A stretch of 64,000 nucleotides of DNA. Origin: an uncultured Verrucomicrobiae bacterium. Its GTDB lineage: Bacteria; Verrucomicrobiota; Verrucomicrobiia; Limisphaerales; Palsa-1400. Position numbers and translations under genes: made by a program. Shown one piece after another: positions 1-64,000 of this stretch (position 1 is its first letter; each line of letters opens with the position of its first letter). Below the pieces are notes generated by a model, which saw only the letters and a program-made list of their open reading frames with translations, made no database searches and was not told where the DNA came from. The DNA lies in assembly GCA_963702845.1 (NCBI GenBank), contig OY969763.1, positions 4,064,001 through 4,128,000 of the forward strand, given 5' to 3'.

Positions 1-516
1 ATCCGGGCGGCGCTGACGGGAAGTGTGGACTTTGATCTCGGCAATTCGCCACGGGAGTTTACGTCCGAACGCGTTCGCGGGAAAAAAATTGTGATGACGA
101 CGACGAACGGGACGCGCGCGTTGCAATCCTGCAAACACGCCGCGCGGGTGTTCGCAGGTTCGTTTTTGAACCTGGCGGCGACGACGCGAGCGGTGCAACA
201 GATTGGAACGAAGAACTTGATTGTGATTTGCGCGGGGACGTTTGAGGAAGCGGCGTATGAGGACGCTTTAGCCGCAGGCGCGTTGTGTGATCTGGTCTGG
301 GGAACGTTCGAACCAGGCGCGACGGATGCAGCGCATATTGCGCGGGAAATTTATCTTAAGGCTAACGGAGATCTCATGGGGGCTTTTGTGCATTCGCGCA
401 ATGCGCGACGTCTGTTAAGCAGGGTTGAACTGAGCCAAGATGTGGCATTTTGCGCGCAGAGGGACACGGTTGATTTAGTAGCGGAATTGAAGGAGGGTGC
501 CGTACGACGCGTCTAA
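1..516 (+). CDS. comB: 2-phosphosulfolactate phosphatase (ComB family), 5' end outside the window
   Basis: FDLGNSPRE, MTTTNGTRAL and ED.L.AG motifs; frame is open from position 1. Confidence 0.85.
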   Translation: MRAALTGSVDFDLGNSPREFTSERVRGKKIVMTTTNGTRALQSCKHAARVFAGSFLNLAATTRAVQQIGTKNLIVICAGTFEEAAYEDALAAGALCDLVWGTFEPGATDAAHIAREIYLKANGDLMGAFVHSRNARRLLSRVELSQDVAFCAQRDTVDLVAELKEGAVRRV

Positions 517-568
517 GTTGCTGGTTTGGACTTTACAGAACTGGCGTTGATTGGCAACGTCGATTGAG

Positions 569-620
569 AGGGACGAGTTGTTCGACTCAGGGACTACACA
601 CAGTCGCGCAACTCGTCCCC
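569..620. repeat. Intergenic palindrome (GGGACGAGTTG...CAACTCGTCCC), REP-like
   Basis: 11-bp perfect inverted repeat between comB and pfk. Confidence 0.55.
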
Positions 621-654
621 CGCACTAGTTTCGGGAGACCATACCCAACAACCT

Positions 655-1926
655 ATGCCAGAACTAAAAGGTAATTTATTAGTCGCCCAATCAGGCGGTC
701 CCACATCAGTCATTAACGCCAGCGTTGCCGGTGTCGTGCAGGAAGCAAAGAAGTATCCCGCGATCCAGGAAATTTATGGTGGGTTGAACGGCATTCTCGG
801 CGTGCTCAAGGAACAGATTATCGATTTGCGCCAGGAATCGCCGCTGACAATTGAAGCGTTGAAGCACACACCCGCTGCGGCGTTGGGCACCTGCCGTTAC
901 AAGATCGATTTCAAGAAGAAGCCCGAGCAAGCGGCCAAGGACATGGAGCGTTTGTTCGAACTCTTCAAAGCGCAGAACATTCGCTATTTCTTTTACATCG
1001 GCGGCAATGACTCGCAGGACACGGCGCATAAGATTCATTTGGAATCGCAAAAACACGGCCATGAAATGCGCGTGATCGGCGTGCCCAAGACGATCGACAA
1101 CGATTTGCCGCACACGGACCATTGCCCCGGCTTCGGGTCGGTCGCGAAGTACAACGCCTGCACGGTGATGGAAGTCGCCACGGACGTCAGCAGCATGGCA
1201 ACCGATGACGGCGCTTGCTGCATCATTGAAGTGATGGGACGCAGCGCCGGCTGGATCGCGGCTAGTGCGATCCTGGCGAAACGCAAAGCGGATGACGCTC
1301 CGCACATTATCTTGCTGCCGGAAATCCCATTCGACGAAGAGAAGTTTTTGGCGAAGGTGCGCGAAACTGTTGAACGTATCCGTTATTGCATCGTGATCGT
1401 TGGCGAAGGATTACGACGGGCGGACGGAACGGAATTCAGCGCGGACAAGTCGCGTTTGGATGCGTTCGGTCACCCGGTGCTCTCTGGCGCCGGTGAGTTG
1501 CTCGAGGAATTGATCCACGGAAAACTCGGCACGAAGACCCGCTCGGTGAAGCTCGGCTACGCCCAGCGTTGCGCGGAACATTTTGCGAGCGCGACCGATT
1601 CTGAAGAAGCGGCGGCGTGCGGTGCGGCGGCAGTTCGCGCGGCAGTCGAAGGAACCAGCGGGTTCATGGTGAAGATCGTGCGCACGAGCAGCCAGCCTTA
1701 CAAGTGGACCACCGGCCTGCAACCATTGGGCGATATCGCGAACGTGGAACATCTAATTCCACGCGACTGGATCAGCCCCGATGGTTTCCTGCCGAACGAA
1801 AAGTTCGTGGAATACGCGCGTCCTTTGATCGATGGCGAAGTGAAGGTGCCGATGGAAAACGGATTACCTGTGTTCGCTGTGCTCGACAAGAAGCGCATTG
1901 AACGCAAGTTGCAACGGCGCGGCTAA
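655..1926 (+). CDS. pfkA: 6-phosphofructokinase (PfkA family, probably PPi-dependent type)
   Basis: QSGGPTSVIN, IGGNDS, PKTIDND and EVMGR motifs. Confidence 0.9.
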   Translation: MPELKGNLLVAQSGGPTSVINASVAGVVQEAKKYPAIQEIYGGLNGILGVLKEQIIDLRQESPLTIEALKHTPAAALGTCRYKIDFKKKPEQAAKDMERLFELFKAQNIRYFFYIGGNDSQDTAHKIHLESQKHGHEMRVIGVPKTIDNDLPHTDHCPGFGSVAKYNACTVMEVATDVSSMATDDGACCIIEVMGRSAGWIAASAILAKRKADDAPHIILLPEIPFDEEKFLAKVRETVERIRYCIVIVGEGLRRADGTEFSADKSRLDAFGHPVLSGAGELLEELIHGKLGTKTRSVKLGYAQRCAEHFASATDSEEAAACGAAAVRAAVEGTSGFMVKIVRTSSQPYKWTTGLQPLGDIANVEHLIPRDWISPDGFLPNEKFVEYARPLIDGEVKVPMENGLPVFAVLDKKRIERKLQRRG

Positions 1927-1952
1927 GCAGTTGGATACTGCCTGATCTTCCT

Positions 1953-1979
1953 GCCCTCTCCTCCGATGGAGGAGAGGGC
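1953..1979. repeat. REP-like hairpin GCCCTCTCCTCC-GAT-GGAGGAGAGGGC
   Basis: 12-bp perfect stem downstream of pfk. Confidence 0.6.
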
Positions 1980-2035
1980 GAAACCAAACCACTTGCCAAC
2001 AGCCGCACCTTACGGCTTACTTTGCGCTCGGTTAA

Positions 2036-3829
<1,794 letters not shown>

Positions 3830-4002
3830 TTCTCCGATTGGCCGTAAGGCGAAGCGGTCTGAACTCGAGAATATCTTGGATGCTGACCTTCGCGACGAAA
3901 AACCGGGAATACAGCTGGCCGTCTTTTACAAAGAAAGATTCAGCGCAGGATTAAAGAAATTGATTCGGGAAAAGAACGCGGCATCAACGCGCTGAAGGAG
4001 AT

Positions 4003-4532
4003 GTGACCGATATGACACCGGATGAATTCTGGCTGGCTATCAACGAAGCTCGTAACCACGCTACAACGGACACCAAGATTCCTTCACTCTTAGAAGCACA
4101 ATTAGCTAAGGAATCACTTGCACACATCGTATCATTTGAGGAACAGCTTCATGCACGCTTTAATGAGGCTTATGATGCAAAACTCTGGGTTGCTGCTGGG
4201 GTGATTCTCGGAAATTGCAGTGACGACTCGTTCACAGATTTCAGGGGCTGGTTAATTGCTCAAGGTCGAGATGTGTTTCTCGCAGCTGTTCGATATCGGA
4301 CACGCTCGCGAACATCGTCCGTTTCACTGGTGACGATGGCGCTCCAAGATTATTTTATCTTTGTTACACGCCAACTCGTGTTTACCGCCAAAAGCTCGGC
4401 AATAAATTTGCTGATATTCCAATTCCTTATATCCGACCGCAGTTGCGCAATTCAGAAGTTCGCAACTGGGATGACCAGCAGATTCAGAGGTCACTTCCGA
4501 GGCTATCGGCACGATTCCGTGGTTTAAAATAA
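4003..4532 (+). CDS. DUF4240-family protein with a 1-bp frameshift near 4297
   Basis: N-terminal EFW.AI and SDDSFTDFRGWLIAQGR motifs; shifted frame continues (P)DTLAN...LPRLSARF to TAA at 4530-4532. Confidence 0.7.
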
Positions 4533-4560
4533 AAAGCGGCGACCTTTCGACCGCCGCTTT
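4533..4560. terminator. Hairpin terminator between convergent genes
   Basis: AAAGCGGCG-acctttcgac-CGCCGCTTT with flanking A/T tracts. Confidence 0.6.
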
Positions 4561-4583
4561 CGTTTCTAAACTTTTCTTCCGAA

Positions 4584-5708
4584 TTAGCCTTGGGCCTTGT
4601 CCCATTCGAGGCACTTCGCGATCACGAAATCGACTTCGTTTTCGGTCAGCTCGGGGAACATCGGGAGCGACACGCAGGATGCGGCGTTCTTTTCCGCGTT
4701 CGTGAGCGAGCCCGCGATGCGCGCGCCTTTGCCCCACGGATAGCCAGCTTGCTGGTGAATCGCGATGGAGTAGTGCGTCTTCGCGTCAACGGCAGCGTCG
4801 TTGAGGAATTTAACGAATGCGTCGCGCTTGGCCGGGACGACAGTTTCGACGACGTAAAGATGGAACACGTGGCGATAACCAGGCGTTTCGTAAGGCAAGG
4901 TGAAGTTCTTCGCGCCTTTGAGGCCTGCGGTGTAACGCGCGGCGAGTTTGCGGCGGTTGTCGTTCCACTGGTCGATGTGCTTGAGCTTGGCGCTCAGGAC
5001 ACCGGCGTGAATGTCGTCGAGACGGCTGTTGAAACCGTAGCTGTGAACGTTACGGGCGTTGGAGCCGTGGCTGCGCAACTTGCGAACCGTGGTGTCCATG
5101 TCGGCATTGTTCGTAACGAGCGCACCGCCGTCACCGAAGGTGCCGAGGTTCTTTTGAATGATGAAGCTGGTCGCAGTCGCATCGCTCAATTCGCCGATTT
5201 TGAAACCGTCGCCGGCTGCGCCAATGGCCTGGGCGTTGTCTTCGATGACAAACAACTTATGCTTGTCGGCGATTTTGCGGATGGCCTTCATGTCAGCGCA
5301 TTGGCCGTAAAGGTGAACAGGCACGATGGCCTTGGTCTTCGGCGTGATGGCCGCTTCGATTTTCGCGGGGTCAATGCACTTGGTCTTGGGATCGCAATCA
5401 ACCAAGACGGCAGTCGCACCGGCGATCCAGATGGCTTCGGCAGTGGCGAAGAAAGTATTGGCGTTGGTGATGCATTCGTCACCAGCTCCGATGCCGAGGG
5501 CCATGAGCGCGAGCCAGATTGCATCCGTGCCGTTGCCGACGCCGATGGCGTATTTGGTGCCGCTGTAGGCGGCGAATTCGCCTTCAAAGCGCTTGAGCAT
5601 GGGCCCGAGCACGTAATTGCCACTCTGGATTACCTCAGCAATGTTCGCATCAATTTGGGTTTTGATGTTGTTGTATTGGCGGACATGTCCGTAAAAATCG
5701 ACTTTCAT
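4584..5708 (-). CDS. DegT/DnrJ/EryC1/StrS family PLP-dependent aminotransferase
   Basis: GNGTDA, IVPVHLYGQ, IEDNAQA, KNLGTFGDGG and NSRLDDIHA motifs; start taken at MKVDFY. Confidence 0.9.
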   Translation of the reverse strand: MKVDFYGHVRQYNNIKTQIDANIAEVIQSGNYVLGPMLKRFEGEFAAYSGTKYAIGVGNGTDAIWLALMALGIGAGDECITNANTFFATAEAIWIAGATAVLVDCDPKTKCIDPAKIEAAITPKTKAIVPVHLYGQCADMKAIRKIADKHKLFVIEDNAQAIGAAGDGFKIGELSDATATSFIIQKNLGTFGDGGALVTNNADMDTTVRKLRSHGSNARNVHSYGFNSRLDDIHAGVLSAKLKHIDQWNDNRRKLAARYTAGLKGAKNFTLPYETPGYRHVFHLYVVETVVPAKRDAFVKFLNDAAVDAKTHYSIAIHQQAGYPWGKGARIAGSLTNAEKNAASCVSLPMFPELTENEVDFVIAKCLEWDKAQG

Positions 5709-5791
5709 GGGGGGCAAACGTAAACTCACCGGCAAGCTGCGACAAGCGCTTTTTTGGTGTAATACAGGCCAATATTGACCACGGTCATCGC

Positions 5792-6337
5792 ATGGAACTG
5801 CCACCACACAAACCGATCTGGATGATTCGAGAGAATCTCGACGGATTCCCGCAGTTTCCCCTGACCCAACCGTTTTCAATTCGATGGTATAAAGATGGCG
5901 ACCGCGCGGTGTGGGAAGAGATCCAAAAGCGATGTGAATTCGATCCGCGGCCATTCCCGACCGACCTGTTTGACCGCGGTTACGGAGCGGATCCGGAAGC
6001 GCTTCCCCAACGGCTGTTTTTCCTGCTGGATGAACGGAAGAATCCAATCGGAACCGCCACCGCATGGCTGGACGAAACCTTTGATGGCAAACGTTACGGC
6101 CGGATTCATTGGGTTGCCATCGTCCAGGAATATCAGGGGCGCGGTTTGGCGAAGCCGCTGATGTCAATCGTTTGCTCACGATTGCGCGAACTGGGGCATC
6201 AACGCGCGTGCCTCCGAACCTCGACCGGCCGAATCCCCGCGATCAACCTATATAAGAAGTTCGGTTTCGTTCCCCTGATTCGAAACGCCGAGGAAGAAGC
6301 TGATTGGAATTTGGTTCCGGTGAAGTTTGGGCATTGA
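5792..6337 (+). CDS. GNAT family N-acetyltransferase
   Basis: VAIVQEYQGRGLA acetyl-CoA motif and AINLYKKFGF. Confidence 0.85.
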   Translation: MELPPHKPIWMIRENLDGFPQFPLTQPFSIRWYKDGDRAVWEEIQKRCEFDPRPFPTDLFDRGYGADPEALPQRLFFLLDERKNPIGTATAWLDETFDGKRYGRIHWVAIVQEYQGRGLAKPLMSIVCSRLRELGHQRACLRTSTGRIPAINLYKKFGFVPLIRNAEEEADWNLVPVKFGH

Positions 6338-6350
6338 GTTGCGCCATGAG

Positions 6351-6443
6351 TGTCTCTGTCTCCTGTCTCCGCTGCCCCAGAGCCGGAGACAAAACAAAAT
6401 TTGTCTCCGCCTTCAGCCCTCGGAGACAAGAGACACGGAGACA
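6351..6443 (+). repeat. GAGACA element copy R1 (~93-bp quasi-palindrome)
   Basis: 3xTGTCTC - 14 bp - GGAGACA - 10 bp AT-rich - TGTCTCC - 13 bp - 3xGAGACA. Confidence 0.9.
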
Positions 6444-6591
6444 AAAATTACGATTGCACAGCACTGTGTGCCGCAACTACGCTCCTTCGATAAACACAAC
6501 ACCAATAAAACAGTGAAAGTTTTCCTCCTTTAACGTTCACTTATGAACTTAGCCGGAAAGAAGGAGTATATAATAATATAGTTCAGGCATT

Positions 6592-7020
6592 ATGAAGTTC
6601 TTCGCCTTTACGTGCTTGTTAATAATGGTGGTTGCATCCTGTTCAAAGGAGCCACGAAATGCCCCGCCCAAAGGAACTTTTGGCATTTCGGTCGATATTT
6701 CGGACCAAACTGCGCCTGTGCCGGTGTTATTTTTGGACGACTTTTTGTTGAAGCGCTCGTTCTCCAAGGCTGGCGGACTTTTCGACAATCGTCATGTGCT
6801 GCGAGGCATGTCATACGAGACCTCGCTAGGGGCTTCAGTTATCGTCAGCGTTGGTGAAGGGCCAAAGTTAAAGGTAGTGACTATAACCGGCGCCTTACGG
6901 AGGGACTCTAAAGATGACCTGGAAACGCTTAGGCCGGACCTCGAAGGAGAATTGCGAAGTCGGTTCCCAGGCAGAAAGATAAATTCATGGACAAATTCGC
7001 CGAACCAGAGCGCTCCAGCG
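6592..7020 (+). CDS. Hypothetical lipoprotein; gene-cassette ORF interrupted by IS110 (original frame resumes at 8678-8767)
   Basis: Signal peptide with lipobox VASC; AT-richer than its flanks; joining 7020 to 8678 gives an in-frame ...PNQSAPA-DGGTTL...QAAD* through the attC. Confidence 0.65.
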
Positions 7021-7219
7021 CCTATGAGGTTTGTCAATACGTAGTGTGCGTCGATGATAGTTTTTTTGGGGTTGATCGCGCGGAGCGCAGTGGAACGAAG
7101 CGCAGTCGCGCGCGGCAGGCGGTTGGACATTGGTTCAATCCGCACCTGTTGTTCTTCTCGAGTCTCCGCTTATCTGTTCCTCTTCAAAGTTCCTTTCTTA
7201 TTTCTCTCAAAGCAGGTTG

Positions 7220-7440
7220 CGTGAAGTTTGCTGCATCGGTGTCGCCGCGTTTTGTGTGTCGGGAGTTTGTCCCGCACCAGCTCCTATCCGGACAGTTGAG
7301 ATAAGACTCAACGCCCACTGTGTCTTACTTGCCTGACTGCGGCGACCGGGGAGTCCGCCCCTTCTAACGGACGGATGAACGCAAGGTTCACCAGCTGAAG
7401 CTACGGACTGGACTCGCCCGATCGCAAATTGTTTCACGCT
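7220..7440 (-). ncRNA. Putative bridge/seek RNA of the IS110 element (boundaries approximate)
   Basis: CCGUCCG (7374-7368) matches the target junction and AUAGGAG (7287-7281) matches the circle junction; each is followed by a hairpin. Confidence 0.6.
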
Positions 7441-7482
7441 CTTAACTCTGGAGGTTCTACTCACGAAAAAATTAAATGTGGT

Positions 7483-8634
7483 TCACACGCCGACCCAGCC
7501 GAGGTCTGCCATGGTGCAACGGCCGGTTCGCCAGCGCCAGAGGTCCACGGCCAGTTGCCGGGCAAGGGCAATGACAGTTTTCTTCTTCATGGCCGTGCCG
7601 GCGGCAAGTTTGGTTTTCATTTTAAGTGCGGCCTTCCACCCCGGTTGCCACATCAGAAAACGCCAGACCGCTTCCACCAGGATCGCTCTGACTCGTCCGT
7701 TGCCCATGCGATCGATGCTGCCGACGCGCCGTTTGCCTCCTGAACTGTGTTCGCCCGGGCAACATCCGGTGTAGCTGCCAATCTGTTTGCGATTGTGGAA
7801 GCGCTGCCAGTCGCACACTTCGCCTTCCAGTGTCACAAGAGTGATCTCGCCAAGGCCCTTGGGCCGTGGTTGTTCTTTGACCCGCGCAATCAGTTCCTCT
7901 TCCAGTTCCTGCCGTTGTGTCTCCATGGCGACGAGGACCTCGCGGAGCTTTTCGAGAACACTGAGCAGCCACGGATCGAGGGTGGAAAGTTTTTTCCAGT
8001 TGCGCGCTCCCCACCAGCGATGGGGCAGTTTGACGTGGCTGTATTCGGCGGCTTGGCCGTGACCGCGATTGGCGAGCATGCGAATGGCTTTGTTGAGGAA
8101 CTGTCTTCGTCGCGTGCCTTCGCGCTGGCGCTGCTCTTTGTCCGAAGGAATGCGGATGGGTGCAAGTTCGTTGATGTTGCCATCAACCCAGCGAGAGAGG
8201 CGCAGGCAAAGAGCGCGCGCGTCCAGCTTGTCGGTCTTGCGCTGGCCGTTGAGGGCAATCGGCGTGATCAAAAAACTTTGCGCACCGGCGGCGACCAGTT
8301 CGCGATGGAGCACGAAGCCGAACCCACAGCTTTCCTGCACGCAGAAAACTTGCAGGCCTTCGCTGGTCCACTTCTGAACCTGGGCGATGAGTTGCTCACG
8401 GCTGAATTTGCGTGGCGCTTGGGGTGAAGCGTGATCACGTTGGGCTACCGCCATGATGAACTCCAGATGCACGTCCAGGCCAAGCTTGAGAGCCGGTTTG
8501 CCGGCAAGCAGCACAGGACGTGGCAAAGGCTGGCGCGGCGGCACGTTTGCCAGCTTGCCCGCGGCAGGCACGCTGGTTAGGGTTGGGACTGTCATGTGGG
8601 GTTTGAGTAAATATGTTTTCATTTTCAAAAACAT
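7483..8634 (-). CDS. IS110 family transposase/recombinase
   Basis: DEDD residues in GLDVH, QES and KTDKLDA; C-terminal SYTG..P.EHSSG...GN..VR..LVEA and ALARQL motifs. Confidence 0.95.
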   Translation of the reverse strand: MFLKMKTYLLKPHMTVPTLTSVPAAGKLANVPPRQPLPRPVLLAGKPALKLGLDVHLEFIMAVAQRDHASPQAPRKFSREQLIAQVQKWTSEGLQVFCVQESCGFGFVLHRELVAAGAQSFLITPIALNGQRKTDKLDARALCLRLSRWVDGNINELAPIRIPSDKEQRQREGTRRRQFLNKAIRMLANRGHGQAAEYSHVKLPHRWWGARNWKKLSTLDPWLLSVLEKLREVLVAMETQRQELEEELIARVKEQPRPKGLGEITLVTLEGEVCDWQRFHNRKQIGSYTGCCPGEHSSGGKRRVGSIDRMGNGRVRAILVEAVWRFLMWQPGWKAALKMKTKLAAGTAMKKKTVIALARQLAVDLWRWRTGRCTMADLGWVGV

Positions 8635-8772
8635 CGTGACCCCGTGTGGGGCTGCGACTCAACCCTTCATGACATCTGACGGCGGGACGACGCTGCGTTT
8701 ACCATCCACGAGTCAGTGGCCCGCCGCCGCTGACCTTATCGTTCGGCAGTGCCAGGCGGCGGATTGATCATC

Positions 8773-8865
8773 TGTCTCTTGTCTCCTGTCTCCGGTGCCC
8801 CGAGCCGGAGACAAAACAGAATTTGTCTCCGCCGTAAGCCTCCGGAGACAGGAGACACGGAGACA
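8773..8865 (+). repeat. GAGACA element copy R2
   Basis: Same architecture and orientation as R1; spacers of 13, 10 and 13 bp. Confidence 0.9.
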
Positions 8866-8869
8866 AACG

Positions 8870-9133
8870 TCAATTGCGCCAATTCCCTGTAAAAACTGTG
8901 TCGGCGTTATTCCGGCGAAGTTCAGCCAGGAGTTTCTCAGCGGCGGACGCTCCGCTCTGGTAAAGCTCGTGGGACGGTTGCTCATTCGGTTCGTGCGGGT
9001 TGTCGTCGCGACTGGAGCTGTGGCCTAACACGACGACGTCGTGAAAGGCGGAGAAATAGTCGTAAATGACATCCGCGCTAAATTGCTTTTCCAAAGCGCT
9101 CGCGATGCGCTCTAAATGTTCTTTGTTGTTCAT
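8870..9133 (-). CDS. Hypothetical protein (87 aa) between R2 and R3
   Basis: ORF fills the inter-repeat interval and its stop lies next to R2; no motif recognised. Confidence 0.55.
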   Translation of the reverse strand: MNNKEHLERIASALEKQFSADVIYDYFSAFHDVVVLGHSSSRDDNPHEPNEQPSHELYQSGASAAEKLLAELRRNNADTVFTGNWRN

Positions 9134-9191
9134 AGTCTTGGGTGCTTTCTAAGTTCTTAGCTTCTGTTCGTAATTGGTTAATCGTTAAAGT

Positions 9192-9284
9192 TGTCTCTGT
9201 GTCTCCTGTCTCCAAGGGCGCGAAGCCGGAGACAAATTTATTTTGTCTCCACCCTTTGGGGCCGGAGACAGGAGACAAGAGACA
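9192..9284 (-). repeat. GAGACA element copy R3, inverted relative to R1/R2, 2 bp after the helicase stop codon
   Basis: Reverse complement reads TGTCTCT TGTCTCC TGTCTCC-13-GGAGACA-9-TGTCTCC-14-GGAGACA GGAGACAC AGAGACA. Confidence 0.9.
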
Positions 9285-9286
9285 AC

Positions 9287-10833
9287 TCAACAGGCCAGGT
9301 AAACCTCGTCGGCGTCGTTGAACCGGATGTGGCCGGAGTCTTCGGCGCGTTTGATGAAACGATACGCACTGGTGCGAATACACCCGGACTCGGCCATGAT
9401 CGCCTTGGCCAAATCGGCCTTGGCTTGCGGCGTCGCACAGAGGTCGCGCACGCGTTGCGGGGCCACCATCCCTTCTACCGGTTTGGAATCGGCCAATTGG
9501 GTCTGCCATTCGTTCCAGTCAAACTCCCCATCCACTTCATAGATCATCCGTTCAGTGTCTAAACGGGCGGCAAAACGCGGGAATTCCTTCCCGTTGTTGT
9601 TCTTGCCGCAACTGACAATGAGCGAGCCGTTGTCCTCCGCCGACCCGAGCGCGATGTTGATCTGCGCGCGCGTCCAGGCGTGCAAGACCTTGGAATTGCG
9701 ACCGTAACTGGCGCGTTCGAACCCAACGGCTTTGCCCACGCCCGCTTTGCCGGTCAAGGCATGGTGCAGGACGACGATGGCACGTTGCGGATTTTCCGCG
9801 CCCGCGACGCGGCTCAAAAATTGCAACGACCGGCGCATTTCGGCGTCGTTGTTCAAGTCGCCGTTGGCAATGTTGTAGAGCGCATCGATGGCAACGATGT
9901 CCGGCGCGTGTTGCGCGATCGCTCGCTTCATGCCAGCCACGGCTGTCGTTGCTTCCAACGAGAGGAAGCTATCCTCCTCGGTTTCGAGCGTGTGAATGAG
10001 CAGTTGTTCGCAGACGGTTTTCCAGCCTTCCTCGCCCGTCCACGCGCGCAAATGTTCCAGGTCGGCGCGCAGGCGGCGATTGGAATTTTCCGCCTGCAAG
10101 ATCAACCAGCGCTTGCCCTGGGCGCGCGTCGGCAGGCCAAGGAAATCGCGGCCAATGATGCAAGCCGCCGCCAATTGCAACAACAAGCGGCTCTTGCCGA
10201 TGCCACCGGGCCCGAGAATGGTCGTGCTCTGGCCAGCGGCGATCAAGCGGTCGCCCATGTAACAATCGGTCTCATCAAAGGACATGGCGAGGATTTCATC
10301 CGGCCGGCGCATGGTCAGAGTGGAGGCTTTGTTTTCACGCGCGAACTCCAGCACACGTTCCAGATCGTCGCAACCGAATCGAGCGGTTCCAACGGATCAT
10401 GGGCACAAGCCTGGACACAGGCAGCGTGCCTGATCACCTGGCGACGTTTGCGCAACTCGTGCAGTTGTTGGACATATTGCTCAAAGGGCCCGTTCATAAA
10501 GTCGGGCAATCCCATTAGATATCCCAGGTCCCCCGCCTCCTGCAGTTTGCCTTCGTCCCTGGCGCGCTGGCTGACCGTCATCAGATCGGGCAACAACTTG
10601 TCGCGCATCACCGCTTTAATCAGCTTAAAGATGGTTTGGTGACGCAGGACGTAGAACGATTGGGCGTTGATGCCAAGTCGCTCGATGTCCTGCGCCACCT
10701 CTTTCGGCCAATAAAGGATTTTCCCCAACACCGTCGCCTCGATCTCCTCGCTGTGCGGCGGCACTTTTTCCACCGGGAGCGCAGCCCCGACGCGTCGCGC
10801 AGGGCTAACGTAATCTTCAATTATAGGTTCCAT
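9287..10833 (-). CDS. Helicase-like protein: DnaB N-terminal domain + AAA_25/RepA-type ATPase + possible C-terminal winged helix; one frameshift near 10370 (~515 aa when joined)
   Basis: PPHSEEIEATVLG...FY..RHQTIF...PDLMTV (DnaB-N); GPGGIGKS Walker A; IVAID Walker B; VVLHH; adding one base joins DSVA to DLERVLEFAREN. Confidence 0.8.
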
Positions 10834-10985
10834 AATGTTCCTTTCCTAAGTAGTTCAACGGACAGCGTCATGCCGCCCGCACCGGCCAACAATGGCCAGC
10901 ACGTCAATCCTGATAGTGAAGCTACGGCCGTGTCAATACTAACTTAATCAGAATGAAGCGAAATAGTCAGAATGGGAGGGGAGGC

Positions 10986-11089
10986 TGTCTCTTGCAGTAA
11001 GTTTGTCTCATATCTCAGGCAGCGCAAGGGTGAGACAACTCGCGATTTGTCTCAGCCTCCGGCACCCGGAGACAAGAGACACGGAGACA
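10986..11089 (+). repeat. GAGACA element copy R4 (diverged left arm)
   Basis: TGTCTCA TATCTCA-13-TGAGACA-10-TGTCTCA-13-GGAGACA AGAGACAC GGAGACA. Confidence 0.85.
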
Positions 11090-11117
11090 ACCGGGGCCTA
11101 CAGCCTTACATCACCGT

Positions 11118-11152
11118 TTGACTGGAAGCGCCCTTTTGTGGGATAATCCCAC
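11118..11152 (+). promoter_or_regulatory. Putative TA promoter with a palindromic operator over the -10
   Basis: TTGACT-N18-GATAAT; perfect palindrome arms GTGGGA-taa-TCCCAC at 11138-11152; ATG at 11154. Confidence 0.55.
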
Positions 11153-11153
11153 T

Positions 11154-11414
11154 ATGGCACAAGCCGTCACCATCGCGAAACATGACAAACGTAAACGATT
11201 GATCTTGCCGGACGATTTCGTGAAGGAAGCTCCGTACGGAGAATACATCATTCGCGAAGGCAAAGGACGCCTTTCCATCGTGGCCATTCCGCCACCGAAA
11301 GCTAAGCCGGCATACAAGGCCACACCGGCGTTGGAAAAAAAACTGCGGGAAGCCGCCAATTCGCCCGAGCTGGATTGTCCACCGGAGTTTTTCACTGAGC
11401 CCCTGGACGATTGA
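11154..11414 (+). CDS. Putative antitoxin (AbrB/MazE-like N-terminus, acidic tail)
   Basis: DKRKRLILP pattern; overlaps the downstream toxin by 4 nt. Confidence 0.6.
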   Translation: MAQAVTIAKHDKRKRLILPDDFVKEAPYGEYIIREGKGRLSIVAIPPPKAKPAYKATPALEKKLREAANSPELDCPPEFFTEPLDD

Positions 11415-11722
11415 AAGCCACGCTGACCAGGGTAGCCCGCGACGATTGGCGTAATATCCGACGCTATCTTCGTTCCAAATTCGGGCGGCAGGTTGAAATG
11501 TCTATTGCTCGCGAGGTCGCGGCCGCAGTGGAAGCTGTGACCCAAAATCCCCGGCGCGGGCATCCGATTGAATCAGCCGTCTTTCCGAATTTGCGCGGCA
11601 TCGTGGTGAAGAAATCACTGATCTGTTATCAAGCATTGCCCACACACATAAGAATCGTCCGGATCCTCGATATGCGCCAGAACACTTGGACCATCTTGAA
11701 AAAGCAACGACCGCCGGCCTAG
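11411..11722 (+). CDS. Type II toxin, RelE/ParE family
   Basis: T..A..D...I..YL, NP..G, LICY...IRIVRILD pattern; basic, 103 aa. Confidence 0.8.
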   Translation: MKATLTRVARDDWRNIRRYLRSKFGRQVEMSIAREVAAAVEAVTQNPRRGHPIESAVFPNLRGIVVKKSLICYQALPTHIRIVRILDMRQNTWTILKKQRPPA

Positions 11723-11726
11723 CCCG

Positions 11727-12137
11727 ATGGCATCATTTGAAGCACTTATGGCAACTTGGCCCCACGAACCAACTCTCCTCTCAGACGCTGAACGGAGTGC
11801 CTACAGAAATCTTTTGTATGACGCTATGTTGGATATCCGCAGCCTTTGTCGGTCTCGCGGGCGCGAAAGTCGAAATCCATTGGAGATCTGGCGTCAATAT
11901 CGTCGCAGCAGACTTGCTGGCGAGCTAGCAGACTGGTTGCACAATCTGGCACAGCACTCTGCCATGGGTTTGACAGAATTGGATACGGAGTGGTTTTGGC
12001 GTGAGTATGATGGCCTTTGCCGACGACATCCGGAGTTTCGTCCGGGTGCGTGGATGGACTACAAAGAACGATATCAAAGGCATCTTTCCAGAATCGGAGT
12101 GGCTAAGCAGAACACCTCCAGCGGACAAACGGGCTGA
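11727..12137 (+). CDS. Hypothetical protein (136 aa)
   Basis: Co-oriented ORF starting 5 bp after the toxin and ending 12 bp before R5. Confidence 0.6.
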   Translation: MASFEALMATWPHEPTLLSDAERSAYRNLLYDAMLDIRSLCRSRGRESRNPLEIWRQYRRSRLAGELADWLHNLAQHSAMGLTELDTEWFWREYDGLCRRHPEFRPGAWMDYKERYQRHLSRIGVAKQNTSSGQTG

Positions 12138-12148
12138 TCGAAAGAATC

Positions 12149-12190
12149 TGTCTCATCCTCCAGCACCCGGAGACAGGAGACACGGAGACA
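12149..12190 (+). repeat. GAGACA element half-copy R5
   Basis: TGTCTCA TCCTCCAGCACCC GGAGACA GGAGACAC GGAGACA; 39/42 identical to the right half of R4. Confidence 0.85.
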
Positions 12191-12286
12191 TTTACGGCGT
12201 TGATCCACCAACCCGATAGAAATACTGAAGTCCTAAAGTCGCAGCCGCCGGGCTCTCCAATGCCTCGGCGGCCACGAATGAATTAA

Positions 12287-12688
12287 CTATTGATCAGACG
12301 GAGGACGCTGTTGTCCACCGGGAGGATGACCGCCTCCGGCACCGCCAGGTCCGCCGGGGCCACGACCTCCTCGAAATTGGCTGCGCATGTCTTTGAGTTT
12401 TTGTTTCTGCTCGTCAGTCAAAATCTTATCGAGCTTATCCTTCGTTTCCTTTTCCAGGTCGGCAACTTGCTTCTTTTGATCGTCAGTCAGGTTCAACTGA
12501 TCTTGAACGAAAGGCGGGATGACATGAAATCCGCCGGGTTGCATTCCGCCAGGACCGCCACCTTGTTTGTGACCGGGACGTTGTCCGCCAGCCCCAGGAG
12601 CGCCGGGTGCCTGATTGTCGGGCTGAGCTGAGAGCAGGCACGTCGATGCGCCGAGTGCCAACGCGATGAGCATACTTTGTATTTTCAT
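12287..12688 (-). CDS. Secreted Gly/Pro-rich protein, Spy/CpxP-like (LTxxQ repeats)
   Basis: Signal peptide; LNLTDDQKKQ and ILTDEQKQKL. Confidence 0.65.
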   Translation of the reverse strand: MKIQSMLIALALGASTCLLSAQPDNQAPGAPGAGGQRPGHKQGGGPGGMQPGGFHVIPPFVQDQLNLTDDQKKQVADLEKETKDKLDKILTDEQKQKLKDMRSQFRGGRGPGGPGGAGGGHPPGGQQRPPSDQ

Positions 12689-14013
12689 TTTGTTCCTTCG
12701 TTGCTGTTTTTCTCGGCGCCCGCCGTCTGCATCGACGCGATGCAGTAAAGACTCCGGTTGGAGCGCAGAAAGAGTGCATCACCAGCGAACGCCGGTGTGC
12801 CGTTGAAATCGGAATCGTCGAGGGCTTTGTTGTGCGCGACGAGTTTGAAATCTGATTTGGCTTCGTAAACAAAAGTGCCGGCACGACGGCTGACTGCATA
12901 AATATTTCCATTAGCCAATACGGTTGAAGCGTAGAATGGCTTGCCACGACCGCCGGAAGACGCGCCGGGTAAACGTTCCTTGTAGATGAGGTTGCCGTCT
13001 TTGGCATCGAGGCAAATGGCAAAGCCCTGGTCGGTGGCAACGCACAGTCGTCCTTCAGAAAGGACCGGCGATGGCACATACGATGCGTTCTGTTTTTGCC
13101 ACAGAATATTCGTCGAAGTGACATCGCCTTTGCCTCCAGAACGGACTGCGGCTGTGATCTGGCTGGGAAAACCGCCAGTGAGATAAATCATGTCGCCATT
13201 GACCACGACACTTGGAGCGACGTTGCCCGTGACCCGCGTCGTCGCAAACCATCGCAGCTTGCCATTTTCCGGATTCAACCCCCACAACTCGCCCAGTACT
13301 GGCATGATTAAATCCGTGCGGCCATTGACGGTTGTGAATGCAGGCGTGCTGTAAGATTGTTCGAGAGAATCGGCATCCTGTTTCCAAACCTGTTTGCCGG
13401 TCAACTTGTCGAACGCACGAATAGAACGGCTTTCTTCGGAGGCATTGATGATGACCAAATTCTTGTAAAGAGATGGACTCGAAGCCGAACCCCAGCGTTT
13501 ATTGCTGGATTCGTGACCGACGTTAACGCGCCACATTTCTTTGCCGGAAAAATCGAATCCAAGCACGCCGGTCTTGCCGAAGAATACATAAACGTGTTCG
13601 CCATCCGTCACCGGCGTGCTGCTGGCGTAACCGTGTTCGGTCAACATCCCGGAGTAAGGATCTTCGGGAAGTTCCGCGGCGACGGCTTTGTCCCAATTGA
13701 TTTTGCCCGTCGCGCGATCAAGGCAGATGAGATGTCGCTGCAGTTTGTCCACGGACCCGCCGTCATCGCCGTATCCGGAAAAGCAGGTGATGAAAAGGCG
13801 ATCACCAAAAATGATCGGGCTGGATGAACCGCCACCAGGGAGGTCGAGCTTCCACTTGATGTTTTCCCTGTCGCTCCAGGTCACGGGCGGATGTCCGCTG
13901 CGCGACACGCCGTTGCCGTCAGCACCGCGAAAGGCCGGCCAATCGGCACCCAGTGCCAGTGTTGTTTTTAGCAGCCATCCTGCCATTACGACTGCGATTG
14001 TGACCTGTTTCAT
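12685..14013 (-). CDS. PQQ-binding-like beta-propeller protein
   Basis: DWPAFRG, SSPII.GD, ASSTPVTDG, YSTP and FNGTPA...LFLRS repeats. Confidence 0.85.
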   Translation of the reverse strand: MKQVTIAVVMAGWLLKTTLALGADWPAFRGADGNGVSRSGHPPVTWSDRENIKWKLDLPGGGSSSPIIFGDRLFITCFSGYGDDGGSVDKLQRHLICLDRATGKINWDKAVAAELPEDPYSGMLTEHGYASSTPVTDGEHVYVFFGKTGVLGFDFSGKEMWRVNVGHESSNKRWGSASSPSLYKNLVIINASEESRSIRAFDKLTGKQVWKQDADSLEQSYSTPAFTTVNGRTDLIMPVLGELWGLNPENGKLRWFATTRVTGNVAPSVVVNGDMIYLTGGFPSQITAAVRSGGKGDVTSTNILWQKQNASYVPSPVLSEGRLCVATDQGFAICLDAKDGNLIYKERLPGASSGGRGKPFYASTVLANGNIYAVSRRAGTFVYEAKSDFKLVAHNKALDDSDFNGTPAFAGDALFLRSNRSLYCIASMQTAGAEKNSNEGTK

Positions 14014-14101
14014 AACGTTCTAGAGATATAGACGGATTGAAGTGTTAAGGTTTGGTTACAGTTACAAACTAAATTGTAAAGGAATGGTAAAGTTTCAGGC
14101 T

Positions 14102-15190
14102 CTAAGCGCTGACAAACGGTAATTCGACGATTTTCGCTGTGGAATCGCCGGCGCTGGTTCGAACGATAAGTTCTTCGTCCGTTTTATTTACTTCTTTGCG
14201 GACGTATCCGAGGGCGATATTGGCGTTCAGCATAGGGGAATGAGCCGCGCTCGTGATATAGCCCACTTCTTTGTCGTTCTTGAAAAGTTTGTCGCCTTTC
14301 AAGGGGAGCTGCTTCAGATCCGCGAGACGAAGCCCACGCAACGATTTGGCCACCTGACCGTATGTGCGAATGCGCGCGATGACTTCCTGACCGATGTAGC
14401 AACCTTTGCTGTAACTGATCGCGCGACTCTCGATGGCTTCGGGCGCGAGATTTGTTTCGTCCATGTCGACGCCAAACCGTGGAATACCGGCTTCGATGCG
14501 TGCGATTTCGAATGCCTGCCAGCCACAAGCACGCCCTCCGGCGGATTTTGCTGCAGCGATGGCCTTGTCGGCCACGGCAGCAATCGCGGCGGACGGAACA
14601 AACAAATCGAAACCAGCCATGCCGAGGCGCGGCTGATTGATCACATAAATCTCACCAAGGTTGCCGTCCTGAACGGAACTAAGCGTGAACGGTTTCGCGG
14701 GAATTGTTAAACCGAGTTGCAGGCTTTCCACCACAGCCGCTGCTTTCGGACCTTGAACGCTAAGTAATCCGTAATGCGGCGTAACGTCCACCATCTGGAC
14801 ATCGTCGGCGATCACATATTTTTCGAGCCGATCTTTTATCGCGTCGGAAAGGCCCGGCTCGAAGTCCAAAAGAATTTCGTTCGCCAAACTATAAACATTC
14901 AGGTCGCTTTGAATCCGACCTTTCGCCGTAACCAGCGCGGCGTAACAACCTTCGCCGGTTTTCAGCGCCTGCACATTGTTTGTGACCTGGCCATTGATAA
15001 ATTTCTGACGGTCGGCCCCAAGCGCACACAAGCGGCTGCGGAAGCTCAGATCAATGACGCCAGCGGTTTCACGCAACGCACGATACTCAGCCAGTACGTC
15101 GCTGTAATCTGCCACGACTTCCTTGCCGCTCGCTTCGGTGAAGCGCGCATGCAATCCCTCGTGAAATTCGTGCAGTGCTAGAGGATCCAT
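14102..15190 (-). CDS. ygfZ: YgfZ/GcvT-family folate-binding protein
   Basis: KGCYIGQE signature on a GcvT-type N-terminus. Confidence 0.85.
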   Translation of the reverse strand: MDPLALHEFHEGLHARFTEASGKEVVADYSDVLAEYRALRETAGVIDLSFRSRLCALGADRQKFINGQVTNNVQALKTGEGCYAALVTAKGRIQSDLNVYSLANEILLDFEPGLSDAIKDRLEKYVIADDVQMVDVTPHYGLLSVQGPKAAAVVESLQLGLTIPAKPFTLSSVQDGNLGEIYVINQPRLGMAGFDLFVPSAAIAAVADKAIAAAKSAGGRACGWQAFEIARIEAGIPRFGVDMDETNLAPEAIESRAISYSKGCYIGQEVIARIRTYGQVAKSLRGLRLADLKQLPLKGDKLFKNDKEVGYITSAAHSPMLNANIALGYVRKEVNKTDEELIVRTSAGDSTAKIVELPFVSA

Positions 15191-15193
15191 AGG

Positions 15194-15925
15194 TCAGTCG
15201 TTGGCGTTCATGAACTCGCGCACAAAATCATTCGTTGGCTGTTCACGAATTTGCTGCGGCGTTCCGATTTGTTCAATACGTCCCTGCCGCATGACGGCGA
15301 TGCGATCGGCCAATGAATTCGCCTCATGTTGATCGTGCGTGACATAAAGAAACGTAGCATCAACGCGTTCGCGTAGCTTTCTAATTTCTTTTCGCAACTG
15401 CGCGCGCATCGGTGAATCCAGATTGGAAAGCGGTTCATCGAACAGAAACACTTTCGGTTTGCGCACCATCGCCCGACCGAGCGCAACACGCTGGCATTCA
15501 CCACCGGAAAGCGTCTCCGGTTTTCGGTTCAGTAATGATGTCAGGCCGAGCATCTCTGCAGCTTCGTTGACGCGCTGGAGTATCTCCGCTTTCGCGAATT
15601 TTCTAAGCATCAGACCGAACCCAATGTTTTCCGCAACGGTCAGGTGCGGAAAGAGCGCGGGAGATTGGAACACCATCGCGATATCGCGGTCTTTAGCTGG
15701 CGTGCCGTTCAACACACTGCCATTTAATGAAACGCTGCCGCTGTCGGGCGCTTCGAGACCAGCGATCGTCCGCAGCATCGTTGTCTTTCCGCAACCTGAC
15801 GGACCAACAACTACGAGAAACTCGCGATCAGCAACGACAAGGTCGAGTTCGCGAATGGCGTGGACAACCTCTCCGCGTTTACCGCGGAACGATTTGGTCA
15901 CTTTATCGAAACTGATACCGGCCAC
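15194..15925 (-). CDS. ABC transporter ATP-binding protein (MalK-like core, no C-terminal regulatory domain)
   Basis: GPSGCGKT, LSGGECQR, FDEPLSNLD and YVTHD motifs. Confidence 0.85.
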   Translation of the reverse strand: MAGISFDKVTKSFRGKRGEVVHAIRELDLVVADREFLVVVGPSGCGKTTMLRTIAGLEAPDSGSVSLNGSVLNGTPAKDRDIAMVFQSPALFPHLTVAENIGFGLMLRKFAKAEILQRVNEAAEMLGLTSLLNRKPETLSGGECQRVALGRAMVRKPKVFLFDEPLSNLDSPMRAQLRKEIRKLRERVDATFLYVTHDQHEANSLADRIAVMRQGRIEQIGTPQQIREQPTNDFVREFMNAND

Positions 15926-15971
15926 AACGCGGACTCTAATTCGGGAGGATAAGTTACACGAGTCTCTAATT

Positions 15972-16090
15972 TGTAGCGCAGGCCTCCGGGTCTGCTGTAT
16001 CGCAGGTTTCTAAACCTGCGTTTCTTGGAGTCATCAATGACAGCCGATTTGGAAACCGGCGATACAGCAGGTTTGGAAACCTGCGCTACG
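15972..16090. repeat. GTAG-type REP doublet
   Basis: GTAGCGCAGG...CCTGCGCTAC outer IR with inner CTGCTGTATCGC/GCGATACAGCAG. Confidence 0.7.
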
Positions 16091-16095
16091 AACTG

Positions 16096-16485
16096 CTATT
16101 CGAGCTTATGCGGATACTGAGCGTTTGCGCCGCCGATGTTGCACACGGTTTGCGCATCGACTTGATTCGGATTGTAGCTCGTCGCGAATGTCGCGGCCGA
16201 ATCGTTTGGGCAAGTCGGCAATTGGCCGCCTGCTGTATGGCCGATGTATGGCTGCAAGTCCGCGCCCGTTGGCGAATCTCCTGAACTCTTTTTTGCCTCC
16301 AACGCCCACATTTGCTTGGCGCCGTCGATAATCCTCAGGTTGTTGATGCATGACGTTGCTTGCGCCTTTTGTCGAGCATTAACGAAGTTCGGAATGGCAA
16401 TGGCGGCCAACATGCCAATGATCGCGACAACGATCATAATTTCGACGAGTGTGAATCCTGCGAGTTTTCTGGTCTTGGTTTGCAT
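16096..16485 (-). CDS. Type IV pilin-like protein (ComGC-like)
   Basis: G|FTLVEIMIVVAIIGMLAAIAIP prepilin cleavage/methylation motif. Confidence 0.9.
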   Translation of the reverse strand: MQTKTRKLAGFTLVEIMIVVAIIGMLAAIAIPNFVNARQKAQATSCINNLRIIDGAKQMWALEAKKSSGDSPTGADLQPYIGHTAGGQLPTCPNDSAATFATSYNPNQVDAQTVCNIGGANAQYPHKLE

Positions 16486-16778
16486 ACGGTTCTCCTTTGC
16501 GAATGCGGCGTGGACACGACAAGGGACGGGTTATGATGAATACAGGGTGTCCACGGTATTGTCTCCTTGTCTCCGCGTGTGTCGGATGAGCACCTGTTGA
16601 TCGGCTTCGTGCCGGTCCCCTGCTCTTCCGACCTCGTAGAATTGAACACCGTCACATTTGACAAGTTGCGCGGGCTGATGCGGTCGACGTGAAGCAGTCT
16701 TGAAAAACTTGATTGCTGTCGCGGAATTTGCAATGTTAGACAGACGTTGCTAATGAGCCGATGCTTGTTGGCACAAAT

Positions 16779-16853
<75 letters not shown>

Positions 16854-17056
16854 ATTTTTTTAACGACGAAATATGCAACCTGATTTGTCACTGTGGGGAA
16901 TTTATACGATGCCGCTCGGCCTCGCGATTTGCTTTGGCCCCGTGCTCATTGCGTGGCTCATCGACGAGACGTAATACCCGCAAGAACGATAAGAGCAACG
17001 ACAAGCGCTAAGCGCGAGTCCCCTGCCCGCCCCCCTCCGCCTCGTTACTTCGGCGG

Positions 17057-19341
17057 CTACATCACTGCAACCTCGTCCACGGTGCAACGCAAAGTGAAGC
17101 GGTCTTTAAATGGCGTGATGTCCATCGTTCCGCTGATTGTTGATCGGCACACGCACACCTTCTACGTCGGCACTTCGTAAGACGTAATTCGTCCGGCAGC
17201 CTGAATCCTGCAGTAACGATCTGTTTGGGCGGATTGCGCATCGGCGGTCTGATGTCGGCAATCACCTGACCGCTGCTCACCTTCGAATAAATTCTCGCAG
17301 ACACTTCGCCAAAGGCTGTTGGAGCGCGTTCGATTTTGATTTCCTGACCGTCGGCCAGCCAACGACGCGGAGTGTCGAACATCAATCGCAACGTCTCGGG
17401 TTTGCCGTCGTCGTTGAGGTCGAGGTCCTGGACGAGCATGTCGCGCAGTGTCCAAAGAAAGAATGCGTTGGCGGAACTGTTCGGCGGGAGATACATGGGA
17501 CGACCGAATCCATCCAGAGCTTTGAGACTGCTACCTTCGCCACCAATGAAAGTGTCGCGCGTCATGCCCTGGGCCATCTTGCCGTAAAAGGCGGTGAGAA
17601 CGCCGTCGACGTCGTCACGTTCGGCGAGTTTATCCACGTAACGAAGACTGTAGAGATCATCGATGCCTTTTTCATTCGCGAACAAACCGGAGTGTTGGTC
17701 GAATCGAATCATCCCCATGCAAATGCCACCGTGCTTCTGTAAATAATTAATGAGCCATGTTTCGCGCTCGTCGCCCGGCCCGAAAATGCCAGAACCGATC
17801 ACATACGGGGCCATCAAATTCCAGTAGCTGCCCATTTTCGTTGCGGTGATCGGATCATACGGCGCTTCGTTGCCGTAAAGAGACAGCGGAATGAAAGGCG
17901 GCGTGATCGTGTCATCAATGCTTTTGTCCACCGCGGTGGAAATTGCTTTCCTAAAATCGCGCGCGATATTCGCGATGTGCTCGCCGTCTTCACGGTCGCC
18001 CATATCAATGAGAATGGCCGCGATATCGCGCAGACCACGCCAACCGTTAGCATTCGAGTTGAGAGAGTAGATGCGATCAAAAATGTCACCGGCATATTGT
18101 TCCTTCGGAAGGATTCCGGTTTTTGGTTCGCGATTCGTGCTCAGGAGATCGACCTCGCGTTGCCATTCGACCTTGTGATCGCGAATGAAACCGGAATCGC
18201 GAGTGAGCCAATAGTAGTGCGCGAGCATTTGCAGTTTGAAGGCGGCCTGGTGGAATCTCAGACTATAATTGCCATTCGTGCGTGAATAGTTCAGCAGCGG
18301 CACGATCATGCGCCGAGTGTCCTTCGTGTAGCCATACATCATGAGGGCACGAACCGTGTCGCCGGATTCGGCTTCGTAAAGACGTTCATAGCCGTTGCCG
18401 TGGCTGTAATTGGCGTTGTCGCCTTTCATCAGCATGTAGTTGCCGATGATTTGAGCGCGCCAGGCGTTGTTGACGAGTTGCTCAGGAACGCTCAACGACA
18501 TGCCGCTTCGGATATACGACTCCCAAAGGTTTACGCAACCGCGCCGCTGCTCATCATACGACCCAGGCAGATCAGCCATCCGCACCGGTTGAGCCATCGG
18601 CTGGCAAGCGATCGCAAGATACGCGTATTCGCCGAGCAGCAGCTTGGTCGTTAACGCATTTTTTGTCGGGTCCCATTGCCACGATTTGTCGAACCACACC
18701 CAGGCGTAGCTATTGCCGTTGCGGACGGCGCCGTCGCTGACTGTAAATTGACCATTCGGAGCGAGCGCAGCGGTAATTTTCGCTTCCGCATTGGTTGGGT
18801 TTTTAAATCGGACAAAAACAACACCGCTGTCTGACAACACGCTTTGAACGGATGCAAACACCTCTTCTTCGTAAGTGTGACCTTTGTGATTGTAGCTGAA
18901 GCTGACAATCGGCAAGTAACCGCGGTCGTAAGCCGGGCCTGTAAGAGTGCTCAAGTCTGCGCCGAATTCAGCATCGTCGTCGCCCACTTTGAATGTGATC
19001 GGCAAGCCGTAATCCTTCCATGCCCTTTTCGAGGCGAGTGCGTTGATGGCGCTGCCGTTGGAAACAAGGCGCGCTTTCAGCGGTGCATCGGGAGCGCTGA
19101 GCACGATTGGATAATATCGGAATGCCGCATCGACATAGCGCAATGGTGGCATTAGTTGACTGAAGAATTCGTAACTCGGCCCGCCGGGTTGATGCACCGC
19201 AATGCTCCCCCAGAAATCCTCCTTGGCTTGCAGAGCAATGTCTACATTGCGGACCGCCGCGGGCAGGTTGGTCTGCGCAAACATGCGGGTGGAGAGTGAA
19301 AGCAAAAAGACAACCGTCAGAACGTGAGTCAAACGCACCAT
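17057..19341 (-). CDS. Large secreted protein, probable (alpha/alpha)6-barrel glycoside hydrolase-like; C-terminal frameshift(s) near 17.1-17.2 kb
   Basis: Signal peptide MVRLTHV...FAQ; C-terminal PRRWL.DGQ.I.IERAPT.FG.VS pattern typical of such enzymes. Confidence 0.6.
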
Positions 19342-19578
19342 GAATACAGCAACGTAATCTCGTCGCCCCATGGTTTTCAAGTGTGGCAACTTGCGCGTTT
19401 CGGGCTCGTCGAGCAGACATGCAAAACACGTCTCGCGCAGATACCGGCGACAACACCTCTCCGAGCTCTTCCCCAGCGGCACTAGTGAAATCGAAATGTT
19501 GTTGTTCGGTCATGATTGCTGATTTTGCGAACGTTTCTACCGTATCCGAAATCTTTTTCCCGATCACGCAGAACCACC

Positions 19579-19968
19579 TCAATCCTTCCCGCCCCAGAAA
19601 TCGTTCATCCAACAAGTCGTATAAACTTCGCAAACACGATTGCTCGCATCAAAAAACACGGTGTGATATTTCCGCATCCCCTTGCGGTCGACGCCACCCT
19701 GAGCATAAAGCCACACCATACCGTTTGGCCGCATATCAGCATCGCTCACCGGATGCCCTTCCTCCGCCATCTGGTCAGCGCCTTCGATAAAATTCGTGGA
19801 GTCCACCATCCTGAATGGCTGACCGAAAGCGGCCAAAACATCGTTTGTCGTTCCTGAATAAAACTTAGGCTGCTCCTTGTTCCTCGCTGGCTCTGAAAAT
19901 AAATTCACATAAACACCCAGAGCGAGGAACGCAACAAATGCAGCCATCATTCGAGCTTGAAAGTTCAT
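19579..19968 (-). CDS. Hypothetical exported protein
   Basis: Hydrophobic N-terminus; V...FGQP...WLY pattern. Confidence 0.55.
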   Translation of the reverse strand: MNFQARMMAAFVAFLALGVYVNLFSEPARNKEQPKFYSGTTNDVLAAFGQPFRMVDSTNFIEGADQMAEEGHPVSDADMRPNGMVWLYAQGGVDRKGMRKYHTVFFDASNRVCEVYTTCWMNDFWGGKD

Positions 19969-20699
19969 TAAATATTAATGACCGAATTCTTCGTTAGTCC
20001 CCCGCGCGTTTCTCTTCCTCTCGCGAATAAGTCAAAAGGAGACTGTCAAACCAATGCAAATAGCACCAAAAGTGCCATTCCCATAAACGTTTTCCATGCC
20101 CCGGCGAATTCAACGAAGCTTTTGGACTGCGCCAGCCCTCTGGCGCTTTTGCACAGTTAAAACGATCTTGAAAACCCGCACGACCACCGGATCCCCAACC
20201 GAAGGCAAAATTCTTTCTTGTGCCTTTTGCGCCTTTTTGCGGACATTCGTTTGCGATCCGCTTCACACTTTACACAATTATCGTCTTCATGTAGTAACTG
20301 CTATGTGCTGCACGCAAGTGCCTTGCATCGGAATGCAAAACACTACTGCCGCTAAGGGGTCAAAAACAGCATGGTTTCAATCTGTGTTTCAGGGTGAACT
20401 CGAAACCTGCAACCAAAGCGCTGAAAAGCGTGAAAAACCGCAAAAGTTGCGAATTAGCTCTCCGAGGAAGGTTGCGGATGGGAGCGGTTAGTTGTGGTTT
20501 AAAAAAGAATTTTTTAAAATAGAAGTTCAGATGTCACGAGTGCCAATAAGTAAGAGGCTATCCGTGCTATCCGTGGCCCGGATGCCCGGCGCGGCCATTC
20601 TCCCTCTCCACACGCGAGGACGAGAGAGCCAAGGAGGGGACGCCAAAAGCTCGTCACGCGACTAAGGCTGACAGCCCTCTCTGGTCAACCAATTTACTG

Positions 20700-20728
20700 T
20701 TGACCGTCCGCCCTGCAGTTGCTACTTT
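20700..20728 (+). promoter_or_regulatory. Sigma70-type promoter of the ilv leader
   Basis: TTGACC-N17-TACTTT, 7 nt upstream of the leader ATG. Confidence 0.55.
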
Positions 20729-20735
20729 CCGCGCG

Positions 20736-20792
20736 ATGAATATTCGGGCCAATATCGTGCTGCAGGTTGTTCGCGTAGTCGTAGTTGACTAA
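20736..20792 (+). CDS. ilv attenuator leader peptide MNIRANIVLQVVRVVVVD
   Basis: 18-codon ORF with 10 Ile/Leu/Val codons upstream of ilvN-ilvC. Confidence 0.8.
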   Translation: MNIRANIVLQVVRVVVVD

Positions 20793-20793
20793 C

Positions 20794-20856
20794 GCGACCT
20801 GTCGCATTGTTGGCTCACAGGTCGCCCGCCGTTCGAAAGAACGCGGGTTTTTTTAT
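20794..20856 (+). terminator. Attenuator hairpins and intrinsic terminator
   Basis: GCGACCTGT/ACAGGTCGC stem, then CCCGCCGTTC-GAAA-GAACGCGGG followed by a T7 tract. Confidence 0.8.
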
Positions 20857-20897
20857 TGAACCAGACTGCTCTTTTAGGCAGTCAGAACGGAAGAAAA

Positions 20898-21377
20898 ATG
20901 AGACATACCATCTCAGTTACAGTCGAGAACAAGTTCGGCGTGCTCACGCGCGTCGCGGGCTTGTTTAGTGGTCGTGGCTACAACATTGACACCCTCAATG
21001 TCGCTCCCACGCAAGACGCCAGCACCTCGCGCATGACCATTGTCACTGTCGGCGACGACGCCACAGTCGATCAAATCGTCAAGCAACTGAACAAACTGGT
21101 AGACGTCCTCAAAGTCGAAGACTACCGCGAAGGCGAATACATCGACCGCGAACTCGTCCTCGTCCGTGTCGCCGTTGACGCCAAAGCGCGCGCCGAGATC
21201 ATGCAGATCACCGACATTTTCCGCGCAAAAATCGTCGATGTTCAGCCGCACAGTCTGACCATTGAAATCACCGGCAACGAAAGCAAAGTGGAAAAGTTCC
21301 TCACGCTCATGAAAACATTCGGCGTGCTCGAACTCTCCCGAACCGGCAAGATCGCGCTCTCGCGCAAAGACAGCTAA
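20898..21377 (+). CDS. ilvN: Acetolactate synthase small subunit
   Basis: VENKFGVLTRVAGLFSGRGYNI ACT domain; RELVLV and SRTG motifs. Confidence 0.95.
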   Translation: MRHTISVTVENKFGVLTRVAGLFSGRGYNIDTLNVAPTQDASTSRMTIVTVGDDATVDQIVKQLNKLVDVLKVEDYREGEYIDRELVLVRVAVDAKARAEIMQITDIFRAKIVDVQPHSLTIEITGNESKVEKFLTLMKTFGVLELSRTGKIALSRKDS

Positions 21378-21414
21378 TTTCCATCAACTATCAACCATCA
21401 ACTAAGAACAAATA

Positions 21415-22437
<1,023 letters not shown>

Positions 22438-22458
22438 GATTCTAGTTTAGAACGTCGC

Positions 22459-22495
22459 GAGGCTCTGACCTTCTCGAGAGGGAAGTCAGAGCCTC
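22459..22495. repeat. REP-like hairpin GAGGCTCTGAC...GTCAGAGCCTC (related half-site at 39957-39985)
   Basis: 11-bp perfect inverted repeat. Confidence 0.6.
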
Positions 22496-22540
22496 CGCAT
22501 TTTGGGTAACTTTGGATTTCCGGTGGTGTTTAGTCCCACG

Positions 22541-23437
22541 ATGGGTATAGTGACTGGAATGGTTCGCAGGACGATCATGGGTTTAGTGGTATGCTTTGCA
22601 CTGTTCGTTGGTGCCGCCCAAGCGGTCACAGACGCAGCGCCAGCGCCCGCCCCTGCGTCTCCATCCGCGGTGTCGGACGAAAACGCGCCCGACGCAACCG
22701 ATGCCCCCCCTCTGCAGGACGACAATCCGTATTCAGCCATTGTTCGCGGCAACGTATTTCGTTTGACCGAACCGCCCAAACCGCAGGCAAAAGAAGACCC
22801 GGCCATTCTCAACCTGCCGAAAGTGAACATCACCGGTTTTCGTAGGCGCGAAGGCGAGCCGGTCCGCGCGTTGTTCGCCACGGTGCCGAAGGATCCGAAA
22901 GAATCGCCGAAATATTTCAATCTCGCAGAAGGCGAAAAAGAAGACATTCTGGAATTGAAAAAGATCGATCCTAATCAGGAATCGGTCGATGTCATTATCG
23001 CCGGCACGCCGACGACCCTCACGGTCAAGAGCAATAGTTTCGTCCAATCTGTCGTGGTTCCCAAAACCGCCGCCGCTCCGCTTCCCGGTATAGCTAATCC
23101 AGGATTGAATGCACGGCCTCCAGCCGCTCCTTATGGCGGCTCACCGGCTTATGGCGGCCAAGCACAGCCGCAGCCGATACAGCCAGGGCAACCGCAGCAA
23201 ACACAGCAACCGTACAATCCACAGAACGGCGGCGTTATTGTCGCTGGCGGCGGTATTGCACCTGCGACTGCTTCAACAGTCGTTGCCGGCGGCACACAAC
23301 CGCAACCCGGCGCATTTGCTCCAGCACAAGCCGCGCCTGAGGGAACAGCGGTCAGCACCGGCGGGGAAGCTGCGTTGCGAACGATTCCGACCCGAGGCAT
23401 TCGGACGGGTATGCAAGCACCGCCGACCCCGCGATGA
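22541..23437 (+). CDS. Hypothetical exported Pro/Ala/Gln-rich protein
   Basis: Signal peptide, NPY.AIV..NVF.L motif, low-complexity tail; start uncertain. Confidence 0.65.
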   Translation: MGIVTGMVRRTIMGLVVCFALFVGAAQAVTDAAPAPAPASPSAVSDENAPDATDAPPLQDDNPYSAIVRGNVFRLTEPPKPQAKEDPAILNLPKVNITGFRRREGEPVRALFATVPKDPKESPKYFNLAEGEKEDILELKKIDPNQESVDVIIAGTPTTLTVKSNSFVQSVVVPKTAAAPLPGIANPGLNARPPAAPYGGSPAYGGQAQPQPIQPGQPQQTQQPYNPQNGGVIVAGGGIAPATASTVVAGGTQPQPGAFAPAQAAPEGTAVSTGGEAALRTIPTRGIRTGMQAPPTPR

Positions 23438-23441
23438 CCGT

Positions 23442-24602
23442 TCAGATTTTCAGAAACAGCTCCGCGGCCCAATCAGCGTAGCGCATTCCTTGACGGGTCA
23501 GATGAAACCGTTCTTCATCGAGACTGCCGTAACCGAGTTTGATTATCTCCTGGATTTCAGCGTTCCATTCCTGGCGCAAATCAAATCCGGTCCGCTGCGC
23601 AAACTGCACAAGCGGCCATCCGGCGTTCATGCGTAAACCGAATGCGGCCAACTCACCCGCACGACGCAGCGGCGGCAATTCTTCCTTCGACTCAATCGCG
23701 CGTTTGCCTTTCTCAATCTGTTCGCAATAAATCGTCGTATTGGACCAATTCTTCGTCCGCACGCCCCGCACAAATCCGGCGGCACTCGGGCCCATGCCGT
23801 AGAACGAGCCGCCGCGCCAATAGTTCACGTTGTGCAAGCACGCGCGGGACGGGATGTCGCTCGATTTATTATCATCCTTCGCAAAATTGGCTATTTCGTA
23901 TTGACGGAAACCGGCGCGCTGCGCGGTGTCCAATAACTCCTCATACATTTCGCACGCGAGATTCTCGTCGACGGCGATTTTGCCCTGCTGCAAATCGTGG
24001 AACAGGGCCGTGTCTTCCTCGTAAATGACCTCGTAGGACGACAAATGTTCGCTGCCCAGCGCTATGATTTCTCGCAAAGTGTCGCGCCAGATTTCCATCG
24101 TCTGACCCGGAATTGCGAACATCAGGTCCAGATTCACATTGTCGAAACCGGCCGAGCGTAAAATATCGAACGACTTGAAGACCTGTTCGCGCGAATGGAT
24201 TCGACCGAGCTTATCGAGCAACGCTTCATTTAACGACTGAACGCCCATCGAAATGCGGTTCACTCCGAATTCGCGCAGCAACTTTGCTTTATCCGCCGAA
24301 ACCGTCGCCGGATTACATTCAACGGTCCATTCCTGCGCCCCCGTCAGGCCAAGGCGTTGCATCGTCTGGAGGATGGTCTCCCACTGACGCAAGTTGAGCA
24401 GCGAAGGCGTGCCGCCACCGAAAAAAATCGTCCGCGGCTTCAGATCGTGCGCAACTAGTTCCAATTCTCGGACGAGGGCGTCGACGTAACGGTTCACCAC
24501 CTCGCCGCTGCTCGCTTCCGAGTAGAAGGCGCAGTAAGAGCACTTCTTTGCGCAAAACGGCACGTGCACGTAGAGGCTGGTAATGATGGGCTCGTTGAAC
24601 AT
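23442..24602 (-). CDS. hemW: Radical SAM heme chaperone HemW (HemN-like)
   Basis: SLYVHVPFCAKKCSYCAF, FGGGTPS, YEIANF and HNVNYW motifs. Confidence 0.9.
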   Translation of the reverse strand: MFNEPIITSLYVHVPFCAKKCSYCAFYSEASSGEVVNRYVDALVRELELVAHDLKPRTIFFGGGTPSLLNLRQWETILQTMQRLGLTGAQEWTVECNPATVSADKAKLLREFGVNRISMGVQSLNEALLDKLGRIHSREQVFKSFDILRSAGFDNVNLDLMFAIPGQTMEIWRDTLREIIALGSEHLSSYEVIYEEDTALFHDLQQGKIAVDENLACEMYEELLDTAQRAGFRQYEIANFAKDDNKSSDIPSRACLHNVNYWRGGSFYGMGPSAAGFVRGVRTKNWSNTTIYCEQIEKGKRAIESKEELPPLRRAGELAAFGLRMNAGWPLVQFAQRTGFDLRQEWNAEIQEIIKLGYGSLDEERFHLTRQGMRYADWAAELFLKI

Positions 24603-24619
24603 CGAAGCAAACGTAGTTG

Positions 24620-24710
24620 CAAAAGCCCCAAATCCCAAGCTCCAAGCTGGCAATTGGTGTTTGGCATTTGGAGCTTCTTTGGTCCTTGGTGTTTGGAGCT
24701 TGGTGCTTTT
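24620..24710. repeat. Heptamer-based inverted repeat cluster
   Basis: CCAAATC CCAAGCT CCAAGCT facing TTGGTGT TTGGCAT TTGGAGC...TTGGTCC TTGGTGT TTGGAGC TTGGTGC. Confidence 0.7.
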
Positions 24711-24791
24711 TCACGTTGCCCCATGTCAACAAGTGAGTAGCATTTCCCCATGCCGCCAGTCCTGACACCGGTCCAGTCTAACATTCCATTC

Positions 24792-25511
24792 ATGCGCTCT
24801 GACGGGCGTGAATTTGATCAGCTCCGACCGATTCGTTTTCAAAACGGAATCGCGCCGAACGCCACCGGCTCAACCCTCGTCGAGTGGGGCAACACCCGTG
24901 TCATCTGCGCGGTGACGATTGAGGAATCGGTGCCGCGCTGGATGAAGGAACAGAACGTCGCGGGTGGTTGGGTCACCGCCGAATATTCGATGCTCCCCTA
25001 CTCCACTCTGACGCGCAAAGCGCGCGAGGTGTCCAAGGGCAAAGTCGAAGGACGCACCCAGGAAATTCAGCGGCTCATCGGACGCGCGATGCGCTCAGCG
25101 GTCGACTTGGAACGCGTTGGCGCGCGAACGATTTGTGTTGATTGCGATGTTTTGCAGGCAGATGGCGGCACACGCACCGCCTCGATCACAGGCGCTTTTG
25201 TGGCCCTCTCTCTTGCCGTCAGAAAGTTGATGAACGACGGAAAAATCACGAGTTCCCCGATCCTTCACAACGTCGCTGCGGTGAGCGTTGGCATTGTTCA
25301 AGCACAACCGCTGTTGGACCTCTGCTACGTGGAAGACGTGGCTGCGGCGGTCGACATGAATTTCGCGATGACCAGTGCTGGTGAATTTATTGAGCTTCAA
25401 GGGACGGGCGAGGAAGCGACGTTCACTGACGACCAATTACAATCGATGATCAGTTTAGGAAAGGCTGGAATTCGGCGTTTAATCGACTTGCAAAACAAGG
25501 CGGTAAAATAA
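24792..25511 (+). CDS. rph: Ribonuclease PH
   Basis: MRSDGR, GRTQEIQRLIGR and ADGGTRTASITG motifs. Confidence 0.97.
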   Translation: MRSDGREFDQLRPIRFQNGIAPNATGSTLVEWGNTRVICAVTIEESVPRWMKEQNVAGGWVTAEYSMLPYSTLTRKAREVSKGKVEGRTQEIQRLIGRAMRSAVDLERVGARTICVDCDVLQADGGTRTASITGAFVALSLAVRKLMNDGKITSSPILHNVAAVSVGIVQAQPLLDLCYVEDVAAAVDMNFAMTSAGEFIELQGTGEEATFTDDQLQSMISLGKAGIRRLIDLQNKAVK

Positions 25512-25543
25512 AGTAGAGCCGCTGACGGCGACTGCGACGCGCA

Positions 25544-26098
25544 CTAATTCCAAGAGAGATCTTCCGGAGCTTGCGCCAACAGCACCAAGCCCTTTTGTTT
25601 CACGATCGTTTGCCAAAGTATTTCCGGCTGAGGATTGAAGACCAGATCGACCGAGGCGGGATGCACGAGCCAATCTTTCCGCGCCATTTCGTTGTCCAGT
25701 TGGCCGGCAGTCCAACCGGCGTAACCAGCGAACAAGCGCAACTTCTGTGATGGCGAGTAGGACTCGCCGATGTCCATAAGAGCATCGAGCGAATGGCCGA
25801 GGCGCAAGTTGTCCATGACGTTGGCATCGGGAAGAAGCAGATCCGAGTGCAGGTAACTCAAGGCGGTGGGCTGCACCGGGCCGCCGATGAAAAGCGTCTC
25901 ATCCTTCAGCTTTTCCGGCAGATCCGCAACGAGCGCTTCACCGACTTTGTTTTCAGTTGAGCGATTCAAGATCAGTCCAAAAGCACCTTCGGCGTCGTGT
26001 TGGCAGATGAGCACGACCGATCGATGAAAAAATGAGCCGTGTAATTTGCCGCCATCGAGGAGCAACTGACCGCGCAAAGATTTAGTGGCCTTAGCCAT
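25544..26098 (-). CDS. YqgE/AlgH family protein
   Basis: F..SVVLICQH..EGAFGLILNR, GGPV and GYAGW..GQL motifs. Confidence 0.9.
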   Translation of the reverse strand: MAKATKSLRGQLLLDGGKLHGSFFHRSVVLICQHDAEGAFGLILNRSTENKVGEALVADLPEKLKDETLFIGGPVQPTALSYLHSDLLLPDANVMDNLRLGHSLDALMDIGESYSPSQKLRLFAGYAGWTAGQLDNEMARKDWLVHPASVDLVFNPQPEILWQTIVKQKGLVLLAQAPEDLSWN

Positions 26099-26214
26099 AC
26101 GACTGTAAGCGTAATCTGCCTCAAGGGCGGGCGGGTGACAACTTGATTGCGTTTTTGGAGTGCGGGCATCCCGCTCCACTTGCTTCGCAATGCCAAAGCA
26201 CATAATCTCGCGAT

Positions 26215-28919
26215 ATGATACGCCTTCATCGATTTGTTCTGCTCGTTGGGCTATTCGGTCTTTCAGTTTGCATGCATGCGGCGTCCGTTGCGCGGATGCG
26301 TTGTGAGAATTTGGAGAACCCCATCGGTATTGATGCCACCCAACCGCGATTGAGCTGGAACATGCAGAGCGATGAACGCGGCGCGTTGCAATCCGGCTAC
26401 CAGATTCTTGTCGCTTCAAGCGAATCTCTGCTCAAAGAGGGCAAAGCCGACCTGTGGGACAGCAGCCGCGTTGATTCCGATCAATCGATCAATATCGGCT
26501 ATGGCGGGAAGGCGTCGCAAGTCAGGCCAACGTTGTTTTTGGATGGTCCGCGTCTGGGACAAAAATGGTCACCCATGCTCGTATAGCAAACCGGCGCTGT
26601 GGCAGATGGGCTTGCTCTCGCCCGAGGACTGGCACGGCAAATGGATCGCGCGCACAGCCGATACAAACTCGAATCCGGCGCCATTTCTACGTCGCGCATT
26701 TCAAGTAGGCCAACATATCAAACACGCCACTGTTTACATTTGCGGCCTTGGTTATTACGAGTTGCACATCAACGGCAAAAAAATTGGCGACCATCTGCTC
26801 GATCCCGGCTACACGCGTTACGATAAACGCGATCTTTACGTTGCCTACGATGTCACTGACGACTTGCAAAAGGGTAAGAACGTCATCGGCGCGATTCTTG
26901 GAAACGGCTGGTACAACGTGCACACGCGCGCTGTTTGGGAATTCGACAATGCCCCATGGCGCGCTGCACCGAAGTTGTTACTGGAACTGCGCGTTGAACT
27001 CGCTGATGGCACGACACAAACCATTGCGACCGATGACACGTGGAAAACAAGCACCGGCCCGATCACATTCGACAGCATTTACGGCGGTGAAAACTACGAT
27101 GCGCGATTAGAGATGTTAGGTTGGGACAAACCCGGTTTCGATGATTCAAAATGGAGCAAAGCACAGCTCGTCGAAGCGCCAAAAGGAAAACTCGTCGCGC
27201 AAACAATGCCGCCAATCAAAGCGTGTGAAGAGTTTGGCGCCAAAACCATCACCGAGCCAAAACCCGGAGTATACGTTATCGACTTCGGCCAGAACATGGC
27301 CGGGTTTGTACAACTCACGTGCTCTGCGCCAGCCGACACGAACATCAGAATGAAATATGGCGAGCGTCTCGACGGCGACGGCTTGGTTGATCAAACGATC
27401 ATCAACGAGCACATCCGCCGCATGGATTCCAGTCAGCAATTTCAAACCGACTCATACATCGCCAAAGGAAAAGGAACAGAAACGTGGCACTCGCGATTTA
27501 CGTATTACGGCTTCCAATACATCGAGGTAAGCGGGTTTCTCAGTAAACCAACCGCCGAAAATTTTCGCGCCTATTTCATCCATTCCGCCGTGCCGGTTGT
27601 CGGGCACGTTCAACTGTTCAAACGAATTGTTCAACAAGATTTGGAAGAATGGCCGCTACTCGTACCTGAGCAACCTCGAAGGCATTCCGACCGACTGCCC
27701 GCACCGCGAGAAGAACGGTTGGACCGGCGACGCTCATCTCGCCTGCGAACAAGGCCTATTCAGCTACGACAGCCTCCCCGTTTACGAAAAATGGTTGAAC
27801 GACTTAAACGACGAACAACGTCCGACCGGTGAACTGCCCGGCATCGTGCCAACCGGTGGCTGGGGCTACAAATGGGGCAACGGTCCTGCGTGGGACAGCG
27901 CGTTCGTCCTTATCCCCTACTATCTCTACGAATACTGCGGCGACACGCGCGCGTTTGCGGACCATTACGCTGGGATGAAGCGCTATGTCGATTACCTGTC
28001 CAGCCGCGCTAAAAGCGGCATCATCAATTTCGGCCTGCCCGACTGGGCTCCGGCTAACACCACCACGCCGACGGATATTACCTCGACTGGCTATTACTAT
28101 CGCGACACGCAGATTGTTGCACTTGCAGCAAAAGTTCTTGGCAAAGAATCAGACGCGCAAAAATACACCGACCTGGCGGCGAGCATCAAAACAGCGTTCA
28201 ACAACAAGTTCTATAACCCTGCTACTGGTAATTACGGCAACGGCAGCCAAACATCACTAAGCTGCGCGCTCTATCAAGGACTGTGTGAACCAACCGATCG
28301 TCAACGTGTCGTTGAGAACCTTGTCGATAACGTTCATCACCACGACGACCACATCGACACTGGGATTCTCGGTGCGAAATATCTGCTCTACGCGCTCACG
28401 GACAATGGGCGCGGCAACCTCGCTTACGAAATAGCGAACCAAAAAACGCAACCGAGCTGGGGTTGGTGGATTGTCCAGGGCGCTAGCACGCTGTGGGAAC
28501 AATGGAACGGCAACGATTCGCACAACCACATCATGTATGGCGACATCTCAGCGTGGTTTTACAAAGCGCTTGCCGGTATTAATTCCGATCCCGCATCGCC
28601 CGGCTTCAAACATTTTATCATCAAGCCAGAGGTGCTCGGCAACCTGCAATGGGCCAAGGGCACTTACAATTCAGTCCACGGGTTAATTGTCAGTGATTGG
28701 TATCTGAAAGAAGGCAAGTTCAACTTAACTGTCACAGTTCCGCCGAACACGACGGCAACGATTTACCTACCCTGCGGCAATCCGGGGGACGTTCACGAAA
28801 GTGGCCGTTCACTTGAGGATACAGCCGGCTTCAACCGCGTAGAGGCAGAAGGTGGCTTAACAATTGTAGAAGTGGACTCAGGTACTTACAAATTCTCGAT
28901 GCCATTTCCTCAGAACTAA
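26215..28919 (+). CDS. Alpha-L-rhamnosidase (GH78), two frameshifts (near 26515 and 27600)
   Basis: PIGID..QPRLSW, DFGQN.AG, FTYYGFQY, PTDCPHREKNGWTGDA, TLWEQW and SHNH motifs spread over three frames. Confidence 0.9.
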
Positions 28920-28931
28920 GTTCGACCAACA

Positions 28932-28962
28932 AAAAAGACCGGCCATGTTTCCGTGGCCGGCC
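28932..28962. terminator. Hairpin terminator between convergent genes
   Basis: A-tract then CCGGCCA(T)G-tttc-CGTGGCCGG. Confidence 0.55.
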
Positions 28963-28986
28963 CTCGCAATAATTTACGCTAGCAGT

Positions 28987-29598
28987 TTATTGAGCTTTGA
29001 TTTCAAGCTGATTATCAACCGCTGAAACGCCCGCAACTTGTTTGGCGCGTTGTTCGCAATCCATCTTGGCTTGATCGTTCGCCACTGAACCTTTGAGCGT
29101 CACTTTGCCATTGCTAACATCGACGTTCAGGTTCTGCGGAGCGTTCGGATTCGCGCTGACACTGGCAGGATTGCTCGAGTCTGAGCTATTGCCGAGAATC
29201 GCCGCGCGGACTTTCGCTTTGATCAAGCTGTCCGAATTTCCGGCTTCGGCGGTCGCTGTCGTTGCGCCGGCGGATTCATTGACCGCTTTGCCCTGTGCGT
29301 TCGCAACTTTGGCCTGCGCATCCGCGTCAGCTTTCGCTGCTTTGGCCTGAGCGTCAACTTCGTCCTTCTTGGCGTTAATCTGCTCCTTCTCCGCTTTGGC
29401 TTGAGCGTTGATCTGGTCCTTTTGTTGGCTCGCCTGTTTGGAAATGGCGTCCTTTTGCGCGTTCAATGCGTCTTTTTCAGCGTTCGCATTGGCTTTGACT
29501 GCGTCTTTCTGAGCGCCGGCGGATTCATTTGCGGTATTTTCCCGGTTACACCCCGCCATCACCAATGCCGCTGCCGCTACAACTAGAATTTTTTTCAT
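28987..29598 (-). CDS. BON-domain lipoprotein
   Basis: Lipobox MAGC; Ala/Lys coiled coil; V.NGKVTLKGSV...A.QVAGV..VDNQL. Confidence 0.85.
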   Translation of the reverse strand: MKKILVVAAAALVMAGCNRENTANESAGAQKDAVKANANAEKDALNAQKDAISKQASQQKDQINAQAKAEKEQINAKKDEVDAQAKAAKADADAQAKVANAQGKAVNESAGATTATAEAGNSDSLIKAKVRAAILGNSSDSSNPASVSANPNAPQNLNVDVSNGKVTLKGSVANDQAKMDCEQRAKQVAGVSAVDNQLEIKAQ

Positions 29599-29796
29599 AT
29601 ACGTGTTTTTTTGCTTTTGGATTACTCCTGTGACCTAAAGTAGGCCTCACAACACGCTTCTCAATTGGGGACGCGGCGATTCGTGCCATCGGGCAATCGC
29701 CGACCGCAAGAAACTGACTTGGACTGACGGGGCGGTCGAACGTGACCGCGCCCGTCAGGATATTGAAGCGGCGGTCGAGTGACACGCCGCACGAAA

Positions 29797-31239
29797 CTAT
29801 GTGCGAATGGAATCGTATTCGCGCTTGGTCGTCATTCCGGGCATCGGCACCGGATATTTGCCATTTTGATCCGAAGGCAACGGTCCCGGCCCGAGTTGCA
29901 GATCGCCGATGTTCGGAGCCATCTCGTGCTCGTGATTGAGCGCCTCTTCCCAAGTGACGACCTGGCCGGTGTGCGCGGCCAAACGACCCAAATTGCAGGC
30001 GTTGCTCGCTTCAGCGCCGTATTTAGCTTCGTTGTATTTATCGTTTTTTTGGATCGCGTCGATGAGATCGTCCCATTCGTTTTGATAAGGGTTGGTGTCG
30101 TAATTCGCCAACTCGCCTCCGACACTGAAACTCTTGCTCCTGCCTTTGGATTCCCACTGCAGACCGTTTTTGCTCGCATGCTGCGTGGTGAAAATTTGCT
30201 GCGGCCCGCTGCAGTCACCATTGTGCGCCATCACGGCCATTCCTTTGCTCCCGTGCGCTGCGCTCTTATAAATATCCGCGCAACCAACGATGCAACGACC
30301 ATCCATCAACAATGTCGTGCCGTCGGCGTACGTATATTCGACAGAATACGTGTCGAGATTCTGATCGACCATATCACCACGGAAATGACGACCGCCTAGC
30401 GCTTGCGCTTTCACGGGCCACGCATTCTTCATCCAGCAGGAATGATCGACATGATGAATGTAAAAATCATTGAACATGCCGCCGCTCGCCCAAATAAAGG
30501 CGTGGAAGTTGCGGATCTGATATTCCACATCGGTCATATTCGCCGGCTTTTTCGGCACGAAACAATTAGCGAGCGGACCCGCCATCCGATAGCAGCGCAT
30601 CAAAATGATGTCGCCGATTTCGCCGTCTTGAACGCGCTTATGCAACTCCTGCATACCCCGGCTGTGGCGGCTCATCAGTCCGACGCCAACCTTTAGATTC
30701 TTTTTCTCCGATTCTTCAGCGTACTGCAGCATCCGGCGAGTCGAAGGACCATCCGCCGTCAGAGGCTTTTCCATGAACACGTTCAGGTTCTTGTCGATCG
30801 CATGTTTGAAGTGCAAACCGCGAAACCCCAGCGGTGTAGTGAGGATGACAATGTCGCCTTTCCGCAGACAATCCATCGCCTTCTTGTACGCGTCGAAGCC
30901 AACGAATTTGTGGTCATCGACATTCATCTTCGCTGAAAAATCCTTGTGCAATGCGTCATAGCTGCCGTTGAGACGATCGGGAAATGCATCGGCCATCGCA
31001 ACAAGCTTGATCGGTCCTCGGTTCGCAACGGAAAGCGCATTAGCAGCCGCCCCTGTGCCGCGTCCGCCGCAGCCGATCAATGCAACGCGGATCTCGCTGT
31101 TGTGCCCCGGATGCACATTCGGCAGAGGATTCTTCGGCGAAGCGTAGGCCAAACTGCCAACGGCAGATGCTGCAGCGGCGGTGGCAGTAGTTTTAATAAA
31201 ATCACGACGAGTCGTGAGCGAGTTAGTGGACTGGGTCAT
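29797..31239 (-). CDS. Gfo/Idh/MocA oxidoreductase with Tat signal
   Basis: TRRDFIK, IGCGGRGTGA and MEKP motifs. Confidence 0.9.
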   Translation of the reverse strand: MTQSTNSLTTRRDFIKTTATAAAASAVGSLAYASPKNPLPNVHPGHNSEIRVALIGCGGRGTGAAANALSVANRGPIKLVAMADAFPDRLNGSYDALHKDFSAKMNVDDHKFVGFDAYKKAMDCLRKGDIVILTTPLGFRGLHFKHAIDKNLNVFMEKPLTADGPSTRRMLQYAEESEKKNLKVGVGLMSRHSRGMQELHKRVQDGEIGDIILMRCYRMAGPLANCFVPKKPANMTDVEYQIRNFHAFIWASGGMFNDFYIHHVDHSCWMKNAWPVKAQALGGRHFRGDMVDQNLDTYSVEYTYADGTTLLMDGRCIVGCADIYKSAAHGSKGMAVMAHNGDCSGPQQIFTTQHASKNGLQWESKGRSKSFSVGGELANYDTNPYQNEWDDLIDAIQKNDKYNEAKYGAEASNACNLGRLAAHTGQVVTWEEALNHEHEMAPNIGDLQLGPGPLPSDQNGKYPVPMPGMTTKREYDSIRT

Positions 31240-31299
31240 AAATCTGTATTTTCCTGACGATACGTAGCCGAAGTCAATTCAAAGAATTTTTTTTGCACA

Positions 31300-32886
31300 C
31301 TATGGGCCACTGACGATCGTCAGAGTTTCTATGGCTGGTGTCATCGCCGAGTTGATCGCGGTCGCACGATAGAAACTCGCTGCGGTCGATGGATGAATTT
31401 TAATCGCGCCGCCGCCAGCGATGGAACCCCCGACCAATCCACGCCACGTCGTGAGATTAGTAGAACCGGAAAGATTATACAACTGGTTCGTAGGCCCACT
31501 GACGGTGAATTGAAAGTTTGTCCCGACCATAGCCGGAGCGCTGAACGTGCACGGAGATGCAGGCGGGGAGAACGCGCGCCAGAGGCTACCCGCGTTATCT
31601 GCAACGTAGAGATTGCCAACATTGTCCCAGGCGACTTCGCGGTAGTCGTCGAGCGGGACCAGGTCGCGCTTGATGAGTGCGCCGGTGTTGGCATCGAGAA
31701 TAGCGACACCTCCGCTCCCGCCGCTGCCGGTGCGAAACGCGACCGCGACGTAAGTTGCGGTTGGATCAACAGCGCAGGCGAAAGCGCCGCGCATGGTGTC
31801 GTCGCCCGAACCGACGGCCCAATCGGCCACCGTTTCAGGAGTGCCGGATTCGTTGTACGGCGGAAAACGGAGCACGCGCGACGCAGGGTCGCCGGGATTG
31901 ACCCGGTATTGAATGGTGTAGATATAGCCGTTTTTATCCACAGCAATGTCGTACGGATAAATCTTCAACGAACCGGTTAACGCAGCGACAATTTGCGTGC
32001 CTGTGTCGCCAGGCGCAAGGGTTCCATCAGCAGTAACGGTCCAACGGGTTATGCCGGTTCCGGGCGGCGTGGTATAATTCACATCCGCCATCCAGATTTG
32101 CATTCCATTGGAGGAACCTGTTACGAACGGACCGGTCATGTTCGCGACGCCATTGGGATTGTTATCGTCGCGCAAAACGGACAGGTATGAAGGCGAAACT
32201 TCCTGATCGAACGCAAGAATGATACCATTGCCGGTCCAATCGTTGACGTAAAGTTTGTCATCATCGCCAACTTCCATTTTCCACGGACTGAAAAAATCAC
32301 CGGCCCATGGATATCCGCCCGTACTGAATGCGCCATCGTCCGCAAACGAGCCGTCAGCATTGGCTTTGATGATACCGACACTGTCACCGGGAAGAGAGCC
32401 GGCACTATTACCCGTAGCGTTCGAAGCGAAGACGCGACCGTAGTAGAAGCTGTTAGTGTTTTTATTAACGGCGAGTCCGCGTGGTTCCCAAACGTAAGTG
32501 CCCGGATCAGTATCGCTACGGATTTGAGTCCAGGTCGGATGAGAGTTGCCGGCGGCAATGACGCGAATCGAGTAGGTGCCCGGCGGTGCGTAGGAACTCG
32601 GATACCCGGTTGCCGCGTCAAATGTAACGTAGTTGCTGCCGCGGGGCGGATTAGGATAACCCGCCGCCGCAACGAGGTTGGTGCCCGACATTAACAAAAT
32701 GTCTACACCAGTGGCATCCTCGTTGAGGATGAAACTGACGCCAACGCTTTCTCCTTGTTTGATGGAGACGCCATTGGTGTCGCCATTGAGTTTGATGTTT
32801 GTTGCGTAAACATTAGCCCGTGCCTGGCCGGCAGCGAGTAACGATGCGCAAAGCATCCCGCAGTATAAGTAGTGTATTGTTTTCAT
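31300..32886 (-). CDS. Secreted hypothetical beta-propeller-like protein
   Basis: Signal peptide; NHL-like PYDIAVD..G.IY and AWD.VGNLYV; C-terminal STNL..W module. Confidence 0.65.
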   Translation of the reverse strand: MKTIHYLYCGMLCASLLAAGQARANVYATNIKLNGDTNGVSIKQGESVGVSFILNEDATGVDILLMSGTNLVAAAGYPNPPRGSNYVTFDAATGYPSSYAPPGTYSIRVIAAGNSHPTWTQIRSDTDPGTYVWEPRGLAVNKNTNSFYYGRVFASNATGNSAGSLPGDSVGIIKANADGSFADDGAFSTGGYPWAGDFFSPWKMEVGDDDKLYVNDWTGNGIILAFDQEVSPSYLSVLRDDNNPNGVANMTGPFVTGSSNGMQIWMADVNYTTPPGTGITRWTVTADGTLAPGDTGTQIVAALTGSLKIYPYDIAVDKNGYIYTIQYRVNPGDPASRVLRFPPYNESGTPETVADWAVGSGDDTMRGAFACAVDPTATYVAVAFRTGSGGSGGVAILDANTGALIKRDLVPLDDYREVAWDNVGNLYVADNAGSLWRAFSPPASPCTFSAPAMVGTNFQFTVSGPTNQLYNLSGSTNLTTWRGLVGGSIAGGGAIKIHPSTAASFYRATAINSAMTPAIETLTIVSGP

Positions 32887-33000
32887 GGGTTTTCATACCG
32901 GATCGGGAGAAACCGAGCATAAAACAGCGAATGCCATACGCAAGCTATTGTTGACAAACAACCATATACAAGCGGCCAAGGATGTCCGCACTCCTTTCCG

Positions 33001-33942
33001 CTACACCGAAATTTCCTGCGGCCCTTTGCCGCCGTTAAGAAGAAATAACACCGCCATGCGCACGGCTAGCCCATTCGTGACCTGTTCAAGAATCACCGAG
33101 CGAGCGGAATCGGCGATTTCACTGTCGATCTCAACTCCGCGATTAATCGGCCCTGGATGCATGATCAGGGCGTCCGGCTTGGCTCTCGCGAGGCGCGCTT
33201 TCGTCAAACCAAAGAGACTGGTGTATTCGCCAATGCTCGGAAACATCGTCTTGCGCTGTCGTTCGTGTTGAATGCGCAACAGGTTAATGATGTCAGCGTC
33301 GCGAATCGCTTCCTCAACATCGTGGGTCACGCGACAGCCCATTTGCTCGAACACTTTCGGCACAAGCGTCGAGGGGCCACACAACGTCACGTTCGCGCCA
33401 AGTTTCGTCAGGGCCCAAATATTCGAACGCGCCACGCGGCTATATAATATGTCGCCGAGAATCGTAACGTTCAGTCCAGCGACTTTTCCCTTCTTCTCGC
33501 GAACCGTAAACGTGTCGAGCAACGCCTGGGTGGGATGCTCATGCGCGCCGTCGCCAGCGTTGATAACACTGGCGTGCAGGAAGCGGGAAAGAAAATGAGC
33601 CGCGCCACTGGCGCTGTGACGCATGACGATCATGTCCGCGTTCAGCGCTTCCAGATTTCGCGCCGTGTCTTTCAGCGTCTCGCCTTTTTTGAACGATGAA
33701 GCGTCCGCGCTGAAGTTAATAATGTCTGCACTCAACCGTTGTTCCGCTAATTCGAAACTGATGCGCGTGCGCGTGGATGGCTCAACAAAAAGATTCACCA
33801 CCGTTTTACCGCGCAAGGCCGGCACCTTTTTAATTGCGCGAGTGCCGACCGCCTTGAACGCACGAGCGGTATCGAGCACTGTCACGATTTCATCGGCGGA
33901 CAGCGACTCGATATCCAGCAGGTGTTTGTGGCGCCAACTCAT
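33001..33942 (-). CDS. pyrB: Aspartate carbamoyltransferase catalytic subunit
   Basis: [18 protein letters not shown] and HPGPINRG motifs. Confidence 0.97.
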
Positions 33943-34472
33943 GGTTTATCAATAACGACTTCGTCGGTCTGGTCTTCTTCGCGAAAACGAACGATGACTT
34001 TTTCGGTCAGCGAAGTCGGCACGTTCTTTCCAACAAAATCTGCTTTGATCGGCAATTCGCGGTGGCCGCGATCAACCAGCACCGCCAGTTGAATTTTTTT
34101 CGGCCGCCCAAAATCATTCAACGCATCGAGCGCTGCGCGCGTGGTGCGTCCGCTGAACAAAACGTCGTCGACCAAAATCACGGTTTTATCGGCGACATCA
34201 AACGGGATGACAGTGGGATGCATTGGCGGGGCAGCATGAGCAGCGAGATCGTCGCGGTGCATGCCCACGTCGAGCATTCCAGTCGGCACCGGATTTTTCC
34301 AGATGTCGCTCACGATTTTGGCCAGGCGCTGCGCGACATTGACGCCGCCGCGTTGGATGCCGATCAGCACCACGTCGGCGCCGGACTCATTGGCCTCCAC
34401 AATTTCGTGCGCCATACGGGTGAGAGCGCGCTGCATCGCGCCGGCGTTCATGATTACGGTCGATTGCGGCAT
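33939..34472 (-). CDS. pyrR: PyrR attenuation protein/uracil phosphoribosyltransferase
   Basis: [19 protein letters not shown] and [17 protein letters not shown] motifs. Confidence 0.95.
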
Positions 34473-34571
34473 AAAAAAAATCGAACACCGGCTTAAAGCG
34501 TCGGCGTTCGACTAGCAAATTTAAAATGTCGTTTCATTTCCTTCGCGACCTCGCAGGATCGCTTTAAAGGA
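34473..34571 (-). promoter_or_regulatory. PyrR-binding loop and attenuator terminator
   Basis: Minus strand CCTTTAA...GATCCTGCGAGGTC..GAAGG fits the PyrR consensus; TCGAACGCCG/CGGTGTTCGA hairpin plus a T8 tract abuts the pyrR ATG. Confidence 0.85.
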
Positions 34572-34581
34572 CGTTGTTTCT

Positions 34582-34797
34582 TTAATTTCTCTCGTTTGGC
34601 TGACGCGTGCGTCGCCATTTGGCGCGATGATTCACAATCCAATCAGTCAATGCACGTTCAAAGCCGATGTCGTGACCGGCTTTTTCAGACTCAATCCATT
34701 TATGCTTAAGGATTTCCTCCCGCTCGGCCGTGAATTCGCGGTACAAAGATGATCGCTTAACAAGGTCGGTCCCGTTTCCACCTTCAAAGTTGGACAT
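34582..34797 (-). CDS. Small conserved protein (DUF4032-like)
   Basis: EILKHKWIESEKAGHDIGFE.A..DW motif. Confidence 0.7.
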   Translation of the reverse strand: MSNFEGGNGTDLVKRSSLYREFTAEREEILKHKWIESEKAGHDIGFERALTDWIVNHRAKWRRTRQPNERN

Positions 34798-34907
34798 ATG
34801 GTTCCGCTTCTTTAGTAAATTCATCTGGAGATTAACAAATCCTTAATTCGAACTCAATGAAAATGGGGATTTGCCCGATATCATCCTCGGAGCGGGCCGG
34901 ATATGTC

Positions 34908-35954
<1,047 letters not shown>

Positions 35955-36012
35955 ATCAAAAAAGCAAACTAATCGTGCGACGCGGACGGGACAAGGACTT
36001 TGAATAGTTTTT

Positions 36013-36101
36013 GGCCAGCGATGAACACAGATGAAACCTCGATTTGCAATTGCATCATCGTTCTATCCCGTCCGTATTTGATCTGTGTTTCATCCGTGGC
36101 C
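36013..36101. repeat. 9-10-mer-based inverted repeat (GATGAACACAGATGAAAC.../...ATCTGTGTTTCATCCGTGGC)
   Basis: Inverted arms between the divergent mrp and ceramidase-like genes. Confidence 0.6.
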
Positions 36102-36164
36102 AGGAAAACCGCAGTCATTTTAACTTGAAGCCAAACGAACCGTTTCGCATCGTAAACAGTCGCT

Positions 36165-37565
36165 ATGAAAATTCTCCGTCTGCTGTGCCTTCCCTTTTTA
36201 TTCGCTTTCATCACCTGCGCCAACACTCCGAAAAACGATGCCCCTCTTGAAATCGGCATGGCGGAAATCGACATCACCCCGCCCGTCGGTTACCGCATGG
36301 CCGGCTATTTCGACGAACGTTTCAGCACTGGCATCCACGATCCACTGAAGGCCAAAGCCATCATCTTCAAGCAAGGCAACGAAAAGATAGCGCTCGTTTT
36401 CTGCGACCTCGTCCAAGTTACCTTTCCGATTTCCGCCGCCGCCCGCGACCGCGCCGCCCAACTCTGCGATATCCCTAAACAAAACATTTCCATCCTCGCC
36501 ACCCACAGCCACACCGGCCCGCTCTTCGACGACGTCCGCGGCACATTTTTCAACGCCGACGCCATCGCCAAACACGGCAAAGACGACCATCAAACCATCG
36601 AATACTGCCCGTTCTGCGCCGACCAAATCGTCAAAGCACTCCAACAAGCCAACGCCAACCTCGCTCCATCGCATTTGCGCGTCGGCATCGCCCAACAAAA
36701 AGGCCTTCCGTTCAACCGCCGCTCCATCATGAAAAACGGCAAGGTAGGCTGGAATGTCGGATTCAATAACCCGAACTTCGTCCGCCCCGCCGGCCCCGTC
36801 GATCACGACGTCGGCATTCTCGAAGTCTTGCATGGCGACAAAGCCATTGGCGGCATCACCGTCTTCGCAATGCATGCTGACACCACCGGCGGCACAGAAT
36901 TCAGCGCCGACTATCCCTACACCATCGAGCAAACCCTGCGCAAAGCCGTTGGTCCCGATTACATTTCCGCATTCGGCGCCGGCACCTGCGGCAATCTCAA
37001 CCAGATCAACGTCCACACCAACGAAGACTTCAAATCCCTCGCCGCCGCTGAGCGCTACGGAAAAATGATCGGCCAAACCGTCGTCGATGATTTGCCGAAA
37101 CTCGAAACCGTATCCAAACCTTCCATCGCAGCCCGAAGCCAAACCATCGTTGCCGATCTGCAAAAACCCACTATCGACCAAATCGCCAAAGGCCGCGAAC
37201 TCCTGCCCGACCTCGGCACCGAAAAAGTCGACTTCTACAGCAAAGTGCGTTTAGTCAAAGCCGTCGACCTCGAACGTCGCGGCAATCAACTCCCGATGGA
37301 AGTGCAAGCATTCCGCTTAAGCGACGACACCGCCCTCGTCACCCTCCCCGCGGAAATCTTCGTCGAGTTCGGCCTCGACATCAAAAAACACTCCCCCTTC
37401 AAAAACACCATGGTGATGTCACTAGCCAACGACCGCCCCTGCTACATCCCGACCGTGGAAGGCTTCAAACAAGGCAGCTACGAAGCCGAAAACTCCCGAG
37501 TCGTTGCCGGCACCGGCGAACGCCTCGCCGCAACCGCGATTCAACTCCTCAAAGATTTGAAATGA
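36165..37565 (+). CDS. Neutral/alkaline ceramidase-like N-terminal domain protein
   Basis: DITPP...MAGY...HDPL.A, ATHSHTGP, SADYP and P.EIFVEFG motifs. Confidence 0.8.
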   Translation: MKILRLLCLPFLFAFITCANTPKNDAPLEIGMAEIDITPPVGYRMAGYFDERFSTGIHDPLKAKAIIFKQGNEKIALVFCDLVQVTFPISAAARDRAAQLCDIPKQNISILATHSHTGPLFDDVRGTFFNADAIAKHGKDDHQTIEYCPFCADQIVKALQQANANLAPSHLRVGIAQQKGLPFNRRSIMKNGKVGWNVGFNNPNFVRPAGPVDHDVGILEVLHGDKAIGGITVFAMHADTTGGTEFSADYPYTIEQTLRKAVGPDYISAFGAGTCGNLNQINVHTNEDFKSLAAAERYGKMIGQTVVDDLPKLETVSKPSIAARSQTIVADLQKPTIDQIAKGRELLPDLGTEKVDFYSKVRLVKAVDLERRGNQLPMEVQAFRLSDDTALVTLPAEIFVEFGLDIKKHSPFKNTMVMSLANDRPCYIPTVEGFKQGSYEAENSRVVAGTGERLAATAIQLLKDLK

Positions 37566-37566
37566 T

Positions 37567-39825
37567 TTACGAGCGGACTGGAGGGACAGGTTTGACCTCG
37601 ATGATTTCCTGACCAAGCACCGGCAGAGCGAGTTTTAGAGCGCCGTTCTGGAGCTGCTTTCCGGTAAAGACGCCCAATGCTTTGTCAGCAAAGCGCGCGT
37701 TTAATTGATACTTAGCGCGAGGCTCGACCCAGGGAATGTTAATTTTGCGCTCGTTCGCACCGCCGATGCCACGCAGCACGACGACGGCGCAGCCTTTAGG
37801 ACCGAGCTTTCCCCACCAATGCCAATCCTGATCCGTAGGCGCAGGCACGCCGCTGAATTGGAAATGACGGTAGATGTCATAATCGGCCTGCAGATGCTTG
37901 AGAAGATCGAAGCGCTTGCGGTATTGCGAGACGTTCTCTTCGGACAGACTCGCGAGATCGCCCGAAAAAACGGAAGGCGCTCCGAGAAGCCAACTCACGA
38001 TTTGTCGATCCTGTAGTTCCGGAGTAAGGCTGCCGTTGTAGCTTGCGGTATTCGCTCCATAAAATTCCAATGCGTAGAGGGGCAATCCACGATTTTCAAA
38101 AAAACGTTGTCGCGCGAAGAAACAGTTGTCGACAGTTTCTTTGCGAATAGTTTCGATGCTCTTCTGCTGACCCGGTTTTGGAGGAAGGCCAACAACGTGA
38201 TTGGGTGAAATGTGGTAGCGAACAGCGTGTTCGAGGACTGCGAGGTCACCGCTGACTCCCGGTGTGTTCCAATAAAGTTCGTGCGTGATTTCCGGGATGA
38301 GATCGGGTGCGCGTCGACGCATCTCGTCCTGGGCGTCAAGCAGCCCGCGAAGCGCGCGGAGGACGGAATCTTTGAGTGTGCGGCCTTCGTGACCTTCGCC
38401 GACATCGCCATAGATCGGGTTGCTAAAATCCTGCTTGTAGTAATCGATGCCCCAGCGTTTGTGAAGGTCGAGCAGGTCGTCGATATAATACTGCCGCCAC
38501 GGACTGGCAAAAGCCATGGCGTGCCCCGTATTGCGTTTGACGAGCGGGACGGAACGAGCGTCAGGAAATGCTTTGAGATCTTTCGATTCAGCATCGCGAA
38601 TGGAGGAGAGCCACAGACCGAGTTTGAGGCCGCGAGAGCGGACATAGCGCCAGGTATCTTCAATATCCGGAAACTTTTGGACGTCCGGTTCAGTGCCGAG
38701 TCGGCCGCGTTGCCAGCCATCGTCAATTTGAAACAACGCGAAGCCCGCGCGCCCGGCAACGTCAGCTTGTTGCCGAATAAGCTTGTCGTTGATATTCGGG
38801 CCGAACTGAGCCCACGAAATCCAAACCGGAAAATCGAGAGGCGCGGTGTCGGCGGCGATGCCGATACGTTGGCGCAAGAAATCCATGTAGGATCCCTCGA
38901 GCGTGCGGTCAAGCGGACGCGACACCGCCGAAGGGGTCGACTTGACGGGACCGCTGAAGGCGTAGAGAAAAACAGGTTCAGTCGTGAACGTTTCGCCTGG
39001 GCCGAGCACCCATTCGAACCAGTCGCGAGTGTAGCTCATCGCGCCAGTCTCGGAGATGGTGTGCAGCCCGGAGGGGATTTCATTGCCGAGGATGAAACCG
39101 CGAGTTTGGTCTTTGCTAGTGAAAGCAACGACGCTGGACTGCGCACCGTAGTCGGCGGGCGTCAAAGGCGTGCGAACCGGAAGCCGCGTTGAAAGGTCCA
39201 GCGGTTCGATAATGAGATTATTTAGCTTCAGCCAGTGCGAGCCCCCGTTGCGGATGGAAATCCATTTCCGAATGACGGCATGGTCGTCGTAGAGAACGTA
39301 ATGCAAGTCGATGGCCAAGCCGGCGAGCGGGCTATCCGATTTGGATGCGATCTGAATGACAAGATGCTTGAGCCCGTTCGGTTCAGTCATGACCTTCGAT
39401 GTGGCTGAGCTGAAGGACGCGGTGTCGAGATGCGCACCGTCGATGTTGACTGAGTCGACCCAATCGACGCTTTGACCGATGCGCTTGTCATCAAGACGAT
39501 CCGGCGTCGCGAGCTTGTTGAAAGTGGTGTGACTTTGGAATTCTCCACCCACGCCCGCCTTGAAGGAATCCGGACGGCGATCCGGTTTCGCATGGGAAAT
39601 CGTCAAAAGAAACTCGGAAAATGGTGCAGAAGTCGCAGCTTTGTGATCGATCGAAATTGTTCCCGTCACCACTTTCCCTCCAGAAATGTCGAGAGTTCTT
39701 TGGAGAATACCCGCGCGCAATGAAATCTTTTGTCCCGTGGTGGTAATCTCACCGCCGCGCGCACCGGCGACCAACAAAAGCATGCAGACTAGAGCGTTGA
39801 AATAAGTGCAAAATCGCGTTTTCAT
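37567..39825 (-). CDS. Alpha-galactosidase-like glycoside hydrolase (GH36/GH27 clan)
   Basis: FQIDDGWQ, KFP, GLKLGLW and DYYKQDF motifs. Confidence 0.75.
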   Translation of the reverse strand: MKTRFCTYFNALVCMLLLVAGARGGEITTTGQKISLRAGILQRTLDISGGKVVTGTISIDHKAATSAPFSEFLLTISHAKPDRRPDSFKAGVGGEFQSHTTFNKLATPDRLDDKRIGQSVDWVDSVNIDGAHLDTASFSSATSKVMTEPNGLKHLVIQIASKSDSPLAGLAIDLHYVLYDDHAVIRKWISIRNGGSHWLKLNNLIIEPLDLSTRLPVRTPLTPADYGAQSSVVAFTSKDQTRGFILGNEIPSGLHTISETGAMSYTRDWFEWVLGPGETFTTEPVFLYAFSGPVKSTPSAVSRPLDRTLEGSYMDFLRQRIGIAADTAPLDFPVWISWAQFGPNINDKLIRQQADVAGRAGFALFQIDDGWQRGRLGTEPDVQKFPDIEDTWRYVRSRGLKLGLWLSSIRDAESKDLKAFPDARSVPLVKRNTGHAMAFASPWRQYYIDDLLDLHKRWGIDYYKQDFSNPIYGDVGEGHEGRTLKDSVLRALRGLLDAQDEMRRRAPDLIPEITHELYWNTPGVSGDLAVLEHAVRYHISPNHVVGLPPKPGQQKSIETIRKETVDNCFFARQRFFENRGLPLYALEFYGANTASYNGSLTPELQDRQIVSWLLGAPSVFSGDLASLSEENVSQYRKRFDLLKHLQADYDIYRHFQFSGVPAPTDQDWHWWGKLGPKGCAVVVLRGIGGANERKINIPWVEPRAKYQLNARFADKALGVFTGKQLQNGALKLALPVLGQEIIEVKPVPPVRS

Positions 39826-40145
39826 TTTCTCAATCCACCGAAGGCCAGGACAAAGTTTGCTGTCACCAAGAACAGTGGTTAATTGGAACAGGAAGAAAAG
39901 TATCAAACGTCAAGATTTTGACGCCGCTCAAGGTCCGGTAAATATCTCAAATTTTGTAACAGCCGACGTGAGGAGGCTCTGACTCAATTTCACACCAACA
40001 ATGCTTCCGATGCATCGTCCCCGCAAAATCCAGAAAGGACATCGGCATGTCGAATGTGGCAACCAGCCGAAACGAATCTAAACTGAAAGTGCGAACTGGC
40101 GTAACGACACCTAAGTTACTTATGTTCTACTTTAGCCTTTTGCCT

Positions 40146-40536
40146 TCAGCCTTCAGCCTTTGTTTCCACGTCGTAGGTCGTGATCTCCAAAAAAAACCCG
40201 TCCGGATCAGAAAAATAAATCGAGTGCGAAATCTCATGATCCTGAAACTGAAATGCCACACCCTTTGCCTTTAGGTCGGTCCTGCGCCGCTTGAAAATCC
40301 GCATACGTCGCCGCTCGTAAAGCCAGATGCCAAGCCCGCCCATTCGTGGACGGCATCTCATTCGCTTTCTGCGGAAACAAAGTGAGAAACGTCGGCCCCA
40401 ATCGCAAAATAATCGGAACCCCACCACCGTGTCCGACAAACACATGCTCAAACCCAAGCGTCCTCACATACCATTCCTTCGACGCCTCCAGCGAAGCACA
40501 TCGCAAAGCCACATGATCAATCTGCTCTAAGCGCAT
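40146..40536 (-). CDS. VOC/glyoxalase family protein with a frameshift near 40280
   Basis: IDHVAL...WY...LGF and HLA in one frame; SIYFSDPDG..LEI in the next frame. Confidence 0.8.
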
Positions 40537-40589
40537 ATCGAAATATTCTTGATTTCTCGTTGCGTCACTCGGACAAAACCCGCGCGATT

Positions 40590-40703
<114 letters not shown>

Positions 40704-40827
40704 CTTCGATTTCTTCTCACCGCCTCCCGCACGCCTGAGCCAAAGACGAATCTCGCGAACTTTTCGCATACGGTCGTACCATAACCAGAATACCAGGAAT
40801 ACAAACGACAAGAAAGAAGGCTGCCGC

Positions 40828-42731
40828 TCATCGTGGCCAATTCTGAATCACCTTTTTGGTTTGCTCCGGGTTATGCTTCATGCGTAGCCGCCAGATGAGT
40901 TCTTCTGGACCGACGGTGCGAATGCTGGAGGGAAGCCGCTCGGCACACCACATAGCCGGGGCGTAGATGCTCTGGCCGCCCTTAGCGGCGGCTTCTTCCG
41001 GGGGCATCGAGGATATATCCTCGGCGTTCTCGTCGTTGCCGGGGGCTCGATTGAACCATGACCACGCATGTACGATTACCCAGTCATACCGTGGCTGCTC
41101 GCCACGCGGAGTTTTTCCCACGGTCTGGCGAATCTCGCGAGCAACTTTGGCCGGGGTTCCCGCGCGTGGTCGATAGTTCATACCGTTCCAGATCGAGTAC
41201 CGGGCGCTGAGCACCGCTCGATGCCGTTTCGGTCTTTGACCCAGAACGTCTTGCCGGCACCGGCTTCATAGGCATCGTACTGGAAGACCAATATGGCCAG
41301 CAGGCCGTCGGTTTGGCGAGCGATGACCTCGTAAGCTTTCAGGGCATCAGCGGAATCGACCTTTGCCAGATTGAACCCAATGATGCGCGTATTGTTCTTC
41401 TTCATCAGGGCCCAGGTGCGCTGCGCATGCCGGGCGAGCACCTCCCATCGATTCGGGCGCTTGAGACCGAAGCGGTCCGGGTAGTAGTAGCCGCCGCCCG
41501 ACTCAAGGAACGAGTCATTGGGCGATTGCGTACCGACCGCGTAGTCGATGGCTTCCGGGCACAACTGCGCCAGATGGGCGAAACAGCAGGACCACCCAAA
41601 CGGGAACTTCCCGCGGTTGGAATTCGCCCAGTAATTCGTGCTAAAGCGGGCGCGGAAGAAATCCCCCTCGGACCAATCTACGTTGTCGCCGTCGGTATCG
41701 ACAAAGCTCACCGCGCTGCGCGTGTCGTTCCAGTCGATCGTTTGCAGGTCAAAACTTTTTGCCTTCGATTGACTGGCTTCTTCGGTGCCGGCCATCAGGA
41801 CCGGAAGGTTGACAGCCCAGTCGGTGGCGGTTTGGATGTGTCCCCAGACAGTAGACATCTCGGTGGTCTTGAACTCGTCGCCACCGTTCCAGCCAAGGAT
41901 TGGCGAGAGCGGCTCAAGCCATTCCATCACAGTGGGCACCGGTTCGGCGTAGCCGAACACAACCAGAGTCCTCTGCGCAATGGCCAGATCGCGGACATTG
42001 GATTTTCGAGGATCCTGCGTGCAAACCATCCGGTGGTTGAAGCGCTCCTTGTAGGTTTCGAAACACCAACTCTGGGTCTTGTCTCGCACATCCAGCAGCA
42101 GTTTAAGGCCGTGCGCCTTGGCCTCTGGCTCCAGACTTTCGTCCACTATGACGCCGTCGAGCAGACCCGCTAGGCTGGTTGCCACGTTGACCGAGCAGTC
42201 CATCCCCGGACGATGCTGGCTGGTTTCACCCTTGGAAGAGTCAGACCGATAAAGGATGTAACCCTTGATGAGCCCCTGTTTGGCGTAGCGGTCAACCAGC
42301 TCCCAGGGACCGAATATTCCCCGCGTCTCCAGTTTCGGATGTCTCTGCAATAGCCGGGCAAACCAATCTTCCACGTCCACGTTGTCGTCGATACCGACCC
42401 ACACCATCTCATCGGCCCGTTTCTCATTCACCCCCTTCGCGGCCAGTCCCGCCACGGACTGGACCAGCATTTCGTACGGGACGCGCGGCGAAGGAAACGC
42501 GCTCTGGTTTCTCGTGCGCACCACCGCCTTGGGCATCGCCTGAACAGGCCACCAACGGTTTTCGTCCGCTGCGACCGACAAGGGGAGGCCCAGTAAAACC
42601 GCGGCAAGGCAGATAAGTTGAACGACTTTGTTGGCGGTCACAATATTCCCTTCACGAATATAATTATGCACTCCCACAATCCACCTATGTTCATAAGCAA
42701 TCATAACAGCGGAACTATTTCCCTGTTTCAT
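40828..42731 (-). CDS. GxGYxYP-family putative glycoside hydrolase, frameshift near 41210; start uncertain
   Basis: DGDNV.W, RGKFPFGWS and SGGGYYYP motifs; C-terminal VHAWSW in the shifted frame. Confidence 0.7.
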
Positions 42732-42920
42732 TAGGGCTGCTGCGTTGTGCCACTGTCAACCGTATTTGAGTCATCTTCGCGTCCTTTGCTCCCTTCGCGA
42801 GAGAACCTCTTCTTTCTTAATAAAAACCCGCATCCACTAAGAAGCCTTCCGCGCGCTACTCGCTTAAAATGGTTCGATGAGTATAAAACACACTCGCTCA
42901 ACGAGGAACGCTCAATCAAA

Positions 42921-43403
42921 TTTGTTACGCCTCGGCAGAGGGTCTGTAACGCCTTTTGTTACGGGTAAAAGTGAAAAAATCACCAATGTTTACAAGGGTT
43001 GTAACGATGTAACGGGTCACCCCCCTGGAAGGGTGGCTGCCCTGCCCGCTTTCACTCGCACTTTCACCTTTCCGCGAGCAAACGGGACCAAAATAAAAAC
43101 ATTTAGAAGTTCAATGCGGGGCTATCCGCACTTATCCGCGGTCATCCGCGCCAAAATAAAAAATTCCCAACCACGACCCACTATGACGACTACTGCGACT
43201 GAGGTGCGACTGACGTCAGATTTGTCGCACCGGGTCACACCCAGTCACAGTCAGTCGCACCCAGTCGCAGTAGTTTTTTTCCCTTTTTTCCAACTACGAA
43301 CTACCGCCAACGCTACTGCTAATTGGGTGCTAAGAATTTCAGATTTTTGGCACCACTTAGCACCACTCAGCAGTAGTTGGCACCAGTTAGCACTAGTTTT
43401 TTT
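42921..43403. repeat. Mosaic of four iteron-like repeat modules
   Basis: TGTTACG/TGTAACG x5; ATCCGC x3, GTCRCA x5 and GCA-based x5, each of the last three at a 10-bp period and ending in an A or T tract. Confidence 0.8.
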
Positions 43404-43428
43404 CCGCGTTTTTTGCAGACTGCCAAGA

Positions 43429-46327
43429 ATGCGCCCTCTATTTGTCCTTCTTTCACTTTCTTTGGCTGTCCAGGCCGCGAGCGTCGATGGGCCGCTCACC
43501 CCGGAGCAATCCATCGCCGCTTTCAAAACAGAACCCGGCCTGCGCGTCGAACTCGTCGCCGCTGAACCAACCGTCGTCGATCCCGTTGCCATGGCCTTCG
43601 ACGAAAAAGGCCTGCTCTACGTTGTCGAAGATCGCGGCTATCCACTCGGGCCCGGCAAAGGCCTACCCGGCGCAGGACAAGTCGTTTTGCTGGAGAGCAC
43701 CAAAGGCGACGGTCATTACGACAAACGCACCGTCTTCGTCGACAAACTCACCTTCCCGAACGGCGTCATGCCATGGAAAGGCGGCGTCTTCGTCACCTGC
43801 GCTCCGTATCTTTATTACTTCAAAGACACAAACAACGACGGCGTCGCCGACATCAAGCAAACCATCTTCAAAGGCTTTCAGGACCTCTCGACAACCCAAC
43901 TTGCGCGTCAGTCATCCAACGCTCAACATCGACAACTGGGTCTATCTCACCTCCGGCCTGACTGAGGCCAAGGTCCGCTCCGTCCAATTCCCAGAGCATC
44001 CCGAAGTCTTCACCAAACGCACAGACTTCCGCTTCCGTCCTGACCTCGACGAATTCGAAGCCACCGCCGGCACCGCCCAATTCGGCCAAACGTTCGATGC
44101 ATTCGGCCACAAATTCGTTTGCTCCAATCGCAATCACAATCAGGAGGTGATGATCCAGCTCCGTTACATGGAACGAAATCCGCATCTCGATGCCGAAATC
44201 GTCCAGGACACACCCGACCACGAACCCGCCGCGCGCGTCTTTGCAATCAGCCACAACATCACCACCGACGCATCGCACACCGGCTATTTCACTTCCGCAT
44301 GCGGCGTCACTGATTTACGACGGCGACGCGCTTGCCCAACAAAATATCGCGGCAATTCCTTCACCTGCGAACCGGCCGGCAACCTCATCCATCACGACGT
44401 CCTCGTTGAATCCAACGTCACCTTCTCCGCGAAACGCGCTTACGACGATCTGGAATTCTTCGCCTCGCCCGACAATTGGTGCCGCCCCGTCAACCTCGCC
44501 AACGGCCCCGATGGCGCGCTCTACATCTGCGACATGTATCGCAAAACCATCGAGCATCCGCAGTATCTGCCGAAAGAAACCGTCGCCATCACCGACTGGA
44601 AAAGCGGCCGCGACATGGGCCGCATCTATCGCGTCGTCGCCGCCGATTACAAAATCGAAACCCATCAAATTCGACCTGTCACAAAGCCAGCACGAAAGAA
44701 CTATGCGACCTCTTAGAAAACCCAAACATCTGGTGGCGAATGACCGCCCATCGTTTGCTGCTTGGAACGTCAGGACAAAACCGCCGCCGCCATCCTCGCG
44801 CGCTTGTACAAAACTTCGAAATCCCCCAAAACCCGCACCCAGGCCCTCTGGTGCCTCGACGGCATCGGCAGTTTGAAAGAGTCGACACATTCTGCTCGCG
44901 CTCAAAGACGCCGACCCGAACGTCCGCGAACAGGGTTTGTTATTGGCTGAGCCCCGGCTCAACGCCAATTCCGCATTGTTCGCGCCCATCTCTTGCTTTG
45001 GCCAACGATCCAGATGCGCGCGTCCGTTTCCAATGCGCGCTGACGATCGGCGCCGGTCGACGATCCGCAAGTCATACCGGCACTTACCAAAATCATGGAG
45101 AAGGCTTTTCGACAATCGTTGGACAGGCACAGCAATCCTGACTGCCGTTCATGATCGCGGCGATGACCTGCTTCATGCGTTGCTCGCGGATAAAAACAAT
45201 CCCGACTGCAAGCGCCATTCTCATCCGCCTCGCACGCCTCGTCGGCATCACCGAGAGCCCCGAAAAAATTACCTCGTTGCTCAACGAAATCAGTGCCTCA
45301 AGAGCAGACTCAGATTTCGCGTGGCAAACGAGTGTTCTCAACGGACTCACCGATGGCCTGAGCACACGTCCGTCTCAGCAACTCAAGTTGATGGACCTCG
45401 TAAAAAATCAGCCAGTTGCTCGTGAGCGCATCGAACAAGTTTTCAAACGCTCCGGCGAAATCGCCCTGGATGAAAAAGCAACCGACATCCCAACGCCTCG
45501 TTGCCATCGGTTTGCTCGCCCATTCGCGCTCTGCCGAAACTCGCGACGTTCTCGGAAAATTAATTATTCCTTCGCAACCGAGTGATATCCAAATCGCCGC
45601 CGTTCGTGCACTGGGCCGTTCCGCCACAGCCGACGCCATTCGTGAACTCATCGCCAAAGATCGCTGGAACAGCTACACTCCCAGCGTTCGCGACGCCGTC
45701 GTTGCGCTCACGTTTCCAAACTCCGAATTAGTCACGATCCTCTTCGACGCAATCAACAAACAAGAAATCCCCGCGTGGAGCGTTTCTCCCGCCCATCGCG
45801 ACAAGTTCATCAATCACTACAACGACCCGGCCATTTCCAAACGCGCCGTCGAGTTGTTCCGAGGCCTGCGCACGAATGACCGGACGAAAGTCTACGAAGA
45901 TTGGAAATCCGTCCTGACCCTCACCGGCAATTCGAAGAACGGCCACGCCACCTTCACCAAAACCTGTTCGCCCTGCCACAAGGTCGAAGGCGAAGGAAAA
46001 GTCGTCGGCCCCGACCTGACCGGCATCCGCAATCAGCCCAAGCAAACGTTGCTCTTGCACATCATCATTCCCGAATACGAAATCATGCCCACCTACACCC
46101 TCTACAACGTCGAAACCAAAGACGGCGAGAGCTACAGCGGCTTGCTGGCATCGGATTCCACCGGAAGCATCACCTTGCGCCAGGCCGCCGGCGTGGAACA
46201 AAAAGTCCCTCGCGCCAACATCGCCACCATGAGCTCCAGTCGCTTATCCTTGATGCCACAGGAGTTAGAGAAGACGATGTCTCGTCAGGACATGGCCGAT
46301 TTGCTGGCCTTCTTAAAGGGCGAATAA
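43429..46327 (+). CDS. PVC-type membrane-bound dehydrogenase / heme-binding CxxCH protein with many frameshifts (assembly errors or pseudogene)
   Basis: ELVAAEP.V.DPVAMAFD, RPVNLANGPDGALYICDMYR, CSPCH, GPDLT and SLMP..LE motifs over at least 6 frame changes. Confidence 0.85.
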
Positions 46328-46395
46328 GTCAGCCTACAACTGAAGTGCGCTCCTTGACGGACTGCACTTCTGGACACAATATTCCTGCTCTTAAA

Positions 46396-47622
46396 ATGAT
46401 TAACCTGGACGCTCTTTACGGATCACTGACGATCAAAACCAACGCGAAACTCGCCCTCATCGTTCTCGATGGGCTCGGCGACATCGCTTTGCCATCGCAA
46501 AATTATTTAACGCCGCTCGAAGCCGCCGCGACGCCGAACCTCGACAAGCTCGCCAAACAATCGGCTCAGGGCCGTTTAATTCCAGTAGCACCCGGCATCA
46601 CCCCCGGCAGCGGCCCCGGTCACCTCGGCTTGTTCGGATACGACCCGCTTGAATTCCAAGTCGGCCGCGGCGTCATCGAAGCGCTCGGCTTGGGTCTAGA
46701 GCTGAAAGCCGGCGACGTCGCCGCGCGCGCGAACTTCTGCAGTCTCAACGACAAGAAAATCGTCACTGACCGTCGCGCTGGCCGTATCGCCACTGAAGTC
46801 ACGCAAGACCTCTGCGCGTTGCTTTCGAAGCGCATCAAAAAAATCGGCGACACCGAAGTCATCATCAAACCCGGCAAAGGCCATCGCTTCGTTGTCGTGT
46901 TCCGCGGCAAAGGTTTGGAAGGCCCACTCACCGACGCTGATCCGAATCGCGAAGGTTTGCCGATTCCAACCTCGAAGCCGACGAATCCAAAGTCCGCGAA
47001 GCAAAAGAAAGCCGCGAAACTAATCGCCGACTTTTACAAGCAAGCCTTGCCGATTCTCGCGTCCAAACATCCCGCCAATGCATTCCTGATGCGCGGCATT
47101 GCCCATCAGCCGGAAATCCCGTGCTTTGATGAACGCTACCAATTGCGCGCCGCGTGTCTCGCCGTTTATCCGATGTATAAAGGCCTCGCGCAGCTCGTCG
47201 GCATGAAGAAATTGGAAGGCATCGAGACGATTGCCGACCAATTCAAGCGTTACGTCGCTGAATACAACAACTACGATTATTTCTTCATCCACTACAAATA
47301 CACCGACATGCACGGTGAAGATGGAAACTTCGAAGCGAAGAAAAAAGCGATCGAAGATTTCGACGCTGCATTGCCGATTTTCCTCGCGAAGCGTCCTGAC
47401 GTGATCGCAATTACTGGCGACCATTCCACTCCGTGTGCCGTGAAAGGCCACTCGTGGCACCCGCAGCCGGTATTGTTGAACTCTGCCATTTCCGGCACTG
47501 ACAAACTCGACCGCTTCACCGAAACCGGCGCGAACATCGGTTCGCTCGGCGTTTTCGAATCGAAATACCTGATTCGTTTAATGCAGGCGAACGCGAAGAT
47601 GTTCGATAAGTTCGGCGCTTAA
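46396..47622 (+). CDS. apgM: 2,3-bisphosphoglycerate-independent phosphoglycerate mutase (ApgM type)
   Basis: DGLGD, TPLEAA.TPNLD, PGSG, DRRAGR and TGDHSTP motifs. Confidence 0.9.
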   Translation: MINLDALYGSLTIKTNAKLALIVLDGLGDIALPSQNYLTPLEAAATPNLDKLAKQSAQGRLIPVAPGITPGSGPGHLGLFGYDPLEFQVGRGVIEALGLGLELKAGDVAARANFCSLNDKKIVTDRRAGRIATEVTQDLCALLSKRIKKIGDTEVIIKPGKGHRFVVVFRGKGLEGPLTDADPNREGLPIPTSKPTNPKSAKQKKAAKLIADFYKQALPILASKHPANAFLMRGIAHQPEIPCFDERYQLRAACLAVYPMYKGLAQLVGMKKLEGIETIADQFKRYVAEYNNYDYFFIHYKYTDMHGEDGNFEAKKKAIEDFDAALPIFLAKRPDVIAITGDHSTPCAVKGHSWHPQPVLLNSAISGTDKLDRFTETGANIGSLGVFESKYLIRLMQANAKMFDKFGA

Positions 47623-47722
47623 CATTGTGGCCTCCGCACAGCGGCGGCTATGAAACAAACGGTTCTTTCACTTACTCGAGCGGTTAGATAAACTCACCGC
47701 TCGTTTTTTTAACTGGAATTTT

Positions 47723-49801
47723 ATGTCGGAAGATAAATCTGTTGTTAAACCGGTCCAGGCACCGCCATTGGCACCTTTAAACCTAAAATCGAAGCTCGCG
47801 GGCACTCCGACGAGCGCCCCGAAATTTACCGTTACGGTCAAAAACTCGGCCGGGCAAAACGTCGTCGTCGCCGATCCTCGTGCGACCCGCGCGCTCGTTG
47901 CGTTAATGGACACATGCGCCGTTAATGGTGGCGCTGCCTGCCACTGGGGCGGCCCGGCGGCATTCGCGGAAATCAATGCCGCGATTCATGCCGTGATGTT
48001 CTCGGTGAAAGACCGTCCCTGGCATGAAGCTTACAATTTCGTCAACGACGCCGGCCACGCTGAGAACGGCATTTACGCTCTACGCGCCAACTACGGTTTC
48101 GACAATATGACCTTTGCGGACCTGAAAGGTTTCCGTGGCATCCAGAGCAAGCTCACTGGTCACGGCGAAGCGCATTTGAACCCTGAAGGCGTGCTGCTCA
48201 GCAACGGCCCGCTCAGCTCGGCTGTAGCGCAATCGCAAGGCCTCGCGATGGCCGACAAGGTCCGCAAGAACGACCGCGTCACCATTTGCGTGATGTCCGA
48301 CGGCGCGTCGATGGAAGGCGAAGCAAAAGAAACCTTCGCGGCCATTCCCGGTTTCGCGATTAAAGATCGCGTCAATCCGTTCGTCCTCGTCATTTCCGAC
48401 AACGACACCAAGCTCAGTGGCCGGATTAGTAAGGACGCTTTTTCAATGCAACCGACGTTCGATGCGATGTCTGTGCTCGGATGGAACGTCATTAAAGTGC
48501 CGAACGGCAACGATATCCAGGCGGTGTACCAAGCCGTCGAGAATGGCGTCGAACAAGCGCGCAAGAATCCGAAGGCGCCCGTGTTGATTTGGGCCAAGAC
48601 CATCAAGGGCTATGGCATCAAAGCCACCATGGACAGTGCTTCCGGTGGTCATGGCTTCCCGCTTCCGAACGGTGAAAAGATCATCGATTTCGTGAATGAA
48701 ATTTACGGTGGCGGCGCAAATGTGCCGACTGCACTCGCCGAATGGGCGAATTCCTTGCGTTGCGATTGGGAGCAGAAGGACGCGGCCAAGAAAGCCAAAG
48801 CGGCCGCCGCTGGTCCGACTCCCGCGCCTGCAATCAAGACCGACAAGATCCAGGCCGGCCTCGGCAAAGCAGCCGTGCGCGCGGCGCAGGATGGTTATCC
48901 GGTCTATTCCATTTCATCCGACGTCGAAGGTTCAACCGGTATGGCCTTCTTCCAAAAGACCTTTCCGGAGCGTTTCGTCGAAGTCGGGGTTGCTGAAGCA
49001 AATATGATCAGCACCGGCGCTGGTTTCGCGAAGGTTGGTTTTATCCCGATCGTCGATACCTTCGGCCAGTTCGGCGTGACCAAAGGCAACCTGCCGCTGA
49101 CGATGGCCGCACTTTCGCAGGCGCCCGTTATCTCGGTATTTTCACACGTTGGTTTCCAGGATGCAGCCGACGGTGCATCGCACGAAGCAACCACATACCT
49201 CGCAGCAACCAGCGCGATTCCGCACACAGTCGTCATTTCCTGTTCGTGCTCTGACGAAGCCGAATCGTTCATGTATCAAGCCATCAAAGGTATCGCTGAC
49301 GCGCGCAAGGCTGGCAAAGATGGCGAGTCGGTTGTCTTTTTCGTCGGCCGCGAAAACTATCCGCTGCAATGGGTCGAAAACGCGCAATATCCGTGGGGTA
49401 AAGCCCAAGTGCTCGCGACCGGTAAAGATGTCGTGTTGATTGGTTGCGGTCCCCTGCTCGGTCGCACCATCGAAGCCGGCAAGCAACTCGCCGCGCAAGG
49501 AATCAGCGCAACGGTCATTAACAATCCGTTCATCAACCGCGTCGATCTCGACACGATTGCTCCGCTAGTGAAAGCCGCCAACGGTCGCGTGGTCACGATT
49601 GAAGATCACCAATTGATTTGCGGCATGGGTGCCCAGGTTTCTCATGCGCTCGCGCAAAATGGCGTCGCACACCAGATGAAATCGCTCGGCATCAAAGGCG
49701 AGTTCGGCCAATCGGCTTACGTCGCAGAATATCTCTACGAGAGGCACGGCTTGACCGCGGCGAAGTTGGTCGAAGCAGCCAAATCGCTCGTCGGTCGCTA
49801 A
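47723..49801 (+). CDS. Transketolase-family ThDP enzyme
   Basis: GH, L.GH.E, GPL, SDG..MEG, TIKG.G, VGVAEANM and DGASH motifs. Confidence 0.85.
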   Translation: MSEDKSVVKPVQAPPLAPLNLKSKLAGTPTSAPKFTVTVKNSAGQNVVVADPRATRALVALMDTCAVNGGAACHWGGPAAFAEINAAIHAVMFSVKDRPWHEAYNFVNDAGHAENGIYALRANYGFDNMTFADLKGFRGIQSKLTGHGEAHLNPEGVLLSNGPLSSAVAQSQGLAMADKVRKNDRVTICVMSDGASMEGEAKETFAAIPGFAIKDRVNPFVLVISDNDTKLSGRISKDAFSMQPTFDAMSVLGWNVIKVPNGNDIQAVYQAVENGVEQARKNPKAPVLIWAKTIKGYGIKATMDSASGGHGFPLPNGEKIIDFVNEIYGGGANVPTALAEWANSLRCDWEQKDAAKKAKAAAAGPTPAPAIKTDKIQAGLGKAAVRAAQDGYPVYSISSDVEGSTGMAFFQKTFPERFVEVGVAEANMISTGAGFAKVGFIPIVDTFGQFGVTKGNLPLTMAALSQAPVISVFSHVGFQDAADGASHEATTYLAATSAIPHTVVISCSCSDEAESFMYQAIKGIADARKAGKDGESVVFFVGRENYPLQWVENAQYPWGKAQVLATGKDVVLIGCGPLLGRTIEAGKQLAAQGISATVINNPFINRVDLDTIAPLVKAANGRVVTIEDHQLICGMGAQVSHALAQNGVAHQMKSLGIKGEFGQSAYVAEYLYERHGLTAAKLVEAAKSLVGR

Positions 49802-49811
49802 ACGAATTTAG

Positions 49812-49860
49812 AAAAACAAAAACGTTACAAGGATCAAACCTTGTAACGTTTTTTTGTTTT
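49812..49860. terminator. Bidirectional intrinsic terminator
   Basis: AAAAACGTTACAAGG-atcaaa-CCTTGTAACGTTTTT. Confidence 0.8.
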
Positions 49861-49875
49861 AAAAAATCTCAGCTC

Positions 49876-50604
49876 TTAATCGACGAATGCGACTTCCATG
49901 TCGCGCGTGTAGTAGAGGATGCGACCGCAGTTTGGACAGGTGACAAGTTCTTTGGCCTGCTGGCAGGCGAGCATCACTTGCACCGGAAATTTCATATGGC
50001 AACCACCACAGACGCCATGTTGAATACCCACCACCACGTTCTCGCCCTTTTGCTTCATCAAGCGTGAGTATCGACTCAAAGTGGTCTCTTCCACGCCTGA
50101 CGTGAGTTGATCGCGGCTGGCTTCGAGCTCTCCCAATTCTTTCTGCAAATTCTGCTCGCGATCGGCCAGCTGTTTCATCTGGCCTTCGCTCAGCTTCTTC
50201 GCGTCGTCCGCGTCTTTTTGGGCCACGGCCGCTTGTTTTTGCGCGACTTCCATTTGCTCCATCAACTCAATCTGCTGATCTTCGAGTTTGACGATGACTT
50301 CTTTGGCCATTTCGATTTCGTGACCGAGGGCCCGATATTCTTCGTTCTTCTTGGTTTGAAATTGTTGGAGCGAATACTTTTCGATCTGCCCTTTTTTGGC
50401 TTCGGCATCGAGTTCGAGCTTTTTGCGGTCGGTCTCGATTTGCTTCAGCTTGAGTTTGGCGGCATCGAGAGCGGCCTGTGTGCCTGAGGTTTTTCCCTGC
50501 AACATGTGTCGCTCTGGTTCAATTCGCGCCAACTCGGTTTTTACCCCAAAGATCCGACGGTCGCGGTCCTGCAGTATGAGAAGTTTTTCAATTTGGTCAG
50601 TCAT
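49876..50604 (-). CDS. Coiled-coil protein with C4 zinc ribbon (DUF164/CT398-like)
   Basis: Long coiled coil followed by CGGCH...CPNCGRILY. Confidence 0.9.
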   Translation of the reverse strand: MTDQIEKLLILQDRDRRIFGVKTELARIEPERHMLQGKTSGTQAALDAAKLKLKQIETDRKKLELDAEAKKGQIEKYSLQQFQTKKNEEYRALGHEIEMAKEVIVKLEDQQIELMEQMEVAQKQAAVAQKDADDAKKLSEGQMKQLADREQNLQKELGELEASRDQLTSGVEETTLSRYSRLMKQKGENVVVGIQHGVCGGCHMKFPVQVMLACQQAKELVTCPNCGRILYYTRDMEVAFVD

Positions 50605-50814
50605 GAGAGTGCCGCTTCTAGTGGAATAGACGGTAATCAGCTCGTTCCGGCAAGTCAATGAAGACCGTCGTGTTAGCCGATTACTGCCTGTCCAGTTATG
50701 TGCTACGTTGCAAGACGTTGTGTATTGCTGTTAAAAAGCAGGTTCACCAGACAACGATTATTGAACGTTTTGTGTCAATGTCATCTCGAACCACAAAGAA
50801 GAATATCGGAATTT

Positions 50815-52350
50815 ATGAATCGAATTAGAAATCTAGCTCTGTCCGCAATTGTAACCGCCGGCTTGGTCGGCAGCGGGGCGGTTGCTTTCGCGAAAGACTC
50901 CTCAGCGCTCGAATTGGCGAGGCAACTTAACGAGGCCTTCGTCGAGGTTGCTGACAAAGTGTCTCCTGCCGTCGTTGTTATTACCGTGACCGAGAAAGCG
51001 AATTATCACGGCAGCAACATGGAAGATAACGGTGATGAAAATGGTTCGCCCTGGGACATGCTCCCGCCGGAATTGCGCCGCTATTTTGAAGAATGGGGCA
51101 ATCGCGGGAACCGCGGTGACAATGGCAATCGTGGTAATCGCCGCCCACAACGCGCGCCTCAAATGCAGGGTGAAGGTTCGGGAATCGTTATCAGTGAAGA
51201 TGGCTACATCCTGACGAACAATCACGTCGTTGAAGGTGCGGATAAAATCCACGTCCGGTTCAAAAACGGAGAGGAATACGACGCGACCGTTAAAGGCACC
51301 GATCGTGAGTCAGACGTCGCCGTGATTAAGATTAAACCCAAGAGCCACCTGCTGCCGGCCAAACTTGGCGATTCGGATAAGACACGCGTAGGTGAATTCG
51401 CCATTGCGATCGGTGCGCCGTTCCAATTGACCTACAGCGTCACCGTCGGCCACATCAGCGGCAAAGGTCGCTCGGTCGGCCCGATGACTCCGAACGGTTA
51501 TGCTGACCAGGACTTTATACAGACCGACGCGAGCATCAACCCGGGCAACAGCGGTGGTCCTCTGATCAATCTTTACGGCGAAGTCATTGGCATCAACGCG
51601 ATGATTCGCGGTATGAACACCGGTATCGGTTTTGCGATTCCGATTAACCTCGCCAAGCGCGTCACCGACCACTTGATCAGCGAAGGAAAATTCGTTCGCT
51701 CATGGCTTGGTGTGGGAATTCAGGATTTGAAGGATGATGCTGACTTGCGCGATCTCGATCCCAAGCTGCGCCCTGACGTCGATGAAGGTGTCGTGATCAA
51801 GACGATCCAATCGAATGGTCCGGCAAAGAAATCGACCCTGCAAGCCGGTGATGTGGTTGTTGCGATCGATGGCAAAAAAGTCACCACCCCACGACAACTC
51901 CAGGAAGAAGTCTCGGGCAAGAAACCCGGCCAGACCATCACACTGGCCGTGGTGCGCAATCACAACCAGCACGTGCCGGTGAAGGTTAAGACCGAAGCAT
52001 TGCCGTCGGACTTGACCAAAAACGATCGTTCGAATCAGAACGACGGTAATAGCGATGAACCGACCAGCTTTGGCTTAAGTGTTGAGAACCTGAACAAGGA
52101 CAACACCTCGAAATATGATATCGAAGCGAATCAACAGGGCGTCCTGATTACCGCGGTTGAGCCTGGGTCAGTCGCGGAAGAATCTGGATTGAAAGCGGGC
52201 GACGTCATCACCGACGTCAATCGCAAACCGGTCACCAGTCTCCGTGAGTTCCGCGATGCAACAAAAGGGATCAACGCAAAAAGTGGCGCGATTTTCAACG
52301 TGATCAGCAATGGCACGAGTAAATTTTTAGTGCTGAAGGATCGGGAGTAA
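50815..52350 (+). CDS. DegP/HtrA serine protease with two PDZ domains
   Basis: GSG.VI, LTNNHV and DASINPGNSGGPL motifs. Confidence 0.95.
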   Translation: MNRIRNLALSAIVTAGLVGSGAVAFAKDSSALELARQLNEAFVEVADKVSPAVVVITVTEKANYHGSNMEDNGDENGSPWDMLPPELRRYFEEWGNRGNRGDNGNRGNRRPQRAPQMQGEGSGIVISEDGYILTNNHVVEGADKIHVRFKNGEEYDATVKGTDRESDVAVIKIKPKSHLLPAKLGDSDKTRVGEFAIAIGAPFQLTYSVTVGHISGKGRSVGPMTPNGYADQDFIQTDASINPGNSGGPLINLYGEVIGINAMIRGMNTGIGFAIPINLAKRVTDHLISEGKFVRSWLGVGIQDLKDDADLRDLDPKLRPDVDEGVVIKTIQSNGPAKKSTLQAGDVVVAIDGKKVTTPRQLQEEVSGKKPGQTITLAVVRNHNQHVPVKVKTEALPSDLTKNDRSNQNDGNSDEPTSFGLSVENLNKDNTSKYDIEANQQGVLITAVEPGSVAEESGLKAGDVITDVNRKPVTSLREFRDATKGINAKSGAIFNVISNGTSKFLVLKDRE

Positions 52351-52383
52351 TTGGTGAGTTAGTTAGTTCTGTCTGTGGTTTGG

Positions 52384-52423
52384 CAGCGGCCGGTCGTGAG
52401 TGCGACTTGGCCGCTGTTTTTTT
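52384..52423 (+). terminator. Intrinsic terminator after htrA
   Basis: CAGCGGCC...GGCCGCTG followed by a T7 tract. Confidence 0.75.
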
Positions 52424-52504
52424 ACGGAGCCGCGCACGTCAGCAAGCGGTTTTGAAGATTGGATGTCGCCGGTAGTAACCGCTTGCTGACGCGCGCGGCT
52501 CTGT
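52424..52504. repeat. REP-like doublet
   Basis: GAGCCGCGCACGTCAGCAAGCGGTT...AACCGCTTGCTGACGCGCGCGGCTC. Confidence 0.7.
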
Positions 52505-52517
52505 TACAGCGGCTCTT

Positions 52518-53507
52518 TTAGATCACTTCACGCTTGCGGTCACGCCGTTCCCAATACCAGGCAATCCAAACACTGATTTCGTAGAGAACCTGCAGGATGA
52601 TGCACATGACGATCTGCGTATAAACTTCAGGAGTCGTCAGCAACGCGCCGAGGATCAAATTGGCGACGATCATATAGCGACGCATCGCGGCAAGTTTCGC
52701 ATAATTCAGGAACCCAATTTTTACCAACGCCAACAAAACGACAGGCAACTCGAACCCAATGCCCATGCCAAAGAGGAATTTAACTTCAAAACTGATAAAG
52801 GTTTCCGCCTGCCAGCTCGGCACTTGAATCCCCATCCAATTCGCAAACTGCTCAGCGAACTTGAGCGCTTTGGGCATGATCCAAAAATAGCCCAGACATA
52901 TTCCAGACAGGAACAAAAGAAGGCCGACAGCAAATGCGCGCAGGAAATATTTCTTCTCCTTGATCTTGAGAGCAGGCATCACGAACTGACCGACGAAGTA
53001 AAAGACAAAGGGACAGGCTAGGATCAGCCCGCCAAAGAACCCGACGTGCAATGCCAGCATGAACGCCGCTGCTGGATCAAGAATGATCAAGCCGGGGCCA
53101 GAGCCAAGGGTGGCCGAGTTGGTGACCAGCTGAACGGAAAGTACCTGCTGTGTCCCTATCAGGACCGGGACGAGATTGATAACGACGTTCGCGTGATTGC
53201 TCAGATCAAGAGATCCAAAATTATTCGTACTCGGATCGAAGCTGCCGATCGTATTCCCAGCCAGTTTGACTCTGATGGGTTGATTGGGGCCCATCTGTAG
53301 TTGTGCAGAGCGCTCAAGCGGCCATTTGAGAATGGCCATGATTTGCGGGGCCGCAAAGAGGCACACAATCAAACCAAGCAGCAAGGCTGCACCAGCTTTG
53401 ACGAGCATCCATCGAAGATCTTCGAGATGCTCTAAGAAGGTCTTTATCGCTCCGCCAGCTACTTCCTGTTCGTCAGGATCTATTACCTCGGGGGTGTCGT
53501 CAGCCAT
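52518..53507 (-). CDS. tatC: Twin-arginine translocase TatC
   Basis: FLEHLEDLR, FELP, RRY.I and LYEISV motifs. Confidence 0.95.
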   Translation of the reverse strand: MADDTPEVIDPDEQEVAGGAIKTFLEHLEDLRWMLVKAGAALLLGLIVCLFAAPQIMAILKWPLERSAQLQMGPNQPIRVKLAGNTIGSFDPSTNNFGSLDLSNHANVVINLVPVLIGTQQVLSVQLVTNSATLGSGPGLIILDPAAAFMLALHVGFFGGLILACPFVFYFVGQFVMPALKIKEKKYFLRAFAVGLLLFLSGICLGYFWIMPKALKFAEQFANWMGIQVPSWQAETFISFEVKFLFGMGIGFELPVVLLALVKIGFLNYAKLAAMRRYMIVANLILGALLTTPEVYTQIVMCIILQVLYEISVWIAWYWERRDRKREVI

Positions 53508-53532
53508 GACCTGGGGTTATCAGTGCAAACCG

Positions 53533-53841
53533 TCAGGTCTTGGGGACGGTGGAAGGCGGAGTGTTCTGCGCGGTTTCCTGCGGAGCAACGTTTGGGCTGG
53601 GAGTTTGATGCTCGATCTGGGGCGTCGCAGGAGGCGTCGGCTTGGAGTAATGGGAGTCGTCCATGGCGTTTTGGAATTCCTGGGTCACTTCGTTCGAAGC
53701 TTTCTTGAATTCTTTGATGCCCTGGCCGAGGCCTTTGGCGAATTCTGGAATTCTTTTCGCGCCGAAAAGAACAAGAATTGCAACCAAGACGATGATCAAC
53801 TCGCCGCCGCTCAAACCTAATACTGCTAAACTCGCGTTCAT
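53533..53841 (-). CDS. tatA: TatA/TatB family subunit
   Basis: E...[22 protein letters not shown] motif. Confidence 0.9.
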
Positions 53842-53872
53842 GATTTAAATGTCGAAGAGAAATCTGTGCAAA

Positions 53873-54082
53873 TCAAGCTACCGGAGTGGTGGGTTTGCTC
53901 ACCACGGACTTCTTATCAGCGGTATCTTCGCCGTTGGAAGCCTTCTTGAATTCCTTGATGCCTTGGCCGAGACCTTTGGCGAATTCCGGAATCTTGCGGG
54001 CACCAAATAGCACCAAAACTGCCACCACGACGATGACTAATTCTCCACCGCTCATTCCCAACACTGCGAGCATTGTTTGCAT
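53873..54082 (-). CDS. tatA: TatA family subunit (second copy)
   Basis: [24 protein letters not shown] motif. Confidence 0.9.
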   Translation of the reverse strand: MQTMLAVLGMSGGELVIVVVAVLVLFGARKIPEFAKGLGQGIKEFKKASNGEDTADKKSVVSKPTTPVA

Positions 54083-54384
54083 ATAAAAAAGTTTGGACGA
54101 TTCCTGGACCGTCGTATTCGGATGTCCACGACACATCGGGTGCAGTGCGAACAATCCAGCAAGTATTGTTGTCCAGAGTGAACGGTTAGTAAAGTTCCTT
54201 ATTGAGAAGACGGTAATTTGCGTGAGTTGGATACATACCCATACCCACTGGGGGTAAATAGCCGTCAGGGCGTCAGCGCAATTGATAGTAAAGAGATTAC
54301 GACGAAAATGAGCCGTCAGACTGACGGCAACAAATCGTCAGGACCCTCATTTACTTTGTGCGCGGTCGCTGCTACAAACTCTCC

Positions 54385-55200
54385 ATGTTGACCGATTCGC
54401 AGATCTGGAAAGCCTTGAACCGCCCGGGACAGCTTAGTCTTCTTGCTGGCCCATGTGTGGTTGAGACCGAAAAGATGTGCTTTGAGGTCGCTCGATCGCT
54501 TAAGAAAACCTGTCAAAAACTCGGGATCAACTATGTTTTCAAAGCCAGTTACGACAAGGCAAACCGGTCGTCCGGGCAATCGTTTCGTGGTCCGGGAATG
54601 AAGGCTGGTTTAGCTGTTTTGGCGAAGATTCGCAAGGAACTGGATTTGCCGATTGTTACTGACGTTCATTCTGAGCAACAGGTGGCGATGGCGGCGGAAG
54701 TCGCGGACGTCTTGCAGATTCCGGCGTTTCTGTGCCGGCAAACGGATTTGATTGAAGCTGCCGTGGCGACCGGCAAAATCGTGAATATCAAGAAAGGACA
54801 ATTTCTCTCGCCGCAAGAAATGGGGTTGGTCGTGAAAAAGGCGGCTGCTGTCGGCGGCAAGCGAGTGATGATTACGGAGCGCGGAACGACATTCGGGTAT
54901 AATAACCTCGTGGCTGACATGCGTTCGATTCCGATCATGAAACAAAATGGCGTGCCGGTGATTTTCGACGCGACACACTCCGTGCAGCTTCCGGGTGCTG
55001 GTGGCGATCGTTCGGGCGGCCAACGCGAGATGGCACCGGTTTTGGCGAAGTGTGCCATTGCTGCCGGCGCGACGGGTTTGTTCATCGAAACGCATCCTGA
55101 CCCGGATAAAGCATTGAGCGACGGACCGAATATGATTCCGCTCGCGCAAATGCCGCGCGTGCTGACCGAAATCATGAAAGTTTATGAGGCTGTGCATTAG
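54385..55200 (+). CDS. kdsA: KDO-8-phosphate synthase
   Basis: AGPCV.E, DKANRSS, PAFLCRQT and FDATHSVQ motifs. Confidence 0.97.
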   Translation: MLTDSQIWKALNRPGQLSLLAGPCVVETEKMCFEVARSLKKTCQKLGINYVFKASYDKANRSSGQSFRGPGMKAGLAVLAKIRKELDLPIVTDVHSEQQVAMAAEVADVLQIPAFLCRQTDLIEAAVATGKIVNIKKGQFLSPQEMGLVVKKAAAVGGKRVMITERGTTFGYNNLVADMRSIPIMKQNGVPVIFDATHSVQLPGAGGDRSGGQREMAPVLAKCAIAAGATGLFIETHPDPDKALSDGPNMIPLAQMPRVLTEIMKVYEAVH

Positions 55201-57022
55201 AACACTCCTCGCATTGATCGCGACGTTGGCGCTGGCGACTTGTTGCGTCCACGCTCAGGTGCCGCAGGAAGCCAAATCGATCAAAGACTTCAGAAAAATT
55301 TTCTATCGCAACACGCCACAGGGAAAAATCCCGGAAGCCATTTGTAGCGGAGCAGAGGCGAATCCATTGACGGGCACTCAAATTGAGCTGAAGGATTTCA
55401 CGCTGGAAACGTTGCGCGGTCAGGAGACCCAATTTATCGCGAAGGCGCCACAATGCGTCATCGACGTGAAAGAAGAATACGCCACGTCAGCCGGTCCAAT
55501 GCGAGGATTCACCGCAACGACCAATTTCTATATTCAAGGCGTCGGCTTCCTCTGCACGAAAACAAATTCGCTGTTGGTCATTTCAAACCAGGTCGAAACG
55601 CGAATTCAAAAGTCCGTTCTCAAAGGGCCGCTTCCGTTCGGCATGAAGACCAACGCGTCCGTCGAGATTGTCAAAATATTCTCTGACCATTTTCAACTGC
55701 TCTATCAATCGAATCTCGCGACCTACACCGGCCACGTCCGCGTGGTGGACTCGCGCATGGTAATGACGTGCGACGTCTTGAACACGCACTTCGGCACGAA
55801 TAGTTCCATTGAGAATATCACCGCCGAACGAAACGTGATCCTGACACAAACAAATGGCAATCGCGCCACAGGCGACCTGGCGGTTTACTCAATTGCAGGC
55901 ACAAATGAAACGGTGGATTTAATCGGCAACGCACATTGGAACGACGGGCAGCATGACGTGACCGCGCGTTCGTTCTTCTACGACGGGCGCACGGACGAAT
56001 TGCTGGCGGCCGATAGAGTGAAGGTTCACTACGATAATGGCACGCATCGTCCTCCGCGCAACGCGGACGATTTCAGCGAGCTGTTCGCTAACACTGCGAC
56101 GATTTACAATGCGACGCGGAAGCACGCCAAGGCGCAGAATGTTTTGGCGCAAGGTGACGTGATGATGACAAATCATTATGACCACAGCTTTGCGCAGAGT
56201 TATCGCGCGACGTATTCGGACACCAACGGCGTCGTCGAGCTCACCGGAAGCCCAATGATTAAAAACGAGCGCGGGCAAATTAGCGGTTATTTGTTATCGA
56301 TAGATCGATCGAACAGCGTTTTTCATTCACGCGGAAATACATCGGCGATTTTCAACGACCATGAGATCGCCGTGCGGGTTCGCTCGACTGATCTGGATTA
56401 CACGACGAACGAGGCTCGGTTTATCGGCGAGGTGAAAGGCTCAGTGTCAAAGGGCAATCTGCCGCCAAGCCATCTACAATGTGACAACCTGACATTGACG
56501 CTTGGGCCGAGTAATCAGGTGATCACCGCCGTGGCCGAAGGAAATGTTCACGGTGACAATCCGGCGAAAAGAGGTCAGCAGACGTTGTCTTGTGAGTTGT
56601 TAACCGTCAATCGCAACCCAAAAACTGGCCTGGTGCGCGATGTCGATGCGCGCGGAAACTGCAAATTTCAAGAGACGGGCAATGCTCCGAAAGTCGCATT
56701 GAGAACACTGACAGCGACGAATTTCCATGCGGAGTTTTCGCCGGTGACAAACAAAGTGGAGCGATTCACTGCGCAAGGCGGAATTGTTGCGATGCAAACG
56801 ATTTTGACGAGAACTAATCAGGTGACTGGCGCGAAGTTGGTTTATACGGCTGCGCCGATTGAAAAGATTGAGGTGACCGGCCATCCCAAAGCGCGGACGG
56901 ATCGGGCCGTTATTTCCAATGCCGATTTGTTCACGTGGTTGGTCCAGAGCAGCACCTTCCGGGCGGTCGGCAAATATAATATTACTCCAACTCCGCGCAC
57001 GAAGTCGCTACCATCCCGCTAA
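55184..57022 (+). CDS. LptC/LptA (OstA) repeat protein
   Basis: Lies between kdsA and lptB; repeated ATYTG.V.V...A.G.V...A.Y beta-jellyroll patterns. Confidence 0.7.
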   Translation: MRLCIRTLLALIATLALATCCVHAQVPQEAKSIKDFRKIFYRNTPQGKIPEAICSGAEANPLTGTQIELKDFTLETLRGQETQFIAKAPQCVIDVKEEYATSAGPMRGFTATTNFYIQGVGFLCTKTNSLLVISNQVETRIQKSVLKGPLPFGMKTNASVEIVKIFSDHFQLLYQSNLATYTGHVRVVDSRMVMTCDVLNTHFGTNSSIENITAERNVILTQTNGNRATGDLAVYSIAGTNETVDLIGNAHWNDGQHDVTARSFFYDGRTDELLAADRVKVHYDNGTHRPPRNADDFSELFANTATIYNATRKHAKAQNVLAQGDVMMTNHYDHSFAQSYRATYSDTNGVVELTGSPMIKNERGQISGYLLSIDRSNSVFHSRGNTSAIFNDHEIAVRVRSTDLDYTTNEARFIGEVKGSVSKGNLPPSHLQCDNLTLTLGPSNQVITAVAEGNVHGDNPAKRGQQTLSCELLTVNRNPKTGLVRDVDARGNCKFQETGNAPKVALRTLTATNFHAEFSPVTNKVERFTAQGGIVAMQTILTRTNQVTGAKLVYTAAPIEKIEVTGHPKARTDRAVISNADLFTWLVQSSTFRAVGKYNITPTPRTKSLPSR

Positions 57023-57026
57023 CTAG

Positions 57027-57821
57027 ATGGCGCAGCCCCGAACACAACCGAAAAAGCAAACGCCCGATACGACTGCGCCAGCGCTCGTGGTTGCACAGGG
57101 GCATTTGCTCGCGACCGATAAGCTCGCCAAACAATACAGTGGGCGTGCGGTTGTAAATGGAGTTTCGATTTTTGTTAAGCCCGGTGAAATCGTCGGATTG
57201 CTTGGTCCAAACGGCGCGGGAAAAACGACCACGTTCAACATGGTGGTCGGCATTGTCAAACCCGACTCAGGATCGGTCAGTTTTTTGGAACACAACGTGA
57301 CCGGGTTGCCGATGCACAAACGTGCCCGGCTGGGAATTGGTTATCTGACGCAAGAGCCGTCGGTGTTCCGCAAGCTGACGGTTGAACAAAATATCTTGGC
57401 GATTCTCGAAACGTGCATCATGGATTCGAAGGAACGCGGGCTGCGTCTCAAATCGCTGCTGGATGAACTTGATCTCGCCCGGCTCGCCAAAAGCAAGGCA
57501 TACACGCTCAGCGGCGGCGAGAAACGGCGCCTGGAAATCACGCGCGCTTTGGTGACAAGCCCGAAACTGCTTTTGCTCGACGAACCATTCAGCGGTATCG
57601 ATCCGATTGCGGTTTATGAAGTGCAGAAGATCGTGCGCCGCTTGAGCGAACGTGGCCTAGGAATCCTCATCACCGACCACAAAGCCCGTGAAATGCTTAA
57701 ACTCGTTGACAGGGCTTACTTGATTCACAAAGGCGAAGTGGTGTACCAAGGTCTGGGTCCGGAGATGGTCAATGATCCCAAAGCGCGGGAAATCTATCTC
57801 GGCCCGGAGTTTAACCTGTGA
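57027..57821 (+). CDS. lptB: LPS export ABC ATPase
   Basis: GPNGAGKTT, LSGGEKRRLEI, DEPFSGIDP and ITDH motifs. Confidence 0.95.
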   Translation: MAQPRTQPKKQTPDTTAPALVVAQGHLLATDKLAKQYSGRAVVNGVSIFVKPGEIVGLLGPNGAGKTTTFNMVVGIVKPDSGSVSFLEHNVTGLPMHKRARLGIGYLTQEPSVFRKLTVEQNILAILETCIMDSKERGLRLKSLLDELDLARLAKSKAYTLSGGEKRRLEITRALVTSPKLLLLDEPFSGIDPIAVYEVQKIVRRLSERGLGILITDHKAREMLKLVDRAYLIHKGEVVYQGLGPEMVNDPKAREIYLGPEFNL

Positions 57822-58780
57822 GCTCAGTGATGCAAAAGGACGCCATTACAGTCGAACGGTTTTATACCGAGCAATCGCGAAGCCTCGAATTGAAGCTCGT
57901 CGCGGGCGCGACTGGTTTGAAGAAGCGCTTCATTCGCGAACCGACCGTGAATCGGCCCGGCCTTGCGCTCGCGGGTTTCACGCGCTATTTCGCGAACAAG
58001 CGCATCCAGGTTATCGGTAATGCGGAGGCTTACTTTCTCAAGACGCTCAAGCCCGAGGAACGTCAGCAGCGTTACTCGCACCTGTTTACCTTCAAAGTTC
58101 CGGGCGTGGTCTTTTCGCGAAACCTGCATCCGGACAAAGCGTTTTTAAAAGCCGCCGAAGAACACGAGACGCCGATCTTCACCACCCCGATGATCACGAT
58201 GAAGTTCATCAATCTGGCGACGCTCGCGCTGGAAATGCTGTTCGCGCCGCGCGGGACAGAGATGGGTAGCATGGTCGATATTTTGGGTGTCGGCGTCATT
58301 ATTCGCGGCGAAAGCGGCATCGGCAAAAGTGAAAGCGTGCTCGCGCTCATCGAACGAGGATACAGTTTGGTGTCCGACGACATCACGCGCGTGACCCTGA
58401 TTGATGGCCGTGAAGTGATGGGCACCAGCGCCGAACTCACCCGCAATCACATGGAAGTGCGCGGCATCGGCATCATCAACGTCGCCTCGATGTTTGGTGT
58501 TAAGAGCATTCGCAAAGAAAAGCGCGTTGATCTTGTTATCACTTTAAAAACCTGGAACGACGTTCCGGACGTGGACCGCGTCGGGATGGATCAGGAATTT
58601 GTGAAGATTCTCGGTGCCGACATTCCGCATATTACGCTGCCGGTTCGTCCTGGTCGCGATCTGGCGCGATTGATTGAAGTCGCGGCGTTCCAGACTAAAT
58701 TGAAGGCTTCCGGCTACAACCCGGCTAAAGAATTAAACGATCGGCTGGTCGCGCAGATGGCCGGCAACACGCAGATTTGA
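57818..58780 (+). CDS. hprK: HPr kinase/phosphorylase
   Basis: RPGL.LAG, GESGIGKSE and MEVRGIGII motifs. Confidence 0.95.
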   Translation: MSSVMQKDAITVERFYTEQSRSLELKLVAGATGLKKRFIREPTVNRPGLALAGFTRYFANKRIQVIGNAEAYFLKTLKPEERQQRYSHLFTFKVPGVVFSRNLHPDKAFLKAAEEHETPIFTTPMITMKFINLATLALEMLFAPRGTEMGSMVDILGVGVIIRGESGIGKSESVLALIERGYSLVSDDITRVTLIDGREVMGTSAELTRNHMEVRGIGIINVASMFGVKSIRKEKRVDLVITLKTWNDVPDVDRVGMDQEFVKILGADIPHITLPVRPGRDLARLIEVAAFQTKLKASGYNPAKELNDRLVAQMAGNTQI

Positions 58781-59076
58781 TGAGCACAGGCAAAAAACCC
58801 GGCGGTAAATCGCATCAGCGCGAGTTTGTTATTGTTAACAAGCTCGGCATTCACGCACGTCCGGCGGCAATGTTCGTCAAAACGGCGAATCGATTTCAGT
58901 GTGATTGTTTTGTCGAAAAAGACGGTGAACGAATCAACGGCAAGAGCATCATGGGTTTGATGATGTTGGCCGCTGGCCCGGGAAGTTCGATCACGGTGAT
59001 CTGCGAAGGGGCCGATGCAAACGAAGCCCTCGATGAACTGGAAGCGTTGGTGAAACGCAAGTTTGATGAGGAATAG
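58777..59076 (+). CDS. ptsH: Phosphocarrier HPr
   Basis: GIHARPA and KSIMGLMML motifs. Confidence 0.95.
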   Translation: MMSTGKKPGGKSHQREFVIVNKLGIHARPAAMFVKTANRFQCDCFVEKDGERINGKSIMGLMMLAAGPGSSITVICEGADANEALDELEALVKRKFDEE

Positions 59077-59106
59077 GCTTAATTTTACAACCTGACATTT
59101 ACACGC

Positions 59107-59391
59107 ATGCCTACTGAAGTTGATGTTAAATACGTGGCGCATCTCGCGCGCATTTCGCTGACTGCCGAAGAAGAACAACAATTCGGTCCGCAGCTAAAGA
59201 ACATTCTCGGCTACATCGAGAAGCTCAATCAACTCGACGTCAGCCAGATCGAGCCAACCGCTCACGCGGTGCCGCTCGTGAACGTGTTTCGCAAAGACGA
59301 AGTCCGCCCTTCCCTTTCAAACGAGGATGCTTTGCGCAATGCGCCGGCAAAAGCTAACGGTCTTTTCGTGGTCCCAAAAATTGTCGAGTAA
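59107..59391 (+). CDS. gatC: Asp/Glu-tRNA amidotransferase subunit C
   Basis: VAHLARI...NAP....FVVPKI pattern. Confidence 0.95.
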
Positions 59392-59395
59392 GCGC

Positions 59396-60853
59396 ATGTT
59401 GCACCGTCTCACCATTTCCGAATTGTCGCAGAAGCTTTCCAAGCGCGAGGTCAGCGCGCGCGAAGTCATGCAGTCGTGCCTCGACCAAATCAAACGCGTC
59501 GACGGCAAACTCCACGCTTTCATCAGCTACAACGCCGAAGACGCATTGGCGCAGGCCGACGCTGCCGATAAGGCGCTGCCTGCCGGCGCGAACCAATCGC
59601 TCCTTGGCATTCCAATCGGCATGAAGGATGTGCTGGCGGTGAAAAATCACCCGCTGAATTGTGGCTCGAAAATTTTAGGTTCGTTTACGTCGCTTTACGA
59701 TGCAACCGCGGTGACGAAATTGCGTGAAGCCGGGGCAGTCATTTTCGGTCGATTGAACATGGACGAATTTGCCATGGGCAGTTCCACCGAAAACTCCGGG
59801 TTCGGACCGGCGTGTAATCCGTGGGACACGACGCGCATTCCGGGCGGTTCCTCTGGCGGTTCGGCAGTGGCGGTTGCTGCCGACGAATGCATCGCGACGC
59901 TCGGCACAGATACGGGCGGCTCGATTCGTCAACCTGCGGCATTGTGTGGATGCGTAGGACTGAAACCGACCTACGGCCGTGTTTCGCGATACGGTCTCGT
60001 AGCGTTCGCGTCATCGCTCGATCAAATCGGTCCTTTTACAAAAACCGTTCGCGATTCCGCGCTCATGCTTAATGCGATCAGCGGTTACGATCCGTGCGAT
60101 TCGACGATTATTCCGGAACCGGTTCCTGATTACACAGCCGCGCTCACTGGCGATATCAAAGGCCTGAAGATCGGTATCGCCAAGGAATACGCCGTCGGTG
60201 GGCTCGATTCTGAAGTGAACACTGCGGTGCAAAACGCAGTGAAACATCTGGAAAAACTCGGCGCCGAAATCGTGGAAGTCTCCCTGCCCCACACCGATTA
60301 CGCGGTCGCGACCTATTATATTGTTGCTACCGCTGAAGCGAGCGCCAACCTCGCGCGCTTCGACGGCATCCGATATTGCGCGCGCGTCGAAGGGGCCGAT
60401 CCGATTGAACTTTATTGTAAGACGCGCGGGGCCGGTTTTGGCGCGGAGGTGAAACGCCGCATCATTCTCGGGACCTACGTGCTGAGTAGCGGGTATCACG
60501 ATGCGTTTTACGTTCGTGCCCAAAAAGTGCGCACGCTCATTCGCCAGGATTTCCTGAACGCATTTCACAAGGTCGACGCGATCGTCACACCGACGTCGCC
60601 GACGCCAGCGTTCAAAATCGGTGAAAAGATTGGTGATCCGTTGCAGATGTATCTCTCGGACATCTTCACCATTTCAGCGAACCTCGCCGGCATTTGCGGC
60701 ATCAGCATTCCGTGCGGCTTTACGTCCAGTCCCAAATTACCCATCGGCCTGCAACTCATTGGCAAACCTTTCGGCGAAGAAACGATCCTGAAGATTGCCG
60801 ATGCTTACGAGCGCACCACGCCGTGGCATAAAGAGAAGTCGCCGTTGAGTTAA
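59396..60853 (+). CDS. gatA: Asp/Glu-tRNA amidotransferase subunit A
   Basis: [27 protein letters not shown] and EVKRRI.LG motifs. Confidence 0.97.
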
Positions 60854-60854
60854 G

Positions 60855-61802
60855 CTAAGCGGTTGGGCGACGGAGCATGAAAATGGCGAGAGCGCGAATA
60901 CGGAATAGCGGTGGCTCATTGACCAGGTGCGGCTTGATATAAAACGGCCAAAGCACCAGCGATTTCAACAACTCACCAATGGCGGTCAGACGCTTCCCTT
61001 GATCGTAATAGGTCCACGCGGATTGAAAGTAAAAAAACGACCATACGTGCAGCCAATAAAAGATTTTCCCGCGTAGCTCCGGATAGGCGCGATAGGATTT
61101 GAGAATCGTCCGTTTGATCTTCTCCTTCATCGACGTCGCGTTCTTGCTCATGTTCGTCGAATGTTTTCGAATGAGCACGAGGAGTTGGCCGTGAATGAAA
61201 ACGCGATGGTGTTCGGCGATGCGAATCCACATGTCGCGATCTTCAGAGACGTAATTCGAATCGAAATAGCCCGCGTCAACCACAGCGGCTTTCCGCGCAA
61301 CAACGGCCGACGGAAAAAACCGCGTGCGAAATATCAGGTTCGTAAGCGTGACCTCTTCATCGATATCGGGCAGGAGCCGTTTCAATCCGAGTGGTTTGCT
61401 GTCCAGACCGACCTGAACAGCACGGCAAGCGACAACACCATATTCCTTCGGCAATTTGTTGAAGTAATCCAGTGCGACCGCGACAAACTTTGGCTCCCAT
61501 TCGTCATCGGCATCAAGGAAGCCGACGAATTCACCCGTCGCTGCTTTTACACCAGTATTGCGCGCGTCCGGCAAACCGGCGTTCTTCTGATAAACGTAAC
61601 GAACACGATTTCCGTACTTAGCGACAACTTCTCGCGTGTTGTCGGTTGAGCCATCGTCCACGACTATGCATTCAACGTTCGGATGCGTCTGGTTGAGGAC
61701 AGAATCGATCGCCTTACCGACGAACGCGGCATAATTGTAAGATGGAATTACAGCCGAAACCGTCGGCACTGCTTTTTTCGGAGACGGCGACGGCGAGGTC
61801 AC
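60855..61802 (-). CDS. Family 2 glycosyltransferase
   Basis: VIPSYN, VDDGSTD, FLDADD and SED motifs. Confidence 0.9.
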   Translation of the reverse strand: MTSPSPSPKKAVPTVSAVIPSYNYAAFVGKAIDSVLNQTHPNVECIVVDDGSTDNTREVVAKYGNRVRYVYQKNAGLPDARNTGVKAATGEFVGFLDADDEWEPKFVAVALDYFNKLPKEYGVVACRAVQVGLDSKPLGLKRLLPDIDEEVTLTNLIFRTRFFPSAVVARKAAVVDAGYFDSNYVSEDRDMWIRIAEHHRVFIHGQLLVLIRKHSTNMSKNATSMKEKIKRTILKSYRAYPELRGKIFYWLHVWSFFYFQSAWTYYDQGKRLTAIGELLKSLVLWPFYIKPHLVNEPPLFRIRALAIFMLRRPTA

Positions 61803-61810
61803 GGCGAGAA

Positions 61811-63970
61811 TTAACTCTCGATGCCAGCGGCCGGCGTCGCCTCAAATGCCTTGTAGTTACTGTAATACCGCGGCGAGTAATAGAAATACTTATAGCGGTT
61901 GGCGAAGGCATTGAAATCGAGACGATTCAGCACAAAGCCGGAAAATTTCGCGCCGTTGGTTTGCAACGCCAGGATGGCGTCTTTTACGTTGGGCACCTGG
62001 GTGTGGTTGGCCCAGATCACAACCATCACGCCGTCAGCATGACGTTGCATGATCGAAGTTTCGGACAGGCCAAGAACCGGCGGAGAATCAATAATAACGC
62101 GCTGATATTGGGAACGCAGTTCCTGGACGATCCTGGCAAAACCGGCGCTATCGAGAAGTTCCGCAGCCCAGTTGAGGTGCTTGCCGCATGTCATCACGGT
62201 TAGATTTTCGTTGCCGGTCGGACGGCAAGCATCGGCGATGGTGTTATACTTCGAGAGCACGTCGCTTAAGCCCGGCTTGTTTTGCGCACCGAAAACGCGG
62301 TGCAAACGGCCACGGCGCAAGTCGCCGTCGACCAAAATCGTTTTTTCGCCTTTGCTCGCAAACGACATTGCGAGGTTCGCCGCGATCATCGTTTTACCTT
62401 CCTGCGGCATAGCGCTCGTGACAAGGATGACCTGCGGCAGGTTCGCATCCGCCGAGTGCATGATCAGGTTCGTGCGAATGATCCGGAAATTCTCCAACAA
62501 ATGATATTCGGGTTTAGCCGCCGGTTTGCTGTTTGAACCAGATACAAGAATGTTCTGAATGGCCGTTTCATCGACACGCGGTACCACGCCAAGGCCACGC
62601 AATCCAAGCTGTTCTTCGGCATGTTCAACATCCGAAATGCTGTTGTCGAGATACGCAATCAGGAATGGGATAGCAATCGCTAGCGCAATACCTGCGATCA
62701 AGGACATCGCCGTAATCTTCATGCGGTTGGGTGAAACCGGATCCGATTTGATGGGCTCGAGAGGCCCGATGTAATCGACGCTGATGCGGTCGTGGCCTTC
62801 GCTCATGTCGAAGGCATTCAATTTGCGCAGAATCGAATCCATCGCCTTGGCCAAGTGGGCTCCGCCCTGGCGTGACAAATCGTAATCCTGCGACGCCTTT
62901 TCACTCGCGCGGGAAAGTTCATCATACACCGGCAGGCGCCGTTCCAATTCATGCTGGCTGGCGACCAAGGTGTCGTAGTTGAGGTTGAACGAGCGTTGCT
63001 GATTATTATATTCCGCGTCCAACTGCTCGCCGATCTGCTTCAAGCGCGCGAGGCGGGTGCGGATCTCGGGATGTCCGGGCAGATATTTTTCGCTCTTTTT
63101 GGCGATTTCCTGTTCAAGGGTGTGAGCTTCGCGATCCAGTTTTTGCCAGTTCTGCGTGTTTGGGACGATTTGGCGGGGAAGAACAATCGTGTCACTCCCA
63201 GTGGAAGAATCCTCGGGCGCGATCTGCGTTCCGACCTTGGGCTGCAAATCCTGATACTTGGCAACCTCGGGCAACGAATTCAGGAACGTGAGTTTGACTA
63301 CCGGATCCGTGGTGCCATTGCACTTTTCACGAATGAAATCCATTTTTTCCAAGCGGGCCTTGATGAATTGAAGCTCGTTCGGAATGTGTTTAACTTCACC
63401 AAACTTGCGGTTCGTTTCCTGATAATTCCGCTTCACATCCGAATCCAGTGCCGCCTTCTTTTTGAATGAGTCCATCTCGGAATTATAGGACGTAAATGCG
63501 TCCTGCATCATCTGCACGCGCCGTTCTTCCACGAAGTCCTTGTATTCCTTGACCAGCATTTCTGGAAAATCTTTTGCCCATGAATATTGATAGGGCCAAA
63601 CCTCCAACTGCAGTCCCTCAATACTTTGTTTAACCTCGATGCGCTTGATCCAGTTGCGCTCCAGTTCCTTTGCGCTCACGTTCACGCCCAACTTCTTTGC
63701 AGCGCGTTCCCGCAACATGCCCGATTCCAACACGGATCTGACAAATTGTTTCTTGCCGTCACGGAAAACACTGCTGTTATCCATCACGTCATCGCTGACA
63801 TCCACACGAATGAGCGAACGCGAGTTGTAGACCGGACGCGCAAAGCAGTAATAGGTAAGACCGGCCACCAGACAGAGGCACATGATCAAAAGCATCAAGC
63901 GCATGTGCTCGACCGCGACGGCCAAGTACATAATCACGTCATTTATTTTAAAGACGCTTTTGGTTTTCAT
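61811..63970 (-). CDS. Wzc-like polysaccharide co-polymerase/tyrosine autokinase
   Basis: Two TM segments; TSAMPQEGKT, DGDLRR and IIDSPP motifs; Tyr-rich C-terminus. Confidence 0.9.
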   Translation of the reverse strand: MKTKSVFKINDVIMYLAVAVEHMRLMLLIMCLCLVAGLTYYCFARPVYNSRSLIRVDVSDDVMDNSSVFRDGKKQFVRSVLESGMLRERAAKKLGVNVSAKELERNWIKRIEVKQSIEGLQLEVWPYQYSWAKDFPEMLVKEYKDFVEERRVQMMQDAFTSYNSEMDSFKKKAALDSDVKRNYQETNRKFGEVKHIPNELQFIKARLEKMDFIREKCNGTTDPVVKLTFLNSLPEVAKYQDLQPKVGTQIAPEDSSTGSDTIVLPRQIVPNTQNWQKLDREAHTLEQEIAKKSEKYLPGHPEIRTRLARLKQIGEQLDAEYNNQQRSFNLNYDTLVASQHELERRLPVYDELSRASEKASQDYDLSRQGGAHLAKAMDSILRKLNAFDMSEGHDRISVDYIGPLEPIKSDPVSPNRMKITAMSLIAGIALAIAIPFLIAYLDNSISDVEHAEEQLGLRGLGVVPRVDETAIQNILVSGSNSKPAAKPEYHLLENFRIIRTNLIMHSADANLPQVILVTSAMPQEGKTMIAANLAMSFASKGEKTILVDGDLRRGRLHRVFGAQNKPGLSDVLSKYNTIADACRPTGNENLTVMTCGKHLNWAAELLDSAGFARIVQELRSQYQRVIIDSPPVLGLSETSIMQRHADGVMVVIWANHTQVPNVKDAILALQTNGAKFSGFVLNRLDFNAFANRYKYFYYSPRYYSNYKAFEATPAAGIES

Positions 63971-64000
63971 ATCACTGCAAGTCGCGGCGGCTTAAAAACT

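Follow-up and report, generated by a model that had tools for sequence, protein, structure and literature searches.

A predicted two-module guide RNA that matches the target and the ends of an IS1111-type insertion sequence in an uncultured Verrucomicrobiae bacterium

RNA-guided recombinases of the IS110/IS1111 group are under development as programmable DNA-insertion tools. Published experiments on IS1111-type RNAs, as far as the literature was surveyed, ended at target matches. An insertion sequence found in a 64,000-nt stretch of an uncultured Verrucomicrobiae genome (hereafter the window) raises the question of whether the non-coding end of such an element specifies both the DNA into which it inserts and its own ends, and which bases would do so. 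We give a probability of roughly 80% to the reading that the 462-nt non-coding end encodes a two-module guide RNA (a bridge RNA or long seekRNA of about 190 nt, w7423-7233) for the target and the element's own ends, which would be produced, bind the recombinase and direct recombination. This reading is based on observed element ends, an observed target, covariation in the RNA fold, and guides that track flanks and ends.

The features of the element and its insertion site are listed below. Positions marked w are window positions, the element lies on the minus strand, and its own coordinate e equals 8678 - w.

7021..8677, minus strand: whole insertion sequence, IS1111-type, 1657 bp
8659..8677, minus strand: left end, a 7-nt extension AGATGTC (w8677-8671) and then the subterminal inverted repeat ATGAAGGGTTGA; conserved in relatives
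7021..7037, minus strand: right end, with TTGACA (w7037-7032), the subterminal repeat and a 3-nt extension AGG (w7023-7021); conserved in relatives and distant elements
7483..8634, minus strand: recombinase (transposase) gene, 383 aa, PF02371
8678..8747, minus strand: left 70 nt of the interrupted attC-like repeat, beginning GCCGAAC; 18 BLAST hits of the repeat family in the genome
6999..7020, minus strand: right 22 nt of the attC-like repeat, ending GTTCGGC, the reverse complement of GCCGAAC

The genome contains six copies of the element (five at 99-100%, one at 95%), all of which share the ends AGATGTC... (left) and ...CATAGG (right). Their left flanks end in CCGTC in four copies, CGGTC in one and GCATT in one (copy L006), and their right flanks begin with CGCTGG in three, CGCTGA in two and GGCTGA in one. 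At six uninterrupted sites of the same genome both flanks abut with no base extra or shared, which fixes the exact ends. The target and circle junctions that a first-pass annotation of the window had reconstructed hold against the ends of the six copies and these six empty sites. Comparison of occupied with empty sites also showed the IS1111 trait of insertion at a specific site and orientation without target duplication. The terminal layout is likewise that of IS1111, with AGATGTC and ATGAAGGGTTGA on the left and ...AACCTCAT and AGG on the right; extensions of 7 bp on the left and 3 bp on the right are described as an IS1111 hallmark (PMC11187229). The subterminal repeat is imperfect in the studied copy and better in relatives (ATGATGGGTTGA versus the complement of CAACCCTCAT), and the left end is conserved in all 40 relatives having one. 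The non-coding sequence measures 462 nt downstream of the recombinase gene against 43 nt upstream, another IS1111 trait. For the host genome, the element is an ordinary, recently active insertion sequence.

The recombinase carries the C-terminal transposase domain PF02371 at residues 259-335, which scored 59.4 bits (cut-off 21.3; E 4.6e-16). The N-terminal RuvC-like DEDD domain PF01548 scored 18.2 bits over residues 52-192, below its cut-off of 29, and a precomputed PF01548 match is carried by some relatives at about 77% identity. Likeness to the IS621 protein was weakly detectable both by sequence and by fold. The serine motif G--P----SG, described as the catalytic-serine motif in PMC11187229, was found as GCCPGEHSSG aligned with GLTPRRYESG of IS621 (alignment E 0.36), and the best 10 Foldseek matches were IS621 (8wt6, 8wt9) and ISCro4 (9t56) chains (E 3.8e-5 to 3.2e-3; ~345 columns), obtained with a poor structure model (mean pLDDT 61.5, TM about 0.3). 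At 383 aa, the protein falls outside the 330-350 aa given for IS1111-family recombinases (PMC11187229). Among 8,000 candidates scored, 2,753 homologous proteins were found at E <= 1e-20, and in a phylum sample of 401 genomes including the host, seven others matched at E <= 1e-30, all at 36-40% identity. A plasmid tblastn search with 860 matching records returned no relative of at least 60% identity, the matches listed lying at 24-44%.

By its sequence, the target is an attC-like repeat, which supports in this form the first-pass proposal of an attC-programmed element. The interrupted repeat measures 92-93 nt and ends in inverse core-site-like heptamers of the RYYYAAC / GTTRRRY type (GCTTAAC ... 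GTTAGGC in L007; GCCGAAC ... GTTCGGC at the studied copy), and its 18 BLAST-detectable copies are scattered across the genome. GTTRRRY was present in 25 of 38 right flanks of the element family, at offset 14 in 18 of those. An integron integrase was not found in the genome, where the best TIGR02249 match reached 85.9 bits against a cut-off of 265.

We then considered the fold of the non-coding end, which was assessed by RNAalifold and pair counts on 33 distinct relatives (42 pairs, 1386 cells). The predicted parts are as follows.

7233..7423, minus strand: predicted core of the guide RNA, some 191 nt long, which helix P0 (w7423-7420 with w7237-7233) closes
7348..7419, minus strand: predicted helix P1, formed by w7419-7405 and w7360-7348, which closes the target loop; all cells (100%) are paired, and 7 of its 13 pairs show compensatory change
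7371..7395, minus strand: predicted hairpin H1 of the target loop (GCTGGTGAACC ... GGTTCATCCGT), including a constant CCGT; 8 pairs, 4 with compensatory change
7241..7346, minus strand: predicted donor module, in which P2 (w7346-7339 with w7248-7241) closes a three-way junction with P3 (w7317-7289) and P4 (w7278-7256)

Standard pairs occupied 98.2% of the 1386 cells, compared to 38.7-47.1% when the partners were slid, and 18 of the 42 pairs showed compensatory change on both sides; none of 500 shuffles reached any of these measures. Compensatory changes were found in five helices, including P2 (98.9% of cells paired) and P3 (99.3%). Three RNAalifold pairings were left out of the count because they involve guide bases or never vary: a helix between the guide strands that joined columns 52-55 to columns 85-89, a GTC/GAC hairpin of 3 bp, and a pairing of 2 bp within GCTGGTGC. 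Two small hairpins had been noted beside the 7-mers in the first-pass annotation. CGGGA/TCCCG is real and corresponds to P4, which folds in all 33 relatives when each is folded separately, its 5' strand starting in TGGTGC in every one. The GGCG/CGCC hairpin is not supported: its bases fall on two helices, the 3' side of P1 and the 5' side of P2, each of which shows compensatory changes. A search of Rfam over w6300-9400 (E <= 10) gave no family for the non-coding end and returned two chance-level matches, HIV-1_SD (17 bits against 30) and ssnA (14.7 against 37.3). It was also noted that miRNA-like Rfam matches sit on palindromic repeats.

The target would be read in module 1, an internal loop between P1 and H1, by two segments.

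7394..7401, minus strand: predicted right-target guide GCTTCAGC, on the 5' strand of the target loop, antisense to right flank +2..+9
7361..7370, minus strand: predicted left-target guide CCGTT (w7370-7366), sense to left flank -5..-1, followed by AG (w7365-7364) and AAG (w7363-7361)

The two putative guide segments match opposite strands and change with the target, a trait of bridge RNAs and seekRNAs. The GCTTCAGC position changes with the right flank in retargeted lineages (5 of 10,000 permutations reach the observed value; 26 distinct cases) and the left 5-mer tracks left flank -5..-1 (2 of 10,000), both tests being inflated by kin among the relatives. Since a single target type is common to most relatives, only about 4-5 independent retargeting events are represented. 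Most relatives combine flanks GGGTT/CGGTT and CGCTGCAGCG with RNA GGGTT/CGGTT and GCTGCAGC. The studied lineage has flanks CCGTC and CGCTG(G/A)AGCG with RNA CCGTT and GCTTCAGC, while L024/L052 have flanks ACTTT and CGCTCCAGTG with RNA ACTTT and ACTGGAGC, L033 has GCGTC in both left flank and RNA, and in L045/L047 the RNA ...CAGCG also pairs with the C at +1, giving 9/9. The same pattern was read by eye in a clade at 36-40% protein identity, where RNA segments AAGCCCCT, CTCCCCTCCT, TGACCCCT and TCCGCCCT face right flanks AGGGGCTT, AGGAGGGGAG, AGGGGTCA and AGGGCGGA, respectively. AG directly follows the left-target 5-mer in 45 of 45 RNAs, and the handshake-like AAG resembles left-end bases 3-5. 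Some loci fit poorly, on the right L033 (2/9), L023 (4/9) and L061 (6/9), and on the left L056 and L040 (3/5 each); in L025/L046 the right junction has two additional G. The left guide is short (5 nt), and its last base pairs in the host genome only as U-G. Against the six copies in the genome, CCGTT scored 4,4,4,3,4,3 of 5 by identity and 5,5,5,4,5,4 with U-G/G-T wobble.

The element's own ends would be read in module 2, the three-way junction.

7278..7287, minus strand: predicted right-end (donor) guide ATAGG (w7287-7283), followed by AG (w7282-7281) and CTG (w7280-7278)
7320..7326, minus strand: weak candidate left-end guide AAGACAC, in which GACA is antisense to left-end bases 4-7

ATAGGAG had been proposed as the donor guide in a 5+2 register, and this placement is borne out by comparison between clades. 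Of 45 RNAs, 43 have the same 16-mer around it, and the right end is ATAGG in 39 of 41. The predicted guide segment for the right end and core holds in six clades, where the same RNA position equals the right end's last five bases and the left end's first two: ATAGG+AG, ATAGC+AG, ATAGA+AG, ATGTG+AG, ATGAG+AG and ATGAC+TG, with the ends in five of the six clades typed by end rules rather than by empty sites. In a distant clade, GGATAGCAG accompanies right end CATAGC, the motif being present at 11 of 11 loci and the end visible at nine. In four of four plasmid-borne elements at 26-33% identity, whose right ends were set by the subterminal-repeat and 3-nt rule rather than by empty sites, the end-derived 7-mer occurs exactly once, in sense, 160-192 nt past the stop codon (196 in the studied element), against 0.02-0.03 occurrences expected for each by our own arithmetic. 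The handshake-like CTG equals right flank +3..+5. On the left, the short GACA stretch may pair with left-end bases 4-7: GACA is constant, and becomes GACT in three of four loci with A at left-end base 4. Lineages with left end AGATGCC show an A-C mismatch, and other clades have GGTCAT or GCAT at this position, fitting their own left ends (partly read by eye, over 4-5 nt).

The first-pass annotation had placed the left target guide differently, at CCGTCCG (w7374-7368), which would pair with left flank -5..-1 and the target's CG in the same 5+2 register as ATAGGAG (w7287-7281). Both 7-mers are present once each on the element strand and absent from the other, the target-type one first. When the 462-nt non-coding end was shuffled 20,000 times with its dinucleotides preserved, the target 7-mer occurred in 3.5% of shuffles, the donor 7-mer in 1.2% and both in 5 shuffles; with four possible registers and both strands admitted, the two occurred together in 2.25%. 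CCGTCCG is identical to the reconstructed target at 7,7,7,6,7,3 of 7 bases in the six copies (3/7 in L006), above CCGTT by plain identity in the five canonical ones, and since this register scores higher in the genome's own copies, extra pairing through the constant CCGT may occur in the studied lineage. We nonetheless consider this placement unlikely. All 33 aligned RNAs carry CCGT unchanged, irrespective of their targets, and it makes up the 3' strand of H1. Among 31 relatives with both flanks, the CCGTCCG register gave 3/7 in 19, 4/7 in 10, 5/7 in one and 6/7 in one, against 5/5 (15), 4/5 (12) and 3/5 (4) for the five bases after CCGT. Two changes (GG to CC) distinguish the lineage from L029, its closest relative, and only in the CCGTT register do they match how the flank has changed; the sense guide of L085 lies 114 nt past the stop codon, CCGTT lying at 113 in the studied element. 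CCGTCCG consists of the constant CCGT and three guide bases; the guide had been placed four bases off, the one supported by relatives being CCGTT followed by the donor's AG and not by the target's CG. The check proposed for both 7-mers, covariation among homologues, was positive for ATAGGAG against ends across clades and negative for the CCGTCCG register against flanks. The right-hand guides tentatively offered, CTG near 7337 and TGTC near 7257, map to P2/junction and to the 3' strand of P4, and neither is conserved in itself; the right target guide sits upstream at w7401-7394. Single-copy guides read by eye can be misplaced through repeats of a constant motif, and comparison of relatives corrects this.

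Another reading is that the RNA is a target-only seekRNA, in which module 1 picks the target, the protein reads the ends via the subterminal inverted repeats, ATAGGAG is a scaffold or protein-binding motif, and its likeness to the ends is incidental. In the close family the ATAGGAG block and the ends are both invariant, hence there is no covariation there; Siddiquee et al. (PMC11187229), in the passages that bear on this, describe only target matches, and short seekRNA forms (82-96 nt; PMC13604230 Table 1) would span module 1 alone. Against this stand the matching 7-mer at the equivalent place in six clades with six end/core combinations and the donor-complementary bases reported in the multi-loop of IS1111 bridge RNAs by Durrant et al. 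(PMC11208160), and we hold the target-only reading to be quite improbable. It could also be argued that the conserved end acts as DNA, providing recombinase-binding or end-recognition sites; a block at w7122-7072 is as strongly conserved as the RNA region (per-window identity 0.77-0.89) and has no covarying helix. However, the compensatory changes in five helices include G-U alternatives that make sense on one strand only, and the guides read both DNA strands as known for IS110/IS1111, which leaves this reading a very slight chance. A guide RNA gene in the 3' non-coding end of an IS1111-type element, as annotated at first, is the reading that these sequence comparisons support.

The predicted guide RNA is a new lineage of the system described in 2024. 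It resembles the seekRNAs of the attC-targeting IS1111 elements ISKpn4, ISPst6 and ISPa25, as described in PMC11187229, in its non-coding region 3' of the recombinase gene, the 7-bp/3-bp extensions, the lack of duplication, and a folded RNA in which the antisense (top-strand) match precedes the sense (bottom-strand) one. Guide order and RNA sizes fit those given for IS1111 seekRNAs (PMC11187229; PMC13604230 Table 1). A CG right after the insertion point, in a target that resembles an attC site, recalls ISKpn4 (AA*CG in that table); the target strings of ISKpn4 and ISPst6 there place the insertion point 8 nt before the GTTAG core, whereas in the studied family it precedes that core by 14-15 nt. 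Also unlike these three elements are the 383-aa recombinase and the Verrucomicrobiota host without a detectable integron integrase. As the IS621 bridge RNA is described (PMC11208160, PMC11208158), both RNAs consist of two modules, and each module reads one DNA on both of its strands. When the layout is read on the opposite strand, the likeness extends to a 7-nt left target, 2-nt core and 5-nt right target (donor core CT), to a sense guide of 9 nt on the 5' strand with an antisense guide of 5+2 nt plus 2-3 handshake-like bases on the 3' strand, and to handshake-like bases that pair better with non-cognate DNA (2 vs 1, donor module). Unlike in IS621, the RNA gene follows the recombinase gene instead of preceding it, and the three-way junction of the donor module includes an additional hairpin; the left-end guide is short and without core pairing, and the natural target core CG differs from the donor AG at one base. 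Compared by description only, the predicted IS1111-group bridge RNAs of ISCARN28, ISAzs32 and ISPa11 (Durrant et al. 2024, Fig. 6, Extended Data Fig. 10c) are alike in their right-end bridge RNA and donor-binding bases in a multi-loop.

Transcription of the guide RNA would accompany or follow that of the recombinase gene, probably from a promoter created at the joined ends of the excised circle. TTGACA, conserved 11 nt from the right end, is a candidate -35 of this predicted junction promoter; as read from the sequence, a -10-like CATGAA/CATGAT at left-end bases 7-12 would follow at 17-bp spacing once the ends join. Scans of w6900-8800 found a single promoter-like site, on the plus strand only and within expectation (1 found against 0.5 expected), and, near the RNA, nothing resembling a terminator on the element strand. 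None of the 20 public sequencing runs listed contains half of the element's words (best share 0.31, DNA contigs), and four runs compared at 80% likeness gave only contigs of relatives. A 269-nt contig from an RNA-labelled run (20 other letters, 3 gaps) covers w7308-7575, from the 3' end of the gene into module 1; such a contig cannot show a transcript, and the library may contain DNA.

With all four kinds of guide position placed, three of them firmly, the element family offers many natural relatives, a covariation-supported fold, handshake-like bases and naturally unequal target and donor cores. The sense guides would extend into bases matching the other DNA, AGAAG being similar to the start of the left end and CTG equal to right flank +3..+5, and therefore these segments also resemble the inserted-state junctions (8/10 and 10/11 bases). 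By analogy, this resemblance is the logic of the IS621 handshake guides (PMC11208158). The dinucleotide after the crossover does differ between target (CG) and donor (AG), as first annotated; the RNA has AG as well, and relatives at 36-40% identity use targets starting AG. The donor's AG stands first at 40 of 40 left junctions, whereas the right junctions begin with AG in 3 of 41, CG in 30, GG in seven and CA in one. Under the IS621 type of double exchange, with its 2-bp stagger, a heteroduplex would remain at the core, so about half of the descendants would be expected to show the swapped arrangement. The one-sided junctions might instead, as a tentative suggestion, reflect transfer of a single strand, the one cleaved beside the left flank, or an exchange without stagger. 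Natural insertions would in that case record the strand chemistry of IS1111-type elements, and core identity would not be required. In L045/L047, the RNA base opposite +1 has changed and pairs with the target's C.

Judged at the sequence level, the element would work like the IS1111 seekRNA and bridge RNA systems. Its parts are listed below by window position, all on the minus strand (element coordinate e = 8678 minus window position).

8677-7021: insertion sequence, 1657 bp, comprising a 43-nt left end, the recombinase gene and a 462-nt non-coding right end
8634-7483: recombinase gene, 383 aa
8747-8741 and 7005-6999: heptamers GCCGAAC and GTTCGGC bounding the target repeat
7423-7233: predicted RNA, closed as a whole by helix P0
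7401-7394: right-target guide GCTTCAGC, end of the 5' strand of the module-1 (target) loop
7370-7366: left-target guide CCGTT, start of the 3' strand, after the constant CCGT of hairpin H1
Module 1: helix P1, enclosing an internal loop with H1
Module 2 (donor module): helix P2, enclosing a three-way junction whose other arms are hairpins P3 and P4
7287-7281: donor guide ATAGGAG, between P3 and P4, within a 16-mer identical in 43/45 RNAs

The recombinase was found to carry the IS110-family C-terminal domain (PF02371, E 4.6e-16), a weak N-terminal match (PF01548, 18.2 bits versus a cut-off of 29) and a stretch, GCCPGEHSSG, that aligns with the IS621 serine motif. The ten best Foldseek hits for its low-confidence model (mean pLDDT 61.5) were IS621 and ISCro4 recombinase chains. 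The element occurs six times in its own genome, a single contig of 6.03 Mb; five copies are 99-100% identical, and L006 is 95% identical. Among 8,000 candidates scored, 2,753 related proteins were recorded at E <= 1e-20, and Verrucomicrobiota metagenome bins (source names Limisphaerales, Pedosphaera) were rich in relatives.

We compared relatives at 13 loci from genomes and 41 from metagenomes, in which e1236-1462 and e1551-1610 are the conserved parts of the non-coding end; the diverged copy L006 has zero differences over e1281-1411, compared with about 5% elsewhere. An alignment of 33 distinct RNAs gave five helices, with standard pairs in 98.2% of 1386 cells versus 38.7-47.1% when partners were slid. 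Both sides have changed in 18 of 42 pairs, the observed values were reached by none of 500 shuffles, and a sixth helix, P4, folds in 33/33 sequences. Durrant et al. (PMC11208160), in the section concerned, place donor-binding bases in the multi-loop of many IS1111 RNAs. A second non-coding block (window 7072-7122, minus strand) equals the RNA region in conservation, with a per-window identity of 0.77-0.89; in relatives it contains three CTCCG motifs, at spacings of about 10 nt, within a GC-rich stretch. A search of this block for a covarying helix found none (alifold -6 kcal/mol); the block may serve to bind a protein, or it may belong to a longer transcript.

The target guides were recognized by their relation to the flanks. 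GCTTCAGC is the reverse complement of right-flank bases +2 to +9 from the insertion point (GCTGAAGC; GCTGGAGC with one G-U pair), and CCGTT corresponds to left-flank bases -5 to -1 (CCGTC), its last base pairing U-G. Across relatives, both module-1 segments vary together with the flanks: most have GGGTT or CGGTT plus GCTGCAGC in the RNA and GGGTT/CGGTT plus CGCTGCAGCG in the flanks, L024 and L052 have ACTTT plus ACTGGAGC and flanks ACTTT plus CGCTCCAGTG, L033 has left guide GCGTC and left flank GCGTC, L040 has GCTGGAGC and flank GGCTCCGGCG, and L045/L047 have CAGCG for CAGCT, with an extra pair with C at +1. When flanks were permuted over 26 distinct cases, the observed match was reached in 2/10,000 (left) and 5/10,000 (right) permutations, figures inflated by kinship. 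Misfits on the right side were L033 (2/9, right end aberrant), L023 (4/9) and L061 (6/9); further misfits were two extra G in L025/L046, the left guides of L056 and L040 (3/5 each) and the left flank of L006. The antisense guide lies 5' of the sense guide, the same order as in the IS1111 seekRNAs described in part of PMC11187229. In distant clades the antisense guide extends to +1 and +2 (e.g., GAAAGTCCT versus AGGACTTTC in L085), because targets there begin with the donor's AG.

Several of these loci showed peculiarities of their own. In L045 and L047, both metagenome contigs, G replaces T at the RNA position facing target +1 (CAGCGGG for CAGCTGG), where the attC-type target has a C to pair with, giving 9/9 pairs; L030 has the same T-to-G change in its donor module. 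In L025 and L046 the two extra G separate the right end from the usual flank, and the right end of L033 is CTCATACT, after which GGCGTCA from the left flank appears again.

The first-pass annotation had taken CCGTCCG (7374-7368) and ATAGGAG as target and donor guides. Both 7-mers are present there in the non-coding end; they occur together in 5/20,000 dinucleotide-preserving shuffles of it, and in 2.25% when register and strand are chosen freely. The target reading was four bases off, CCGTCCG consisting of the constant CCGT and the three bases with which the guide starts, and the right-hand guides proposed alongside it were wrong, the right-target guide being placed at 7401-7394. Among 31 relatives with both flanks, the shifted register matched at 3/7 (19), 4/7 (10), 5/7 (1) and 6/7 (1), compared with 5/5 (15), 4/5 (12) and 3/5 (4) for the 5-mer after the constant CCGT. 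By plain identity the shifted register fits the own-genome copies better (7, 7, 7, 6, 7 and 3 of 7 versus 4, 4, 4, 3, 4 and 3 of 5), because the target of this lineage happens to repeat the constant motif, and it may add pairing here. However, changes between this lineage and its nearest relative, L029, follow the flank only in the register after CCGT.

For the donor guide, the right end of the close family is ATAGG in 39/41 and the left end begins AG in 40/40, and covariation was sought in other clades. In a 401-genome sample of the phylum, seven genomes besides the element's own hold relatives (36-40% identity); with L065 these give 11 loci, of which 11/11 have GGATAGCAG and all nine with a visible right end have CATAGC. 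Four plasmid-borne elements (26-33% identity), whose ends were set by subterminal repeats and the 7/3-nt rule, have different ends, and each contains its predicted 7-mer (ATAGA+AG, ATGTG+AG, ATGAG+AG or ATGAC+TG) exactly once, in sense, 160-192 nt past the stop codon, compared with 196 nt in the window's element. These matches in clades with other ends support ATAGGAG as the donor guide in the 5+2 register, as originally proposed. GACA within AAGACAC (7326-7320) is a weak candidate for the left-end guide.

The reported dinucleotide difference also stands, with CG in the target and AG in the donor and RNA. Right flanks (n = 41) start with CG (30), GG (7), AG (3) or CA (1), while left junctions always start with AG. 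Segregation of a core heteroduplex would not be expected to leave such one-sided junctions; as the boldest reading, rather than a result, they would fit single-strand transfer or an unstaggered exchange. Single-strand transfer was proposed for IS621 in the relevant part of a 2026 preprint.

AG follows the left-target guide in 45/45 RNAs and also follows the right-end guide. The left-target segment extends into AGAAG or AGATG, like the left-end start AGATG, and the right-end segment into CTG, equal to right flank +3 to +5; since both continue into bases fitting the other DNA, they resemble inserted-state junctions (8/10 and 10/11 bases in the window's element). This pattern would match the IS621 handshake guides, which, in the portions of PMC11208158 and PMC13626964 concerned, pair with non-cognate DNA after first strand exchange. 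On the opposite strand, module 1 would have exactly the layout of the IS621 target loop: the 5' strand carries a sense guide of 9 nt (7 + core 2), the 3' strand an antisense guide of 5 + 2 nt together with 2-3 handshake-like bases, and the donor core is CT, as in IS621. TTGACA is placed 11 nt from the right end, and left-end bases 7-12 form a -10-like hexamer. The two together would make a predicted junction promoter; one is described for ISEc11 in a passage of PMC11187229.

All six own-genome copies start with AGATGTC and end with CATAGG. Both flanks abut with zero added or shared bases in six uninterrupted sites of this genome, so the ends are exact and there is no duplication. Subterminal inverted repeats with extensions of 7 nt (left) and 3 nt (right) give the ends the IS1111 signature, as set out in an excerpt of PMC11187229. 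No close plasmid relative (at least 60% identity) was found among 860 matching plasmid records. ISKpn4-type elements are not close, and insert 8 nt before the GTTAG core (PMC13604230) rather than 14-15 nt as here.

Left flanks of the own-genome copies end in CCGTC (4/6), CGGTC (1/6) or GCATT (L006), and right flanks start with CGCTGG (3/6), CGCTGA (2/6) or GGCTGA (L006). The target is a 92-93-nt repeat with inverse heptamers of the attC core-site type at both ends (GCTTAAC and GTTAGGC at L007), and GTTRRRY occurs in 25/38 right flanks of the wider family, 14 nt past the insertion point in 18 of those. No integron integrase scored above the family cut-off in its own genome (best 85.9 bits versus 265) and 18 BLAST-detectable repeat copies are scattered through it; the target is therefore named attC-like. 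L006 (G000:C1:441906-443569) has the ancestral right-target guide GCTGCAGC in place of GCTTCAGC, its left flank fits the guide poorly and its right flank lacks GTTRRRY; this copy may have inserted off target or been rearranged afterwards.

The attC-like repeats (about 93 nt) occur at these 18 places singly or in small groups (e.g., 1.70-1.73 Mb and 4.29-4.32 Mb), resembling clusters of attC sites without integrase. A 91-nt palindromic repeat with iterated TGTCTCC/GGAGACA heptamers, its ends not of the attC core-site type, was found in five copies in the window (6357-6447, 8779-8869, 9199-9289, 11003-11093 and about 12104-12190), 0.4-2.4 kb apart with small ORFs in between. By BLAST it is confined to this part of the genome (10 places, one 100-kb bin), and 22 nt separate one of its copies from the attC-like repeat hit by the insertion sequence. 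A 150-aa ORF without Pfam match (6592-7044, plus strand) crosses the right part of this attC-like repeat into the element, which contains its last 7 codons and stop; if the ORF is a gene, the insertion thus changed its 3' end.
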